Origin: Thalia democratica
Lineage: Eukaryota
Assembly: GCA_965202585.1 (NCBI GenBank)
Contig: OZ241829.1
Location: 61,566,001 to 61,630,000, forward strand
DNA length: 64,000 nucleotides
Reading direction: 5' to 3'
The position numbers and the translations under genes are program-made. The notes beneath the pieces were generated by a model. That model was not told the DNA's origin. It ran no database searches and saw only the letters and a program-made list of their open reading frames with translations. Each line of letters starts with the position of its first letter. The stretch's first letter is position 1. Positions 1 to 64,000 of this stretch are shown here, in pieces.

Positions 1-378
1 TTAAAATTACCAAAATATTTAGATTAAGCAAGATGCTTTAGTAAGGATTATTGTATACCCTATTTTTTATCTAATTTTGTTGCATAGTATTAATTTCACA
101 TACTAATTCTATTTTTATACTTCTATAGTTTTAGTTTTCTTTTTAAGAAAATAACCAACTAAAATTACACTACAATTGTACAATGTAATAATAGATTGTT
201 ATATAGTAGTCCTTAAATAATAATGCTGTAATTTTTTTTTAATAATTTTTTTTTAAGTTATCTGAAAACCATTTTAAAATGGAAAAAAAATTAGGATCTA
301 AAATATATTAAAAAAGTATACATACGGTATAAAAACATTTTTTTATAATTTTTTTTAATAAAAAAGGTATTACATAAG

Positions 379-3300
379 ATGAAATATCATTTCTTTGTGC
401 TTACACTCTGCTTCCTACAGGTTCGTTGTTATTACTTTATTAATATGTTTAGTAGTTACTTATTCAAATGTTTTTTTTTACTAGTTTATTGCACAAAAAT
501 TACAATATTTTGTGCTAAAAATCAGTCTATAGTTTTAAATCTTATTTCAAGAAAAGATTTGTTTCTTGTGAAATTTAAGTTATTTTTATTATTTTTTGTA
601 CTAACTAAACGCTTTGTACACTAGGATTTTATTTGTTTGTTTGTTTTTTTTTCTCTTATTTTACAGAGTTAGAGATATACTGTTTTATTTACAAATACTC
701 TAGTTACAACTACTACTGCTTACCTAATATTAACAATAGAACAATTTATTTTAAATTAAGAAGCTTAAACAATTATTTAAGCCTATTTCATTTTTTGTTA
801 AAACTATAATCTATTTACAGTTTAAAACACACTGAGTTTAAATAAAGATTAATATTACCATAAACCCTGAAGAAAATTATTTTTTTAAAGTGTAAAACTA
901 TAAACTTGCAAAACATTAGTTTAGAAAATTTTTAAGTCAATAAAAATAAACTCTGCTTTTTCCTTTTAAAAATAACACAAATAAAAGTTTCCTGATTACC
1001 AAACATAGATTCTAAATATATTTTGATTCCCAAAAACAATTTAAATTTTACTATTAAATTATAAATGTATAGCGACTTATATTAACCACTTATTAATTAA
1101 TTTCATATGCATTTGTTGTCAATTAAGTTAATAATATATAAATAAACCTTTTTATTCAGAGTACAAGATATGTAAATGGAGGAAGATCTTTTACAGGTAA
1201 AATATTATTTGTTGTATTATATGCCATTACCTTTTTTTAGGTATACTTTTGAGTTTTTTTTTATGTTTTTGAAGTTTATATAATGTTTTAATAACATTTC
1301 ATTCCAACTAGATACCTTAATTGGCATAGTTTTAATATTATATATTCATACATCAGCTTAATAACAGTTTTTTTTTTAATATTTTTTGTAGTTTTGAGTT
1401 TTAACAACTTTATATATTTTTTATTAAACTCTATTATAAGGCTTTTTAAGAAGGCAAACTGAGTTTAATAAGATTAACAAATATTATTCTAGTTTTAAAA
1501 AAAGTTTGCGATTGTGTTTAAATGTTATTATTTTACCACATTTTCTTAACAAAACTAATAACAGCATTACTTTGTTTACTTTACTTAAAACCAAACTTTT
1601 GATTCTAAATTCTTTTAAAGTCAATAAACTAAATATAAAAAGAAGGATACTATAAAAAAAAGCATATTTTAATATAAATAACTGTTTTTGTAAATTGACG
1701 AAATAACAAGAACCTCAATGTTTTTCGACCACTTTATGTAAACTATAAACAGTAGAAAACTAATTATTCAAACTAAAGTAATATTCTACAAAAACGTGTT
1801 TAAAAACAGCGTAAGTATTTTACAGATAAATAAATTCTGTTTTACTACTGTAAAAACGAAATTTAATTACATTACTCTTGTTTGACAACTTTTTTCTACA
1901 ATTAACTTTTATTTTTAAGTATTTAAAAGTTAGTTAATCCTGGATAAGACGTTAAAAGGTATCCAAGTTGTGTGCGACTCGATAGCTGAAAGGTTTTTTC
2001 GTGCGCTAGATCTAAGGACCAATTTAATAGTAATCTGTAAACTATTTACAAAGCTATAACCCAATGAAAGTATACAGAAGTTGTAACACTTGGTAGGATT
2101 AAGGGTATAAAAATTGCATTTAAAACTATAACCAAACAATTTTTTTTTTCTGTATCTAACCAAGTGTAAAGATAAGTGGTGGGCAACATACCACCTAAAA
2201 ACCGGATCTGGTTTGTTCATAAAATTTATCTGGCGAAGATTTTATTTCTACATAACTAAATTTTATTTAACAAAATGTTAAAAAACTAATTTTAATAAAA
2301 GTTTACAAGACAATATGATTTTAACTCATTATGCTAATTCTATTTTTAATTGTTGTAATTGGGTAGTTAGACAAATTAAAAATTCATTTTTAATATCCAT
2401 TTTCAAAAGTAATGCGGCACGCGAAAGTCTATGTCTAACGAATCCGGCTCAGTATAAACGAAGGGCTGCTATACTTTGCCCATGTAGGGAGAAGTTACTC
2501 ACTTGTTGCTAAAAAAAGACTTTTAAGCAATTTAAACTTATTTAAAAACTCATCTGAAGAATTTTCAATGTGCCATTTTTATAAATTATTTCTTTTATGA
2601 ACAGTATTTAAAAATAATATATTTTTCCGTTTTATTTATATTTAATCAGGTGTCTTTAATATTAAAACTGTCACACAAGAAACAGCACATCTCAAACTTG
2701 CATTGCTTCTAACAGTTATACTACAATATTTGTTTACCTTCTTTAAAAGTTGAAGGACGGAGGTCAATGACGCCTGTTGATTGGAGCATCGTTTACAAAC
2801 GGGGAGATGGTAGAGCGACGACTTTGCAAGAAGGTGTGCACAACGCCAGCAATGTTTTTGTGAGTTACTTGGTTCAACGCATGGACGGCTTGGTGAGGAG
2901 CAGGCAACAAGTAGATGCGCTCGTGCTGAAGGGATTGAATGACGAGAGATACGAAGGATATAAGTAAATTGTTTTTGTATTCTTAGATTGCTTATTTGTT
3001 TACAGTGAGTAACTAAGGTATATATTTGTAAAAACAATCTTAATTACTTTGCTAGATTAAAGAAATATATTTAAAATTAAGTTACTGCTGGTATTTTTTA
3101 CGCAAAAACAACAGTTTTTTTTTTTTTTTTTTAATTTTTTTATGATACGTATATATCTAGTGATAGTAATTTATACGATATATTATTTTTTCTTATTTAC
3201 TCTTTTTTACACTGAAACTTTTTATTGGTTTCAAGAAATATTTTCTCATAAAATTATTCGCAATATAATTAAATCTTAATTTGGTAAAGCTTTACAAATG

Positions 3301-6300
3301 ATCACAGTAACTGGTTTACTGAATAAAAACTATTAAAAAAAAAATTGAAATTTGATTGTTTGAAAAAATCTCTAAGTTTAATTATAAAACAAATCATAAG
3401 AAACAATTATTCCAAATTTTTTTTATAATAAATATAAAACATCATTACGGTTAAACCTTATCAGTACACCTATCAAAGTAAAAAATTAAAGCTTTAACGC
3501 TGTAAACAGATATTACCACAAAGATATGATAGTGAACATGCGGTACAAAGAGAAAGTGAACTCGGAAGGCGAACAAAAAGTCAGAAACCTGAATGTTGAC
3601 TTGGCAAACTATCAGAAGCTGAAAGTGAACGAGGATAAAACGAAATACTTTGGAAACTTCAGTCTGCTTGGCTGCCACCAGCAGGGATTCCAGAGAAGCA
3701 AAGGATTAACCGTAATGCTGGGTACTTGTCAGGACCGTGTTAGTTTTCCTAGACAATTATTGGCATTCAACTAAAAAAACAATTATATTATCATTTCTTT
3801 TTCTATGTACTATATTTGTTTGTGTTCAAAAACTACTTAGCTGATATATAATAAGACAACCTATTCAAAACAGTAGTAGACGTGTAAAACTTTTAAAAAG
3901 TTATAATGAAATTAATAAGATCATCTGTATTCGCATTTATCAAAATTTAAGTTATTTTTTATAAACACAAACCTCTTTTTTTACCTAAATCTCATCATGT
4001 ACTTTATGTTTAGAACTTAATTTTAAGCTTAAAAGTTATGAATAGAAAGCTTAAAATATCAAAAACATCTAACTCTAGGTTACGGTATTAAGCAGCATAA
4101 AAGTTGAAAGTTTTCAATCGACCGAATCTGGAGATGTTTTTTCAAACATTATAGTACCACAATCAAGCTTTTCTAACATAACTAGTTAGTTTTTTTGTAA
4201 AGAAAGTCAAAATATGAAACATAAATGTGAAAAATTTTAAAACACTTTAAACCTTTAATATTAGAGAACAAATGTTATATGAATAATTTTATTTATTGCA
4301 TTTAAAAACAAATAATCTAATAATAATCAATACTTAGTTTTAACGTTTTGCTTTCAAAATTTTACATAACAAAGACAAATAAGAAAAAAATAACAGTTGA
4401 TTTATAATTATCTTTAAAATCTTACTATTTTGTTATCTCAGTGACCAAGTATTCTTTTTATTTGATTTTTTTTTTAGTTTCTAAGATTTACTAAACTTAA
4501 AAACTACGTTTTTAAATTCTAGTTTAACAATCTTCCATTTTTACGACCATTTAAAATCTTATATCATTACTTAAAAAACCAAAACGATAAATTTTTTAGA
4601 AATCTACGAAAAAAGGCAACTCAAAACTGAACCTCGAACACTAGAAACGACTCCAAGCATCAATTTAAAAACTTTAAACATCAAAGTGTTGATGGTATTC
4701 CATGAAGACGTAGTACAAACACATGGTGGAAGGAATGTTAACAACTGGTCTAAATATTTGATTAGAAAGGTTTGTTATACTGATTGCGTAAAGATTTTTT
4801 TGTTTGCAAATAGATTAACATACTATAATGTTTGTGGCTTTGATTTTTCAATAATTAATTGTTTCAGGTGCATGAAATATATCAAAGTCAACAAGTAAAA
4901 CAGAGAGGTTACAATATAAACATTCACTTACTTAAAACTGTTGTTTTACCAATTAGAGCTAATGTTAGTTTTGAATTTAAAGTTAAACTGTTTTATTTAT
5001 AACTTTAATGTATTTATTTTTATATTTTTTTAGCATAAATTATATTTAATTTTTAATAAAAAAGTACTATAAAAGCATATGCTTTGTTTTTTATACTAAT
5101 ATTTCTAAAATATTATTTACTACTATTTTCAAGTTGTAACCTCAAATAAAGTATGAAATTTTTATACACACCATACTTCCTTTTTGTATAAAATTATTAA
5201 AATTAAAATTTATAACTTTTGGAACTATAAATAGTTGTACACAAGTTGTATTTTTTTAATTTCTGGAATGTTTTTTACTTTACGTTCTTCAGCACCACTT
5301 TTACTACTATACTATTTTTTACCACAAAAAATATTTTCTAAATATTTTCAATTAACAAGTTATAGTTTTCAATAATTATAAAAATTTCTATCCATAATAT
5401 TTCGTGTTTATAATAACTTTTAAATAACAAGTAATTTACCCAATTTATATACACTAATATATAAACTTAATGTACATATCCTTCATTTAATTTAGCAAAA
5501 TATTTGTTTTCTTTAGTTTAGAATTAAGTTAATCAAACTGATGGTATTTTTTAAGCTATAATTTTTTAATGCACTAACGAACTCTTTAAGCAAAACTTAG
5601 TTTGCTGAACAACTTTTTGAGGAAATGTATATGTTAACATTCTCCTTCTGTAAAGTAGCAATCTTTTATTGTTTTCTAACGTTAAAACCTAGAGTTTTAT
5701 ATACCTTAAATTATGAATAAAGCACTCTATAGCGAAATAAGCAAGTTATTGAAAACACCAAAAAGTTTAACTTTAAATTTACGTAATCTTTAATAAAACT
5801 TTACAAGTTTTTTAATGTAGGTTTATTAATTAACCACTTTTTTTAGCATGTAAAACTTTCGAATTTAACGTTATTTTTAAATTAGTTTAATTAATTGTTT
5901 TGTTTGTTGATTAAATTATTAAATATTTATAATTAGAGTTTAATATAATCAAAACAACTTTGTCTGTTTTTATTTTAAAACTAACCCAAATTTCTTAACG
6001 GTTATTTGCAGCGAAAAGCGATGAATGAGGCAAGGGCTTATATAGGTAAAATAGTCAAAATATATAAGCCTAATGTTCTATTTGCAGTCACAAATTCTAG
6101 AAAAAAGGCTCGATCTACTAGGTTCACTAATAGTTTTGGAACTATAACATGTTAGTTTTACTTACAATTTTTTTTACTCCAAGTTCTAGTTTAATTTATC
6201 TTTTTCATATTTTTCATCTAACTTCAAAACAAAATATTACATCAGTTAGATGTCAATTACTAACACCAATATTTTATCAAATCTTACACTAATAAATTAA

Positions 6301-9300
6301 TATAAACAAGTTTAAAGCTACTGATCTTTTTATCTAAAACACAATGTAGTGCATGAAGTCAAAATTATTGAAAGTACTAGTATCAATTATAAAAATTTTA
6401 TTAAATTTTATATATAATTAGTCTTTTTATGTTTTTTTAAAGCGTTTTTTAGTATACTGAAATTATTTCATTATAACTTTTTTCATATATAGAGCTAATA
6501 AACTATTTTGATACTTTTTTGTATTTCAGTAAACAGCAATATATGTAGCACAAACGTACAAAAAGAAACCATCAGAGATTCTGGATTGAAAACTATAATA
6601 AACATTGCAAAGAAAATACAAACCATGTTTGAAAAATAAATATTTGATCAAAACTTTTCGAAAAAAACTGACAACTAAAGATTTTATAACTCCTAGTATA
6701 ATTTTTTTTCCTTACCATAAAGTCAAGCGTTGTTAAAACTTGTTTTTTGACTTGCTAAACCACTAGTATTAAAAACGAAATAAATTATATTATTTTGCCT
6801 ACTAAAACTCTTTAAAATAAGTGAGTAATGAAACTTATTTATTAAATAGATTTAATCAGTTTATTATTTTTATGTAATTATATAGAATGGGAATTAGAAC
6901 AATTTTATCTAAGTATCAACCTCGGAACTTTTTTGAAAAAATTGAAAATTTTTGGAGAGAGGAGCAAATAAAGATGTTTCGTAAAAACTTAAGGTAAGTT
7001 TTAAATGTATAAATTGTTTACATATAAAATCTGCGCAGCAATGATATTGAGTAAACCAATTGCATTTTAAAGCATGTTTTAATATGAGTTGAAATACTTT
7101 AGGACTTTCGTTAGAATACTGTGTTTCTCGAAAAGTTATCTGGCAAAATTTAATCCTGAAAAATTATATATTTTAAAATTTTCTTAATAGTCCAAGTATT
7201 TATGTAGCTGATCAAAACTTAATAGAATATATTAAACAGTATTGCAATTTCTTAAGGTCAATTTTCTTTGATAATAAAACAGTTTTTTTCTACATTTAAG
7301 AGTTTTTATTGTTTTGTGAAAATCGATTAAAACTAACAGACGAGGACTGTACAATTGTCTAGTCACACCAACCAGTATACAACCATCAATGGTGGACTTG
7401 AGACCGGGAAAAGCATACAGTATTGCGCAACAATGCGTTATGACTCATGGTAGAAGTTTTGTACCAAGTGCTTATGTGAGTTGCTTTAAACTATTTTTGA
7501 ATTTAAACTTCGTTATTTATTTAATACTGCAAACAAAGGTATAAGCAGCATTTTTTATCTATTTTCTATCAATAACTTTTGCTTTCAACATGTTTTGTTA
7601 CTAGATAAACGAGCAACAAGATATGTGCAATCTTCTTGTTTGTTCGAAAGCAGCAGAATTATTCAGTGGACATCAAGAAAATTTAAACTTTAAAGTGTTT
7701 TTATCAGGAGCGCCGCTTATTGATGGAACACATTGCGGTCCGAACAAAGTTTGTTTTCAAGCAATTCGTTATGTGCATGTTTTTCAATCGTACAGTTGTT
7801 AATTTAAAAGTTTTGGTTTTTGTATAGCTAATTTACAACCAGTCTTAATATTTTGAGTGGTTCCATAGTTGTTAAGTATTTTGGTTTCAAGTGATTTGTT
7901 AAACTATATATATGTATTACTGACGTTTTTATCACAGTTTAAAATAACTTGTTATAATATTCAACCTTACCTTGTAACAAACACGCATTAATTGAATAAT
8001 TTATTTCTGCGCAAAGATTTGTGTGAGCGGTCGGTGCGTGAGTGAATCCAGAGAAGACTTTGAAATGGTCGATGGATTTTGGTCCGCGTGGTCGAATTGG
8101 TCACCGTGCTCTCAGACCTGCGGTGCTTACGGGTTGAAGTCCAGACGGAGAGCTTGCACAAACCCAAGGTGTGTTTTTATTTGAATGTTTTAAGAACATT
8201 TACGCAGAGTAACCAAACGCATTTAAGTTGTCAAGAAAACTAAAAGAGTGAAACTATGCAAAAATCAAAATAGTTGCAACAAAAATAGTAGAAAAGCTTA
8301 AAACTATTAAATAAAAGTTGCACAGTAGTTTAAGTTATTGAAAACTTTGATAAAAGAGTATTAGACCTCTTAAAATTTAGTTATTTACTTGTAACCGAAT
8401 TTAACTTTGCTTTAGACCGGCTAACGGTGGAAAACCTTGCAAAGTGACTTCAGAGGGAATCGCTGAGTTTGAAGTTGAAGAGCGCTCTTGCTCAAATTTA
8501 CCCGATTGTGAAGCTGCGAGAAAAGATGTGAGACAGAGTTTCTGTGAAAGAATTAGGTATGGAGGATCAAAAGAAAGAATATTTATGAAACCGGCTTACG
8601 TGTTAAGCGGTAAGTTTAATAAATACTATATCAGGCTATATTCTAAAGTTTGAGAAGTTTAAATTGAAAGTAAAGTTTTAGTATTAATTAAACAGTTAAG
8701 TATATAGATTTAGCCATATTACAGTTATTAAACAACAAAAAGGACTTAAGAAATGTTAGGATTTTAACTAATAATATAGCTTTTTTTAGATGAACAAAGC
8801 TGCCAGCATTTTTGTAAAAAACATAAATTTGGTGCGTCAATTCCAATGTTTAGAAATGTTAAAGATGGCGAACTGTGTTTGCACGGAAACTTAAATAAAG
8901 GGTTTTGTAGTAACGGAAAATGCATTGTAAGTTGTGTATCGACAAATTAATAAATTTAAATGTGCACGCATTGTGTTATAACTTACGATTAATTAAAATT
9001 TTAGTAGTATTAGTATGTTTTTAGATACTCAAACTCTTTTATATATATAACCTAGTTTATTGAAAAAAACTACAAAAAACTTTTGAAACAACTTGGTAAT
9101 TTAAAAATTTTTGAAGAACCGGTGCGCGATTCACGGGCTTGCCCTGGACAGATGTGGGGTCTGCGGGGGCGATGGCAGCTCTTGTACAGAGGAAGAAAAA
9201 GTTTACGGGTACACAATTATAAATGGAACCACGCAAACTTCAGTACATGGTTAGTTTGATTATCAAACTTAAAAATTAGTTTTTTATCTAAAGTGTTTTA

Positions 9301-10526
9301 CTTTTAACTACTTTTTTAAATAAAACAAAAATGTTGATGTCTACACAATAAAGTATCTAAATTATAACGAAATTACATATTGCTATTAACTTATAAAAAA
9401 AATTAAAAACAAATTAAGACGTAATTAAAACTGCTAAGTCTTTACCTAAAAAATGTATGTTACAGGTGAAGCTTTACAAGTTCCAATTCAATCAAGAAAT
9501 GTTAAGATTCTAATAATTGGAGCAGAAATAGGTGTTATACATTCAAAACATTATTAAGCATTACTAATTTTATTATCTAGTTTAAATTTATAGTATTTAA
9601 GGTTTCAGTAAACAGATTTTTTTATTATTTTTAATTTAAGCTAAAATAAGTTTAAAAGGATTCTTTTTTTTTACTTTACATTTTCAAGTAATTTATAGTT
9701 TTTTAAATTAAATTTTTTATTAAAGGTGTACTTTTTTTGCATAATAGTATTTTTTGTCTACTAAAAATTTATCGTTTTTGTATTTATAGCTATAACTTTT
9801 TAAACAACTCATTTTAACAAAAAATGATTGTTTTGTGCTTTAATTTGAAACTGTTTATTGTTTACTTTTATTAACATTTAAAAAAGTTTAAATTACTGTT
9901 TAATACTACTAGTTGGTTAAAAAAAATTATTTAACAACTTTTTAAAGCTCAAACACTTTTTTTTTCATTTAACAAAAAAAACTTTCAATTTTAAACTTTT
10001 TAATAGAGCTAGAAGATGATTTAACCTCCTTATCTATTTTGAACACGGCTGTTTTGAACTTAAAAAACACTCCTAAGCGGTTCACTGTTAAATATGAAAA
10101 CGAAGTTGTAGAAGTCACTAAAAGCTTTCAACTTAATAAGACAATAATAAAGTTGAATGGACCGACACATACACAGATGAACATTAAAGTTTGTTTTAAG
10201 CTTAAATTTTTTATTATACTTATTTGTGTAAAATCTATTTATTATTCTTTTCCTGACGAGACGATAAAAGGTATCTAAGGGGTGCGACTCGTTGCACAGT
10301 TTTTTTTTGTGCGACAGATCCTAAAACAAATAATTTGATCGTCTTTTTTTTTTGTTTGATAAACTATGATAATATATACTAATAAAACTATAAAAACTTT
10401 TAAATATAAATTTTTTAAATATGCATTTTTTTTCAGCTTATTGGAAATGGTTCTAATACTCAATGCCATTTAGAGATAGCCTACATTAAAAAACCTGTTG
10501 CGGGAGAAACAATAGACTTACTTTAA
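379..10526 (+). CDS. ADAMTS-like secreted protein (signal peptide, M12B propeptide, degenerate metalloprotease domain, disintegrin-like, TSP1, Cys-rich, spacer); 19 exons, about 823 aa
   Basis: Exons 379-420, 1160-1196, 2750-2963, 3510-3738, 4079-4184, 4600-4769, 4868-4963, 6012-6150, 6530-6626, 6886-6993, 7340-7475, 7605-7748, 8017-8168, 8416-8609, 8790-8926, 9117-9249, 9466-9531, 10007-10188, 10437-10526 all have GT-AG ends and join in frame (2472 nt). Motifs: GCHQQG...VMLGTC (propeptide), [63 protein letters not shown] (TSP1), [13 protein letters not shown] (Cys-rich), [10 protein letters not shown] (spacer). The first two exons are less certain than the rest. Confidence 0.9.
1938..2046 (+). 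mobile_element. SINE-like dispersed repeat (family F), copy 1
   Basis: TCCTGGATAAGACGTTAAAAGGTATCC..GTGTGCGACTCGATAGCTGAAAGGTTTTTTCGTGCG..AGGACCAA; matches copies at 10251, 41863, 43868 and 44785. Confidence 0.75.
10251..10366 (+). mobile_element. SINE-like family F, diverged copy in the last intron of the ADAMTS-like gene
   Basis: TCCTGACGAGACGATAAAAGGTATC..GGTGCGACTCG..TTTGTGCGACAGATCC..GATAAACTAT. Confidence 0.65.
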
Positions 10527-11124
10527 TTGAAAACCACTTTAAAATTGAATGTTTTATATAAATTTACTGTTCTATTTACTATTTTAACAGATCATAACTA
10601 TAAGTCTTATATGAGGTTTAGAAAAACATTCAATTACTGAAGTTTTTATGAATGTTTTTGTATATTATTTTTTGTTTATTATATCTTTAAACCATTTTGA
10701 AGTTTTTTGAATAGTTTTTTTTATTGTTATTTACTTTTACTTCCTTAAAAACTTGGTAAAACTAACAGTATATAATGTGTTTTTTGTTTTTTCCTAATCA
10801 ATCAAGAATTAACTTAGTTTTGATAAATAGCGATAATTTTTTAGTAAGTAAGAAGTTATATTCAAATTTTTTTATTTAAACTAAAATTAAAACAAAAATA
10901 TAAACTTTTACAATATAATATCTTCATTTTCACGTTGATAGATAAGTTTTAAAATTATAATTAAACTTAGTTTTGTGAAGTACTTTTACTTTAAAAAGCC
11001 GTAATAGTACACTAAGCAAAAAATGTACATAATACTAAAAATAAAATTCTGCAAGTGTTAAAGCTTATATTTTAAGTTTTTTTTTATAAATAAGGCAAAT
11101 AAATATAAACTAGGCATTGTAAAA

Positions 11125-11200
11125 CAGGAGTCGGCAGACATTTAGTAGTCGTGTGCCAAATTTCGAACTTATAAATATTCGTGGGCCGCAGTCGTAGTTT
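11125..11200 (+). mobile_element. possible left end of a hAT-type non-autonomous element
   Basis: CAGGAGTCGGCAGAC start followed by GTGCCA and GGGCCGCA motifs typical of hAT subterminal regions; no matching right TIR found. Confidence 0.35.
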
Positions 11201-12917
11201 AAGGTAGTGTAAGACGTAAGTTCTAAATATGTACCTAATGAATTTAGACAATTATTTAGTTTTATATAGAATGTGTTTTTAAAAGCTACCAGAGAAAATA
11301 CTCTATTATTAAACAATAAAACTATGAAAATCTACTGAAAAACGTCTAGACACGCGCCTGAAAATATACACTAATTAAATATTAAAACTTAATCTACGAT
11401 AAATTACAGAATACATTGTAATTTTTAGAGTTATATGAAAAAACAAACTTTGAACTTAGGGGCTAATCAGATATAAAAAATTTGTTAAAAATCTAAAATA
11501 GTTATTTGATATTAAATAGTGTAATGAGCTTAAACAAAACAATAGTAATTTTTTTTTGAATAATTGTTTTATCTGAGCTTTATAAAAAACTTGAAATAAA
11601 CAATTAGAATAATTTCCTACTGAAAATATCATAATAAACATTTTAGGACTTTATAAACTTGTGTTGTTTTGTTTTTCAGTTAAAGAAATAAAACTATAAC
11701 TTGGGATTTAAGTTTTAAAATTAAATACTTCCTTGAATTTATACAAATTCAAAACTTTAAATATTTCGTTTTAAAACCAAAACTTTGTGTATACTACTAC
11801 AGAATATTAAAACAAGGGTTGTCATAACTTAATTTGATTAATTTTTATGATACCATTAAAGTTTATATGCTTTTATACACTTAGTATACTGTCGTGCGGC
11901 AGGACTCGTGGCTTGACTATTAAAAAATTAATTTGACTGATACTTTCAAGAAAATCTTTTTTATAACGTCCCTGCTTTAATATGTTTGACGATACAGATA
12001 TTTCCACAATAGTAATAATATTAATAAGGTTGTTAACAAAAAGGTAATAAATATGTATATGTATATGACTATTTTAGACAAGATAACATTTATTACAATG
12101 TTTAAAATTAAATCAAGCATCACGATCTAAAACGTGTCAAGAATAAGTCTTAGTTTCATTCTTAAATAAAATTGAAAACCTTTAGAACGGCACTAATACT
12201 ATATTCTTAAGACCTAATGTGACTTATTGTAAAATATTCTCTTATAAAATATCTGATCAAATATTTCTTTTAAATGCTTCGTCGTTGGGAAACACCGCTT
12301 AGCGCTATGATAAGAATATTTTTATATGTTTAATAAAAGGGGATTTTTTGTTTGAGTTGCATAATTTGTTGAAAGCTCAAAGATACAAAACAAGCCATGT
12401 TACTCCTAACAAAAATTCTTACTATCAATTAACGAATGAACAATCATCAAGTTTTGTTAATATTTCATTCAAGTTTGTTTATTTTAATTCAATTTGAAGC
12501 TATAATAAAGACTAATATTATCTTGTAAATTTTATATGTAATTATGGTTTGTTTGAAAAATTAAGCATCCTTTAATTTATATTGGTCTGCAAATTATTAA
12601 TTTGTATTGAAAACCATCAGGCTCCAAGGCTAAACTTTAATGGATATCAAAATCAATATTTTTACAGTTCAATTTATTTTCCCCAAGTTCACATACTATT
12701 TCTCTTCAGCTAGATATAATTTTGGTTTGTCAATTGTCTAAATTTTTGAAAAAGCAATAAAAGGCTACTGGTATGGTAGCTGCAAAATAAAACTAGTTTT
12801 TTAAAAATTTTACTTCAATTTTATGTCCTTAGTAATTAAGATTATGATTACTTATACTTGTTATATCAAAAAAAATCATCATTAGGATTTTTTATAAAAT
12901 ATTGGTTAATTGTTGAC

Positions 12918-15900
12918 ATGATGAGTAGAGCAACTTTTGTTACAAATGCAAGTAAGTGGAAAACAGGTAGTAACTTTCCCTTGAAGGGTTTATACACATA
13001 TGATGGAACAGTTTTAAACGATGATGAAAGTGTTCAAAAAAGAGATGGCTATACTTTTCCACTACCTAAAAAAGATCAGTCAGGTTTGTTTTACATTTTC
13101 GTTGTTTATTATAGAGTCTTCTAGATCAAAATGCTGGATCTTGCCACAGCTTACCAAGACCTAGATCTGACCAGATTTTAATTTAAAAAAAATTGATGTT
13201 AATCAGGTTTCTGCTAGATCTTGAAGATCATCTTGATTAAAAAAGGTCTATGTTGTTCTGGTTAGACTTCATTTAAATTTGAAAATCATATTTGGTCAAA
13301 CTTACTGTTAAATTAGGCTTTGTCATATCATTTTTCTACATTAAGACTTAAACTGAAGCAGTAGAATCATTTTTATTAATAAATGTTTAGCAGGAATAGG
13401 GTTTAAACTATTGTGAAATTAAGATGAGGCTAGATCTGGCGTTTTAATCTGGAGAACTTTAGCTCAATATTCTAAATTATATTTACTCCTAAGTCAAACT
13501 TGTTTAAAATTATGATACAGTGTGTATGATTTATTAAATCTTTTGCTAATTTAAAAGTTAAAAATGTAAAAAAAAAAACACTTCAATAGCTAGAGCATAT
13601 TAAAATATAATAAAACCAAAATTTCTTTTTAATTATTAACAAGAGACCAATGGAGTTCAGAAAAAAAACATTGTATTTTATATTAAAGCTTGAACTTTGA
13701 ACTACAAGTAACTTTTTACAGCTTAAATGTAAACAAATATATTCTGTAAGATGTATCCAGTTTAAAAAAGTTTTACAAATGCAGGATAGGCTGTCAAGCG
13801 GAAATTTAGTTTAGTGATGACTAAAAAATCAACCAATTGTATAGAGTTCCCATTTCCCTTGAATTTTTTTATTGTCATAAGAATAAAAGAATTATGAAAA
13901 TTCCTAAATTTTACGTTTTTGCTTAGCACTGGAGGATTTTGTAATGAAATGTCAGGTATTTTCTTAGTTTTATAAACTCAGACTAACTCATGGTAGTTTT
14001 AAGGCCATAGGGGAGGGGGGGTAAAATACTTTTTTTTTAATTAACTTTGGTTTTTATATGAAAGCTTTAATTACAAACTATAAGCCAGTTTTTATAGAAT
14101 TCAATAATATCATTTAACTTTTGAGATATTTTATTTTTTGTAAAAAGTTTCTAATTTATAGACCAGAAATTTTTCAGGGTCAATTTTCATGGGAATTTTA
14201 AAAATCACTAAAAATCTATCTCCTTTATTTTTCAAGCAATCTTCTTCAAATGTTCAGGAAATGTTCCTTATACTAAAAGAAAAAGCGTTACTTATGACTT
14301 TTGATAATTAAAAAAAATATATTTTATGACAAAAATTAAAAAAAAAGTATTTTTTTCTCAAAGTAAAAATATTTTTACTTCAAATTTTTTAAATTCACAA
14401 GTAATGTTTTTTTATTGTATAAAGATTAGACTGTGAAAGTTTGAAGAAGATTGCTTCAAAAATGTAGGAGGAGATAGATTTTAAACAAACTAGTTTTTTT
14501 TTGCTGTATTAGTTTTCACTTCCCATAGAAAGCGTATTATACAGCCCGACTAAGCTTATTCAAAATTCTAAAAAATAACATTAATCTGCAGGCAGTACGT
14601 TGTCTACCATTAATCACTAGAATACTACTCCTGAAGGTAGTTTAATAATGTCCTTAGTGTATAGTCTACATTATATGCTCTAAATTATATAAAAACTGTC
14701 ATAAAGACTGTTAAACATCAAACTTTATTCTATAATAGTAATTTTGGTAACTATAATGAAACACAGTAAGTCAACTTATAAATTGATAATAGAAATAAGC
14801 TAAGAAGAGAATGAACAGTATCTTAATATAGTTGTTCTCTAACACCATCTAGCTTTTTTTTTTGCTTTCTCTAGATTTTTGCTAGTTATCATTTAATTCT
14901 CTAGATTTTTTGTAATTTGGTTGGAACCCTGTATTTTATTTTGTTTATAAGCTGTCTTTTAAGTACAATGTTCTAATATAAACATAATAAACTATAAAAA
15001 TTTATATTTTTCATGTCATAGGCTATAAAAACTCTTCTAATATGAACCAAAATTTACTTTACTTTTAAAAATTAAAAACTGTCATAGAAAATTAACTTTA
15101 AATTATCATTTGTTCAAACTTTAAGAATAATTAAATGGAAATAAAAACATTTAAAGAGTTTTATAGAACAAACTGTTGCAATACACTTTCCTGTCACAAT
15201 ATAGTTTTTTAAATAATAAAAACTGTAGAGTAAAAATGAACTGGAATAATTAAATATATAACTAATAAATTATTTTTATATGTGCCAAACAGGAAACTTG
15301 TTCTTCAGTGACGCACCAGAATTTTGTCCAAACCTGACGCCAAAGCAAATGATACAAATGGGCAGTTTCGGAGCCACTTACTTCCGTCCAATCAACTCAA
15401 GCGTGACTGGTTTGAGGTACGACCGAATGTGGGAGGAACTTCCACAAAACTGGCTCGAAGGCAAACATCACAGGTTTGAAGTTTGTTAGTAAAACTCTAG
15501 CATAAGTTAATAACAACATTTTAAAGTGCTTTTGTAGTGTTGATTAGAAAGTTTTTAATGGTTTCTTGTATTTTATCAACCTTTGGAGTTGTGTTGTACT
15601 GAGATATAGCAGGGTCTTTAGTGTCGCTTATTTATATGCAATTTTTTATACAAAGCTTAAAATAGTTTTATGATTGTCATCAAAATATAATTGAGGTTGT
15701 AATACAATAAAACAAGTAACATGTTACAAAACAAAACTTTATAGTAGACACAATTAGAATTCTTAGGTTTTTATATAAACATCTGGGCTGAATGTTTTGA
15801 ATATTTTTTGTGTGCTTATTAGTTCAAGTACATCTTTTACAGTTTTCATTGTAGGTTACAAATTTTTGTACTGAGTTTTAACCATAATCCAAAATTAACT

Positions 15901-18900
15901 CTACAGACACAAAATGACTTATAATGTTTTGCATTTATCTTTGATTGTTTAAAACATAGTTAGTAATGCAGAATATTATAATTATATAATTTTAAAGCTT
16001 TTTTATTTAAGCAAGGATTTATTTTTTACAGGGATTTGGTGTCTTCAACAAAGTACAAGGCGAATTGTAATAAGTTCAAGCGGCCAGTTGGAGGTTCCTT
16101 GGACATGTGGGAGGGTAAGGGATGGATCAAAGAACAAGATCCTTACGGATGGTTTCACTGGTACTGCAGGTAACTCAAATAATAGTTTTGTTCTATTTAG
16201 AATTCAATGTGAAAAGTTTCTTAAAATCAGAATTATTATTATTAACTGATGTTTTTATTAAGGTTTAAAACTTTGTTTTTATGTTTCTTTCAGTTATAAA
16301 TTATTTCGAAATTCATATCTTTTGCATTATAACTTCTAGCCTTTAGTTATTGTTATGGATTAGTTTTTTAAATGAAGTTTACATAAAACTTTCCTTTTTT
16401 TTGCCTATTTTTATCAGCACTTCAAAGTATTTACTAAAAGTCCATCTCTTAAATTTTTTTAAAGTTGTTTACCTCAAATGTTTATATTGTATAATAAGAA
16501 ACAGTAAAAGCAAACTTGGTGACAAAAATAATAAGAAAATATATTTTTTCAGGGTTGCCACAAGGTCAGGAAATCAGGATAAGTCAGGAAAAAATGGGAT
16601 TTTTCAAAAAAAAGTCAGGAAAAGTTAGGAAATTTGACAAAATTAAAAAAAAATCAGATTTTGTCAGTTTAAATTTACAAAATTCCTTATTTTCCAAAGC
16701 CTTCAAATGGTAAAAAAAATTAATTAAAAATTCTTTAAAGTCAGACTAAAATTGCAAAATTTTCCTATAAATTTACAAAATTAATTAGGTTCCAATGCCT
16801 TCATCTGGTATAAATAAATAAAATATTCTTTATAAAACTGCAAAATTTTTCTATTAACATATTGAACAACTACCCTACTTGAAAAAGCAGTTTTTGTAAG
16901 CTTTTAAGTATTGATGATCTGTAGCAAGGAAACTTCCATAATTAAACTGTGATATATGTATACATAAAAGTTTATCTAGCATAAGTTTAGAACCTAAGTG
17001 TTTTTTGTTTAAGTAAATAATTGAGGTAGCAAAATTGGAGGTAAAATTTAATGAGTGCAAAAGTAATAATAGGAATGAAGCCCACAAATTGTGGCTAGAT
17101 TTAGATATAAGATTCTCTTCGACAAGTGTAGGGGCAGCAGATGAGAACGATTTAAATAAAATGAGGCAAATGGTTTTAACTGCTAAGAAAATGAAGCATG
17201 ATGCAGACCAGATGAAGGAAAAATCATTAGATGAAAAGGTTGAAGTGCTAATAAAAAAACAGAGAAAATAAATTTTAGTACATATAATTAAATAAAAAAC
17301 AGTATATGATTAGGTTCTTTATTCTTTGAAGGTTTTATTTGTAAAAGTCCGTTATTGTCTTAAGGTGTTAGTTGTGAAAGTTGGTTATTAATTAAAGGTT
17401 TTAATTGTAAAAGTTCCTTATATGTCGTTTTGTTTATTTAGATACAATTATGTAAGGAAATGCTAAAAAAATGATTTTTTTCAGACAAGCTGTGTTTATA
17501 AGGTAATAATACAAGTATTTTGCTCATAGAGCTGTTTATTGCAAATACATCAATCATACACAGGTGGTTCAAGTGATGTAATGGAAGTTTGATGACTGAA
17601 TTCAACAAAAAAAACTGTTGTTTTAACCTGTATTAAAATTAGATTTAAAGCTTTATATAGTTTTAAGTGTTAGATTATGTATTTTAGAACAAGTTTACAT
17701 TAAGAGTTTGAGTTAGAAAAGTCAAGAAAATTTTAGTAAAAAGTCAGGAAAAGTCAGAAAACTTGATCTGTGGCAACCCTGTTTTTAAAAAAAAAAAAAA
17801 AAAATTCTTTTAGAAACTATAAAATCCCTTTTATACAGATTGTTTTTAACTTAATTAAAATTAGACTACAATAAATTAAAAACTCATGTTCAAAAACTGT
17901 AGGAGGAGATGTATTTTATTTGAAATGATTTTTTTAAGCTTTTTAATTATTGCCTTTTACAGGGAACATTTTGAGCTATTTAACCTTAATAAACTATTCA
18001 AACCACTTAAATTCAGTAACGCGCTGGTTTTGGGTGAGTTAGTTTTGAGTGTTGAGTTGATAACATGTTAATTGCTTGCAAGCGTTGTGTTCGCATCGTA
18101 CTTTTGTACGATGGCGACTGTTCTTTTATGAACTTTTGAATTAAAGTAGCTTATTTTGTGTCTTTCAGTCAGCAGTTGTTGTATTTTGATCGCAGTTTTT
18201 ATACATTGTAAATATACCTTTGTTTCTAAGACTCGATTTCTTTACATACAATTAGTTTAAGCATTCTAACAATCTAACTACTTAATTAGGCTAAGCTCAA
18301 ATGATAGTCTAAGTCAATTCGCATTTCATTATCGACTAAGCTAAATAACTTAGCTAAGTCATTTCTAAACAGTTAGGTAACCGTCACCGATATTGTTATA
18401 GCGCGTTAAGTCAGTTAATATCTAGGTTCGCGTGTACAAGTAACAATCAACATCGTGTGAACGGCAAATTGCTATACTTCAGTTTAACGTTCTAAGTATG
18501 TTTTTTTTATTACGTATTTATACATGTTTCAAAGTAGATTAATTTAATAATAGTTGAATTATCGTGATGCAATAAAATGTACGTTGTGACGTCACAACAG
18601 GTACTACCTGGGAAGGAGGAGTGAGGACGACGCGAGGCAGATCAAGAGGTGGGTGAACTTCACCGGCGCCAGGGGAAGGTGGAAGATATCGATTGTGAGG
18701 GAAGTGGAAAAGCATCAAGGTTTTTGAAATTTGTTGATATATAGGGGTTTCGTTATAAACAAGAACCATTTGCAACTTAAAATCACTAAATTTTTATAAC
18801 AAGTTTGTTGATTATTAAAATGTTTTTGTGGTTTGCAGAAGGCGTAGTTTTATTTTTAAAGTCATGAATATTTTATTCTCTTATCTATTGTAGTATGTTT

Positions 18901-19656
18901 AAAAAAAAACTAAATTATAAACATAATGTTACCAAAAGTCCTTTAACAACAACATTTTAAACTAAATTAAATAATATCTTGAAATTTAAACTGTTTATAA
19001 AATCTTTGAGTGTCTAAAAATTTATTAAATATCCTTGAGATTTTGATTTATATGAAAGTATTAGTGTTTGTTTTAAACTTTTTTAAAAAATTTTTAGTTG
19101 AAAAATTTAAAGTTGAGCACTTTTTTACAATCATCTATTGACTAATTTTAGATATCGTATAATCAGTTATTGAAAATTTACTTATAAACTGCAGCTAGAC
19201 TTTGATTTTAATATGAAATTGCAAATCTGTTTATCTTATTTTTTTTAAGTTGGTGTTTAAAAGAAGTATTTATTTATTCTTTTTTTATTGGCGTATATCA
19301 TTTTATTGAATATTTAAAACGATTAATTTAAAATCATTTTAAGTTAAGCACTGTTTTTACTTTAGTTAATTGATATAACATTTTTTTTTTTTAATTATAC
19401 TTATCATGTTTTGATATTTCTAAAACTGGCTACCGTATAAAAACAGTCAAGTACATTTAAAAGGTCTTACATTTTGAATTTTAAGTTTAACTTTTTTATA
19501 ACTAATATGTTCACATTTTTCATCGCAGGAGCTTACAATGATGCCAATATAGCGCCTGGAATCCGACAAATTTTGCAGCATTGGGGCTACGAGCTCACCC
19601 ATGAAGATTTCGAATTTGGCAAGAAAAATTTTCCTCGCAAGAACAAGCCAGTGTGA
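12918..19656 (+). CDS. conserved uncharacterised Trp/Arg-rich protein; 5 exons, about 243 aa
   Basis: Exons 12918-13083, 15293-15473, 16032-16169, 18601-18719, 19529-19656 join in frame: ..LPKKDQS|GNLFFSDAPEFCPNLTPKQMIQMGSFGATYFRP..WLEGKHHR|DLVSSTKY..GGSLDMWEGKGWIKEQDPYGWFHWYCR|YYLGRRSEDDARQIKRW..|GAYNDANIAPGIRQILQHWGYELT. From memory this family has fungal, bacterial and invertebrate members; not searched. Confidence 0.88.
14003..14530 (+). mobile_element. Kolobok-like non-autonomous element remnant (right end not defined)
   Basis: TTAA|GGCCATAGGGAGGGGG terminus. Related termini at 54954-54975 (TTAA|GGGCATAGGGAGG) and, inverted, at 51284-51296 (CCTATGGCC|TTAA). TTAA plus a purine-starting TIR fits Kolobok. 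Confidence 0.4.
16550..17781. mobile_element. non-autonomous DNA transposon, family A, in intron 3 of the uncharacterised gene
   Basis: 12-bp TIR CAGGGTTGCCAC...GTGGCAACCCTG, subterminal GTCAGGAA repeats, flanked by TTTTT on both sides; similar over its length to 21000-22607. Confidence 0.85.
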
Positions 19657-20173
19657 GAAATACTAACTATAATGTGGCCGCCTGGAACTGAATATGTTGT
19701 GAGAGATTTATACATTAGTGTTGATGAGAGATTTATTGCTCTTTCTGGTTTTGCTGGTGTCTTATAACTCCTTTTTTTTTTGCTAAAATCCTTTTTATTT
19801 GTATTCAAATAAAATATATATATATATCAATTTTGAATTTAAAAAGCATTGAAAGTTTTCAGTTTAGCTTTATTATAAATTCATAATCATGATTTACAAA
19901 GCCTATGTTTTGATTAAAGTAAAGATATGAATAAAATACGCTTGACAAAAGTTAACATAAAAGTTGATATAACTCACATTACTTGACATGAAAAAATAAA
20001 CAATACCTACAAAAAATTAACAATCTATATTTTAGTTTCACAAGAAGTACAAAATTTTTGTTGGTTTTATTTGTGTTAAAGAGATTTGTAACATTTAAAA
20101 CATAATATTTAGTCGCTTTATTTTAAACTCTAACTTTATACAATTTTTTGATTGCGCAAATGTTTACTAGATA

Positions 20174-20552
20174 CAGGGTTGCCAAAAAACTTGGAATCCT
20201 TGAAAAAGCTGGAATTTCATAATTTAGGCTAAAAAACCTAGAATTTTGAACAAAAATCACTAAAAAAAAACTGGAATTTTAAACAACTTACATGTTTTGT
20301 AGTAAACTTTCAATTTGACACAAAAAATCTATCGTGTAGATTTAAATTTTTGTCATCATCAAATTTTTCTTTTTTTAAACACATTTAAAGAAGCTTTAAG
20401 GTGTTTTTTCAATGTTGTTATGCTATTTAACAAAGTTTTTACCTTACACTTAATTTTAAACTAAAACTAGACCCTAAAACGTGTACTTTTAAAAACCTGG
20501 AAGAAATTTTGAAAACCTGGAGAAAATTTGCCAAAAATATTTGGCAAACCTG
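20174..20552. mobile_element. MITE family B
   Basis: TIR CAGGGTTGCCAA...TTGGCAAACCTG, internal CCTGGAA motifs, flanked by direct repeat TAGATA (20168-20173 / 20553-20558). Confidence 0.85.
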
Positions 20553-20999
20553 TAGATAAAATATATAATAATTTAGTTTTTGATGCTTGTAATTTTACTA
20601 CACTGACAAATATAAATAAAAACAGTAACAACTATGTTAGTGTTTTATGCGAGTTTCTAAAGTGTTTTGTACAGTAAAGTTATTATTAGCTAACGATAAT
20701 AGTATTAATAAATATAAACAAACTTTATTTTATTAGTATATATATTAAAAAAAAAGTCATAAAAAAATACAAAGATATTGCTAAGAAAGAAAATTAAGTG
20801 CTTTTAGTTTTAATTGTCAAGAAAAACTGCTAAATGATTGTAGATGTGTTGAAAGCGTTTTGATCACAAGTTCTTTAATCATGTTATTGCGAAAGTGTTT
20901 GAAAAGTATTTATTTCAAATCGCACTAAGCAGAACTTTAAGTTTTTAAATTAAAGTGATAATTATACATCAAAGCTTTTATTTGGTTATTTGAATATAC

Positions 21000-22607
21000 C
21001 AGGGTTGCCACTCGGTCAGGAAATCAGGAAAAATTAAAAAAAATGACAAAAGTCAGGAAAAAATGGGGGGTTTTGAAAAAAGCCAGGAAATTTGATAAAA
21101 TTAAAAAAAAAAGTCAGATTTTGTCAGTTTAAATTTACAAAATTCCTTGCTTTCCAAAGCCTTCAAATTAATTAAAAATCCTTTAAAGTCAGAAAAACAT
21201 ACAAAAATTTTCCTAGAAATTTACAAAATTATTTAACTTCCAATGCCTTCATCTGGTATGAATTAGTAAAATATCCTTACAAAACTACAAAAATTTTCTA
21301 TTAACATATTGAACGAAAGACCTTCTTGAACAAGCAGATTTTGTAAGCTTTTTAGTAATGATGATCTGTAGTAAAAACACTTTCATAGTGAAATTGTGAT
21401 ACATACAAAAAGTTTATCTAGCATAATTTTAAAATCAAAGTGTTTTTTGTTTAAGTAAATAATTGAGTTCTTTATAACTAAGCAGTTAGTTTTTTATGTA
21501 AGAAGTTAATGAGTATACTTTACCTCTTTATAATTTTTTCAAAGTTGTTTAAATTTATAAAATAAGTTTTAAGAGAGGTATATGCCAAAATTAAGTTCAT
21601 TTGTATTTTTTGTAGAGTAACTTAAGTTTTTAAAGTAAATAAGAGTATATTTATTTGTCACAAATTTTATACTAAATGATAAAAGGAAGTGTTTTATAAA
21701 TGAAAGTAAAAATAAATGAGTGTCAAAAGAAAAGAAATGAAGCCCACAAGTTGTAGCTTGATTTAGAGAAAAAATTATCTTCAACAAGTGTAGGGTCAGC
21801 AGATGAGAGCGATTTAGATAAAATGAGGCAAATGATTTTAATTGCCAAGAAAATGAAGCGGAATGCAGTTCAGATGAAGGAAACCATATCTTCATAAGAT
21901 GAAGAGGTTGAAGTGCTTATAAAAAACGGATAAAATAAATTTTAGTACATACATTTAAAAAAAACAGTATTTGATTAAGTTCTTTAATGTTTTAACTGTA
22001 ATAGTTCGTTATTGTTTTAAGGTTTGAGTTGTAAAAGTTCCCTATTGATTTAAGATTTTAATTGTTAAAGTTCCTTATATGTCGTTTCGTTTATTTAGAT
22101 ACATTTATGCTAGGAAATTCTAAAATATTGTGTTCTTTATTGTTTTAAGGTTTCAACTGTAAACATTTGTTATTGTTTTAAGACTTTAGTTGTGAAAGTT
22201 CGTTATTAATTCAAGGTTTTAATTTTAAAAGTTCCTTATATGTCGTTTGTTTATCTAGACACATTTATGCTAGGAAATACTAAAAAATTGTGCCTTTTAT
22301 TAGACAAGTTGTGTTTTAAGGTAACACTACAAGTATTTTGCTGATAGAATGTTTATTACAAACATTAATCATACACAGATGGTTTAAGTGATGTACTGGA
22401 AGTTTGATGATAGAATTCAGCAAAAAAAAACTGTTGTTTTTAACCTGTATTAAAATTAGTTTGAAAGCTTTATATAGTTTCAAGTGTTAGATTATGTATT
22501 TTAGAATAAGTTTAATTTAAGAGTTTGATTTAGAAAAGTCAGGAAAATTTTGGTAAAAAGTCAGGAAAAGTCGAAAATTTTTCTCAGCTTGATCAGTGGC
22601 AACCATG
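21000..22607. mobile_element. non-autonomous DNA transposon, family A, second copy
   Basis: CAGGGTTGCCAC...GTGGCAACCATG; collinear with 16550-17781 plus an internal tandem duplication of about 160 bp near 21980-22295. Confidence 0.85.
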
Positions 22608-23386
22608 GTTGTTGGTATAATTTATTTTTAAATCTCTATAAGTATAACGTTTTAACCTAAGTAATTGATATATTAAACATAATTTTTTTTTTGTTATACT
22701 TCTCAAATTTTAATATTTCTAAAACTGGCTATAAAACTAAACTATAACTTGTTTTTAAGTTTCTAAAAGTATTACGTTTAAACTTATATAACAAATATAA
22801 AAAACTGTGTGTTGAATAAACACAGTTAAAATAGTTTTAAAATCGCTAAAAGGCTGATACTAACACTTTTTAAACAAAACAAAAAATTATTTCTTTCCAT
22901 ATTATTCTAAAACTTATTATTTACTGCCCATTTAGATTAAATAAAACAGTCAAAGCTAAGTATCAATTACTACTAGAAGTTAAAAAACAAATTTAAATTT
23001 TTGTTGAAGTGTTTTTTAAAACATATAAGTAAATAACGGTACTTGTTTATAATGTTTTACAAATAGAAACAGGTAATGATTGACGAATTTATTAAAATAC
23101 CTATTAGAATTATACTTGGTATAAATAAAAATTTTAACGAATTATTTGTACTTAAATTCTTACTATTTACTAAAAAGTTTTCCTAATCTCACACTTAGTC
23201 AGTTTACAGCTTGCTTCCAGTTTATCTAGTATTTTTAATTTTAAATACTTCTCATTTAGTCGTTAATTTTACCTGTTATCTATTCTGATAGTATTAGAAA
23301 TAAGTACTATAAATATTAATGTCTTAAAAAATTTACATAAAGGTGTCTGAATATGGTAAATCAAAGCATATATAAAAACCGTGAAC

Positions 23387-23699
23387 GGGTCGAAATTGCA
23401 CAAAGGGTCATTTTTGCACGAAAGCAAAAAAAAAAGATAAATTAAAACAAAAAAGTTACTGACCCTTACAGAGGGTTAGGGGTGATAGTAAGAAATAACT
23501 AATACAAATTATTATTAAAAATAAGAAGAAAAATGAATAAATTAATTAAAATGAAAAAAAGCTACCGACCGAGGGTTAGGGGTAATAGTGATGGAAAAAT
23601 AAAGTTATCGAGGGTAAAGGTAAAATAAATAAAAAATTCTACCCGTGCAAAAGTGTCTTCGTGAAATTTAGTCCCCTCGTGCAAATTTGACACCTACCC
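23387..23699. mobile_element. MITE with GTGCAAA subterminal repeats and GGGTTAGGGG motifs
   Basis: GGGTCGAAATTGCAC...GTGCAAATTTGACACCTACCC imperfect inverted ends; partial related copy at 52115-52330. Confidence 0.65.
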
Positions 23700-24101
23700 A
23701 TGAATACTATTTGGTTATGATGTAAATTGAACAGTTTTGCTTGTTTGTAGTTTTGATTTTGTAATCTAAAACTAAGTAAAAATATTTCTCAAACATTTAT
23801 ACCAGGAATGTTCTTTAAAGACTAATAAATTAATTTACAGGAAATCCAAACTTAGATAAAATAATTTTAAACAACAAATTATTAAGCTTATGTAAAAAAA
23901 ATAGTTTTATAGTTTGATCAAAAAGAAATTAAGTTACGAAAAAGTCTATAAAAGTTTTAATACTAATTTTTCAAGTCATTTTTAGAAAAACTTTCAAAGT
24001 ACAAAAATGTTACCTACAAATTGCACCTATTGCCTATCATTTAAAAGAATTATAGCTTTCAAATTAAATAAAAAATACCTTATTCACATGTATTTAATTT
24101 A

Positions 24102-25693
24102 TTAATCCTCCTCAATTATTTCATCACCGTATTTGTTAAATTTTATTTTTCTGTTCACATGATTAATGTTAGATTCTGCTTTTACAAGAAAAGGTTCATT
24201 GCTTTTTCGAAACTTTCTATAACTTTTTCTTAGTTGCTCGTAAGTCGTATACTTTTTATTACATTTATTTTCTTCAACATCGTCATCAATATTATCGACC
24301 TTTTCATTTTTGACTTGAATTTTGTTTGATATTGACTCGTTCTTTGAAAATTTGTTAGTTCTTTTAGAGTTTTCTCTTACGACTTTTTGACGAACTGGAG
24401 AATTTTCTGGCAATTCCGCTAGAATGCGCTCTTTAGCAGTATTTTGGTAAAATAACTTTCCCACAAAAACTCCCGTCAGAAAGTTTAATGCTCCTAAATA
24501 AGAAAGAGATAGTTATACATTTATTAAATTTAACATATAAATATAAGTTAAAAGAATATGTGTAATTATTTATTTAAGCCAGCGGTCGACAAAAGGTAAA
24601 TATATGGTTTTATTTAAAATTGGATGCAGTCCATGAATGGTAAAACCTACAGCCCCGCATAAATGCAAAGTTGGCATGCAACAAACAACTTTTTAACTTG
24701 CGCTTGTTATCTATGAGATCAAAGTGAAGAGCGAATAACAGGATAGTAGGTACGCTTCACGAATAACTTTGAGTTTCTTTTACTAGACACTTTGGGTCTG
24801 TTATGATGAGTAAAAACAATAAATGTGACCCGCAAAAAAATTTATATTAAAAATTTAGCTTGCAATCACCAAATGACCGCTGACCGTTAATTTAAGCATT
24901 TCTTATGAAGTAAACACAAAGAGTCTTTCTGTATACACATTACAAAGTAATCCTTAATTCTAGTCAGCAAAGTATATTAATTGTCTGGACTGGTATAGCA
25001 GTTATTTGTGACTACATAAGTATATCTAATTAACACTAAACAGGGGCCTTAGATTGTAATAGAAGCTACTGTTGATGGTCAAGCAGTGAAGTTTAGTGAC
25101 AATTCACCTACACAAAAAAGTTTTTAAAGGCATAGAGTTTAATAAAAAAAAATAAAGCTACATTTTTTGTTAGATAGAGTTTAATACAGATAGAGAGTAT
25201 AAATATTTTTGTTGTTAACCTTTGAGTACAAAAATTTCAACAATAGACTACCACACACTTAAAGTTTTTAATAACTCTGTTGCCTTTAAACAACAAACGA
25301 CTAGTCGTCTTTATTAAAGTGTATAAATTAGTTATTCGTAAAAGCAAATTGTCGGAGTTTTTACTTGAATTTTGATTATCTTAAACCAAACTAATAAAGA
25401 ATCTAAATAATACTTTTTATTTAAGTTATTGAAGTACAAAAGTTGTGGTTATATTACCTAAAACAAATATAAAATAATTCAGTATTTTTAATATTTTTAT
25501 GAGATCTTTAATATCTAGACAATATCTTACCTATCGCAATTCTAAATTTTCCCTTGTGTAATTGCGGATTTACTGTCTCGTTTACCTTATCGTAAACTCC
25601 AGCAAACAAAATTCCGAAGGGTAGTCCTCGTGTTTTAAATGCTTCATACTCAATATTGTTTAATAACTCTTTTTCCTGTTTAGTTTTGATCAT
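24102..25693 (-). CDS. OCIAD: OCIA domain-containing protein (OCIAD1/2, asrij family); 2 coding exons, about 184 aa
   Basis: Exons 25693-25531 and 24493-24102 join in phase 1. KQEKELLNNIEYEAFKTRGLP...GVFVGKLFYQNTAKERILAELPENSPV aligns by eye to the OCIA consensus EEERKVFRECNEESFWYRSLP...GYFAGKLSYVKTCQEKF..LENSPL. An extra upstream exon is possible. Confidence 0.75.
24580..24889. mobile_element. hAT-type MITE in the OCIAD intron
   Basis: TIR CAGCGGTC...GACCGCTG (right end partly duplicated), 8-bp TSD ATTTAAGC at 24572-24579 and 24890-24897. Confidence 0.7.
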
Positions 25694-27199
25694 GTTTTCT
25701 AATTTCGTTTAATTAATATTTATTAAACTAACTTTAAGTTTTCTTTGCTTATTTTTATTATTTTTTTTATTAACTTTTAGCTCTTTAATAAAAATAGAAA
25801 ACTACCTTTTCGCTAACATCTCTCGACATTTTATATACTTGTGTAAACAAAACAAATCCCTACTATCTATACAAGATAATGTGAGCTAAATGAAAAACCA
25901 CAATAAACAGTCGCTGTTTATTTTTTTAATTATCTAAAACTTTTAAACCAAGTATAATTATTAAACCGACTTTTATCGAAGTTTAATTAACTTTATTTTT
26001 TTATAGTTTCTAGGCAACTATGTAGAAATTCAAAAAAATTATTTTTTATTTTAAGTTTAAATTAGCTCAAAAAATCGATAGTTAGTAAGCGTATTTTATA
26101 ACTAAAAATCTGTAGTGAAAACTAAAGGAAAATAACTTAAAGTAGTGAATAACAAAAAATAAAAAAATTTGCTGGTAATTGCTTTACTTTTGAGTCTATA
26201 TACATAATCTAATTTGATTGTAATGAGCTTTAATCTACAAGATTTTTAAGTTTTTACTTTAACCTTTGTATTTAGTAATTTAACTTAAAAAAAACAAAAC
26301 TAACCTTAGTTTAAAGAATACTAACAAAACATATACAGTAAAACACAAAAAAAAAAAACAGAGTAAAATGAACGGTTAATTATGATTTATTAAAGAATTT
26401 TTTCAATAGTAACTATTTACCCTTTTGAAAAGCTTTGAAAAACAAATATGCATGTCGAAGTTTTTTTTTTAACAATATTTTATTTCAACAACGAAAAATA
26501 CTTAATCTTCAGAAAAAATGCTTTGTTAAACTAAGTTTAAAAGTTCTCAAAGTCACTACAAAAGCTATTAAAAATCTTTATACAACATGTTTTTAGATTT
26601 ATATAATTGCTATAAAAAAGTTAGATCAAAATTTTTAATGTTAGAAAAAAAACTTAACTATTAATAAATATTTAACTATTTTTAACTATTTTAACCATTA
26701 ATACTATCATTGATACCATTATATTTCAATAAAATGCTTCGTTTTTAGTCCTTCGCACATATTTTTTCACAAAAATTACCAATAGTTTTATTTTCGTACT
26801 CCAAAACAAGTGTTTATAAAAATTTTAGAAGAATAACTTATGTGTAACAATAAATTTTCAGTCCAATAAGCTATAAAAGCTAATAATAGTAAAGTTTCTA
26901 AAACCTGGATAAATATGATGAAAGTCTACTACTTAAGTTTTTTAAAACATAGTATTTTTCTTGTTTGAATTTTTGCACAACTAATTTTTGAAAAGTGGTA
27001 TATACTTTTATTATAGAACACTTTTGGTCATACTTAACTTGCATTAAAAATATTTTGCTTAACTCGTTAAAGGCAGTAAAAGTTATTACTTTTGTTTTGC
27101 TTCAACTTATATAAAACTACCAATAAAGTTATATTTTTATGCTACTTTATACGTATAGATAGTAGTTATTTTAGAATTTTATTTTTCAAATTTTTATTT

Positions 27200-29249
27200 T
27201 TAGAAGTAGTAACAATGGCAATCATAAGTTTTTCGCAGTGGTCTTAGTTTTTCTTTTCGTTTTTTGTTATAATAATTCTTCCTATCGTGCCTTCTTCTCT
27301 AAAAAAAACTTTGTTTAAATACAAATAGCATACTGTAAAAGCTTTTATTTTATCTATATATACATAATACAATTTTATTTAAACTCTGTATAGACATAAG
27401 TTAGTAAAATTTAAATATTTTTTTATTATTTATAATGTATATAAATTGTATATAATAAAGTACCGATTATGTATGCAAAGATTTAAATACTAAGTTTTAT
27501 TTTCAAGTAAAGTGTATACTTTTTACAAATACACTTTATAACGAAAAGTTGTATGGTAAAACTAATAAAATTAAACTAAAAAAGTGTTCAGTTTTTAATA
27601 CTAACTTCAGAAAAAATAAATCATCTTTTTCAGGGACTTCCAAATAAAATTAAAGCTGCAGTAAAAACATATCTGATGTCAAACTTACTTTCGAACTTCG
27701 TTGCGAAGGAATAGGCTGAAATTTTTGCTCATTTATGCTAGTGCAGATGTCTGTTTCAGTGTCAATAATGCTACAAGTTTCGTCATTCTAGTTGGTAAGT
27801 TTTATTTTTTATGTTATACATAAAGTATCAACAATTAAAAGTTAAAAATAAAAAGATGTTTTTCCTTAACTCACTCATATGTTTTTCAATTAAGTTTTTA
27901 CCTAATTATTTTACATTTAAGTGAAATAAAAAACTTGTTAGTCGGTTTTTTACAATAAACTTTTGATTTTTATATGCCGTTTGATTTTTTCAGAGTGCTC
28001 GTACTTTTGCCTAACAACTTCTTAAGAAGTATTGAAGAAGTTTACTTTTAGATATAAAAAACCGTTTAAAAATATCTAACGTGAGTAGTAACAGATAAGT
28101 TTGTTTGACTCTCACTACCATAACTGGTACCACCGTATGAAGAAGCTGCAGCACTTCCATATAAGGTCATCCCGTCACTAGCAACAGAACTTCTATATAA
28201 CGTCGTTCCATCATCAGCAACAGTACTTCCACATGAGGAAATTTCATCACCAAACACAGATGTCTGCATGCTGAAACTGTCAAAACCACCTTTGTTTAAT
28301 AGTTCTTTCACCACAAGTTTTGCAGCTTCTTTTCCAGTTATTTTTCTATTAAGTTGCAGCTTCTTTTGATTTTCGTTTTTAGTTTGTTTAGGTTTAGCTT
28401 TTGAACTTCTACGCTTGGGTTTTTCTTGGTCAAGTTTTGTAGTTTGTGCGTCTTTTATAACTTCTTTCTTTTTGCCGGATTTTGTCTTATAATAAACTAA
28501 TTTCAGACCAACTTTTTAAACACTTGAATAATAAATTTTACAACCTTTGTTTTTTCCTTTCTTCTAACTGGTTCGTCCTGGTCTACAACTCGAACGTGTG
28601 TTTTTGTACTTAATCTAACTCTTCGATTAGGCCTAGGCTTGTAACGATGCCTTAAACTACACTAGAAAAAAGTTTATCAAAACAAATAAGTTGAAAGTTT
28701 TTTTGCTTCTTTACAATAATTTAAAACAACTAAGTAAGTACCTGAAGTTAATATAGAAAAAAAAAATTTACTTAATAAAAATTGTTGAATCTACTGTAAT
28801 TAAACAAAAATATATGGTTAGTTTTGAAAGTTTACAAGTGATAAAAAATGTCAAATATCAAAACTAACTTTTTTATGCGACTTCATAGTTATTTAATGCA
28901 GATATTTTATTATCAGTTTCAAATTTTCATAAAGCTTCAAAAAGTTTACATAACAAAACAAGGAACAAGAGATTTAATGTAATCGAAAGTTTTACGTTTT
29001 AGTTCAGTTTAAAACTAGCCAAGCTACGTCATTCAAAGTATTAATAGAATAAATTAGCAATTTAATAAAAGTTCTTAAAATTAAATTAAGTAGACCAAGC
29101 TAAATTGTTTTTTAAATTTTTACTAATAAAGTAAATAAGTGTAGCTCGATGACGAACAGATATTTTTATACACTAGCTTTGATCATATATTCAAGCATCG
29201 GTTTCTTAGCGTTTTCAGTAAACTTGTAAAAAGTTTTACGAACTTTCAT
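27200..29249 (-). CDS. orphan Lys/Arg-rich and Ser/Thr-rich protein; 5 exons, about 265 aa
   Basis: Exons 29249-29172 (tentative), 28661-28545, 28485-28081, 27787-27689, 27298-27200; all phase-0 GT-AG introns giving one open frame ending ..RKTYDCHCYYF*. No family recognised. Confidence 0.6.
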
Positions 29250-30151
29250 GTTTTGTTTGCACAAAAAGTTAAAAAGATACAAAATAAAATTACAGTTTAG
29301 CTTACAATAAATTTTGTTTGCTTATCTTAATTATTTGCTTTTGTTATGATTGTTTTTTAGTATATTCTGTGGTACATGACTTTACTTTATAGTAAAACTT
29401 ATGGTCTGAACAAACTTATCTATAATATAATTTAAGTATCAAAAGTTTCATAAGACTACTTTTGAAAAACTTTTTTCTGTTTTTTTATGGAGGTACGTTT
29501 GTTTCAGTTAAATTTTGTGAATATAATATTTTATTTGAGATTATTTCATAACGATTTAATGCTGTTTTATATTGCTTGTTTAAGTAAACAAATTTTATGA
29601 AAGGCAACAAGAGTAAAAATATCTTTTTATTAAATACTGTGCACCTTAACATAAACTTCTGCTGAAACAATTTCATAGAACTGTCTCTACGTTACTAGAA
29701 CTATTAAAATTAATTTTATTTTATCGTTATTGTCTTAGTAAATGTTTCTTAAGTTTAGAAAGTAAATAATTGTAACATTATATGCTTAATCCATGTTTAA
29801 AGTACGTCAATAAATGCTTTGAAAGTAGTCTACTAACTTTGGTGAAAATTTTAGAAGAACTAACAAAAGATATAAGTTCTTTACATTTTCACGATAATTT
29901 ATGTACATTTTGTAAATTTTTGCTTTGAAATTTGTAAAAAATAACGTAATAATACAAAAATTCAAAAATTTCTCTAACATCAAATACTCAAATAATTCAT
30001 ACTTAATGCTGTTTTATTTAATTTGTAAATGTTTTTATATGCCCGGTGAATAATACTTGTGATAAAAAATTTTAATGCGTTGTTTTGTTTGATGATCTAC
30101 AGAGTTTAATGTTAACTGTTGTTTATCGTTTCAAACATATAAAACTATAAA

Positions 30152-31264
30152 ATGTCTTGTAAGCGTGGTAAACACGAAGAAACACTGTCAAAGGAATTGC
30201 TTGACATCATTTTAAAGGAGATCAAAAACTCAAAAGAGTCTAGTTGTGACAGCATGGCTGTTGACAGCTCAGACTCGGAGGATGAAACTATCCACAAGGA
30301 CGAAATCGTTATGCCTGAACCTGCTAAGAAGCCGCCATCGGAAACAATAAGTCCATTAGAAACAATAAAGTCAATTTCACAAATAAATGATTCTAATTTT
30401 TACCAAAACAATTGGTTCACAAACAAAAATCAGAACAAGTTTTCAACTCCAGGAGAAATTAGAGCCATGGTAAAATCTGTCGGCTATCAGAACTCGATGT
30501 TAACTTCTAATTCTGCTTACGCAAAAGAAAACATAAGGACCTTTGATTATCCCAGAAGTAATAACAAAGATAAAAAACTAAAAACTTCTTACCTAGAAGA
30601 TGTCATTTTTAAATTGGACAAGTGCTCAGGAAAGGTTAAGAAGGAAAACAATACAGTTTCGCCAGGGGTTGAAACTTTAAAAAATCTAACTCGAGCACTA
30701 AAATATAAAAGTAACCGAGGGTCTAAAACTGAAAACAGTACAAATTTAAGCCTTGTCCAAGAAAAAGAAGTCAATAAACAAAACGAAGAAAGATCTGTAG
30801 CTACTAAAATTACGCAGTCATCCGGAAATTCATTCGAAAACAAAAACTTCCTAAACAATTGCTGCAAACCTGAAAAAGGAGATTCCATGTCAAGCCCGGC
30901 GTCGCGAGACAACGTGCAGCCGTGCATAGTCGTGTCTTTGAAGGAAATTCTCGAAAACTTTCACGAAAAGTCCGAAAAGCAAACACAGACGAACGTCGGT
31001 CCGATAAAACTGAGCAAAGCTTGCGCGGCAGAGTCGAGGGAATTGAGACTGTCCATGAACAACAACATGCTGTTTCCTACGGCAAAGACGATGAGCCAGG
31101 AAGGGGAAAAGAAAGCGAGCAAGAGAAGGTACAGGAAGAGCATAAGGCAGCCTGCGGGTCTCGCTTCTGTGGTTTGGTCTTTCGTGACCGGAGCTTCAAT
31201 GACTAATATCCTTTATGAGGATAAACCGCTTTCAGTTTGCTCCTCTCGTAATAAATGCTCATGA
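30152..31264 (+). CDS. single-exon orphan protein, 370 aa, S/K/N/E-rich and probably largely disordered
   Basis: 1113-nt ATG-to-stop ORF in otherwise stop-rich AT DNA, with elevated GC; no family recognised. Confidence 0.7.
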   Translation: MSCKRGKHEETLSKELLDIILKEIKNSKESSCDSMAVDSSDSEDETIHKDEIVMPEPAKKPPSETISPLETIKSISQINDSNFYQNNWFTNKNQNKFSTPGEIRAMVKSVGYQNSMLTSNSAYAKENIRTFDYPRSNNKDKKLKTSYLEDVIFKLDKCSGKVKKENNTVSPGVETLKNLTRALKYKSNRGSKTENSTNLSLVQEKEVNKQNEERSVATKITQSSGNSFENKNFLNNCCKPEKGDSMSSPASRDNVQPCIVVSLKEILENFHEKSEKQTQTNVGPIKLSKACAAESRELRLSMNNNMLFPTAKTMSQEGEKKASKRRYRKSIRQPAGLASVVWSFVTGASMTNILYEDKPLSVCSSRNKCS

Positions 31265-31917
31265 AAAATTAACTTTATAACTAATAAGTTGCTTAAAATT
31301 TTTGCAGTTATAAATTTAAGCGTAATTTAACCTTTTTTATCGCTTAGAACTTATAGTTGCTTTTTACATGAGTAGCAGTGATAATAACACAAAATATTTT
31401 TTTTAATTAGTTAGTTTTTAGTAATTAAAGTAAGAGTAAAACTAGTTTTTACAAATATTTTTGAATAATATTAAACTGTTATTATATGGAAGATTTATTT
31501 TGAATAAAATAGTTTTTGGTTATAATCAATATTTTTTTGATTTAAGGCTACGAGAACTTTTTAAGAAAGCATAGATATCTTAAGCTTTAAAACTATTACT
31601 TGACCTAAAATTTTTAGTTTGTCAAAAAATATTTTTTATGATAAGTAATAACTAAAATAAGGTTTTGTCCAAATTATAAACAAAAAAATTCAAAGTTTTA
31701 TTTTGTTTTTAACTACTAAATAGGAAGTTTAGTATTCGATCTTAGCGAATAAATTCTATTAAATAAAGCTCAAGGAAAAAAAAATCTTTAATGTTTTTTA
31801 ATCATACTAAAATAGTTTTTAAAAACTTAAAAATCTCTAAGTAGAGCAAGCTATGTTTTACTTTTGTAACGTTAAATAAACGCATAGTGTTATCAAGCAT
31901 TTCAATGTTATTCAAAA

Positions 31918-32421
31918 TAAATATCAAGAGTTTAAGACAGTTTAAATTTATAGACAGTTTAAATTTACAATTAAATCTCTTATGTGAGAACCAAAAAGAA
32001 GGATTTTGCGTTATGTAGTTCTATATAGCTAAAGTAAGAGATTTAACAAGTAAAATAGCACAACGCAAAATCCTTCTTTTTGGTTCTCACATAAGAGATT
32101 TAATTGTAAATTTAAACTGTCTATAAATTTAAACTGTCTTAAACTCTTGATATTTACTGATTGATGATTACAAAAATTAAAAAAAAAAAAATTTTTATAA
32201 GATTTTTTATAGTGAACTTAATTTGGATTGACCATTTTTATAAACCACTTTAGAATAAGCCTTTATGTAGTTCTATATAGCTAAAGTAAGAGATTTAACA
32301 AGTAAAATAGCACAAAGGCTTATTCTAAAGTGGTTTATAAAAATGGTCAATCCAAATTAAGTTCACTATAAAAAATCTTATAAAATTTTTTTTTTTTTTA
32401 ATTTTTGTAATCATCAATCAG
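31918..32421. repeat. two abutting long palindromes sharing an identical 49-nt loop
   Basis: Arms 31918-32012 / 32062-32156 (95/95 complementary) and 32157-32264 / 32314-32421 (107/108). Loops 32013-32061 and 32265-32313 are identical. Confidence 0.97.
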
Positions 32422-32593
32422 TTTTTTAAAAGTTAATAGTCACAAAAAGAATATTCGTAAAACAATTTTTATACTAATTTTAAAATTATTTAAAGACTAC
32501 TATTTCAAATAACTTCGCTTAAAACTGTGTTGAACGGGTACTTTCGTTATAAAAAAGAACTTTTTTTTTGATTAAAAGTAAATTAAGAAGGAT

Positions 32594-34848
32594 TTAAACT
32601 CGTGACCTTTTCATCATAACATCGTCAACCGCAGTTCCTATTTCCTCGGGGTGCAAACTGACGTGAAACGATTCGAACACGGAATCTTTCACGTTGCTCG
32701 CCGGAGCCATTTCAAAATTTTCCTTCGGACTCGTCGCGGTGCTGCTGACACTCGCTTTTGTCTTCTTGGTGAAAACTGTGCTGCTCACAATTTCAGAGGT
32801 GCGTATTTTTTCGATGACAAAAGAAAAGCCAAGCTTTTTGGACACTTGCGCCATTATTTCGTAAACGTTGTTTCGGAACTTGACGTTTTTCACGTTGTAT
32901 ATCAAAAAGTTCCAGATGGTCGCGCACGTCAAGCACACGTAGCCTACAAACTCCAACGAATAAAGCGCTAAAAAACTTTCAAGGTCCAGGCTACGCGGCT
33001 TGTACAGGCTCAAGTTCGGTGTTGCTATGGTGGCTATTATAACAACGATCAACGGCAAAGTCATCAATGAAAAAGCCGTGACCATTTGAATCAAAGTCTT
33101 CGCCAGCTCGACCTCAATGTTACGAGGTTTTTTGTCCGATCTGGATTTCTTGCTGTGAAGACGCTTGGTTTTTCGTGTGTGCTTTCTGGTGTAACAAAAC
33201 GTGGCGATGCTCGTACCGATCATCAGCAGAAAAGGCAGGCCCAACACAACGATGTACACCGTCTCCGCCTCGAAGCCGGCCATCGTGAAAAGGGCGCCGA
33301 AGAACACGGCGTACAAAAGAGAAGGCTTCGTATAAAGCGGCAGCGTGGCCACGAACACGCAAAACAGCCAGACCGCCGCGCACGCCCGCTTCGATATTTG
33401 CTTCGTGTTCAGCGTGCGGTAGGTGAAGGGGCGGGCGACCGCGAAGAGGCGGTCAGCAGCGGCCAGCAGCAACGTGTAGAGGGAAGCCATCAGGCAGGTG
33501 AAGTAGACGAAGCCGAAGAATTCCACGTAGCTCTTGCTGTAAACGTCTATGAATCTCGAAAACAAAAAAGACTCGTTTTTACCGAAATTAACTTCTTTGA
33601 TAGCGAAAGGAGACCTTGTCAAGCTCAGCAAGTTGTAAAGTATCGACGGTATGACCACAACCGCGTAAATGACGTCGGCGATTGCAAGCGATACTTTGAA
33701 GCTTGATTGGCTGTTTTGCAAGGACTTTTTCTTGCAAGTGACCAGAATCACGAGTGTGTTCATCAGCAGTGAAGCTACTCCGACGACTACGTGAAACGCG
33801 GCTAGTGCCCGGATGTTTGTTTTGCAACTGAAAAGCAAATTTGGAAATACTATTTGATTTATAATGGTCTAATAATTTAAAATACATTTATTACTTTAAG
33901 AAAAACTACAGTTGTTAAAACACACTTTAGTTTGTACGTTTGTTGTGTAAAATTTACAATGAAGCTAATTAAAAATGTGCTATCACTGCTTTTTTTATTT
34001 AGCTGTTTAAAGCTAAAAAGCGTTATTTTAAAATAAACTACTTAAGCATCTGTTTTAAAAAAGTAACATTATTCAGCCTTGTAAAAATAATTACTGCCAC
34101 TTAAATAAGCGTGAATAGTGCGTAAAATAGTTTTGAATAAACTGATAAGTCACATAAGTAACACAAGCAAAAACATTACATTTTTCAATTTAGTGAAGTT
34201 ATACGTTCAGTCGAAAACAAACTAATTATTAAAAATGATAAACAACCTTTGAGGAGCACAGTCCCAGTATGAAAGCCCAACATTTGCTACATTTTTGTTA
34301 TGAAACCCACACCAAACTATCGGACACATTGGAATATCGAGACTCAACACTTCTACAAAACTTTCAGCTCCGAACCTGTAAAAACTGTTTACTGCGACGC
34401 ATGAGTCCTTTAAAAAAGGTTGCTTTGATGACAAGCTTTTGCTAGACATATTATCTTTAACACTGCACGTACTGTTAAAACTGTCCGGGTCACAGACTGA
34501 CAAATAAGCCTTTTCGGACAGATCATTAAAGTTGAAAGTTTTTAAGCTGCATTCGTTGTCGATTTGCTCGCTGCAGTTCCACGATTTTAGCAGGTTCAAA
34601 TACCTTAACAGCTGCATTTTGTATCTCCACGAGCACTCGAAGGCTTTTGTGAGGTTTTTGCAGCATGACTCGTTCTGAGGTAGGATCTGACCAACTTTGA
34701 TGTAAGGACAGTTTACTTCATACTTACATACGGAAGTGTTGAAGAGACTCTCAGCGTTTAGAACGGTTGTTGTGTTTTCGTCACTTGAAACGGTTGCTAC
34801 ACACAAAATTGCAAATGTTATTATTTTTAAATAAACAAATATTTTCAT
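32594..34848 (-). CDS. class A (rhodopsin-like) GPCR with signal peptide and an about 200-aa Cys-rich N-terminal ectodomain; 2 exons, about 611 aa
   Basis: Exon 34848-34247 joins 33827-32594 in phase 2 (..WDCAPQS|CKTNIRAL..). Seven hydrophobic segments with TM1 N (LMNTLV), TM2 SLAIADV, TM3 ADRLFAV, TM4 W, TM6 FSLMTLP, TM7 NFLIY. Confidence 0.9.
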
Positions 34849-35266
34849 TCGTTTTTTTTTGTTTTCAAAAATACATTTAAAGCTGAAATATTGTTTATAT
34901 TAACACTACCCGATAAGTTTTTTCTACAACATTGTTGTAACTTTTAAATATTTTTGTACCATTGTTGCATAAACTCTAGATTAGGTAGTTTTAAATTTAA
35001 TAAACATAAACTTTCTAGTTACTTAAATCAAAATACTTATACAGGTAAGTCAAAGGCTTTAAAAGAAAAATTTTTCAGTTATTTGAACTTTACCACAACC
35101 CCTCAATTTTTTTTTTAAATCTTTTCAACGAAGATTAAAAGTTTGTTTTTCAACATGGAGTATTTTAATAACTGCCCCTTTACTTTACTTACCCAATAAT
35201 ACTTTAGTTAGTAAAACTTTTATAACTGTTTTATAACTATCGTTGTAGAACACATACTAATATACT

Positions 35267-35692
35267 GGGTGCACGACTATTCAAATTCGGACAATTCAAA
35301 TTCCGACAATTCAAATTCTTAATAAAAGATTAAAACGACTAAAAATAAAAAAGTAATGTGTATTTGACTTAAATAAAAAATACATATGTAAATCATATTA
35401 ATATCTACAGGCCATTTTTTTCTTTTTGCAAAACATTAAATATTTTTTGAGATATGGCTTATATAAAGTAAAAAAACATAGTTATTTTTAGTAATTTTAA
35501 AATATCTTGAAAAGTATTTTAGAGTTTGAAAAAAAAAAAAAAAAATGGCTTTAGATATTATTAAGATCTACATATGTATTTTTTATTTTTTTCAAATTTA
35601 TATTACTTATTGAGATATAGTGCTTTTAATATTTTTTTAAGAATTTGAATTGTCGGAATTTGAGTTGTCCGAATTTGAATAGTCATGTAACC
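35267..35692. mobile_element. Mutator (MULE)-type foldback MITE
   Basis: Long imperfect TIRs starting GGGTGCACGACTATTCAAATTCGGACAATTC and ending GAATTTGAATAGTCATGTAACC; 9-bp TSD TAATATACT at 35258-35266 and 35693-35701. Confidence 0.88.
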
Positions 35693-38600
35693 TAATATAC
35701 TAAATACTTATAAATTGAACTTTATCTAAAACATTTAAACGCTTTTCATCTCTTCTAAAATACATCCAAACTCTCCTATACTTGCTGTAAATGATGCAAA
35801 AATAAAAAATCAACTAAAAGGTCTGGAGAATTAAAAACAAGTTAAAAGCAAGTTTCAAAGTTATTAAAAAAATTTAAAAAACTATTAATCTATAAAACTT
35901 TTATTAATGTTTTATTTTTTTTTAATAATGATAAACAAAGTTTTAAATCTAAATTGTTTTAAATATTTCAATTAATTTTGTTTCAGAAGTTCTATAAATT
36001 ATTCAGTCTAAATTTTATATACTGTCTGGTTTTGATAGAAATGAAAAACTGCATTTAACACTGTACGCAGTTCTTTATGACAATCTGTAATAAGTTCATA
36101 TAATAATTTAAAGTATCTATAGTTCTGAACTTATTAAAGAAATTAGTAAACGAGTTTAAACAAGTCAACGCTTTTTATAAAAAACTGTTAAATGTTTATC
36201 AAATACATAACTTATATTTACTAAACAAACTCTGGTAAAACTAACTTTTACTAACTTATTAACTTTTTTTTCAAATATTTTATTTTTAAACCAAGTTCAA
36301 CTATAAAAAGTCTGGAAAGCTAATCACAACAGCTAATTACTTTTTTTCACGTAAAAATGTGCCATTAGTCATAAATTTTTATTAATCATATCGAGAACTT
36401 TCGTAATAAAAGTAAATGTTAAAACTTGTTAATTTATTATTAAATTTCGAATATTTACTAATGTTTGACTGTTTTATGATAAAAATAATTATATGAATTA
36501 CTGATATTTTTTAAGCATGTTTTTGTTTTAACTGTATATTTTGAAAGTTATAAAAACATACCGTAGAAAATATGTATTATTTTAGCTTTAAAAAGCTTTT
36601 TTACTGCAGTTCAATTACAAGTTTCTTAAAAATTCAAAAATTTTACTTTTGAAAGGAGAAATATTCAAGTATACTTTTCGGTATAAATGGAGTTATAGTT
36701 TTAAACTTCCTGCTTTCATGTAAGAGCATATTTCAAACTAATTTTCTTACAACTTTTGTAGGTTTTTACACTTAAAGTTGCTTTGTAAAAGTATTAACTT
36801 TTTGTGTTTTTACATAAATCTAATTAATATTCTTATGACTTTAAAAATGATATCTTCAACATAACTAGTTAAAATTATTTAAACAGTGTTTTTGTGTTTG
36901 TTTATATGGTAAGTGTAAAAATCAAAACTTATAAATCTAAAGTTAAAGCATAATTTCAACAACTTTAAACATTGTGATTTTTTTTTGTTAAAACAGACAC
37001 TATAGTATAAAATCTACTACTCCTAGAAATTTTACTTATGAAAAAAAGACATTTATCAATAAAAATAAAGGTTTTCCGAAATTATCTTAAATGTATATAT
37101 TGAAAAAGGTTTAGTTAAAAGGTAAAAAAAAATTTGAATTTTTCTTTTTCAAATACTTTCGATATTTAACATATCTAAGTTTGTAGTAAATATTAAAACA
37201 ATATTTTATAAGTCTAAGAACTATTTGTGCTAAGATTTATTAAAGTGTAAACTATTATAAATCAACTAATGATAATTATTCTTTCATTTAGTGAAACCAA
37301 AAAGTATTTTCTAATACATTTAAATCAAGCTAAAAAATGTTAAAAAAACAACCTGGTTATATTTGTTATATTATATAGTGAAAGAAATTTTGTTTTAATT
37401 AAGTTGCATTATTTCTGATTAGTTTAACAACGTGTACTTGTTTAGAATTTTTTAAGTATAAAACGTTTGCTTTAGATCATGCCGTTTCAAAAGTGTTTTC
37501 CCTCATGAATTTAAAGAATTTTAATGGATAATAAAATTGTATTTTGTTTTTGTTTCATTTAGTAACAAACAGAAAGAGTTGTTTGTAATTTTTCAAACAG
37601 AGGTTAGTTTATACTCTACATGGGTATTAACAGAATAAACCTATTTTACTGTTTTTTAGAATATTTTAAGTTTTATACAAAATGTATATTTACTCTATAC
37701 ACATCAGGTCCTTTGACCACATTTATAAGCGTATATTTTCTTTTTGTGCTAAATAAACTGTGAGTAGAAAAACAATTTTAAACAAAACACTTACCAAAAT
37801 AATCAATTTAAAACCTGCTAGGTAGTAAAATTAGTAAATATGTACTTAATTAATAAAAATCTACAAAAATTCTAAAAAAAGCAAAAAAACAAAGCTCGAA
37901 TTTTGCAAAAAATTATTAAAAAAACTAAGTAATTAACGGTTTTAACAAAAAGACAACATTTCTCTGCAATTTAGGAAGTTGTTTAAATTAGACACAAATT
38001 AAATTAATTCAAGCAACACTTAAATAATCAACAGCATTGAGCATCTTTAGTTTTAATAAATGAAAAATTTTTTAAACAAACAAATTTTAACATTTTAATA
38101 TATGGTATGTTGTAATTTTAATTTATTTCACTAGTTTTTTTCTTTATTTCAGTAGAAAATTTTTCTAAAAAAATATATAAAAACTCTCCTACTGCAATAT
38201 ATATTTATTTTTAATCACAGTGTATTTTCGTATTAGCAACTAGTAGAAAACTTACTTTAAGACGTACAGAAGTGCAAAATGTTAGTAAAAACACCAAAAT
38301 AGAAAAAAATGACACGATTTTTAAAAAGAATAGAGAATTTAGAAGTCACTTGATTTGAAAAGCTAACAGTTACTTTTTTTCGAGTTGGTTTTATATCGTC
38401 TTGGTATATGTTGTTCTTAAACTTTTTTTTTTGTTTACTTTAACTCAAATAACAAAAAAAAAAGTGCGTATTAATTGTATTATTTATTGTCAGGTTTCTG
38501 TGTTAAAAGTTTTTCGATCTTGTTAAATTTTAATAAAGTAGTAGACTGCACTCAACAATGTTGTTAACTTATAATGTTATTCTAAACTTATTCACGCAAG

Positions 38601-38849
38601 AAAATATATACAATATTAAGATGTTGCATGTTAGAAATAAATTAACTTATAAAAGTGTAATTCGGTAACATACTTACTAAATAAATAAATTTACTAAATT
38701 AAGTTAAGGCAACGAGTCAAGTTTAAATGGAATTAAAATTTATCTAAAAAACTTAAGTTTAAAACAAATATCAGCAAAACTCAAAAATCAATGAAAAAGT
38801 TAAAACTCATTACATACTTGTTTTAAATACTTATTCAAGTCTTATCTTT

Positions 38850-39740
38850 TTCTAGTTTATCAATAAAAATGTCTGCATGAGTTCATTAATTCTGTTATTT
38901 TTTTGATGAAATTCTTATCCGATTCGAGTATTAGTAAAGCTTCTTATAAGCACAACCTTAGTGTTTCTGTATTTGATTAATATTTTTTCACATTTTAATA
39001 CTTTCCAACTTGATTAGTAGTACTTGTTTTCAATGTTCAGTTTGTATGACAGTTTTTAAAGTTCAGTGGCTTGTTTGTAGTGGAGGTAATCATCTGGTTT
39101 AGTCTGTTGCTAATAATTTTTTCAGCTAGTTTGCAACTAGTACGATGTATATTTTAAATTTGTTTTCTGTTTTAATTGTTGCCTGGTAAATAAAGTCTCT
39201 GCCCTACATTCTACTTCTTCAAGGGGAAATGTTTGTTTCTTTCTACAGTTTCTTCATAATGTTTTTTATCAAATTAAAGTATGATTAAGGAGGTTGGTAT
39301 TATTTCTAAGTAGTTAATCTTCCAAGAGGGTTTTTCTTTTATAAAATTCATGCTGATTTTTTAGTAATTTTATGTATGTTTTCTTTATTTATTATGTTTC
39401 TACATTGTTTAATTACTTTTCTATACCTATTAGTTCGTCGTCTCTGTATAGTCCTATTATTAAATTTGGTATGAAATATAGTCCCTGAAGAATTTATAAA
39501 CCTAATACGCCAGAGACTTCTGTTCAATGTTTTCTACCCATTGTGTTATCAAAAAATTAATTTTCATCTTTGATTTTTTTCTTTTTATCCGTACTTCTTC
39601 TTAGGTTATGTAATACTAATTTTAATGCGTTAAAGATTATCTTTTTATCTCATATTTTTACTTGTTTAGTTTTGTTGGCAAAATATAAAGCATCCTTTGA
39701 TATACTTTCTGTTATTTATGGATAAAAACTTAAAAAACTA
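38850..39740 (-). mobile_element. decayed Penelope-like retroelement (RT 3' half plus GIY-YIG endonuclease)
   Basis: Minus-strand remnants with stops and frameshifts: FYP*ITE, FDNTMG, GLYRDD, NCRKKQTFPL, QATEL, WKVLK, KITELMNSCRH. Confidence 0.8.
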
Positions 39741-39840
39741 GTTGACTATAACTTTAAAAACTGTTTTAGCATTTAAAACTTACTTCTTACGTTACGTCAA
39801 TTATATTGTTTATTTAACGATAAAAAAAAAACTTAAAAAG

Positions 39841-39886
39841 TTTGGTCTAAGGACCTGGTGTACAAAGGAACTTTTCGGTTATCGAG
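39841..39886 (-). mobile_element. SINE-like family F, partial inverted copy
   Basis: TTTGGTCTAAGGACCTGGTGTACAAAGGAACTTTTCGGTTATCGAG is the reverse complement of the family core. Confidence 0.6.
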
Positions 39887-41456
39887 TTTTTATCGAGTAA
39901 TCTATAAGGATAAAAGATAAGCGTATTTTATACTTAAAAATACTACTATCAATTCCCTTTCATAAGTTCCAAAATAAGTCGTTTTACATCGAAATAACTT
40001 TGATTTTTGAAGTTTAATTTAAAATAAAATACAAAATAAAATATAATTAGCTATTAATGAATAATAAGTATAAATACATAATGAATAACTAATAAGTATT
40101 TACAAGTTTGTACTTTTAATACTGTTATCGAACTTGAATAAAATGTTGTCAGATGAAAAGTAAACTATGTAAAGTATATAAGAATTAAGAACTACATCTA
40201 AACTTAAATTTAATATGTTTTGATAAAATCAAAAGTCTTGTTGGTAACGTGTTGTTAACATTTTCGCCTAAATGAGTTCTTTTCACTCAGTAAAATTAAA
40301 TAGTTTTAATGTGTTATTAATTCACACTTAAGTTAACATATATAAACTTATAGTTATACATGTTTTTTTCAGTTTCAACTGAAAAGTCGCGTCAGGTGGC
40401 GCAAAAGAGACAAAATATTTTACAATTGGTATCTAAGTTTTGAATTTTAAACAAATTAGTTATTAATATTAGTTCAAGAAAAGTTTTAGTACACATGACA
40501 AGAATTTAATGTTTAATTTCAAATACGCATTTTAAGTGAAATGAAATAAACTATTTAGATGTAAACAGACAACCTATTTATGTTTTTGCACCAACAAATA
40601 ATCTCATAAAAGAAAAGCCATGGTATATGAAGATCGTTTTTAACAATTAAATGACAGTATAAATTTTGATAGAAAACTGTATTATTAAAATACTGAAACT
40701 TTTTTGCAAATTTCTTTAAAGAAATATTTTAAGTATTTACACTAAATAAATTCAATAATTTTAAACTTATTGACTTATAGGCAAAAACTAGTTTGTCTAG
40801 ATCTAGAACTCTATTTCAAACTTAGTTTTTCAAATTTCTCAGAAAAAAGTATTAAATCATTAGTTTCCGTCAAAAAGTAATACAATCTAATTTAATCAGA
40901 TAAAAATATACATTTCAAATGTGTATTTAAACATAAACTAGTGTATTTAGCACTGATAAAACTTTAAAAAAAGTTTAACTTTTTTGTTTGTAAATAACTA
41001 ATTGCAACAAGTTCTGTAATATAAAAGAGCTGGTAGTTTTTTTATTCAAACCTTTTATTTTAAATACGTTACAGTAAAAGTAAACATAAATTTTGGGTTG
41101 CCTTCAGTAAGTAAAACAAAGTGAAACTTTCTAACACGGATTCTAAATTATGATTTGTTTAAAACAATCGGCAGTTTTTATAATGTTGACTTTATATCTA
41201 CTTAATTAATTTTTTAGCACATTTTTATAACAGCCGTTTTTGTACCTAAATACTAAATAAGACTGACGCAGTTTCACTATCTATTGGATATTAAAAAATA
41301 CTCGAAATCAGACAACTTTTGAATTATTTTTGTTAAACTAAAAATACTTCAACAGCTTTTACATTACACTTTTTTATGTAATGAAATATATTATTTTTAT
41401 TAAGGTTTAAACAATAAATTTCTAGAGAGCTTCACACTTAAGGAGCCTTTATAAAA

Positions 41457-41664
41457 TTAAGACAAAAGTTAAATTGAGTTTATTACTTAACAATTGTTTC
41501 ACGCTAAAGCGATCATCACAAGTAAAAAAGTAAACAACATAAAAAAAACTATATATTGTGTTTGTCATTTGCAACTTGTTAGTTTGTATACTTTTTTACT
41601 TGTGATCATCGCTTTAGCGTGAAAAAATTGTTAAGTAATAAACTTAATTTAACTTTTGTCTTAA
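41457..41664. repeat. long imperfect palindrome
   Basis: 76-nt arms 41457-41532 / 41589-41664 with 3 mismatches and a 56-nt loop. Confidence 0.9.
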
Positions 41665-41862
41665 CTGTACGTTATTTTCAACCTTAACTTTGACGTTTAG
41701 TAAATAAATACTAAAAATATTATTTTATTTGAAATATCATGCTGTGATATTGTAATTTAAAATGTTTACGTATGTAGCAACTGAGTTATAGAAATTGATG
41801 TAGGTCAAACATACCTTTTATTTTAAGTATATAGGTAAAAAATACCTTTTATTTTTAGTATT

Positions 41863-41983
41863 GTCGTGGACAAGACGTTAAAGGGTATTCGTGTCGTGCG
41901 ACTCAACAATCAAAAGGTTCTTCGTTCACCAGGTCCTTGGACCAAATATTTTGAACGTCTATTTTTGTCGTTTAATAAACTAT
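41863..41983 (+). mobile_element. SINE-like family F copy
   Basis: GTCGTGGACAAGACGTTAAAGGGTATTCG..GTGCGACTC..CACCAGGTCCTTGGACCAAATATTTTGAACG..AATAAACTAT. Confidence 0.8.
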
Positions 41984-43867
41984 TCAAAGTTTAAAAACAA
42001 GTTATTCAAATACATCAGAGCACAGAGTAGAGTTCTCAAAACATGAAAGGAATTAAATTATTTATTTCGCTGTAGGCTTGTAAGCTTACAAGCTTGTAAA
42101 GCTTGTAAGTTCTCAAAAGTACTTATTGTTTAGTTTGTGCTTGATTTAAATGGTTGACTTTTTGTTAAAAACTTCAAACAATTGATTTTTTAGATGTTCA
42201 AGAAAGTTCATTAAGTTAGTTTTTTTGTTCTAAAAAAAAAAAATTACCTTATAAATTTATTTTGTTTTACCTTAAAACTGTTTTAAGTACATCTTGAAAA
42301 GTTTTAGTGCTGCTTTAATTTTTATTAATATTTTTAAACTGCAGCAAAAGACTTATTTCAAATTTTATAAGTATAATAAAAAAAGATTAATAAAAATTCC
42401 CAGCATACTAAAATAAATTTAAACAAAGTAAAGGCTTTTATATACAAAAAACGATAATATTGATATTTTAATAAGAATATTTTTTACGTTTGCAGACAGG
42501 TAATGCTACTTCAAGTATGTTGATTATGTTGAAACTACTTTAAAACACACAGTTTTAAATTTTTTATGTATCTATACTGCAGGCTTATTATCCTTGTTAG
42601 CTTCATATTTTATACAAAATAGTTTTGATGTGCACTTGATAATACTTAATCTAAAGCTAAACTGTTGTTTAAAAACAAAATTTTGAATTTTTTTGTTGCT
42701 TTATCAATTAAAAATAACAAAGTTTAGTTGTATATAAGTAGTTTTAATTAAAATTTTGTGTTGAAATTAAAATCTTTACATAAAATGTACCTAAAATTAT
42801 TGCAATAAAAAATATTTTGGTAAGTTTATACAACTAGTTTAAATAAATAAACTTTAGTTTAAAACAAAAGTAAAATGATAAAAAGATAATTTTTTTTAAA
42901 TGATTTAACTTTATTTTGACGATCTTAGTCTTTAAATAATTATAATTTTTATAATAAATTTAAATACATAGATAATTAAAGAATCATTACAAGTACAAAG
43001 TTAGTTTAACTATAAAAAACATGCAAAACATTGTTGAATGTAGTATATGAGCTAGTTTAGCAAGTTTATTAAACTCAAGATAACTTGTTATTTGGTAGTA
43101 AGCTGTAAAAAATTTTGAAAATTCACTTTATTTTTGATGTTTTGGAAGTTCTTGATTTTTTTGCCCAGAATTTTCATGCAAAAAAATGTTGTTAAACTTT
43201 AAAAACGTAACGAAGTTGCTTTGATTCAATTAATTATACCTTTAATAAATTATATTTGATTTTACAACTATTATACATATATTTATTTATTTACATATTT
43301 TTGTTCATAAAGCTTAAACATAAAATTTTGGCTTGTAAAACATGTACTACCTTTGACAATAAAATTATTTTCAATTTTATATTAGTATAGTAGGCAAGAG
43401 TTGAATAAACAAGCATTGATTTTTGTAAAAGATAAAAGATGAATATCTATTTGTTTTTGTTAATTCAAAAAAAAAGTTTTACTTTGTTTTTTTTAAATAC
43501 CTGTCACGGCAATATCATAATGAATTTAAACATATTTTGCATCAGTTGAACATTTCTTTTTACATGAGTTTTTAAAGAAATTAAGTAGTATGCTGTCTGT
43601 AGAATTGACAGCAAAGTTGAGTAATTTGGTATTGATATTTTGACAAGCAAGCGATTATCGCTTTTCAAACTTGAGCTGCTTATGTTTCCTTGTAGTTTAT
43701 AAATATTAAAAACGATAAGTACCATCAGATGTAATTATACATAAAAAATTGTTCAAAATTAAATTAATTTCTTTAAAAACCTAACGTTGCCAAGTTTGTC
43801 TTAAGCAATAGCTGCAACTTTAAATTAGATAAGAAATTAGAATGAAGCCTGTTTTAACTATATAAAG

Positions 43868-43993
43868 GTCCTGGACAAGACGTTAAAAGGTATCCGTAGT
43901 GTGCGACTCCATAACCGAAATATTCTTTTTCTTTGTGCACGAGGTCCTAGGACAAAATATTTTGAGCGCGTTTTTTGTCGCTCAATAAACTAT
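43868..43993 (+). mobile_element. SINE-like family F copy
   Basis: GTCCTGGACAAGACGTTAAAAGGTATCCG..GTGTGCGACTC..GTGCACGAGGTCCTAGGACAAAATATTTTGAGCG..CGCTCAATAAACTAT. Confidence 0.8.
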
Positions 43994-44784
43994 ATATAAC
44001 TATGTTTATAAATTTTTTTGAAGATTAACTAAAGAAGAAAACAAAAAAAAAATTTTGTTACTATTTTTTAATAAATTTCTTATTAATAAATCTCATTTTA
44101 GCATAAAATGTTCATTTAATAATGTGCAAATAAAAAAAAATAAAGATTTAAACTTTTATTCCAAGTTCTAATTGTTGTAGTTTACTAAAAGTTAATCTTA
44201 TATTTCTAATTACAAGCAATCTATAGATATAATACTTTTTTAACACCTCAATGTTTTCTTTAAATTAGAAGTATAATTTCCTTTACACTTATAGAGTATC
44301 TAAGTTGAAACTATCTTGTTACTTTTAACGTGTACATTAGTGTAGTTCAACAACACAAAAAAAAAATTAAGAAAAAAACAACTTTAATTTTATATGTAGA
44401 GCTTAACAAATTTTTTGAAATAGAGACTAGTTTTAGATACATGTATACTAAAAACTTGTAAAATTTAAAAAGCTATTTAGGAAAGGATGTGGGCGTTAAG
44501 GAAACGTAGACTCTTTCATTATAAATTTGTTTTGTTCTTGTGTTTAGTTACAAAACTTAAACTACAAAAATATTTTAAACGTCAATAGAAGTACAGAGTT
44601 AAACCATAATTTAAAGAACACTACCAATGCAAAATACTAAAAACTAAACCTACGTTACATAATTAACTATTTTTTATTTATCATTCTCAAGAGGTAAACT
44701 TTTCATCAATAATCATATTGAAAACTTACTAAATATATTCACACTTTATAAAGAGTAGCACCTAAACAATTTTTTTATTTTTTA

Positions 44785-44904
44785 GTCCTGGAAAAGACGT
44801 TAAAAGGTATCCATGGTGTGCGACTCGATGACTGAAAGGTTTTTTGTGCACCAGGTCCCAGGACCAAATATTTTGAGCGTCTTTTTTTTCAATCAATAAA
44901 CTAT
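44785..44904 (+). mobile_element. SINE-like family F copy
   Basis: GTCCTGGAAAAGACGTTAAAAGGTATCCATGGTGTGCGACTCG..GTGCACCAGGTCCCAGGACCAAATATTTTGAGCG..AATAAACTAT. Confidence 0.8.
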
Positions 44905-45280
44905 ATAATTATACTTTTTAATGTTATAATGTTTGGTATATACATTACAAAGACGACAACTGTTTATAAACTACCAATTAATATTTACAAGAGAAGTCAT
45001 ACTTGGTATATAAAGTCTGTAGATAAAAAGTTAACTAAAAACACATGTTTCAGATACTTTATTCACTTAGTAATATACTGTAATGAAATTAAAGTTAATC
45101 AAGAATTTAAAATCTGTTCAAAATAGGTAATTTTGTTTGTATTAATATTAATTACACTAAATGATATAAGCATTAAAGCAGCAAAATAATTACAGAGAAA
45201 AAAAATAATAATAGTTTAAGAAGTAAAGAAAAATCCCTTTTAACCTAGTGTTTTACCTAATAGATTTTTTTAACAAATTA

Positions 45281-45613
45281 CAGGGTTGCCAAAAACCATG
45301 AAACCTAAAAATACCTGTAATTTCGTAGTTTAGGCAAAAAAAAAGTAAAACCAATGAATTCTAAACAGTTTTTACATGTAAAATAACGAAACTTAGACTA
45401 GAAATAAAAAATCTATCATGCACCAAACTTTATCTTTGTTATTCATAATTTTTATTATTAAGCACATACAAAGTAGCATAACAGTATCTTTTTTAAATCA
45501 ATTAATTTTAAAAATTTAACCTTATAGATAAAAAAGACTTAAAAACCTATACTTTCAAAAAACTGGAATAAATTTAGAAAACTTGGAATTTTTTTTAAAC
45601 TTTTGCAACCCTG
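45281..45613. mobile_element. MITE family B
   Basis: TA|CAGGGTTGCCAAAA...TTTTGCAACCCTG|TA; internal similarity to 20174-20552. Confidence 0.8.
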
Positions 45614-46097
45614 TAGATTATCATATTAAAAATTGTATTACACCAAATTATTTTTAAAACAAAAGAAAATAAACTAAATGCGACATTTACAGTTAATTTT
45701 AATTAGTACTTAAACAGCTGAACTAATATAAAACTTTCATTTTTTGTTATTATTTGATAATACTAACATGTCCCGATGCAAAATTATAATTTTTTAAATA
45801 AGTTTTAAATATCAAAAGATATATAAGTTACTAACATAATGAGTTTTTAAACATTTTATAGGTTGTTTGAGAAAATAAGCCTTCCACTTACTTCCATAAG
45901 ACTTTAAACTTAAATTGCTAGTACATACATAAAAATAAGTGAGAATACTGCAGTAACTTTAAACTTGAAACTGCAGTTTAATTAAAAAGATATTAAACAT
46001 TTTGTTATTTAAATGGACACAAACCAAAAGTGGGTACTAAGTAGTCCTTGTCTAAAATTTCAAACATTAATAGTAACTTAATGAGTATAAGAAAAAA

Positions 46098-46163
46098 TAC
46101 TTTGTCAAAGGACCTGGCTCCTGGGTGCACGAAAAAACCTTTCGGTAATCAAGTCGCACACCC
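46098..46163 (-). mobile_element. SINE-like family F, partial inverted copy
   Basis: AGGACCTGG..GGTGCACGAAAAAACCTTTCGGTAATCAAGTCGCACACC. Confidence 0.65.
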
Positions 46164-47584
46164 AACTTCATTCAAAATTATAACGAGCTAAAAAATAAAA
46201 AAACTTATCTGTCAAAATTTAAACTTCAAAACAAAAAACCCTATGAAACTTTATAAATGAGATTATGAAACTTTACACTTTTAAACTGCTTTTTGAACAA
46301 AAATATTTAAAAAGGCAAATACTTTTGGACATAGTGCTTTAAAACACTTCAGAAAAAGTTGACCGCCTGCCTCGGTCGAATAGTTTGAAAGAAAGATTTA
46401 AACTTCAACTAGAAACGATGGACTTCAACTAAAAATTTTTTTTGTATTAAACTTGGCTTTGGTTTCCCCAGTTAAAACTTTCGAAAATGTTTAGTGGCTG
46501 TAAAGTATTTTAACAAAAAAATCGTTTTTAAACTATTTCGAGGATTTTAGCACATCCTGCATATTTTTTAGAATTTTAAACAGTGTAATTAGTTTAACAT
46601 AGTATTAAATGCATACACAAACATTCTAGTAAAATTAAAATATCATATTCTAACAATTTCTAATAGTATATATTTTTAATAAATTACTAAATGGAATACA
46701 AAATAAAAATAATAAAGTTTGTTTACTTTGAAACTTTTAGTATGTTAACTAGTGGACGTAAAAATGTATTCATTATTTTTAAAATGTAGGGTTAATTTAA
46801 AAAACAGATATAGTTTACAAAATAAACATGTTTTTAACTTATAGTCGCAAAAAAAAGTTTCTTATGTAGTTTAAAATTTTCTGTAAACAATTTCTTTCTC
46901 AATTATTTTCATATATTTTTTATAATTAATGATACTATATTTAGAATGATTTTACAAAATCTATTCTATTTATTATTTAAAAATTTCACAAAATATTTAT
47001 ATGTATTTCTAAAAACATAACACAATTTCTAAGTTTAACGTTTTAAACTTGAATTTTTTTTAAATTATTTAAAAAGTTTTAAAGATAAACTTTTTTCGTC
47101 ATCTATAATTATAAGCTTTTAAAATAAAAATGAACAATCATAATTTTCTACCTCAGTTTAAAAGTTTTTAAACTTAGTTTATGATATTATACAGAAAACC
47201 CATTTTTAGCAGTTGTTATTATTTTTAAAGCCAACCCCCAAAAACAATACTGAGAATATTGCTTATAAAAAAAAAACTAAAAACTTTGTATATAAATTGT
47301 CTTATAAAATTAAGCTGTTATTAAAAGTAATAAAAGCTGAATTGTAACTCAATTTCGATTTTTTATATTAATTAACTTTTTGTTTAGTTTAAATAATTGT
47401 AAAGATTCCTTTGTTTGTATTTTTTATTATTTTTATTCATTTACTTCAGATTTAATTTTTATGATTTTGACAAACCTTGTGGCTCTTAATGATGAAACTT
47501 GAATTTTGTTATTTGTTATTGAATTATTAAACAATAACTAATATTATTATTTTTGAACCACAAAACTAGATTTAAAGTTTTCAA

Positions 47585-50106
47585 ATAGTATCCCTAGTAT
47601 ACGTTTTGTGAAGCTTAGTGCAAAAATTATTTCTCCTTATCTTTCTAAATTGTATAATAAATTTGTTGAGTATGGTGTGTTTCCAGATTCGCTCAAATTT
47701 GCTGAGGTAATCCCAATTTATAAATCTGGTAAAAAAAATGACAAAAATAACTACAGACCTATTTCTCTTTTATCCCCATTTTCAAAAATTTTTGAGTTTT
47801 TAGTGTGTGAGAGGTTGAAAAAATTCTTTTTGTTGAATGAGGTACTGCATGAGAAACAATATGGGTTTAGAGAAAATAGTACGACTGAACTGGCTGTGAA
47901 TCAGATTGTTGATGAGTTAATTGAGGCTGGTGAAAAAAATTGATAAATTGCTCTGTATTTTTGGATTTGGCTAAAGCTTTTAACATGGTAAATCACAAAA
48001 TTTTAATATCTAAACTTAAAAACTATAATATGAAAGGTACAATGTTAAATTTATTAAAAGACTATTTAAATGATAGAAGCCAATCAACTGTCATAAATAA
48101 TGTTGTGTCTGAGCGTGAAATTGTGAATGTTGGAATACCACAAGGTTCTTGTTTGGGTCCTTTGTTGTTTCTTGTGTATATTAATGATATTTTTTACTCT
48201 ACTGAGATAAATATGAGATTGTTTGCTGATGATGCCTGCTTGAGCTACCAACATAGTGACCCTGAGTATTTAAATGAAGTTATTAATAAAGAGCTGGTTA
48301 AAGTTGATAAATGGTTGCGTGATAATAAACTTTTTATTAATTATTAAAAAACAAAATTTTTGCTTTTCAATAAAACTTCAAAAAGTTGTGAATTTAGTGT
48401 GAATGTTAATGGTTTTCTTATTGAGCAGAGTGATAGTATAAAATACTTGGGTGTGGTTTTGGATGAAAAGCTGAATTGGAAGAAACATTTGAGTTCTCTG
48501 AAATCGAAATTGTCTAGGAGTTGTTATGTTTTGTCAAAATTGAGATATTATTTGGATACGAGTACTTTGATAATGGTGTATTATAGTTTGTTTTATCCGC
48601 ACATCCAATATTGTATATCTGCTTGGGGTGGTGCTGCTGACTGTTACTTAAAACCAATTGTTTGTATGCAAAAAAGAGTAATTAGGTATGTTTGTCGTGT
48701 GCCTGCCTTGACTACAACAAACCCTTTGTTTAAAAAAACTGGTGTACTAAAATTAAATGATGTGTATAGATTGCAAATTTGTAAGTTGATGCGTAATACT
48801 ATAACAGGATTTGATGTAGAACAAATAGATTTACACTTGCTAGCTCTGTGACTCACACAATACAAGATTTTCAAAGAAAAAGAATTTTATAACTGAAAGA
48901 CATAGAACAAGACTTGGCCTAAACTGCTTTAGGTATTTGGGTCCCAAGTTTTGGTCTAGTGTCCCTGAAACTTTTAAAAACTTAAAAAAAGATTGTTTTA
49001 AATTTAAATAAAAAAAATTTTTGTTGAATAACTACAAGGAGTAGATCTAGAGTGCTTCTGCAAGTATGTTTTTGTTTGTGTTGAAATTTGGTTGATGTTA
49101 TTGGGGCATCAGATTGTGGTGTGTTGGTCTTTATTTTCTGAATGTCCTGTTAATGTAAGAGTGATTGTTATAAATTATTGAAATAAATTTTGTTTATTGT
49201 TAATATATTTTATTTGTTTTTTTATTTTGTTATTGTGTTAGATTTAAGATAGTTCATTTCATTTATTAATTTTTTATTTATATATATTTTATTTATTTTA
49301 TTTTTTTTATTTTATTAGATATTATAGGTAAAACTTTAAATTTAGTACAAAATGTTTATTTTTTTTTAGTTTGTTTATTTATTTAATATCTATTTTATTT
49401 ATTATACTTACTTATTTTATTTATTTGTTTATTTATTTATTTTTTTTTTTTGAGTTTTGAACCAAGTTAATACTAAAAAAAGTTGTAAAACACTTATTAT
49501 TTTATTGATTTTAGTGTTAATGTATACATATATTTTATTTATTTTAATACAAATAGTTACTTTTTTTCCTACTTACAGTTTTTCTTTAGTCTAGCTTGTT
49601 TTTTCTAGAACTAAATACTTTAAATTAGATATTGGTTTATCTGAGTTTGCAACAGCTGATTGTGAGTTCACACTGGTGGCAGTGATCACATGATTGGATT
49701 GTTGATGTGTTTTTTGTTGTAGCGCCGGTGGATACTTACTTGGGGATTTGAGCTTCATCGTTTTCCCACACTTTGTGGTTTTTGATGTTGAGATTTTAGC
49801 CTTGTGAGTGTTTGCCAAATGGCGTGTCACCAAGGGTTTTGTTTTTTGAATAAAGGGTTAGGATTAGTTTTTTATTTTTGGTTAGTTAAACAATTTTGTT
49901 TTGTTTTTTTTTGTTTTTAGACAGGTTTAGTTTTATTTTTAATCAAAAAGTAATTTTTTTTTTCTTAGTAAATTTAAAAGATAGGGCAGGTGGAATAACA
50001 CGTGATGAGCTGAAACTCACTTGCATGACCTTCAGAAAACGTTTATCGTTGTAGAGGGGAGAGTGGGTTTCTTCTGATGTTTTTCTACCTTTAAAAAAAA
50101 AAAAAA
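47585..50106 (+). mobile_element. 5'-truncated, inactivated CR1-group (Crack/L2-like) non-LTR retrotransposon with long 3' UTR and poly(A)
   Basis: RT motifs NYRPISLLSPFSKIFE, QYGFR, FLDLAKAF, GIPQGSCLGPLLF, LFADD, KYLGV, YYSLFYPHIQYCISAWG, FRYLGPKFWSSVP. Frameshift near 47940, stop near 48345, frameshift near 48830, ORF ends at 49044, A-run at 50093-50106. Assignment of 49045-50106 as 3' UTR is inference. Confidence 0.9.
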
Positions 50107-51422
50107 TAATAATTACAGAATTAGTTAGCTATTTAAAAAACTATCTTAAATCATAAAACATTCAAGTTTAATAAAAAACGACAATTTAAAATTATCTAAA
50201 ATTTATTCTATGCTAGATAAAGAAACTTATTTGTTTTCTTTGGAACGGAGTCTGGCATTGGGGTTGGTGACATAGATGTCCAATTGGCTGGCGTGTTCCA
50301 CAATTGATTCAATTTTCAAGATTTGTTATTTTTTTCTCTACCATTTAATTTTAATGTTTTATTAAAATAGCAATTTATCAATAATTATGTAAATTTACAT
50401 TTTTGGCATAGTCTTCTTAGTTAAAGAAAAGTTCTGAGTTTTGTATCACATTTTCAAGGTAGCCCTTAACCTAGAATCCTGGTTTAACCTAGTGTTTTTA
50501 ATAATTTTTATATGTCAGATATTAAAAACAAAATATCAACTGTACAGAGTTGCTAAAAAACCTGGAATTTGACAATTTAAGCTAAAAACTGATTAAAACC
50601 TAAATCTAAGTCAATGAATTCAATAGGTTCTTAATAGAAGGCAAAAACCAAAATAGCTAAAAAAGACAATTTCACTGTAAATCTATTTTTTCCTTTAATT
50701 TTTTACCAAGATAATTCAAATTTTTGTATTTTAATCTATTACTAATAATTAAATCTATTTAAAGCAGATTTTTTTTAATTTAAAAATATAAAATCTTTGA
50801 CATATTTTTTTGTTTATTTTAAATAAATTTTTATTTAGAAAACAACCCAAAATTCAAGTTCTTTTAAACTATAAAAGGAATGTTTCTAAAGTTTTTGGTC
50901 TTTAGCTCAAAAAATGAAAAAGAATATAGATTTTTAGTGAATTTTTATATTTTTTTGAAAATTGATGTTGAGAAAATTGCAGTCTATACGTTTGTATAAA
51001 AAACTTTTTATACTAATGTCTATATCTTAAAAACTAAATAAAGTCTTATGTTCTATACAAACTGGCTTGTTTTTTTATATAGCTATTAGCTTTTATATAA
51101 GAGTCAATATTTAAAAAAAAATGTTGGACTCCCACTTTGTGGCATTGAATTTTTGTTACAAAACTTTCTACATCTTCACAGTTAATTAGATTGTTTTAAT
51201 TTGTAAAACGTTTCTTGTAATTCATACTTCAAGCTTTCATAAAAAAGTAGATGTTAAATGTTGTAGAAAATGTCTTCACCTCTCCTATGGCCTTAATTAG
51301 TTATCACCAAGTAGTTTTTAGTATAAAAACCTAAAACTTATTTAACTATACTGTTTTCTTTAGAAAAAATACTTATGAAATACATGAACTTTTGACTTAA
51401 AAAGAAAATTAAATATACAAAA

Positions 51423-54400
51423 ATGTCATCTCCAACGTCTGGATCTGGCAAAAAGCGCAGAGTAGTTTCAGGATGCAACTCAAGTCCAACTATTGCTGCT
51501 ATTTCATCCAATCAACAGGCTTCCGTTCTAGCTTCATCTAGACAACTTTTTGATGCATGTAGAAGTGGTGACCTTAGTAAAGTTAGTTTTTCATAAAGTA
51601 TATAGCAAGTAAAACAGAAAGTTAGTTTTTTAATAAAAATGTCTTTAAAAGTAGTCAATAAATATATATAAATCTACTCAGTTACTGCTTTGTATTAAAA
51701 CAAAAGTCAGTTTTATTTTTTTTTAAGAAATGCATTGACTACCCAATGGCCTTGAGTTAACATTAGTAAAAATGGATAAATTTTTAAAGTACACTCTTTT
51801 AGTTGGTACCCATAGTATTTAGTGTGTTTAATAAACTGTGGGTAGCATATTATTACATAGAAAGTAATTTATGTTGTTATTCTTATTTTATATCTTAAAG
51901 ACTTTTTGAATTATAAATAGAAACATTTAAAAATATATAAATTTACAGTTACTCAAAAATGGTTACGTGACAGTTCAGATTCTGACACTTTAAATTCTTA
52001 AAAAATATTTAAAATGCCATATCTAAAAATTTGGTATACATTTGAAAAATAAAAAAAGGGGTTTTAGATATGATTAATATGATCATGATTGTAAAAAGTT
52101 AAAAAATATGTTTATTAAAAGACTGAGGGGTTAGGGGTAACAGTGAATAAAAAACAAAAGGTTACTGACCGAGGGTAAGTTAGGGGTAACAATGATAGTA
52201 AAATAAATGTAAAAACAAAAATTATAAAAAAATAAAGTGTCAGTGCAAAGTTATCTGCTTGTGCAAAAGTGTCTTCGTGCAAAAGTGTCTTTGTGCAATT
52301 TAGTCCCCTTGTGCAAAAATGTTTAACACACAGAAACATGTGTTAGTGTAATAAAGAAAGAGTACTGTTTAACTTTGTTAATATTATGTTGAAACTAAGT
52401 ATATTAGCAACTCAATACATACCATAAGTTTTTAATACTAAAAATTTTGTACTCTAAAAATGTAAATAAACAAGAGCCTGTAGCTAAACTAGTGCATAGA
52501 TTTGCAAGAGGTGACTGTACTTGTTTTATAAATATCTTCTAGAAAGTATGTAATATTTTGCAATGTAAAATTAAAACTTCAGTAAATAATTGAAAAGGTT
52601 GCAATCCATTTTTATATACAGGGTTGCCACTTTACCTGGAAAGCTTGAAAAGCCTGGAATTTGACATTTTAGGCAACAAAAAAACATGGAACAACCTGGA
52701 ATGTTGAACAAAGTCACTGAAAAGACCTGGAATTTTAACAATTTTCATATGTTCAGTAGTAAAACTTTGGTTTGACTCAAATCGATCATATAAATAAAAA
52801 ATATTTCGTCATCATCAAAATTTTTTTTAAATTAAAAAAACATTTAAAGTAGCTTTACAGTATCTTTTCAATGGTTTTACACCATTTTACACAGTTTCTT
52901 ACCTTAAACTTAACTTTAAACTAAAAATAGACCCAAAAATGTGTACTTTTAAAAAATCTGGAAAAAAATTTGAAAAAGCCAGTGCAACCTTGTATAGATA
53001 TTTTTAATATTTTTACTTTTTGAGATATGGTACCTTAAGCTTTTTTTTAAGTACTTGATTTTTCTGAAATTGCAAAAAAATCAAAATAACAATTGTTTAT
53101 TAAAAAACAAACATTTTAATTCTTATTCTAATAGAATCAAATAGAAATAGATTCTATTTGAATAAGAATTGAAAATGTTTGTTTTTTAATAAACAAAAGA
53201 TCTCTTCAAAGCCTTTGTATAAGATTGAGACTGGTTTTTTTAATGGTTCTAACCATTTTTTGTTTTTGTTTATCTAAAATTCAATCCTGTCTGATCTTTA
53301 AAATCAAAAGAGGAAGACTACCTTCATCCCATTTTAATTTAACATTTAAAAAAGACTAAGTTTTTTAATTTAAGTTTAATGGTATTGGTATTTCTTTATA
53401 TTTAAGCAACAGTTTTTAATCAAGTTTTTGTATTCAGGTAAAAATGCTGGTAACAACTAGCAACGTTAACGGCAGAGACATGGAAGGCAGAAAATCAACA
53501 CCGCTGCATTTTGCTGCAGGATTTGGGAGAAAAGATGTTGTGGAGCATCTGCTGCAATACGGTGCAAACGTGCATGCAAAAGATGACGGGGGACTCATAC
53601 CTCTGCACAACGCTTGCTCCTTTGGTCATGCTGATGTTGTCACTGTTAGTTGTTAAAATTGAAAAACTTTTGTTTATAGGATTGTTGCCACTGTATTCTT
53701 GAAGGGCTATGAAGTTTTACAGTTTTATAATTTCTGAATCTTTAAATATTGTTTAATCTAAAAATTGTTAACAAACACTTAAATTTATATTTTTAATAGT
53801 TAAATCTAAATTATAATTTTTTTTTGATTTTTGTACAGTTACTAGCAGGGTTCCAAAAACTGCCTCTTTTATTAGATATTATCCCTTCTTAGATCTTGCT
53901 CTTACTAGTTATTGCCCCCTAATATGGCCTTTTTGTGAAACCCAGGTTTAGAATTTACATCAGGCAGGGTTCGTGCGCGTCAGGCTAAATTAGTTTTTTT
54001 GAAAAAAGATGAAAAACGTCAGGCTAAATCAGTCTTTTTATTTAAAAAATTGAGAATCTCAGTTTTTCTCAGTTCAAATGTTTGAAAATTTTTGATTAAA
54101 AAAAGTTGAGAAATCTTTTTAAGATCAAATTGAGATGTGAATTTATTTCTAAATAAAGATTCAGTTATTAAATCAAAATCAGTCAGTATTTGTAAAAAGA
54201 AACGCTTAAAACCTTTTGTTGAATCTCTAAAAAACTTTTAAGAATCTTCATTATTTTGTTTTGAGTAGATTATATATGGCATAATTATGAAAATTTATAA
54301 AAAAAATACAGTTTTTACATTAAAGTTTAGTTCAACAACTAAGCTGTTTGTTTGAATTTGTTTACATATCTATGTTTTTCAGAGCTTAGTTGGTTGAACT

Positions 54401-57400
54401 GTTTTAATTTCTAATTTAAAGACTGTTTACCAAATAATTTTTATATCAAAACTCTTAGCAGTTTAATCATATATTTTACTGTTTGTTTAAAGTTATTAGA
54501 GATATTCACAACACTAAAACTTAGCTTTAAGATATAAGTACTAAGTTTTGTGGGAGTACAAATTCTAGGTACAATTCATTTTCTTTACAATAACAAAACA
54601 TTAAAGTTTTTTTATTTATTTAAGTATAAACTTTTTTTATTTGATACGACATCAACAATCACTATATTTATTTAGAGTTTAGGATTTATAATTATAAATC
54701 AAATTTAAGTATTAGTCAAAGTACTATAATAAACACTTTTTACTTATTTTATTACTCGTGTAAGCGTTTCATTTTAAATTTTAATAAAACATGACACTGC
54801 TTGTTGTTTTGTTATAGATTTTCTGGTTATAATGTTTTTACTTAGTGCTTAATTGAATTGAACGATTATGTTTAGTAATATATATTAAATTTTTACACTA
54901 GTAATAGATTAGATATAACACTTATTTTAAAACTTATCACTGAATTTATTATGTTAAGGGCATAGGGAGGGGGGGGTAAATCTCCTTTTTCACAATTTAG
55001 TTTTATTTTATTGAGTTGTAACTAAGCTACGACTTGCTTTTTGCTGATTTTTAAAGCATAAAATGTTTTTGAGATAAAGCTAGTTGAAGTCGGAGACTAC
55101 AATAGTACTAATCAAGACCCCCCCAATACCTAAAATGACTTCTAAAGGGAATTTCCCTTACTTTGAAAAAATGTCAGGCTAAATTAATCTCAATCAGGCT
55201 AAATAAAAAAAAAATTCGCGCACAAACCCTGATCAGGACAAAATACTTAAAGCAGGATTGACAAAAAACCTAAAATCCTAGAACAAAAAGTGATTCGAAA
55301 TAAATTTGTAAAAGACCTGAAATAAATAAAAAATCTAAAAGACCGGGATTATTAAAAAAATTTTCATGTAAAATAATTAAACTTAAATTAGATATAAAGA
55401 GTTTTTCATGTAAAAAAATGTAGTTTTTAGAACTTTATTCACTATATGGCATGTTTAAAATACCATTACAGTATATTTTAAACATTTTCATACTATTTGA
55501 ATCATTTTAATGCTTTTAATTTAATTTTTTAACTAATATTGACAAAGACTTTTTTTTTTAAACCTGGAAGGAGTTTAGAAAACCTAAAACAATTTTCAAA
55601 AAACGTTTTGAATTCTTGTAAATAGCATGCTAAAACCAGTAAATACCAAGCAAAAATATTATAATTCTATGACTGCCGAAAATTTTTAAATTGCCTCCCC
55701 CGTACTATTTATTTGCACCTTTAGGAAACCCTGCACTGATTTGAACTATTTCTACGTTTTCTTGAATAAAAATTTGAAAAAGTGTTTTGTATTGCTAACA
55801 TACCTACTTTAAATGAATAAAGGTGAATTAAGAAAATTCAAATTTTACAAAATGTTTTCAAACTTAAAATATTTACAGAAGTTACTATTAAATACTTCTA
55901 TTATTACATTGCTTTGAAAATATATTGCCCGTAACAGATATTGTCGTTGAAATGTAATTTTTATAATCTTAATAATCAGTAGTGTATATTATTAAAATAA
56001 AATCGTTTTGCTGTTTTACCACTTCATATGGTCTGAATAAATTGCTCAAAAACCAATTGTGGAAAATTAATTATTTCCTAAAAAACATTTATTACTTTTT
56101 TCTTTATTTAATTGTGAGTAACCAGTAAGACTTATTTATTAATATTTACTTTATGTTTTTTTTTTAAACCAAGATTATTGGTTATTAATTATTTTCTGAA
56201 GTAAGAACTTTAGTTCAAATTTTATAAAAAATAGCAAATTCAAATAACTAAACAGATATATTTAGTTTTGAAAAATGTTTCTTTTACAATTCTATGTGTC
56301 CTTTTTTCATTATCAGTTTTGTAATAATTAAAAAAGTTAAGTATCTGTTTACTTTTTAATTTTTTTAGCTGTAGACCACAAATTAAGGAAATGCTCTATG
56401 TGGTATTTTCAAAAATTTTTGAGCACAAAAAAAAGCTTTTATTTTCTGACCAACAGCAGAAAAAAGTCAACTTTTTTACTTATACTTGAATTTAGTTATA
56501 TACTCTTTTAGAATAACTTTTTTGAATTTTTATAAAGGTTCTTAAATGAAAAAGTTTAAAACTGTTACTCAAAAGTTATAAAATATAGATTTTTAGGAAA
56601 GTAGTATTTTTTTTTGCCTTTCTACTTTGTGGCATCCATGAGGAGCCTATGATACTTTCGAACTTTAATTGTTTGTATTTTAAAAGTTAAACATATGAAT
56701 TATTGAAAAAGAATAAACAACTATTGACTTATTTATCAACGTAAAAAATCAACGGATTAATTAATTTTTGTGGGTATTTATTTTGTTTTGACAAGGAAAT
56801 TAGTTAAATTTTGAAAGCATTGCTCAATAAACCGTTTAAATGAAAAAAGTTTTGTTATTAGCAATTAATTGGTACATAAAATCATGTAAACACCTTTCGC
56901 TATATTCTAGAAATTAAAATGTATACTGAATAAATTTTAGGTTTAACTTATAGTTATGGGAAATATGAAACTTACGCAATTTAGGTTTACTCAAATGTTT
57001 TAAAATAGCTTCGAGTCTAGCTATTCTAAAATATAACGATAGTTAAAATATTTTGAATTTAATGTGAATAGAACCTGTTTTTATAATAGTAGTAATGTTG
57101 TTATTAAGATTATTAATAGTCTAATGCTCTGAAATATAACTTAAACGAAATATTTTCAGTTGCTACTGAAAGCTGGAGCGGACGCAAACTCGCAGGACAA
57201 TTGGAAATACACTCCGCTGCACGAAGCCGCAATCAAGGGAAAAGTGGACGTGTGCGTGGTTCTACTGCAGAATAAAGCCGACGTGCTAGTCAACAACTCC
57301 GACAACAAAACTCCCTTCGACGTTGCTGATAACACCGTCAAGGTTTGTGTTTAGACAATTTATCACATTAGTTGATTGCTATGTTTATCGCCTCAGCTTG

Positions 57401-60400
57401 TTTATCAAATAAGATGTTTTTTCTACAGTAATTCTATTTTTCTTAAACTAAAAACATGTCTGAGTTATATGCATAAACAAGTGTATTTAACATTAAACTC
57501 AACAATTGAAAACTTTTCAATTTGTTTAATGTGCTATAACATAAAACTTAACTAGTCTCAATTTAAACAAAACATCTGATAACAAAATCAACAACTTTAC
57601 AATGCCACAGGCGGTGTTGTCTGGCGACTTTAAGAAGGACGAGCTGTTGGAAGCGGCCAGGACTGGAAACGAGCAAACATTGCAGCAGTACTTGACACCG
57701 CTCAACGTAAACTGCCACGCTTGCGACGGCAGGAAAAGCACACCGTTGCATCTGGCTGCTGGATACAACCGGGTTCGTGTTCAATTTAAACATGTGTGGT
57801 GTGACTTACGCAGTCATAGTGTTTTTGTGCTGCAGTTTTAAAAACACAGTTTAACAGATTATTATTCGTTTACTAAACTATAAGTATACTTTACTTTTCA
57901 ATAAACTGTTAAATTTTACCGCAGACGAGGATTGTGTCGATGTTGCTGCAGCAGGGCGCCGACGTTCACGCCAAAGACAAAGGCGGTTTGGTGCCGCTTC
58001 ACAATGCTTGCTCGTACGGACATTTTGAAGTGAGTTTCATAAATTTGCCATTATTTGGAAACGAATTAATATTGTAATTTTGTTGTCAGAACATTTGTTG
58101 TTTAGTATGTTATGGTTTTGGCCTTGCTTTATAATTGCTCATTTGTTTTTTTTCTTCAACTGCTAGCTTAAAATAGTTGAAAATGTTTGTTACTTTAATA
58201 AACGTTTATAAGTTTATATACTGAATATAAACAAAACAATTTTACCTTTGTAGTTGATTAATCTACACAGTTTTTCATGCACAGGTAAAGTGTTCACAAT
58301 AATAAACTCATACTAATGCTGCATATAGCAGGTTGAGATGGCTAAGTTTTTCTTTAGTTTAAGCATATGCATAAAAACTGTTTTCATTTTAAATGAACCA
58401 TTCACACGCCGGCCTTATAATGTGACGTAATAATAGTGCAATTACTTTCGCCGGCCTTGCTATTAGCTATAATTTGACCGTTTTGCACGGAAATGCTTTC
58501 ACAGTGAGTTGCCTTAATTATCTGTTTTTGTTTATAGTTCAATGTTTTATTTTAGTTCAATACATATCTTTCACAATTTTTTTTTTTACTTTAAAAAGTA
58601 ATCTTGGTTCTTATGATTTATCGTATTGTTCTTATTACAGATTATAAAAAATGTTTTTTGTTAAGTAATAAGTTAAGTTAGCAAGACGACTTTCAACTAA
58701 CCTTTTTATTAGAGACTAAACGTAAATTATTTATGGTAAAACCTTTTACTTAAAATCATTAGAATAATTTATTTAGGCTGCATGAAGTAAGATTTATAGA
58801 CAAATTTATAATTGAAATTGAAAAATTATTAAAATGTATAACTTTCTGTAATGTAAACTTGGTTTTCTTTATTATATTTTGTAAAGTCATTCTTTTTTAG
58901 TTTTATTATTGAATTTAATAAACTCTTTGATTATGTATTTTTATTTACTAATTTGAAAGTTGTTATTACTATAGCTGTGTGACTGTAACATAAAAATTAA
59001 AATTTTAATAAATGATAAAGTCAAAAACTATTTAACTTCAAAAGAAAATTCTATTGGTTAATGTTATTTTACATATTTTTTTTAAGAGTTTTTTGTTCAC
59101 ATATCTTTAAGGTAGATATATAAGTTCAAATTACAGACTGTTCGTAAATTTTTACTAAGTAAAGTCTACTCTTCATTTTATTTTTACTATATAAAAAATA
59201 TCTGAAAAACTTTTATTGATAGTTTAGTTTATTTCATTTCAAACTAAAGTAAAAAGGTAAGTTAATCAAAAAAATTTTAACTGTATACATACAGTGTTGC
59301 AAAAAAACCTTGAACCCTGGAAAAACCTAGAGTTTGATAATTTAGAAAGTAAATATTTAGAACTTTTGAAATTTGAAAAAATAAAAAACTTGAAAAACCC
59401 TGAATCTTTAAGAGTTTTGACGTGTAAAGTTATAAAATTTAGATTAAATACGAAACATTTATTATGTGAAATAATAAGCACGTTTGAAGCAGCCTTGGAG
59501 TATCTTTTCAGTATTTTCACACTACCGAGCACAGTTTTTATATTTCCACAACTTCTCACAGGTAGCCGAGTTGCTGATCAAGCACGGAGGCGAGGTGAAC
59601 GCGGTGGACTTGTGGCAGTTCACTCCGCTGCACGAGTCCGCTTCGAAGAACCGGGTTGAGGTTTGCTCCTTGTTGCTGTGCCACAACGCCGACCCCACCT
59701 TGGTCAACTGCCACAACAAGACTGCTTGCGATGTGGCCGCTAACAAGTTCGTTTTATTTTGTTTTTTTTGGTTTGTTTTTGTATTAGAACAACAGTGATC
59801 TTCCTCTCAAGCAACTCAAAAATGCGTACTCGACAAGGAATGTATGTTAGCTGAAAAATAGGGATTTTCCTCTCATGTACGCATTTCGAACGCACCTCAA
59901 AAATGCGTATAATGCGACCTCAATAATGCGACAATAATAAATATTAGCTGAAAGTTTTGCTCTGGAAACGCTTTTGAATAAGCAAGTAGTTTGTGATTAA
60001 CTCATTTATATGTGTGCTTGTTCAATTTTTTTTATTTCTTGTTTGCGTTGTCTTCTAACAAAAAACTGCACCATTAAAGTTTGATGAACTAATGGGATAA
60101 AAATATATTATTGTTTGTTAATAAAGAATTATTGTAATATAATGAGTATAAAGGAAGTAAGAAACAATTTTAAAATTTTACTGCTAAATTTACATATAAT
60201 TTAACATGGTGTTTAGTCTATAGTTCATATCAATGAGTACAATAAAGTTATATTCAAATAGAATAGCATTATAATAAATATTAAAACTGATGATCCCAAT
60301 GAGGATAAAAATTCTATTGTAACAAAATTTTGCTTAATTAAAATTGTATTTTTCTCCTCGATAAAAGATGAAGTGGAAAACTCAATTTTTTTTTGTTTAC

Positions 60401-63400
60401 TAAAAGTATACAACTATTTGAACTTAAAACAAAATTTTAAACCTTGATAAGTTGTAAAACTAGTTTAAATTTTGAGTCGGTAAAAAACTGAAAGCAAGCA
60501 TTATTGTATTTTTGTACAACTACTTATATTTACTTCTCGAATTTATTAATTATTGATAAAACTTTAGTAGTTTTTATGTCAATTAGGTTTTTGAAGTGTG
60601 CTGAATTTTATGAAAAATTTTGAGGTATCAAACTTAATGTTTATTATGTTTTATTTAAAAATCCGGAAATAACTATAAGTAAAATTTTAATCATAAACTT
60701 TAAAACTTTAAATAGAATTTTTCATTACTTTAAAGCAGTTCGTTCTTATACAGGTGTCACGAAAATTAAGTATAGTTACGTTGAAAAAAAAACATATTCA
60801 TATATGTGCGTTGTACTTTTTTCCGAAAATTACTGCTATTTTTACCAAACATATGTTTTGTAAATATTTAAAATTTTATTTATTGTGATAAATGCTGTCA
60901 ACTAAATACTTAACTTAAATATTCTGACGCAATCAATAAAAATTTATAGAACAAACTTTTTTTTTGTTGTATACTGTTTCGATTGTTTATATTTTTAAAT
61001 AAGTTCTAGTTAAAAAATATATAATAGGTAACTGTTTTAGATTGTGTACTATTAAAACTCTACTCTTAACAAACTAATCTGATGGTAGATGTATTGAAAT
61101 AATAATTGAATAAAAATTAGTATTTAAAATGTTATTAATAAGAACAAAATGTTTTTGCTTCAGTACTTTCAAAGTACTATATCTCTAGTTGTAATTGTAG
61201 GTGTAAAAAAATTGATGCATTTGAGTATCTTTATAACATTTTTGAGTTCAAGGAAAGTTTCAAGTTATTTCTACAATATCTAAATATTTTTTTTCTAGCT
61301 TATATAAGTATTCCATTTGTGGTTTTAACTTACTACGGTTGCGTTGGCCCATGAAATATTTATATGTAAAATGTAATTTGTCTATATTTTGTCTTTAGAT
61401 TTTGGTAATCTAAATGAAATTTTATATAGAAAATTATGTGAAGCATGTAAATATAATTTTTAAGTTTAATATAAAATAATAATAACCATATAAAATTTTA
61501 GTACAACTTTTTGATTATACTGGCAAAGAAGTTTTTTTTTCATTTTTTTTTCCTTATTCCTTAAAAACACGAACTAAGTAGTTCGATGATTCAAAACTGA
61601 ATGTGTAGCTGATTTTATTTAATTTTATTTGAAACTTTTGTTGTTGTTACGCTGAAAGTTTCAGCGAAGGAATTTTCACGTCACACGTAATGTGTACGAG
61701 TTTCTTATAAATGTTTACATTGCAAATACCAAGAATGTTTAGAACGAACGTAAACTACTTGTCTGTGTGAAGTTCAAATACAAGCATACATAAACTACCT
61801 ATAGGATACATAAATTTTGGGAGTCATGTGTTAATATTTTGGTCAGAACAAGGTAAATAATAAAATTAATAAAACGCAGACAAAGTTTCTACACTTTTAC
61901 ACTACAATTTTTATACTTAAATATAATGTAATAACCTTTTTTATTTATTTTAGTAGTGTGGAAAAAAAATTTATATGGCACATAAAAAAAAAATTCACTC
62001 TAGAAATATTATTCTATTTGAAATTAAATTTAGTGCTATAAAGTTATTTATTAAATTTAGTTTTTTTTTATGAAATATTTTAAGCATAGGTTTCAATTGT
62101 TTAAATGAATAATATCGTACAGGGTTGCCAAAACACCTGGAGTCCTGAAAAAAAAAACAGAATAAGAATAAAAAGAGTTATGTATGATTAAAGAAAATTC
62201 TTAATAAAACACATTTAAAATAGCTTTACAGGATATTTTCAATGTTTTTATAATATTGAGTTTTTTACCTTAATTTAAATTTACACTAAAATTGGACCAA
62301 AAAACTTGGAGGAAATTTATAAATTCTTGATTAAATTTACAAAAAACCTTTGGCAACCCAGTATCGAAATAAATCATATGTTTTTTAAAGTATGTTTTAG
62401 GTATATTACATATATTTAGTTTCAGGCCATTAGGGGTTGAATATTTTTTTAAAGTAGTCTTATAATTTACATAAAAGTTCAAAGTGAAGATTTGAGATAT
62501 AAGTGTTCTAATTTGAACGTTTTAACCTCAAAAGTTAATTTTAGTTATAAAACAGTAAAAAACGACTGATATCTTAGTTTTTATATGTAATTTAGTTCAA
62601 TAGGTTCTTTAGGTTTAATGACTTCAATTGGTTATTTATAAGAGGCGCAAATTAAAGAGTCGATAGTAGACTACTTAAATAACATTTTTCTTCATTTAGT
62701 TTTTAAGTTATTGTTTTCAAACTTTCTTAGACTATTTTTTTTATAAATTTTGTACAACTTGTAGAGAACAAATAATTGATCTTTTTTTTGGTAGTATAAC
62801 TTTTAGGTCTTTTTTAAAATTTCATTTTCTACAAGTTGTTCGTACTATTTAATAAACCATTTCTTGCCAATCTCTTGCCACCGAAACCGGTCGCGAATAA
62901 AATATACAATTTGCATAAATCTATTTAAATAAGCTCTTTACATCCCAGTAAATTGAGCATTCTTTTTTAGTTAAGGCTGATATAAGTATGTTAAATAACT
63001 ATATAAACCATTTCTCTAAATCTTGAACTAAGTTCAAAAATGAAGTTACTGGTAGATTTTAAGAAAATCGGCCATAAATTTTAATGATTCTATACAGTTG
63101 TATCCAAAATATTTTACATAGCCAGTTATATCTCCGAAGTTAATTGTTTTTTTTTTATTTTATAAAAAGTATCTTGTATTATATACGGTAAGTTAAAAAA
63201 AAAAACTATTGTTGATGTTTGTAAAAAAAATGTTGGACCCCTATGGACTTAATGAATGGTCTTTTTAAGTACTTCAGATTCTTGCACTCACAATAATTTT
63301 GCCATTTTATAATACATTATATATATATATATATTTTTAACTTTTGTTAAAAAAGTAAGAGAAGCGTGTAAGTACAACTACTAAAATGAAACACTTTTAT

Positions 63401-63958
63401 TCTTTTATTTCCAACAATTTTTTTTCCTAAAAATTATACAAATTTAATTACAAAGACTTCAAGTATATTTTATTTGATACATTTATAAATAAAGTTTTAA
63501 AATCTTTAATTTATTTTAAATCCCCTATAACTTTAAGTACTAATTTTTACTTAAAGTTTAAACATCAATGGAGGCTAAAGTAAAGACAAAAAATTATATG
63601 TTGAAATAAGACAAGTAGTTCTAAGAGTAACAGTGCAGTAAACTTGCTTATGATTTCAATGTTGTTAAAAGCTTAATACACTTGAGTAAATTTCACTTAT
63701 TTTAAAGCACTTGATAAAATCTTATTTTGCAAATTCTCAAACTTCCACTGTTGCAGGCAGCTGGCCGACAAAATAGTGTACGAGTTCAAAGGCAACACGC
63801 TGTTGGAAGCCGTCAAGCAGGCGGACGTGGGAAAATGCAAGAAGCTGCTGCAATCGAATGCAGAGTCGTTTGCAGACTTGATCAGCTTCGTGCACCCGTT
63901 CACCAACGACTGCTTGCTTCATTTCGCCGCGTCTTCTCCGTTTCCCAAGCGAAAACAG
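51423..63958 (+). CDS. TNKS: tankyrase (ankyrin-repeat PARP), first 7 coding exons; gene continues beyond the window
   Basis: Exons 51423-51581, 53438-53644, 57160-57342, 57611-57772, 57925-58029, 59562-59746, 63757-63958 join in frame. [14 protein letters not shown]|[97 protein letters not shown] are tankyrase ankyrin-repeat-cluster signatures. Confidence 0.97.
52619..52992. mobile_element. MITE family B in tankyrase intron 1
   Basis: TATATA|CAGGGTTGCCAC...GTGCAACCTTG|TATAGA; interior highly similar to 20174-20552. Confidence 0.85.
53093..53196. repeat. hairpin containing head-to-head copies of the ascidian spliced-leader sequence
   Basis: Arms 53093-53138 / 53150-53196 (1 mismatch, 1 indel). 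ATTCTATTTGAATAAG exact at 53151-53166 (+) and 15/16 at 53137-53122 (-). Confidence 0.85.
53965..55231. mobile_element. non-autonomous DNA transposon (family D) with a 6-bp TSD, in tankyrase intron 2
   Basis: TIR CAGGGTTCGTGCGCG...CGCGCACAAACCCTG, subterminal TCAGGCTAAAT repeats, ATCAGG on both sides (53959-53964 / 55232-55237); contains a Kolobok-like end at 54958. Confidence 0.85.
55253..55618. mobile_element. degraded MITE family B copy
   Basis: CAGGATTGACAAAAAACC start, CCTGGAA motifs, degenerate right end. Confidence 0.55.
59292..59540. mobile_element. truncated MITE family B copy abutting a tankyrase splice acceptor
   Basis: TA|CAGTGTTGCAAAAAAACC..CCTGGAAAAACCTAG; similarity fades just before the acceptor at 59560-59561. 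Confidence 0.55.
62120..62361. mobile_element. MITE family B, internally deleted
   Basis: TA|CAGGGTTGCCAAAA...TTTGGCAACCCAG|TA. Confidence 0.8.
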
Positions 63959-64000
63959 GTCTGTTGAAACTTGTTAATAATTGAAGCTTTAAGTGTAATT

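Follow-up and report, generated by a model that had tools for sequence, protein, structure and literature searches.

A putative secreted ADAMTS-type pseudoprotease gene with a substituted zinc motif in Thalia democratica

Gene model and domain order

The window analysed is a stretch of 64,000 nucleotides of the Thalia democratica genome (assembly GCA_965202585.1, contig OZ241829.1, positions 61,566,001 to 61,630,000 of the forward strand), and all positions refer to it. The host is a planktonic tunicate and a relative of the sea squirts. An ADAMTS-like gene was predicted at 379-10526 (+). The first-pass annotation, which was made from the DNA letters, had described an intact frame of 823 codons in 19 exons; the frame is open throughout its 822 codons (823 including the stop), but the number of exons is 18. 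Splice sites are GT-AG for 17 of 17 introns, with gtttgt and gttagt as the usual donors. Exons 1-4 were placed by frame logic alone. The exons are listed below.

Exon 1, 379..420, +: ATG plus 14 codons, signal-peptide-like, donor gttcgt; placed by frame continuity only.
Exon 2, 2716..2963, +: GC-rich and prodomain-like; one copy in the genome, phases compatible with exons 1 and 3.
Exon 3, 3510..3738, +: prodomain-like, C-x3-GF-x12-C; resembles the prodomain of paralogue L001, by eye only.
Exon 4, 4079..4184, +: last part of the pro region, phase 1 end.
Exon 5, 4600..4769, +: variable linker, after which the catalytic-like domain starts with its first strand and helix (..DVVQTHGG..).
Exon 6, 4868..4963, +: catalytic-like (VHEIY..GYNINI..K.VVL); phase-0 introns on both sides, as in the paralogues.
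Exon 7, 6012..6150, +: catalytic-like, strongly basic (RKKARSTR), phase 1 end.
Exon 8, 6530..6626, +: counterpart of the zinc-site exon, HExxH replaced by KKIQT; carries the only Cys of the domain.
Exon 9, 6886..6993, +: third His and Asp replaced by T and I, Met-turn Met by Y; Trp and C-terminal helix retained.
Exons 10-11, 7340-7475 and 7605-7748, +: disintegrin-like domain (Pfam ADAMTS_CR_2, blastp).
Exons 12-13, 8017-8168 and 8416-8609, +: central TSP1 repeat and start of the Cys-rich region (Pfam TSP_1).
Exons 14-18, 8790-8926, 9117-9249, 9466-9531, 10007-10188 and 10437-10526, +: Cys-rich-like region, spacer-like region, TAA.

The predicted product thus has the domain order signal-like, pro-like, catalytic-like, disintegrin-like, one TSP1, Cys-rich-like and spacer-like before the stop codon TAA, and no transmembrane or hydrophobic segment was found after the spacer. 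For the disintegrin-like domain, the consecutive exons 10-11 matched Pfam ADAMTS_CR_2, one over positions 1-23 (E=0.016) and the next over 26-65 (E=6e-5); taken singly, neither exon reached the cut-off of 27.3 bits. The TSP1 repeat matched PF00090 (TSP_1) with 30.7 bits (cut-off 21.6). When the spliced model was compared with paralogue P0002 by blastp (E=1e-10), only the disintegrin and TSP1 parts aligned. The cysteine pattern of the Cys-rich and spacer exons was read directly; these exons gave no Pfam match at the single-exon level. In the pro region, exons 2 and 3 submitted singly to Pfam gave no match to Pep_M12B_propep, and phmmer found no match to the prodomain of L001 in the window.

Exon 13 has no close paralogue in the 800-Mb genome. 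When it was searched against the protein library, the sole match was a 69-aa ORF fragment; hence, the searched library has no full-length protein for the gene, be it annotated or derived from transcripts. A search for sequencing runs with the locus returned no RNA run. The Rfam scan of positions 1-12000 gave no match.

Zinc site and catalytic-like domain

Joining 6530-6626 (preceded by 'atttcag', ending in AT before the donor gtttga) to 6886-6993 (preceded by 'tatag', ending in AAG before gtaagt) reproduces the reading proposed initially, and the AG acceptor and GT donor are plausible. At the position of HExxHxxGxxHD, the predicted protein reads KKIQTIMGIRTI, i.e., the motif is replaced, in exactly the register of the paralogues, by K-K-I-Q-T-I-M-G-I-R-T-I. 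Active paralogues have H, E, H, G/N, H and D where K22, K23, T26, G29, T32 and I33 are found here. Thus, as the first-pass annotation had stated, the motif glycine is kept, and the three His and the catalytic Glu are replaced (K, K, T, T); the Asp is also replaced, by Ile. The gapless alignment to the ADAMTS pattern could be confirmed with active paralogues of the ADAMTS type from this genome, in which the spacing from the conserved Cys is identical (GL at +13/14, IA at +20/21, first His position at +22).

A phase-2 intron lies two bases after the second-His codon, at the same place here and in all paralogues examined. With this intron as the anchor, a gapless BLOSUM62 alignment of the zinc exon scored 22, compared to -24 +/- 9 for shuffles (z=4.9, p<=5e-5), and of the 13,683 natural 31-mers taken from the window, not one scored as high. 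A six-frame reading of 1-20000 contains neither HExxH nor the pattern H...H..[GNSA]..[HD]. The absence of HExxH means that no hidden exon in this region carries an intact zinc motif, which includes the alternative exon between 6150 and 7340 that the first reading had named as a possible counter-finding. Metzincin catalysis requires three His, Glu and zinc. From its residues, the ADAMTS-like metalloprotease domain is predicted to be unable to bind zinc or to catalyse hydrolysis.

The five catalytic-like exons have the intron phases 0, 0, 1, 2, 2 of the active ADAMTS-type paralogues, and the positions of the five shared-phase introns are identical or near-identical. The phase-1 intron of exon 7 is 3-4 codons off the paralogue position, and the phase-2 intron of exon 9 follows 12 codons past the Trp, likewise in L042 and L045. 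Intron-anchored alignment to the paralogues gave z=3.65 for exon 5 and z=2.1 for exon 9; the three anchors other than that of the zinc exon have a combined z=4.0. Exon layout and anchored alignments indicate that the catalytic-like domain is descended from an ADAMTS catalytic domain.

Similarity searches without anchors returned little. Pfam gave no match to Reprolysin (PF01421 and relatives) for the five catalytic-like exons submitted singly. As a control, exons of active paralogues were searched, of which only the zinc exon was recognised; blanks at the exon level are, therefore, uninformative for the other exons. With phmmer, three catalytic-like exons found nothing in the PDB up to E=10, and an ESM Atlas search with exon 5 yielded chance-level matches only (all below 0.9). 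A local HMM of ADAMTS-type paralogues scored 3 bits with colinear but weak alignments, a score matched by 32 of 2000 shuffles (p ~0.016), and the zinc-exon HMM reached only 2.5 bits. HMMs from ADAM-type paralogues gave no colinear match to the domain. Pairwise comparison of the domain with L001 gave z=2.4-3.7 over shuffles depending on the parameters, and -0.9 with global BLOSUM62. A protein homologue search with L001 retrieved only its own near-copy, and the zinc-exon stretch retrieved no candidate.

The initial claim that the whole metalloprotease domain is kept was overstated. The catalytic-like domain has one Cys in 185 residues compared to ~8 in an active domain (seven lost), and it is ~25-30 residues shorter than in a paralogue, ~8 being lost after the motif and ~15 in mid-domain. 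The stretch from the third His position to the Trp is 8 residues shorter than in the paralogues. When the conserved Trp and the phase-2 intron are used as anchors, the Met-turn I-M-S-P of the paralogue corresponds to K-Y-Q-P, so that the absence of a Met-turn reported at first holds, with Tyr at the Met position. None of the profiles searched recognised the remaining domain. Its unusually basic character, also pointed out early on, is borne out by a pI of 10.8, but part of it follows AT-rich codon usage (FYMINK fraction 0.43). The GC content of the catalytic-like exons is 0.28-0.34 compared to 0.22 in introns. The basic, Ile/Asn/Lys-rich composition may partly reflect AT mutation pressure under weak constraint.

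Constraint on the coding exons

The gene's introns contain 0.083 stop codons per codon. At this frequency, the chance that the 203 catalytic-like codons stay open is P ~2e-8.

An orthologous contig from an ocean metagenome (L026) has 75% nucleotide identity. It retains the lengths and splice sites of exons 5-6, whereas the intron between them is not conserved. The cross-species comparison covers these two exons and gave a dN/dS of 0.22 (16 synonymous vs. 20 nonsynonymous substitutions, Fisher p=9e-5), which argues against neutral evolution. Within exon 5, the C-terminal half gave a dN/dS of 0.11 and the linker one of about 1.7; the linker is fast-evolving and has no RxxR common to the window and L026. 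Exon 6 gave 0.45.

Haplotype variants were analysed as a selected subset comprising 40 listed of 297 substitutions and 12 listed of 56 indels. One of the 40 substitutions lies in the catalytic-like exons (P=0.007) and none of the 12 indels lies in any exon (P=0.012). The motif exons 8-9 have an open frame and splice sites, and none of the listed variants falls inside them. In two further metagenome contigs (L012, L013), exons 12-13 are 1.5-2.5% diverged compared to 6.5% for introns, so that these ancillary exons diverge 2-4 times less than introns. Two scans of JGI metagenome contigs gave no match. Based on dN/dS of exons 5-6 and on the listed haplotype variants, the ADAMTS-like gene is under purifying selection.

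Interpretation and known non-catalytic relatives

We consider it likely that the locus encodes a single-copy, lineage-specific, secreted ADAMTS pseudoprotease, whose dead domain is retained under purifying selection. ADAMTS descent, replacement of the zinc residues, the intact frame and purifying selection together favour a pseudoprotease over a pseudogene. The functional pseudo-protease proposed by the first-pass annotation is, thus, partly upheld: the frame, the five ADAMTS exons and the selection support it, but the assumption of whole-domain retention does not stand. The roles suggested there (adaptor, dominant-negative, glycan binder) are hypothetical. The ancillary domains would anchor the protein on extracellular matrix or substrates, as in ADAMTS and ADAMTSL proteins, and the remodelled, very basic domain would be a non-catalytic binding or spacer module. 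The protein could then serve as an adaptor in the matrix, or it could compete with the active ADAMTS paralogues without cleaving. The furin consensus RxK/RR is absent from the boundary between the pro and catalytic-like regions, both in the window and in L026; since no furin site is conserved, the pro region probably stays attached. A more specific and only tentative proposal is that the domain, disulfide-free and cationic (pI ~10.8), has become a new binder of polyanionic matrix, e.g., of sulfated glycans of the tunic or house, or a non-cleaving ADAMTS decoy.

Alternatively, the N-terminal half might be a disposable relic, translated but removed or irrelevant after secretion, and the working protein would in effect be ADAMTSL-like. 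The ancillary exons are indeed the best conserved and GC-richest of the gene, the dead domain has neither disulfides nor Met-turn, and a dibasic LRR/G was read directly where the catalytic-like region meets the disintegrin-like one. The pseudopeptidase domains of sperm ADAMs (1/2/3) share such a fate (PMC11266112). However, dN/dS values of 0.11-0.45 in exons 5-6 point to selection on residues of the dead domain, beyond an open frame, and RxK/RR is missing at this second boundary as well as at the first. We regard this alternative as unlikely.

Decay of the locus, or at least of exons 5-9, into a young pseudogene whose frame is still unhit is already disfavoured and appears improbable. It would fit the GC content of the catalytic-like exons, which is near the intronic value, their amino acids with AT-rich codons, and the failure of Pfam, PDB and local HMM searches to recognise the domain. 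Against it stand the 822 codons that remain open despite the stop frequency of the introns, the complete set of GT-AG introns, the exon lengths, splice sites and low dN/dS shared with L026, and the lack of listed indels in exons. Moreover, so large a change in sequence points to a long time of divergence, in which a neutrally evolving frame would have been disrupted.

An artefact of the gene model, in which the intact zinc motif lies on another exon of the true transcript or none of the five 'catalytic' exons is real, is highly improbable. Stop-free runs of 30-50 codons are common in the window and the donor gtttga is weak, but neither zinc pattern occurs in 1-20000, L026 conserves exons 5-6 with their splice sites while the intervening intron has changed, intron phases and positions agree with the paralogues, and the donors gtttgt and gttagt are usual in this gene. 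That the protein is still an enzyme with a non-canonical active site is scarcely credible: retention of the domain under selection is all that speaks for it, the three His, Glu, Asp and Met-turn Met have become K, K, T, T, I and Y, none of which is a metal ligand or acts as a general base, and we know of no bypass in metzincin chemistry.

The pseudoprotease reading was compared with known systems. With ADAMTS proteases (MEROPS M12B, short ADAMTS4-like architecture), the predicted protein appears to have the domain order in common, and it resembles them in that it is predicted to be secreted and has no transmembrane segment; the five-exon catalytic layout with phases 0, 0, 1, 2, 2 is shared with the active paralogues of the same genome. 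Unlike these proteases, it has lost the zinc motif, the Met-turn Met and seven of ~8 cysteines and shows no furin site, and its catalytic-like domain is shortened by the ~25-30 residues given above and was recognised by none of the profiles searched.

ADAMTSL proteins and papilin (punctin, MADD-4) are non-catalytic secreted ADAMTS relatives which use TSP1, Cys-rich and spacer modules, and by analogy the predicted protein probably acts on matrix in a similar way. ADAMTSL proteins lack the pro, catalytic and disintegrin-like regions. The present gene, in contrast, has in-frame pro-like, catalytic-homologous and disintegrin-like exons, and it belongs to a distinct class, as initially suggested, because it still carries the five catalytic-domain exons. 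As these exons are kept under selection, the gene would represent a route to a protease-less ADAMTS independent of ADAMTSL.

Pseudoenzymes are common among ADAMs. In ADAM2, 7, 11, 18, 22, 23, 29 and 32 and in C. elegans UNC-71, all M12B members, the zinc motif is substituted and the domain retained, either with binding roles (ADAM22-LGI1) or as a dispensable part (PMC11266112). The predicted protein has the substituted zinc motif in common with them. However, ADAM pseudopeptidases are transmembrane proteins with EGF domains and cytoplasmic tails, whereas the predicted protein is of the ADAMTS type and ends after the spacer; their Met-turn and disulfide framework are also typically still in place, and the present domain is far more eroded. 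Inactive homologues of snake-venom PII metalloproteinases have a substituted canonical zinc-binding motif as well (PMC5086652). They are secreted reprolysins and in this resemble the predicted protein, but belong to venom and the SVMP branch and have no TSP1 or spacer. In a 2024 review of metallopeptidase pseudoenzymes, the entries of family M12 are ADAMs only (PMC11266112), and the literature searched describes no ADAMTS whose protease domain is dead yet still present; the non-catalytic ADAMTS relatives known from it are the ADAMTSL proteins.

The reach of the finding is one gene of a fast-evolving tunicate lineage, known from sequence alone. If the binder or decoy proposal is true, it would be the first pseudoprotease of the ADAMTS branch, and an ADAMTSL-like function would have arisen independently, by inactivation instead of domain loss. 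Besides the domain-less ADAMTSL proteins, the gene would stand for a second route to a non-catalytic ADAMTS relative. It may also be viewed as a natural experiment on what an ADAMTS catalytic domain can do other than cutting and on how far a metzincin domain under selection can erode, with zinc site, Met-turn and disulfides gone.

Gene model and domain order

The window (G000:C5:61566001-61630000 in the 800-Mb source assembly) has a G+C content of ~25%. By chaining stop-free segments via GT-AG sites, an ADAMTS-like gene was predicted from 379 to 10526 (+), with a total of 2469 nt, i.e. 822 codons plus TAA. The 823-codon frame of the first-pass annotation was thereby recovered, whereas its 19 exons were reduced to 18. 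Exons have 38% G+C versus 22% for introns, and the predicted C-terminus is without a membrane anchor. At an intronic stop frequency of 0.083 per codon, 203 catalytic-like codons would be open by chance with P = 2e-8, a value ignoring that the exon limits were themselves picked as open. No RNA run covering the locus turned up among the sequencing runs searched.

Predicted exons of the ADAMTS-like gene (+ strand)
Exon 1: signal-like, [14 protein letters not shown], read from the predicted frame
Exons 2-4: pro-like
Exons 5-9 (4600-4769, 4868-4963, 6012-6150, 6530-6626, 6886-6993): catalytic position
Exons 10-11: Pfam ADAMTS_CR_2 match, model positions 1-23 and 26-65
Exon 12: Pfam TSP_1 match, over its cut-off
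Exons 13-18: Cys-rich pattern and spacer

The motif C-x3-GF-x12-C in exon 3 resembles the prodomain of L001, an ADAMTS-type paralogue of the same genome. ADAMTSL proteins are without the pro, catalytic and disintegrin-like regions; the window gene, which has exons resembling all three, is therefore not an ADAMTSL, and its earlier placement in a different class is supported. No second copy of exon 13 was found in the genome. Exon 2 (stretch 2750-2965), also single copy, has ~50% G+C inside a locus of ~22%. Both of its strands can be read without a stop, the minus-strand frame being 133 codons long, and neither gave a Pfam match.

Descent of exons 5-9

No Pfam match to Reprolysin, the family named for a check in the first-pass annotation, or to any other family was obtained on any of exons 5-9 searched exon by exon. 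In active paralogues, the zinc exon alone is recognised at this level and, therefore, blanks on the other exons carry no weight. A phmmer search of PDB gave nothing on the three catalytic-like exons searched, blastp against a paralogue aligned only the downstream domains, and local HMMs built from paralogues scored 0-3 bits on the window gene.

The decisive evidence for descent is gene structure. In the active same-genome ADAMTS-type paralogues (L001, L028-L045), the catalytic domain is cut into the same five exons.

Introns of the catalytic domain in the paralogues and the window gene
Intron 1, phase 0: paralogues between ..LT(I/L)MNM and V..LY; window between ..YLIRK and VHEIY
Intron 2, phase 0: ~25-30 codons after intron 1
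Intron 3, phase 1: ahead of the GGMC exon in paralogues; window position shifted 3-4 codons
Intron 4, phase 2: two bases past the HExGH codons; window site identical, 26 codons after the Cys
Intron 5, phase 2: 12 codons past the conserved Trp; identical in the window

Alignments were anchored on the shared introns, gapless and without offset search. The zinc exon scored 22 versus -24 +/- 9 for shuffles (z=4.9); of 13,683 natural 31-mers taken from the window, 0 equalled this score. The three anchors other than the zinc exon gave a combined z=4.0, with z=3.65 at the 3' end of exon 5 and z=2.1 at that of exon 9. Shared intron phases and positions together with these alignments indicate that exons 5-9 are descendants of an ADAMTS catalytic domain.

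Zinc motif and composition of the catalytic-like domain

The bases of 6530-6626 and 6886-6993 are identical to those first written. The former exon follows a strong pyrimidine tract with AG and ends in AT/gtttga; the latter is preceded by tatag and ends in AAG/gtaagt. Spliced, they give ..[36 protein letters not shown].., where H-E-x-x-H-x-x-G-x-x-H-D becomes K-K-I-Q-T-I-M-G-I-R-T-I in exact register with the paralogues, which bears out the claim that all three His and the catalytic Glu are replaced. By established metzincin chemistry, the catalytic zinc cannot be held by a domain lacking such residues, as would apply to the predicted window domain. A six-frame scan of 1-20000 found neither HExxH nor the looser H...H..[GNSA]..[HD], and HExGH of the active paralogues sits entirely inside one exon; therefore, an alternative intact zinc exon, named in the first-pass annotation as counter-evidence, is absent.

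The missing Met-turn was likewise confirmed, K-Y-Q-P standing opposite paralogue I-M-S-P in an alignment anchored on Trp. The domain, described as kept whole, has all five exons, but is ~25-30 residues shorter than that of L001, with 8 residues lost between the third His position and Trp, and contains a single Cys in 185 residues; the paralogue cysteines lie in FCxWQ, C..C, GGMC..SC and WS.CS. The gene is clearly descended from an ADAMTS protease and differs from these in lacking the catalytic features. It is not an ADAM pseudopeptidase either, because the architecture differs and those typically retain the Met-turn (PMC11266112). The full-text literature searched contained nothing relevant on inactive, pseudo- or non-peptidase ADAMTS, and a Ciona metzincin survey makes no mention of inactive ADAMTS.

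The domain is as basic as first described (pI 10.8, K+R 0.19, D+E 0.05). Since its fraction of FYMINK residues (AT-rich codons) is 0.43 versus 0.20-0.33 in other domains, this character may partly stem from mutation pressure where the surface is weakly constrained. Acidic residues, which have AT-rich codons too, are scarce; such pressure does not explain this, which leaves room for a putative polyanion-binding role.

Selection, rival readings and other loci

The reading with the best support is that of a secreted ADAMTS pseudoprotease under selection, in which the intact ancillary domains would do the protein's work and the remodelled catalytic-like domain would be a non-catalytic module. The functional pseudo-protease proposed at first is thus favoured, with selection on exons 5-6 in its support, while a relic or decaying gene stands lower in rank. 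The pro/catalytic linker evolves fast (dN/dS ~1.7 against L026, a Tara Oceans contig with 75% identity across 4581-4987), and no RxK/RR occurs in it in either sequence. The cross-species dN/dS covers exons 5-6: the domain part of exon 5 gives 0.11 and exon 6 gives 0.45, which combine to 0.22 (Fisher p=9e-5). In L026 both exons keep their length and the positions of AG and GT are unchanged, and indels have scrambled the intervening intron. The likeliest rival is that the N-terminal half is translated and functionally dispensable.

Slow decay to a pseudogene, ranked second, is poorly compatible with the data. In L012 and L013, metagenome contigs 94% identical to the window, exons are 1.5-2.5% diverged versus 6.5% for introns, and every gap is intronic. 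Assembly contigs of three runs contain a second haplotype ~4.5% away. Among the best-supported 40 of 297 substitutions, 4 are exonic (P=0.006) and 1, synonymous, at 4870, falls in a catalytic-like exon (P=0.007); among the best-supported 12 of 56 indels none is exonic (P=0.012), all three values being indicative only. Exons 8 and 9 have an open frame, intact splice sites and no variant within these subsets.

A wrong gene model, in third place, also fits the data poorly. An unconventional enzyme is least likely and likewise fits them poorly.

The sequenced individual is heterozygous for the ~4.5%-diverged haplotype (4560-10530), which is the sole form in the third run, labelled as another organism. 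At 94% and 75% identity, the Tara Oceans contigs show that open-ocean samples contain relatives, some close and others more distant.

Downstream of the gene, the open frames at 15262-15486 and 15982-16170 (+) look like exons of an adjacent gene; they read ..GSFGATYFRPI.. and ..DPYGWFHWYCR, without Pfam match at exon level. A ~1.3-kb element occurs twice (16500-17800 and 21000-22600; 83-95% identical, ~4.4-4.8 kb apart) with a shared repeated open frame (ATRSGNQ.KS..); it is probably a mobile element, either dispersed or duplicated in tandem. Most Reprolysin matches in the genome are ADAM-type (L014-L025; HEMGHNFGMxHD .. CIM); near-identical pairs among them (such as C154 and C6:62.94 Mb; C202 and C4:36.02 Mb) suggest that the assembly contains unplaced haplotigs. 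Near-identical ADAMTS-type genes spaced ~21-24 kb form a tandem array (L030-L033, G000:C1:25811344-25879924; also C417 and C786), with HETGH intact and the same phase-2 intron after the motif.

What the first reader, a model, noticed from the sequence alone, without database searches (positions are those of the whole stretch)
31918..32421. Twin perfect palindromes with different arms but an identical 49-nt loop: A-S-A'-B-S-B'
Seen: hairpin 1 has 95-bp perfect arms and hairpin 2 has 108-bp arms with one mismatch. They abut exactly at 32156/32157, and both loops are ATGTAGTTCTATATAGCTAAAGTAAGAGATTTAACAAGTAAAATAGCAC, each framed by TT...AA. A 12-mer of the loop (TAAGAGATTTAA) is also inverted in arm A (31971-31982). 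The structure lies about 170 bp past the GPCR stop codon, between convergent genes. Inference, two testable models: (a) a very recent template-switch event, formally a tandem duplication of A-S-B' followed by inversion of the segment between the two S copies; (b) S is a tiny mobile or recombinogenic module that creates inverted duplications of its flanks, an undescribed palindrome-generating system. Either way, a transcript would carry two long dsRNA stems (siRNA, ADAR or decay substrate) in the GPCR 3' region.
Basis: partly seen in the sequence, partly recalled or inferred. Interest (0 to 1): 0.85.

Follow-up and report, generated by a model that had tools for sequence, protein, structure and literature searches.

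The report
Young duplication-plus-inversion variant forming twin hairpins
The twin palindromes are real, but they are one allele of a heterozygous rearrangement (a 252-bp duplication whose middle 301 bp is inverted) of an ordinary single-copy sequence, and the shared loop follows from that geometry rather than from a mobile palindrome-making module.

Summary
The order is A (31918-32012), S, A', B, S, B' (to 32421). Arms A/A' match 95/95. Arms B/B' match 107/108. The two 49-nt loops are identical, and the hairpins abut at 32156/32157.

Contigs from public runs show what it is. The likely source sample (X1, X2) holds all three rearrangement junctions (A|S, A'|B, S|B') at roughly half the flank depth. 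It also holds a simple allele. A second individual (X3) and a marine metagenome (X5) show only the simple allele, L-A-rc(S)-B'-R (252 bp, here U), in which S is inverted relative to the window.

The window allele equals U+U with 301 bp inverted, from the start of S in copy 1 to the end of S in copy 2 (503/504 identity). Any inversion with one breakpoint in each copy of a tandem duplication gives twin abutting palindromes with identical loops, so no S module is needed. S, A and B are single-copy by depth. Junction microhomology is 2, 1 and 2 nt.

My reading is a very young complex structural variant made by replication template switching or break repair. Transcription into dsRNA is untested. 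Interest is modest.

The parts
31918..32012 (+). Arm A, in the native orientation of the ancestral allele U
   Evidence: The X3 contig runs unbroken from the left flank through A.
32013..32061 (+). S copy 1 (loop of hairpin 1), inverted relative to the ancestral allele
   Evidence: Junction A|S is carried by X2 record 6 (31977-32040, depth 51).
32062..32156 (+). Arm A', the inverted copy of A (95/95)
32156..32157 (.). Junction A'|B. It is the reverse complement of a B'|A tandem-duplication junction and has 1 nt of microhomology.
   Evidence: 59-nt junction contigs in X1 (record 2, depth 38) and X2 (record 8, depth 44). Microhomology.
32157..32264 (+). Arm B, the inverted copy of B' (107/108; mismatch at 32192)
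32265..32313 (+). S copy 2 (loop of hairpin 2), identical to copy 1
   Evidence: Junction S|B' is carried by X2 record 12 (32263-32343, depth 63).
32314..32421 (+). Arm B', in the native orientation of the ancestral allele U
   Evidence: The X3 and X5 contigs read A-rc(S)-B'.
32013..32313 (.). The 301-bp segment that is inverted relative to a tandem duplication of U
   Evidence: U+U with this segment inverted reproduces the window at 503/504 positions.
32594..33838 (-). Rhodopsin-family GPCR ORF; its stop codon lies 173 bp from the structure
   Evidence: (PF00001, E = 1e-22).
32397..32402 (-). First ATTAAA on the GPCR strand after the stop codon. It lies inside arm B', so the mRNA may end before the loops.
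   Evidence: This is a motif scan only, with no RNA data.

Best explanation
The window shows the derived allele (W) of a heterozygous complex structural variant. The ancestral allele (U) is 252 bp of single-copy intergenic DNA, L-A-rc(S)-B'-R. W is U duplicated in tandem (junction B'|A, 1 nt of microhomology), with the 301 bp from the start of S in copy 1 to the end of S in copy 2 inverted (junctions A|S and S|B', 2 nt of microhomology each). An inversion with one breakpoint in each copy of a tandem duplication always produces two abutting palindromes. Their loops are the same sequence, namely the 49-bp offset between the two breakpoints in unit coordinates. The identical loop is therefore a by-product of the geometry and not an active element.

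Shown here: the structure itself, its three junctions in read-derived contigs, the simple allele in three sources, and single-copy depth.

Inferred: the direction U to W, and the mechanism. I think the most likely mechanism is replication-based template switching of the MMBIR/FoSTeS type (three switches), or a tandem duplication followed soon by an inversion. Simple cut-and-paste of one or two chromatids cannot supply two S copies that each keep one native neighbour unless there are four breaks.

The nearly perfect arms mean the event is very recent. No function is implied. The allele is probably neutral or mildly unstable.
For: Structure.

Junctions in sample S1: A|S is in X2 record 6 at depth 51. 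A'|B is in X1 record 2 and X2 record 8 at depth 38-44. S|B' is in X2 record 12 at depth 63. X1 flanks have depth 59-67, so the junctions sit at roughly half the flank depth. A-only contigs have depth 131-141, about three copies, as expected for W (2 copies) plus U (1 copy).

Simple allele:
- X2 record 10 reads B-S(32273 C>T)-A' with a T run one base shorter at 32004-32007.
- X3, a different sample, has one unbroken 411-nt contig L-A-rc(S)-B' with the same C>T change.
- Metagenome X5 has a 151-nt contig A-rc(S)-B' with C at 32273 and the T4 run, which is the progenitor type of W.

Formal relation and generality: (503/504 identity; the simulation holds for arbitrary breakpoints; microhomology 2, 1 and 2 nt). 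U has no unusual fold (-31 kcal/mol against -36 for shuffles). In U, S shares a 12-mer (direct repeat) with the neighbouring arm A, so it looks native to the locus.
Against: W was seen in only one sample, which is probably the one the assembly came from. Its support is therefore independent of the assembler but not of the specimen. The evidence is k=31 contigs, which cannot span a 53-nt shared segment, so the order of the junctions rests on the assembly itself. Absence of W in X3 (7x depth) and X5 (3x) is inferred from unbroken contigs. There is no outgroup, so polarity rests on parsimony and on the perfection of the arms. The number of events, one or two, cannot be decided. No UU intermediate allele was seen. 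X1 carries a contig B-S(C)-A' that in a W/U(T) diploid must be a graph walk across the two S copies; alternatively the sample holds a third allele.
Confidence: 0.78

Rival explanations
1. W is ancestral and U derives from it by palindrome collapse. Recombination between the arms flips each loop, and recombination or slippage between the two direct S copies then deletes A'-B-S.
For: All three steps could use perfect homology (95, 108 and 49 bp), and long palindromes are known to be unstable. No outgroup was available.
Against: Direct collapse of W gives A-S-B', not the observed A-rc(S)-B', so two extra loop flips are needed. U occurs on at least two distinct haplotypes (C/T4 and T/T3) in three sources. 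W's arms differ at only 1 of 203 positions, while local diversity between samples is about 0.4-1%.
Confidence: 0.08
2. W is a technical artefact, either an assembly error or an amplification or long-read chimera, and the specimen carries only simple alleles.
For: Amplification chimeras are typically short inverted duplications with tiny junction microhomology. W is seen only in sample S1, and the library types of X1 and X2 are not on record.
Against: All three junctions appear as contigs in the runs of sample S1, at about half the flank depth: A'|B in both X1 and X2, A|S and S|B' in X2. A-arm depth fits three copies. Flank depths are even. A chimera present in individual reads would not reach such depth.
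Confidence: 0.05
3. S is a small mobile or recombinogenic module that induces inverted duplication of its flanks.
For: The two loops are identical, framed by TT..AA, and have weakly inverted ends (ATG...CAC).
Against: S-containing contigs have depth that fits 2-3 copies per diploid genome. There is no other copy in the 64-kb window at up to 3 mismatches. A 40-mer and a 23-mer of S are absent from the metagenome contigs, and the 40-mer is also absent from the viral contigs. S sits at the same locus without palindromes in X3 and X5. The identical loops follow from geometry.
Confidence: 0.04

Closest known systems
Template-switch mutations (four-point model: Loytynoja and Goldman 2017, PMC5453318; hairpin and miRNA birth: PMC8794818, PMC10710096)
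   Same: Perfect inverted repeats and hairpins are created at once from local sequence. Inversions and combinations of inverted and direct repeats are among the known outcomes. The junctions are tiny, and the ancestral and derived states can be compared directly.
   Different: A single excursion (two switches) from U cannot give W, because the two inverted pieces (S-A' and B-S) are not contiguous in U. W needs three junctions or a duplicated template. The arms here (95 and 108 bp) are also longer than typical short template-switch events.
Small inverted triplications (SIT; Lei et al. 2026, PMC13334657) and ODIRA inverted triplications (PMC10766183)
   Same: The scale is the same: about 150-bp segments, spacers of tens of bp, and two palindromic junctions with loops. 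[quoted passage not shown]
   Different: SIT and ODIRA carry three copies of one segment (DUP/IN/DUP) with two different spacers and inverted-repeat junctions of about 6 bp. Here every segment is present twice, the arms differ between the hairpins, the loops are identical, and the junction microhomology is 1-2 nt.
CNV-flanked inversions such as dupINVdup (Collins et al. 2017, PMC5338099)
   Same: A complex SV with at least three linked junctions that combines duplication and inversion. Such variants are attributed to MMBIR/FoSTeS or to simultaneous repair of several breaks.
   Different: dupINVdup is a + rc(abc) + c, with a single inverted middle segment. W is a + rc(s b a s) + b, in which the middle segment is also duplicated. 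W is also about four orders of magnitude smaller than the variants catalogued there.
Foldback or MITE-type inverted-repeat elements
   Same: Long inverted arms around a short spacer. Older examples occur in the same window (35267-35692 and 41452-41669).
   Different: W is single-copy, has no target-site duplication or terminal motif, has perfect arms, and has a non-palindromic allele at the same site.

Membership tests
Complex SV: tandem duplication with an inversion across the duplication junction | The net gain equals exactly one unit of the ancestral sequence. | tested here: met
   W is 504 bp, twice the 252-bp U.
Complex SV: tandem duplication with an inversion across the duplication junction | One duplication junction plus two inversion junctions, with all other adjacencies native. 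| tested here: met
   U+U with 301 bp inverted reproduces W at 503/504 positions. Each of the three junctions was seen in contigs.
Complex SV: tandem duplication with an inversion across the duplication junction | The ancestral unrearranged allele exists at the same locus. | tested here: met
   Contigs reading L-A-rc(S)-B' or A-rc(S)-B' in X3, X5 and X2 record 10.
Single-excursion template-switch mutation (four-point model) | The derived sequence equals the left part, plus the reverse complement of one contiguous ancestral stretch, plus the right part. | tested here: not met
   The inverted material (S-A'-B-S) is contiguous only in a duplicated or circular U, not in U itself (reasoning checked).
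Small inverted triplication / ODIRA | Three copies of one segment with the middle copy inverted, and two different spacers. | tested here: not met
   A, S and B are each present twice. The arms differ between the hairpins and the loops are identical.
Small inverted triplication / ODIRA | Short inverted repeats (about 6 bp) at the strand-switch junctions. | tested here: not met
   Only 2 nt (TT/AA), or 5 nt if one mismatch is allowed.
dupINVdup | The middle segment is single-copy and inverted, and only the flanks are duplicated. | tested here: not met
   S, the middle segment, is present twice.
Mobile element (MITE, foldback or novel S module) | Multiple copies in the genome. | tested here: not met
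   Depth fits single-copy sequence. No other copy in the window. No matches in the metagenome or viral collections. A whole-genome search was not possible.
Mobile element (MITE, foldback or novel S module) | Target-site duplication and terminal inverted repeats at the element ends. | tested here: not met
   The flanks ...TCAAAA | TAAATA and ...ATCAG | TTTTTT show neither a target-site duplication nor terminal inverted repeats.
miRNA / hairpin-RNA gene | Match to a curated RNA family at its gathering score. | tested here: not met
   Only sub-threshold generic hairpin hits, for example MIR7996 at 59.9 bits against a threshold of 119.
miRNA / hairpin-RNA gene | Transcription and processing into small RNAs. 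| not testable with these tools
   No RNA-labelled run holds the structure, and both read-laying runs were already used.

The most novel reading that the evidence does not exclude
W may be a caught-in-the-act intermediate of a general 'duplicate, invert, collapse' route. A one-step replication accident, for example two converging nascent strands swapping templates 49 bp apart, would build twin palindromes. Recombination between the two direct loops would then collapse them to A-S-B', leaving a clean short inversion with no inverted repeats to explain it. The same tendency might underlie the many palindromes that first-stage notes report elsewhere in this genome.
Probability: 0.1. Interest if true: 0.55.

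Novelty: new member of a known kind. Interest (0 to 1): 0.3.

Why it matters
The finding removes a claimed new palindrome-generating system. It also gives a simple rule: twin abutting palindromes with identical loops are the signature of an inversion that spans a tandem-duplication junction. Both the ancestral and the derived allele sit in one specimen, which makes this a clean natural example of two roughly 100-bp perfect hairpins appearing at once next to a gene's 3' end. That is the raw material proposed for new hairpin-RNA genes, and it is also a likely fragile site. It predicts a specific decay product, an S-flipped simple allele, that could be looked for in populations.

Tried and rejected
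- I searched for S elsewhere. The window at up to 3 mismatches gave only the two known copies. Metagenome contigs gave 0 hits with a 40-mer and with a 23-mer. Viral contigs gave 0 hits.
- blastn of U against the window found only AT-rich 12-16-mers and an unrelated repeat that shares a 16-mer.
- The Rfam scan gave only sub-threshold generic miRNA-hairpin hits.
- I considered and rejected a SMRTbell or hairpin-adapter read-through. S is as AT-rich as the genome, it is native to the locus in other samples, and it is supported at half depth.
- I rejected piggyBac-type TTAA insertion of S, because there is no duplicated TTAA.
- I rejected homologous integration of a circle into U, because no shared segment h allows it.
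- I rejected single-excursion template switching, SIT and dupINVdup, because their topologies do not match.
- Break-and-rejoin of two sister chromatids would need four breaks within 252 bp, so I judged it unlikely.
- An RNA-run search for transcription returned no RNA-labelled run.
- Run X4 (organism B) holds 40-52% of the sampled words, but nothing informative could be laid.

Full report
**1. Observation.**
- A (31918-32012) is the perfect reverse complement of A' (32062-32156), 95/95.
- B (32157-32264) and B' (32314-32421) match at 107 of 108 positions. The one mismatch, at 32192, lies where an A13T5 run faces an A14T4 run.
- The two hairpins abut at 32156/32157.
- The 49-nt loop S occurs twice (32013-32061 and 32265-32313), identical and in the same orientation. 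With its TT..AA frame it forms a 53-nt direct repeat.
- No further copy exists in the 64-kb window at up to 3 mismatches, and none is expected by chance.
- The 12-mer of S that is inverted in A at 31971-31982 is also there.
- As RNA the 504 nt fold into two full-length stems at -309 kcal/mol, z = -55.

A rhodopsin-type GPCR ORF lies on the minus strand at 32594-33838, so the structure ends 173 bp past its stop codon. The '+' ORF to the left (30152-31264) has no Pfam match.

**2. Is it real, and what are the alleles?**
Ten public runs hold the region. I laid Logan contigs (k = 31) on it twice.

In sample S1 (runs X1 and X2, probably the assembly's specimen) every rearrangement junction has its own contig:
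- A|S: X2 record 6, 31977-32040, depth 51.
- A'|B: 59-nt contigs in X1 (depth 38) and X2 (depth 44), starting at 32127.
- S|B': X2 record 12, 32263-32343, depth 63.

X1 flanks have depth 59-67. A-only contigs in X2 have depth 131-141, about three copies.

The same sample also holds a contig B-S-A' in which S carries 32273 C>T and the T run at 32004-32007 is one base shorter (X2 record 10, depth 55). This is a simple allele on a different haplotype.

A second specimen (X3, 7x depth) gives one unbroken 411-nt contig. It runs from the left flank through A, then rc(S) with the same C>T change, then B'. It does not break at the start of A, and X3 has no A'|B contig.

A marine metagenome (X5) gives a 151-nt contig A-rc(S)-B' with C at 32273 and the T4 run. 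That is the haplotype type from which the window allele must have come.

The specimen is therefore heterozygous. One allele is the twin palindrome (W). The other is a simple 252-bp allele U = A-rc(S)-B'. U is the form seen in the other sources.

Caveats:
- k = 31 contigs cannot bridge the 53-nt shared segment, so the order of the junctions rests on the assembly.
- Contigs show presence better than absence.
- W is documented in one specimen only.
- The X1 contig B-S(C)-A' must be a graph walk across the two S copies, unless the sample holds a third allele.

**3. Formal relation.**
Take U+U and invert the 301 bp from the first base of rc(S) in copy 1 to the last base of rc(S) in copy 2. The result matches the window at 503 of 504 positions.

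The same script shows that this is general. An inversion with one breakpoint in each copy of a tandem duplication always yields two abutting palindromes with different arms and identical loops. The loop is the offset between the two breakpoints in unit coordinates. It is inverted relative to the ancestor when the second breakpoint lies further along the unit than the first, as it does here.

The feature that made the finding look special therefore needs no special element.

Relative to U, W has three novel adjacencies. Their microhomologies are 2 nt (TT), 1 nt (A) and 2 nt (AA).

**4. Mechanism (inferred).**
Each S copy in W keeps one native neighbour (S-A' and B-S). All of A, S and B' are doubled. 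Cut-and-paste would therefore need four breaks on two sister chromatids within 252 bp.

Copying is more economical. It could be one replication-based event with three template switches of the MMBIR/FoSTeS type. It could also be a 252-bp tandem duplication followed soon by an inversion. The data cannot separate these two.

The 1-in-203 arm divergence is far below the 0.4-1% differences seen between samples over the same region. The event is therefore very recent.

U itself folds no better than shuffled sequence, so no pre-existing hairpin guided the event. The inverted-repeat character of the S ends is only TT/AA, or 5 nt with one mismatch.

**5. Rivals.**
- *W ancestral with collapse to U.* This would need two loop flips plus a deletion, because direct collapse gives A-S-B' and not the observed A-rc(S)-B'. 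It would also have to place U on at least two haplotypes. I give it about 0.08.
- *Technical artefact.* This is unlikely because the junctions have half-flank depth in the runs of sample S1 (A'|B in both X1 and X2). I give it about 0.05.
- *Mobile or recombinogenic S.* S-containing contigs have depth that fits 2-3 copies per diploid genome. S is absent elsewhere in the window and in the metagenome and viral collections. It sits at this locus without palindromes in other samples. In U it shares a 12-mer (direct repeat) with the neighbouring arm A, so it looks like local sequence. I give it about 0.04.

**6. Comparison with known kinds.**
- *Template-switch mutations* create perfect hairpins, inversions and mixed repeats in one step (PMC5453318, PMC10710096). 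The process is closest in spirit, but a single excursion from U cannot give W.
- *Small inverted triplications* (PMC13334657: DUP/IN/DUP of 148/160/148 bp, 30-bp spacers, 6-bp junctions) and *ODIRA* (PMC10766183) match in scale and in having looped palindromic junctions. They have three copies of one segment and two different spacers, so W is not a member.
- *dupINVdup* (PMC5338099) keeps the middle segment single-copy, so it does not fit either.

W is best filed as a small complex structural variant: a tandem duplication with an inversion across its junction. All defining features of that class were met here.

**7. Function.**
Nothing shows a function. Rfam gives only sub-threshold generic hairpin hits. 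No RNA-labelled run holds the structure.

On the GPCR strand, the first ATTAAA after the stop codon lies inside B' at 32397-32402. The mRNA may therefore end before the loops. This comes from a motif scan only.

The dsRNA, siRNA and ADAR ideas remain untested. Long perfect palindromes are expected to be unstable. Recombination between the two direct S copies would leave A-S-B', an apparently clean 49-bp inversion, and that prediction can be tested in populations.

**8. Verdict.**
- Model (b) is not supported.
- This is a real, young, heterozygous rearrangement of an ordinary kind, with a neat geometric explanation for its odd look.
- Interest is about 0.3.

Noticed in passing
window 35267-35692: A foldback with 208-nt arms that are 76% complementary and a 10-nt spacer. 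Its ends carry short tandem GACAATTCAAATTC-like repeats. It looks like an older MITE or foldback element.
   Followed up: no
window 41452-41669: An inverted repeat with 94-nt arms that are 90% complementary and a 30-nt spacer. It is an older hairpin-forming inverted duplication or a MITE.
   Followed up: no
window 16645-17760 and 21105-22577: A segment of at least 1.1 kb is duplicated in direct orientation about 4.4-4.8 kb away, at 82-95% identity and with indels. It shares only a 16-mer with arm A.
   Followed up: partly
window 31500-32900 (run X4, organism B): A run labelled as a different organism holds 52% of the sampled words of the region and 40% of those of the structure. Only fragments of 33 nt or less could be laid, because a filter drops some contigs. 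Which allele it carries is unknown.
   Followed up: partly
window 32004-32007 and 32273: Two linked variants mark the simple allele in sample S1 and in X3: a T run one base shorter, and C>T in S. They would serve as phasing markers.
   Followed up: yes
window 14220-14470: A weak inverted repeat with 64-nt arms that are 75% complementary and a 123-nt spacer.
   Followed up: no

Follow-up and report, generated by a model that had tools for sequence, protein, structure and literature searches.

A spliced-leader-headed retroelement copy in tankyrase intron 1 of Thalia democratica and its probable derivation from a Penelope-like element

The locus in tankyrase intron 1

The window, i.e., the whole 64,000-nt stretch of Thalia democratica DNA analysed here, contains part of a tankyrase gene, of which an open frame with coding exon 1 and, further downstream, exon 2 with the first ankyrin repeat cluster are recognised (Table 1). 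The translated exon from ~53437 matches the Tankyrase-1 chains 5jhq, 3utm, and 6urq in one stretch. Between the two exons, at 53093-53338 (+), lies one aged copy of a dispersed repeat family; thus, the element sits in sense orientation within intron 1 of tankyrase, the intron in which the preliminary description of this DNA had placed it. The copy is composed of an inverted arm, a variable junction, and a spliced leader (SL) continued by ~172 nt of element body, and its family alignment covers 53093-53340. The body is 93.7% identical to the family consensus and carries the exact distal 28-mer of the family at 53310-53337. Both the extent of the element to 53338 and its repeat-family membership lay beyond the sight of the preliminary description.

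Table 1. Features of the element copy and of the bounding tankyrase exons (positions in the window; PLE, Penelope-like element; RT, reverse transcription)
Feature	Position	Strand	Remarks
Open frame with tankyrase coding exon 1	51423..51596	+	exon end probably near ...GDLSK
Inverted arm	53093..53137	-	duplicates element positions 1-46: SL 53122-53137 plus 30 nt of body
Junction of the two arms, caaatagaaatag	53138..53150	.	entirely partial SL fragments
Exact 16-nt SL relic, ATTCTATTTGAATAAG	53151..53166	+	marks the 5' end of the reverse-transcribed RNA
Element body, ends CCCATTTTAAT	53167..53338	+	last ~172 nt of the putative parent PLE 3' UTR
Internal hairpin, aatggttctaaccatt	53242..53257	+	presumed internal RT start region; role by analogy with PMC11167929
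Distal tail, consensus positions ~120-187	53270..53338	+	full arm only, never mirrored by the inverted arm
Tankyrase exon 2, first ankyrin repeat cluster	53437..53653	+	acceptor ~98 nt downstream of the element

The two arms form a palindrome of 104 bp (53093-53196) that is centred on a pair of leaders, namely the exact 16-mer and a 15/16 inverted copy, ATTCTATTAGAATAAG, both of which had already been noticed. The spacer between them measures 13 nt, reduced to 11 nt by counting the flanking C/G pair. It consists of leader material throughout: SL-derived 6-mers cover each of the 13 positions, and the first 9 nt read TTCTATTTG on the minus strand, in agreement with the partial leader that had been seen in the loop. 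As reported earlier, neither leader is followed by GT; the right copy continues with AATTGAAAATG, the left copy with AATT-AAAATG, from which one base is deleted. Apart from this 1-nt deletion, the inverted arm shows one substitution in the leader. With 46 positions, it belongs to a minority short class that is represented by three of the 22 studied copies (the window copy, L014, and L025). Matches to the 16-mer with up to two mismatches occur four times in the window, while 0.33 are expected from shuffles and not a single shuffle reached four.

A convincing target site duplication (TSD) was not found for the window copy, for which TAACA is the best candidate. Rfam searches at E<=10 over 52000-54500 gave nothing but miRNA- and CRISPR-like matches at chance level, hammerhead, snRNA, and SL RNA being absent. 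Folded as RNA, the full arm is not more stable than shuffles (z=0.22), and its structure is limited to two local hairpins. Elsewhere in the window, two further near-matches to the 16-mer (60249-60264 (-) and 62918-62933 (+)) and a 28-nt match to the element body (58177-58204) were observed; since the element structure is absent around them, we regard them as fortuitous or decayed. Most likely, the window copy is now without function and constitutes neutral intronic debris for the tankyrase gene.

The spliced leader and the repeat family across the genome

The 16-mer is identical to the published spliced leader of Ciona intestinalis (PMC1488885 Table 1; PMC7986045), as the preliminary description had recognised. 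It occurs 1,299 times in the genome in exact form versus nine times in the control. Gene-like SL+GTAAGT units are arranged in a 15,085-bp tandem, and SL+GTAAGT+hairpin units, the form expected of SL RNA genes, are present on C26, C9, and C10. The leader in the window was rejected as an SL RNA gene, since it is followed by AATTG instead of a GT donor. Copy number and tandem units fit the tunicate-type SL host that had been suggested from the window; with these and its identity to the Ciona leader, the 16-mer is the putative SL of the host.

Exact leaders are found in head-to-head pairs 41 times genome-wide (control, 0), while SL-SL tandems, i.e., stacked relic leaders, number only two. A gapped pattern for SL pairs gave few matches, since it misses mutated arms, which are numerous, and the several pairs with an overlap at a GAATTC centre. 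SL-centred head-to-head pairs are distributed over at least seven unrelated families, several of them with hammerhead motifs. Several families of hammerhead mini-elements in the Thalia democratica genome are SL-headed and occur in such pairs.

For the family of the window copy, a first look yielded 545 candidates genome-wide, and all of the 40 scored ones match on both strands. Head-to-head arrangement is seen in 22/22 studied copies, a sample that was retrieved with a hairpin-containing query and is therefore no measure of how often the inverted arm is missing. The preliminary description had offered an "SL-capturing repeat family" as an alternative; this proved correct, with the window holding one of many copies. 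In all family copies, conserved sequence starts exactly at the first base of the leader on both arms, the exact 16-mer being the first conserved sequence on either side, and the junctions in between vary, even among copies within one subfamily. SL-derived 6-mers cover 46% of the bases in 34 junctions versus 4.6% in control segments, and the leader fragments are present in both orientations. Some copies are devoid of a junction and possess a perfect GAATTC centre alone.

The outer ends of the composite are unlike each other. Full arms reach positions 187-196 and terminate in CCCATTTTAAT, poly(A) being absent; inverted arms end at positions 114-121 in 12 of the 13 clearest copies, with a second cluster at positions 42-46. 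In most family copies, the outer end of the inverted arm is found 8-15 nt 3' of the internal hairpin, hence, the hairpin zone is presumed to be an internal start region of reverse transcription. The distal 28-mer is confined to one arm in 15 of 16 pairs. TSDs surround the whole composite; they are 9-14 bp long in the 13 clearest copies, with best matches ranging from 5 to 14 bp overall. The two arms derive from one template: divergence is 5.3% within a copy versus 9.2% between copies (the observed value was reached by 0/10,000 permutations), subfamily variants on one arm recur on the other, and three copies have identical arms. Young copies with identical arms include C8:40331500 and C4:10148200.

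Probable parent element and proposed origin of the head-to-head copies

At 169 other genomic sites, the identical body is preceded by TTTTTGTTTTCTACAG, a polypyrimidine/CAG acceptor (reversed control, 0). In the resulting TTTTTGTTTTCTACAG/AATTGAAAATG junction, the acceptor takes the place of the leader, i.e., these sites are parent loci of the kind sought by the preliminary description, with an AG acceptor exactly at the border of leader and body. Of 43 GIY-YIG (PF01541) matches, 30 are followed on their own strand by such an acceptor at a distance of 449-480 nt. The longest GIY-YIG frames attain 918 aa, and units in tandem measure ~3.2-3.4 kb. The 99 acceptor sites listed include 24 head-to-head neighbour pairs, four same-strand pairs, three of which are spaced by 3,174-3,367 bp, and one tail-to-tail pair. 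Parent copies lie, e.g., around C1:2654800-2659100, C1:110353100-110356600, and C2:73105200-73109100. Judged from coordinates, namely the match to GIY-YIG, the length of the frames, the constant distance to the acceptor, and the size of the units, the parent is probably a Penelope-like element (PLE).

A derivation from this PLE is in line with several properties of the family. The 3' terminal sequence is common to the window element and the GIY-YIG-encoding repeat, complex inverted insertions characterise both the family and the parent, the latter with same-strand pairs in addition, and a tail extension is present at one end only. A hammerhead was not detected with Rfam at E<=10 over 52000-54500; such a motif of the parent may sit upstream of the acceptor. 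In our assessment, the feature quite probably belongs to a short, non-autonomous retroelement derived from a PLE, of which it is an old copy that is no longer active. Since the SL meets the body exactly at the acceptor, the family appears to have arisen when PLE RNA was SL-trans-spliced and then reverse-transcribed.

The assembly of a copy can be envisaged as follows. The parent PLE would have a single long frame, with the GIY-YIG endonuclease at its C-terminus, and contain a strong 3' splice site (TTTTTGTTTTCTACAG/AATTG) in its 3' UTR, ~172 nt before the element end. Occasional joining of the 16-nt host leader at this acceptor would create a short capped RNA of SL plus ~172 nt, which would keep the 3' sequences used by the PLE reverse transcriptase. 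The PLE enzyme would nick the target and copy the SL-tagged RNA to its very first base, whereby the full arm would begin at the distal site, ...CCCATTTTAAT, and the inverted arm, primed from the opposite DNA strand, would begin internally, usually at position 114-121 and in the window copy at ~46. Finally, the two cDNA ends, each finishing in the SL complement, would be joined after short template switches, leaving leader fragments in the junction.

Among the other readings, the one that fares best likewise starts from an SL-trans-spliced PLE fragment, but lets the cDNA fold at the RNA 5' end and copy itself for 45-135 nt before it is joined to the target. Such a snap-back, the cause of inversion favoured by the preliminary description, would account for arms that always belong to the same subfamily and are identical in young copies, for junctionless copies with a perfect GAATTC centre, and for junction fragments of the leader in both orientations; moreover, the GAAT end of the SL complement can pair with ATTC 5 nt upstream. 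However, the outer ends of the inverted arm are clustered in an 8-nt interval (114-121) just 3' of the hairpin and to the second cluster, which points to preferred start sites rather than arbitrary stops, and a block imposed by the hairpin would end self-copying before position 91, not after 106. Furthermore, purified PLE protein nicks and extends both target strands in vitro, with two start sites of reverse transcription defining a one-sided tail (PMC11167929). Priming on two strands thus fits the clustered outer ends and the one-sided tail better, and we regard snap-back as rather unlikely, although not far-fetched. What stands of the earlier proposal is an inverted 5' duplication that is made at insertion; its cause by snap-back is doubtful.

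The main reading of the preliminary description, a single retrocopy of a trans-spliced host mRNA with SL, 8-nt 5' UTR, and start codon, draws on the succession of leader, AATTGAAA, and ATG, and SL+UTR+ORF retrocopy-like sites do exist elsewhere in the genome (e.g., L040). However, the "ATG" opens only MFVF-stop, poly(A) is lacking, and the body is multi-copy and coincides with the non-coding 3' end of the GIY-YIG-encoding repeat. Unless the body were a host exon, the multi-copy family, the acceptor sites, and the GIY-YIG parent refute this reading, which we consider extremely improbable; the part of it that survives is the genuine SL relic, the mark of an RNA 5' end that was reverse-transcribed in full. 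A MITE or foldback DNA transposon with the 16-mer in its inverted repeats by chance, which would suit the palindromic shape, the copy number, and the AT-rich intronic site and had been named as a way for the earlier proposal to fail, is scarcely credible in view of a palindrome that is central instead of terminal, two unlike outer ends, TSDs without fixed length, junctions that vary within one subfamily, arm boundaries at the first base of the leader, the same SL-centred geometry in at least seven unrelated families, and a body with a retrotransposon parent.

Significance and comparison with known systems

To our knowledge, it is still largely obscure how PLE insertions acquire their peculiar inverted and tandem layouts. 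Here, the spliced leader serves as an unambiguous stamp of the RNA 5' end on insertions made in vivo. According to this stamp, both head-to-head arms extend as far as the template's true 5' end, the junction would be made by short template switches at that end, and the inverted arm would start at a preferred internal site, without the distal tail. The SL-marked insertions thereby agree with, and extend, the single study in which a PLE enzyme was examined in vitro. Beyond that, host trans-splicing can apparently carve a new mobile mini-element out of a retrotransposon transcript; no description of a trans-splicing route to non-autonomous PLE elements was found in the literature searched. The search also retrieved nothing linking spliced leaders with Penelope-like elements or with hammerheads, and nothing relevant on SL in thaliaceans.

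Tentatively, and with the balance slightly against it, PLEs in this genome may be SL-trans-spliced routinely at a conserved terminal-repeat acceptor, and might need this for a capped mRNA 5' end. If so, the mini-copies would represent an in vivo record of copying to the cap, two-strand priming, and two defined start sites, for which we know of in vitro data from one lizard element only.

Among the systems closest to the window family are the Penelope/Poseidon-type PLEs, with which the parent shares the late position of the GIY-YIG domain in a frame of ~800-900 aa and partial tandems of ~3.2-3.4 kb. Typical PLE insertions contain inverted copies and are extended by a tail on one side (PMC8557442), and the head-to-head insertions, the one-end tail, the variable TSDs, and apparently two start sites of reverse transcription are features in common (PMC8557442, PMC11167929). 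In contrast to published inverted PLE copies, which are described as 5'-truncated, the inner arm ends here correspond to a complete, SL-marked RNA 5' end; further, the tail is ~67 nt long versus 30-40 bp in other PLEs, and the mobilised piece is without a hammerhead motif. The latter also separates the family from the animal non-LTR retrozymes and hammerhead mini-elements, which resemble it as short non-coding elements copied by PLE machinery, but differ from it in that the window family has a directly identifiable autonomous parent carrying the acceptor.

In dinoflagellates, the host leader DinoSL at the 5' end of genomic retrocopies is the proof of a trans-spliced RNA intermediate (PMC6050394, PMC5585692, PMC12014239), and the leader in genomic DNA at the window copy is the counterpart of this. 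The tagged RNA, however, would be a retrotransposon 3' UTR fragment and not the mRNA of a host gene, the animal concerned is of tunicate type, the copies are head-to-head dimers, and stacked relic leaders are nearly absent. Twin priming of L1, finally, also leads to an inverted 5' segment by target-primed reverse transcription and to TSDs around the whole unit; while it inverts another part of the RNA without duplication, the inverted arm described here duplicates the 5' region of the direct arm.

The window copy and its repeat family

The exact spliced-leader (SL) 16-mer and its inverted copy, both noted in the preliminary description, were re-found and form the inner ends of a palindrome (see table), each being followed directly on its 3' side by AATT(G)AAAATG instead of GT, and the 13-nt spacer between them starts with another partial inverted copy. 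In the whole window, four 16-mer matches with at most two mismatches are observed versus 0.33 expected by shuffling. The identification of the 16-mer as the Ciona intestinalis spliced leader agrees with the published sequence (PMC1488885; PMC7986045), and the flanking exons and the Tankyrase-1 structure match bear out the location in tankyrase intron 1, where the element lies in sense orientation with exon 2 ~98 nt downstream. It aligns to family copies from 53093/53095 to 53340, is ~6% diverged from the family consensus, and has a short inverted arm of 46 positions. A single substitution and a single deletion separate its two arms, and no convincing target-site duplication (TSD) was found around it, the best candidate being TAACA; most plausibly, the insertion is old and inert.

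Coordinates of features in the window and at further genomic sites (C, contig; L, individual genomic site)
Feature	Position	Strand	Remarks
Three successive ORFs (111, 135, 163 aa) upstream of tankyrase	47608-48851	+	RT-like motifs (YRPISLL..., FADD); looks like a decayed non-LTR retrotransposon
ORF upstream of element, tankyrase context	51423-51596	+	holds tankyrase coding exon 1
Interspersed repeat just upstream of, and unrelated to, the element	52615-52976		72-78% identity to stretches in L021, L011/L030 and L026
Palindrome	53093-53196		
Inverted 16-mer copy	53122-53137	-	15/16 identity
Exact 16-mer	53151-53166	+	ATTCTATTTGAATAAG
Next tankyrase exon	from ~53437	+	Tankyrase-1 structures matched in one stretch
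Gene-like SL units (L043, L044)	C26:7129, 22214, 37299 ...		15,085-bp tandem
Gene-like SL units near contig starts	C9:9868 (L052); C10:9275 (L053)		
Other SL-centred families (L047-L068), examples	C4:38497736/38497812; C1:58893195/58893221; C2:37580021		head-to-head pairs

Within the 801-Mb assembly to which the window belongs, 545 first-look candidates turned up, and each of the 40 scored has matches on both strands, which upholds the earlier suggestion of a repeat family. The same layout recurs in the aligned copies: first the inverted arm, next a junction 0-32 nt long that varies between copies, and last a full arm made up of the 16-nt SL plus ~172 nt (the body). The body terminates in ...CCCATTTTAAT, to which TT, TTC(T) or slightly more is added in some copies. 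On either arm, conservation sets in precisely with the leader's first base. The 22 copies studied form a sample biased toward hairpin-bearing copies. The proposed reading of SL, UTR and ATG as the 5' end of an mRNA had to be abandoned, since the frame from the 'ATG' encodes only MFVF-stop and no poly(A) is present at the element's end.

A probable Penelope-like parent carrying a splice acceptor

Scanning the genome for the body preceded by anything other than the ...AAG of the SL yielded 169 exact sites, whereas the reversed control gave 0. Almost every site reads TTTTTGTTTTCTACAG|AATTGAAAATG, with a textbook polypyrimidine tract and CAG acceptor falling exactly at the SL/body junction; the parent with an outron AG that had been envisaged is thus found as regards the acceptor, the locus itself being a repeat and not single. 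GIY-YIG domains were located by a Pfam scan of the genome, and in the range covered by the listed acceptors, 30 of 43 hits have a same-strand acceptor at a constant distance of 449-480 nt downstream (median 461). The longest open frames through the domain measure 779-918 aa, and same-strand acceptor repeats are spaced 3,174-3,367 bp apart. Judged from these coordinates, the parent is very probably a canonical endonuclease-positive Penelope-like element (PLE) with a long frame, a C-terminal GIY-YIG domain and ~3.3-kb units in partial tandems; the SL family works like a PLE and is, very probably, a PLE derivative.

On sequence grounds, we consider the following origin of the family likely: a PLE transcript would receive the SL by trans-splicing at its 3'-UTR acceptor, and the short, capped, SL-headed RNA, retaining those 3' sequences that the PLE enzyme uses, would then be retrotransposed. 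In tandems, the acceptor in the upstream terminal repeat may give the PLE mRNA its capped SL 5' end.

Integration geometry and the origin of the inverted arm

When placed with TSD-refined boundaries, the outer end of the inverted arm lies at consensus positions 114-121 in 12 of the 13 clear-TSD copies, immediately downstream of a short hairpin (AATGGTTCTTACCATT) at positions 91-106. In a minority class, to which the window copy belongs, the end lies at 42-46. The distal tail (last ~67 nt) is never mirrored in the inverted arm of the aligned copies. Across the genome, head-to-head pairs were counted in which each arm has an exact proximal 28-mer and one or both arms an exact distal 28-mer; the distal 28-mer is confined to a single arm in 15/16 (SL-type 7/7, parent-type 8/9). 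Exceptions to the one-tail pattern are a parent-type head-to-head pair with the distal 28-mer on both arms (C2:45221766-45222801) and a site with two inverted distal 28-mers only 307 bp apart (C1:60965996-60966330). The 99 acceptor sites listed include 24 head-to-head neighbour pairs, 92 to 7,123 bp apart, and only one tail-to-tail pair. The SL family and its parent thus have one integration geometry in common.

In vitro, a PLE protein purified from Anolis cuts both strands of the target and extends them, reverse transcription starting from two adjacent internal sites, with the interval between them appearing as a one-sided genomic 'tail' (PMC11167929); Craig et al. (PMC8557442) name as PLE hallmarks 5'-end inverted copies and a tail confined to one end. 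The clustering of outer ends immediately downstream of the hairpin and the occurrence of a single tail in each pair both fit two start sites on opposite strands, and we lean towards the PLE mode reported in vitro as the source of the inverted arm, in preference to the snap-back inversion proposed initially. Snap-back self-priming of the cDNA is consistent with both arms always having the same template, with the SL complement ending in self-complementary GAAT/ATTC, and with the perfect GAATTC centre of some copies; however, it gives no account of self-copying halting within an 8-nt window beyond the hairpin, and we regard it as less likely, the clustered outer ends and single tail favouring two-strand priming.

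Subfamily-diagnostic substitutions are mirrored between the arms of a copy, in one genomic copy (L017) even a change within the SL, and three copies have identical arms. Mean arm divergence is 5.3% within a copy versus 9.2% between an inverted arm and another copy's full arm, a within-copy value reached by none of 10,000 permutations. Junctions and arm lengths differ inside one subfamily. From these observations together, every insertion makes its palindrome anew on a single-arm template, and the structure is not passed on as palindromic DNA. SL- or SL-complement-derived 6-mers cover 46% of junction bases (160 of 351 nt, 34 junctions), versus 4.6% in same-length control segments (maximum 74 nt in 2,000 controls), and run throughout the window copy's junction; such fragments would be expected if short template switches had occurred repeatedly at the template's extreme 5' end.

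TSDs (e.g., AGGTATTCTTGA, ATATAGAACTA, TCGTCTGATATT, AGTTATTAAATAG, CTAAATTTTATTTG) surround inverted arm, junction and full arm together, so that each composite was inserted as one event; in the 13 copies where they are clearest, they measure 9-14 bp. Their variable length favours target-primed reverse transcription and argues against a cut-and-paste transposase.

Other SL-bearing sites and comparison with known systems

The genome contains 1,299 exact copies of the 16-mer versus 9 of the reversed control, and two exact SLs stand head-to-head, 0-30 nt apart, at 41 sites, versus none in the control. These fall into at least seven unrelated families, i.e., at least six besides that of the window, with inverted arms from 7 nt to >74 nt; in several, a hammerhead motif (CTGATGA...GAAAC) lies directly 3' of the SL, stem I being formed from bases beside the leader. 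Gene-like units on contigs 26, 9 and 10, in which the SL is followed by GTAAGT and a 6-bp hairpin (AAGGAAGCAAUUCCUU) and preceded by a conserved GC-rich region, are candidate SL RNA genes; a clear Sm site was not seen in them. Many further SL+GT sites resemble SL+UTR+ORF retrocopies. Three sites (L040 at C1:85133284, L031, L035) with SL, short UTR and open frame, e.g., MSVEAEIKALVESSKIGKQLKEKL, look like SL-tagged retrocopies of protein-coding mRNAs. Direct SL-SL tandems, only two in the genome (C7:53564770-53564801; C4:49189961-49190001), may reflect rare re-trans-splicing of a relic leader.

A link between spliced leaders and PLEs was not found in the open-licence papers searched, which is no proof of its absence. 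Contributed here are the autonomous parent with its acceptor, the one-tail and clustered-start geometry, and the junction analysis. With the SL-relic retrogenes of dinoflagellates, the present family shares an SL encoded in genomic DNA; unlike them, it consists of a retrotransposon fragment, belongs to a different host and is arranged head-to-head.
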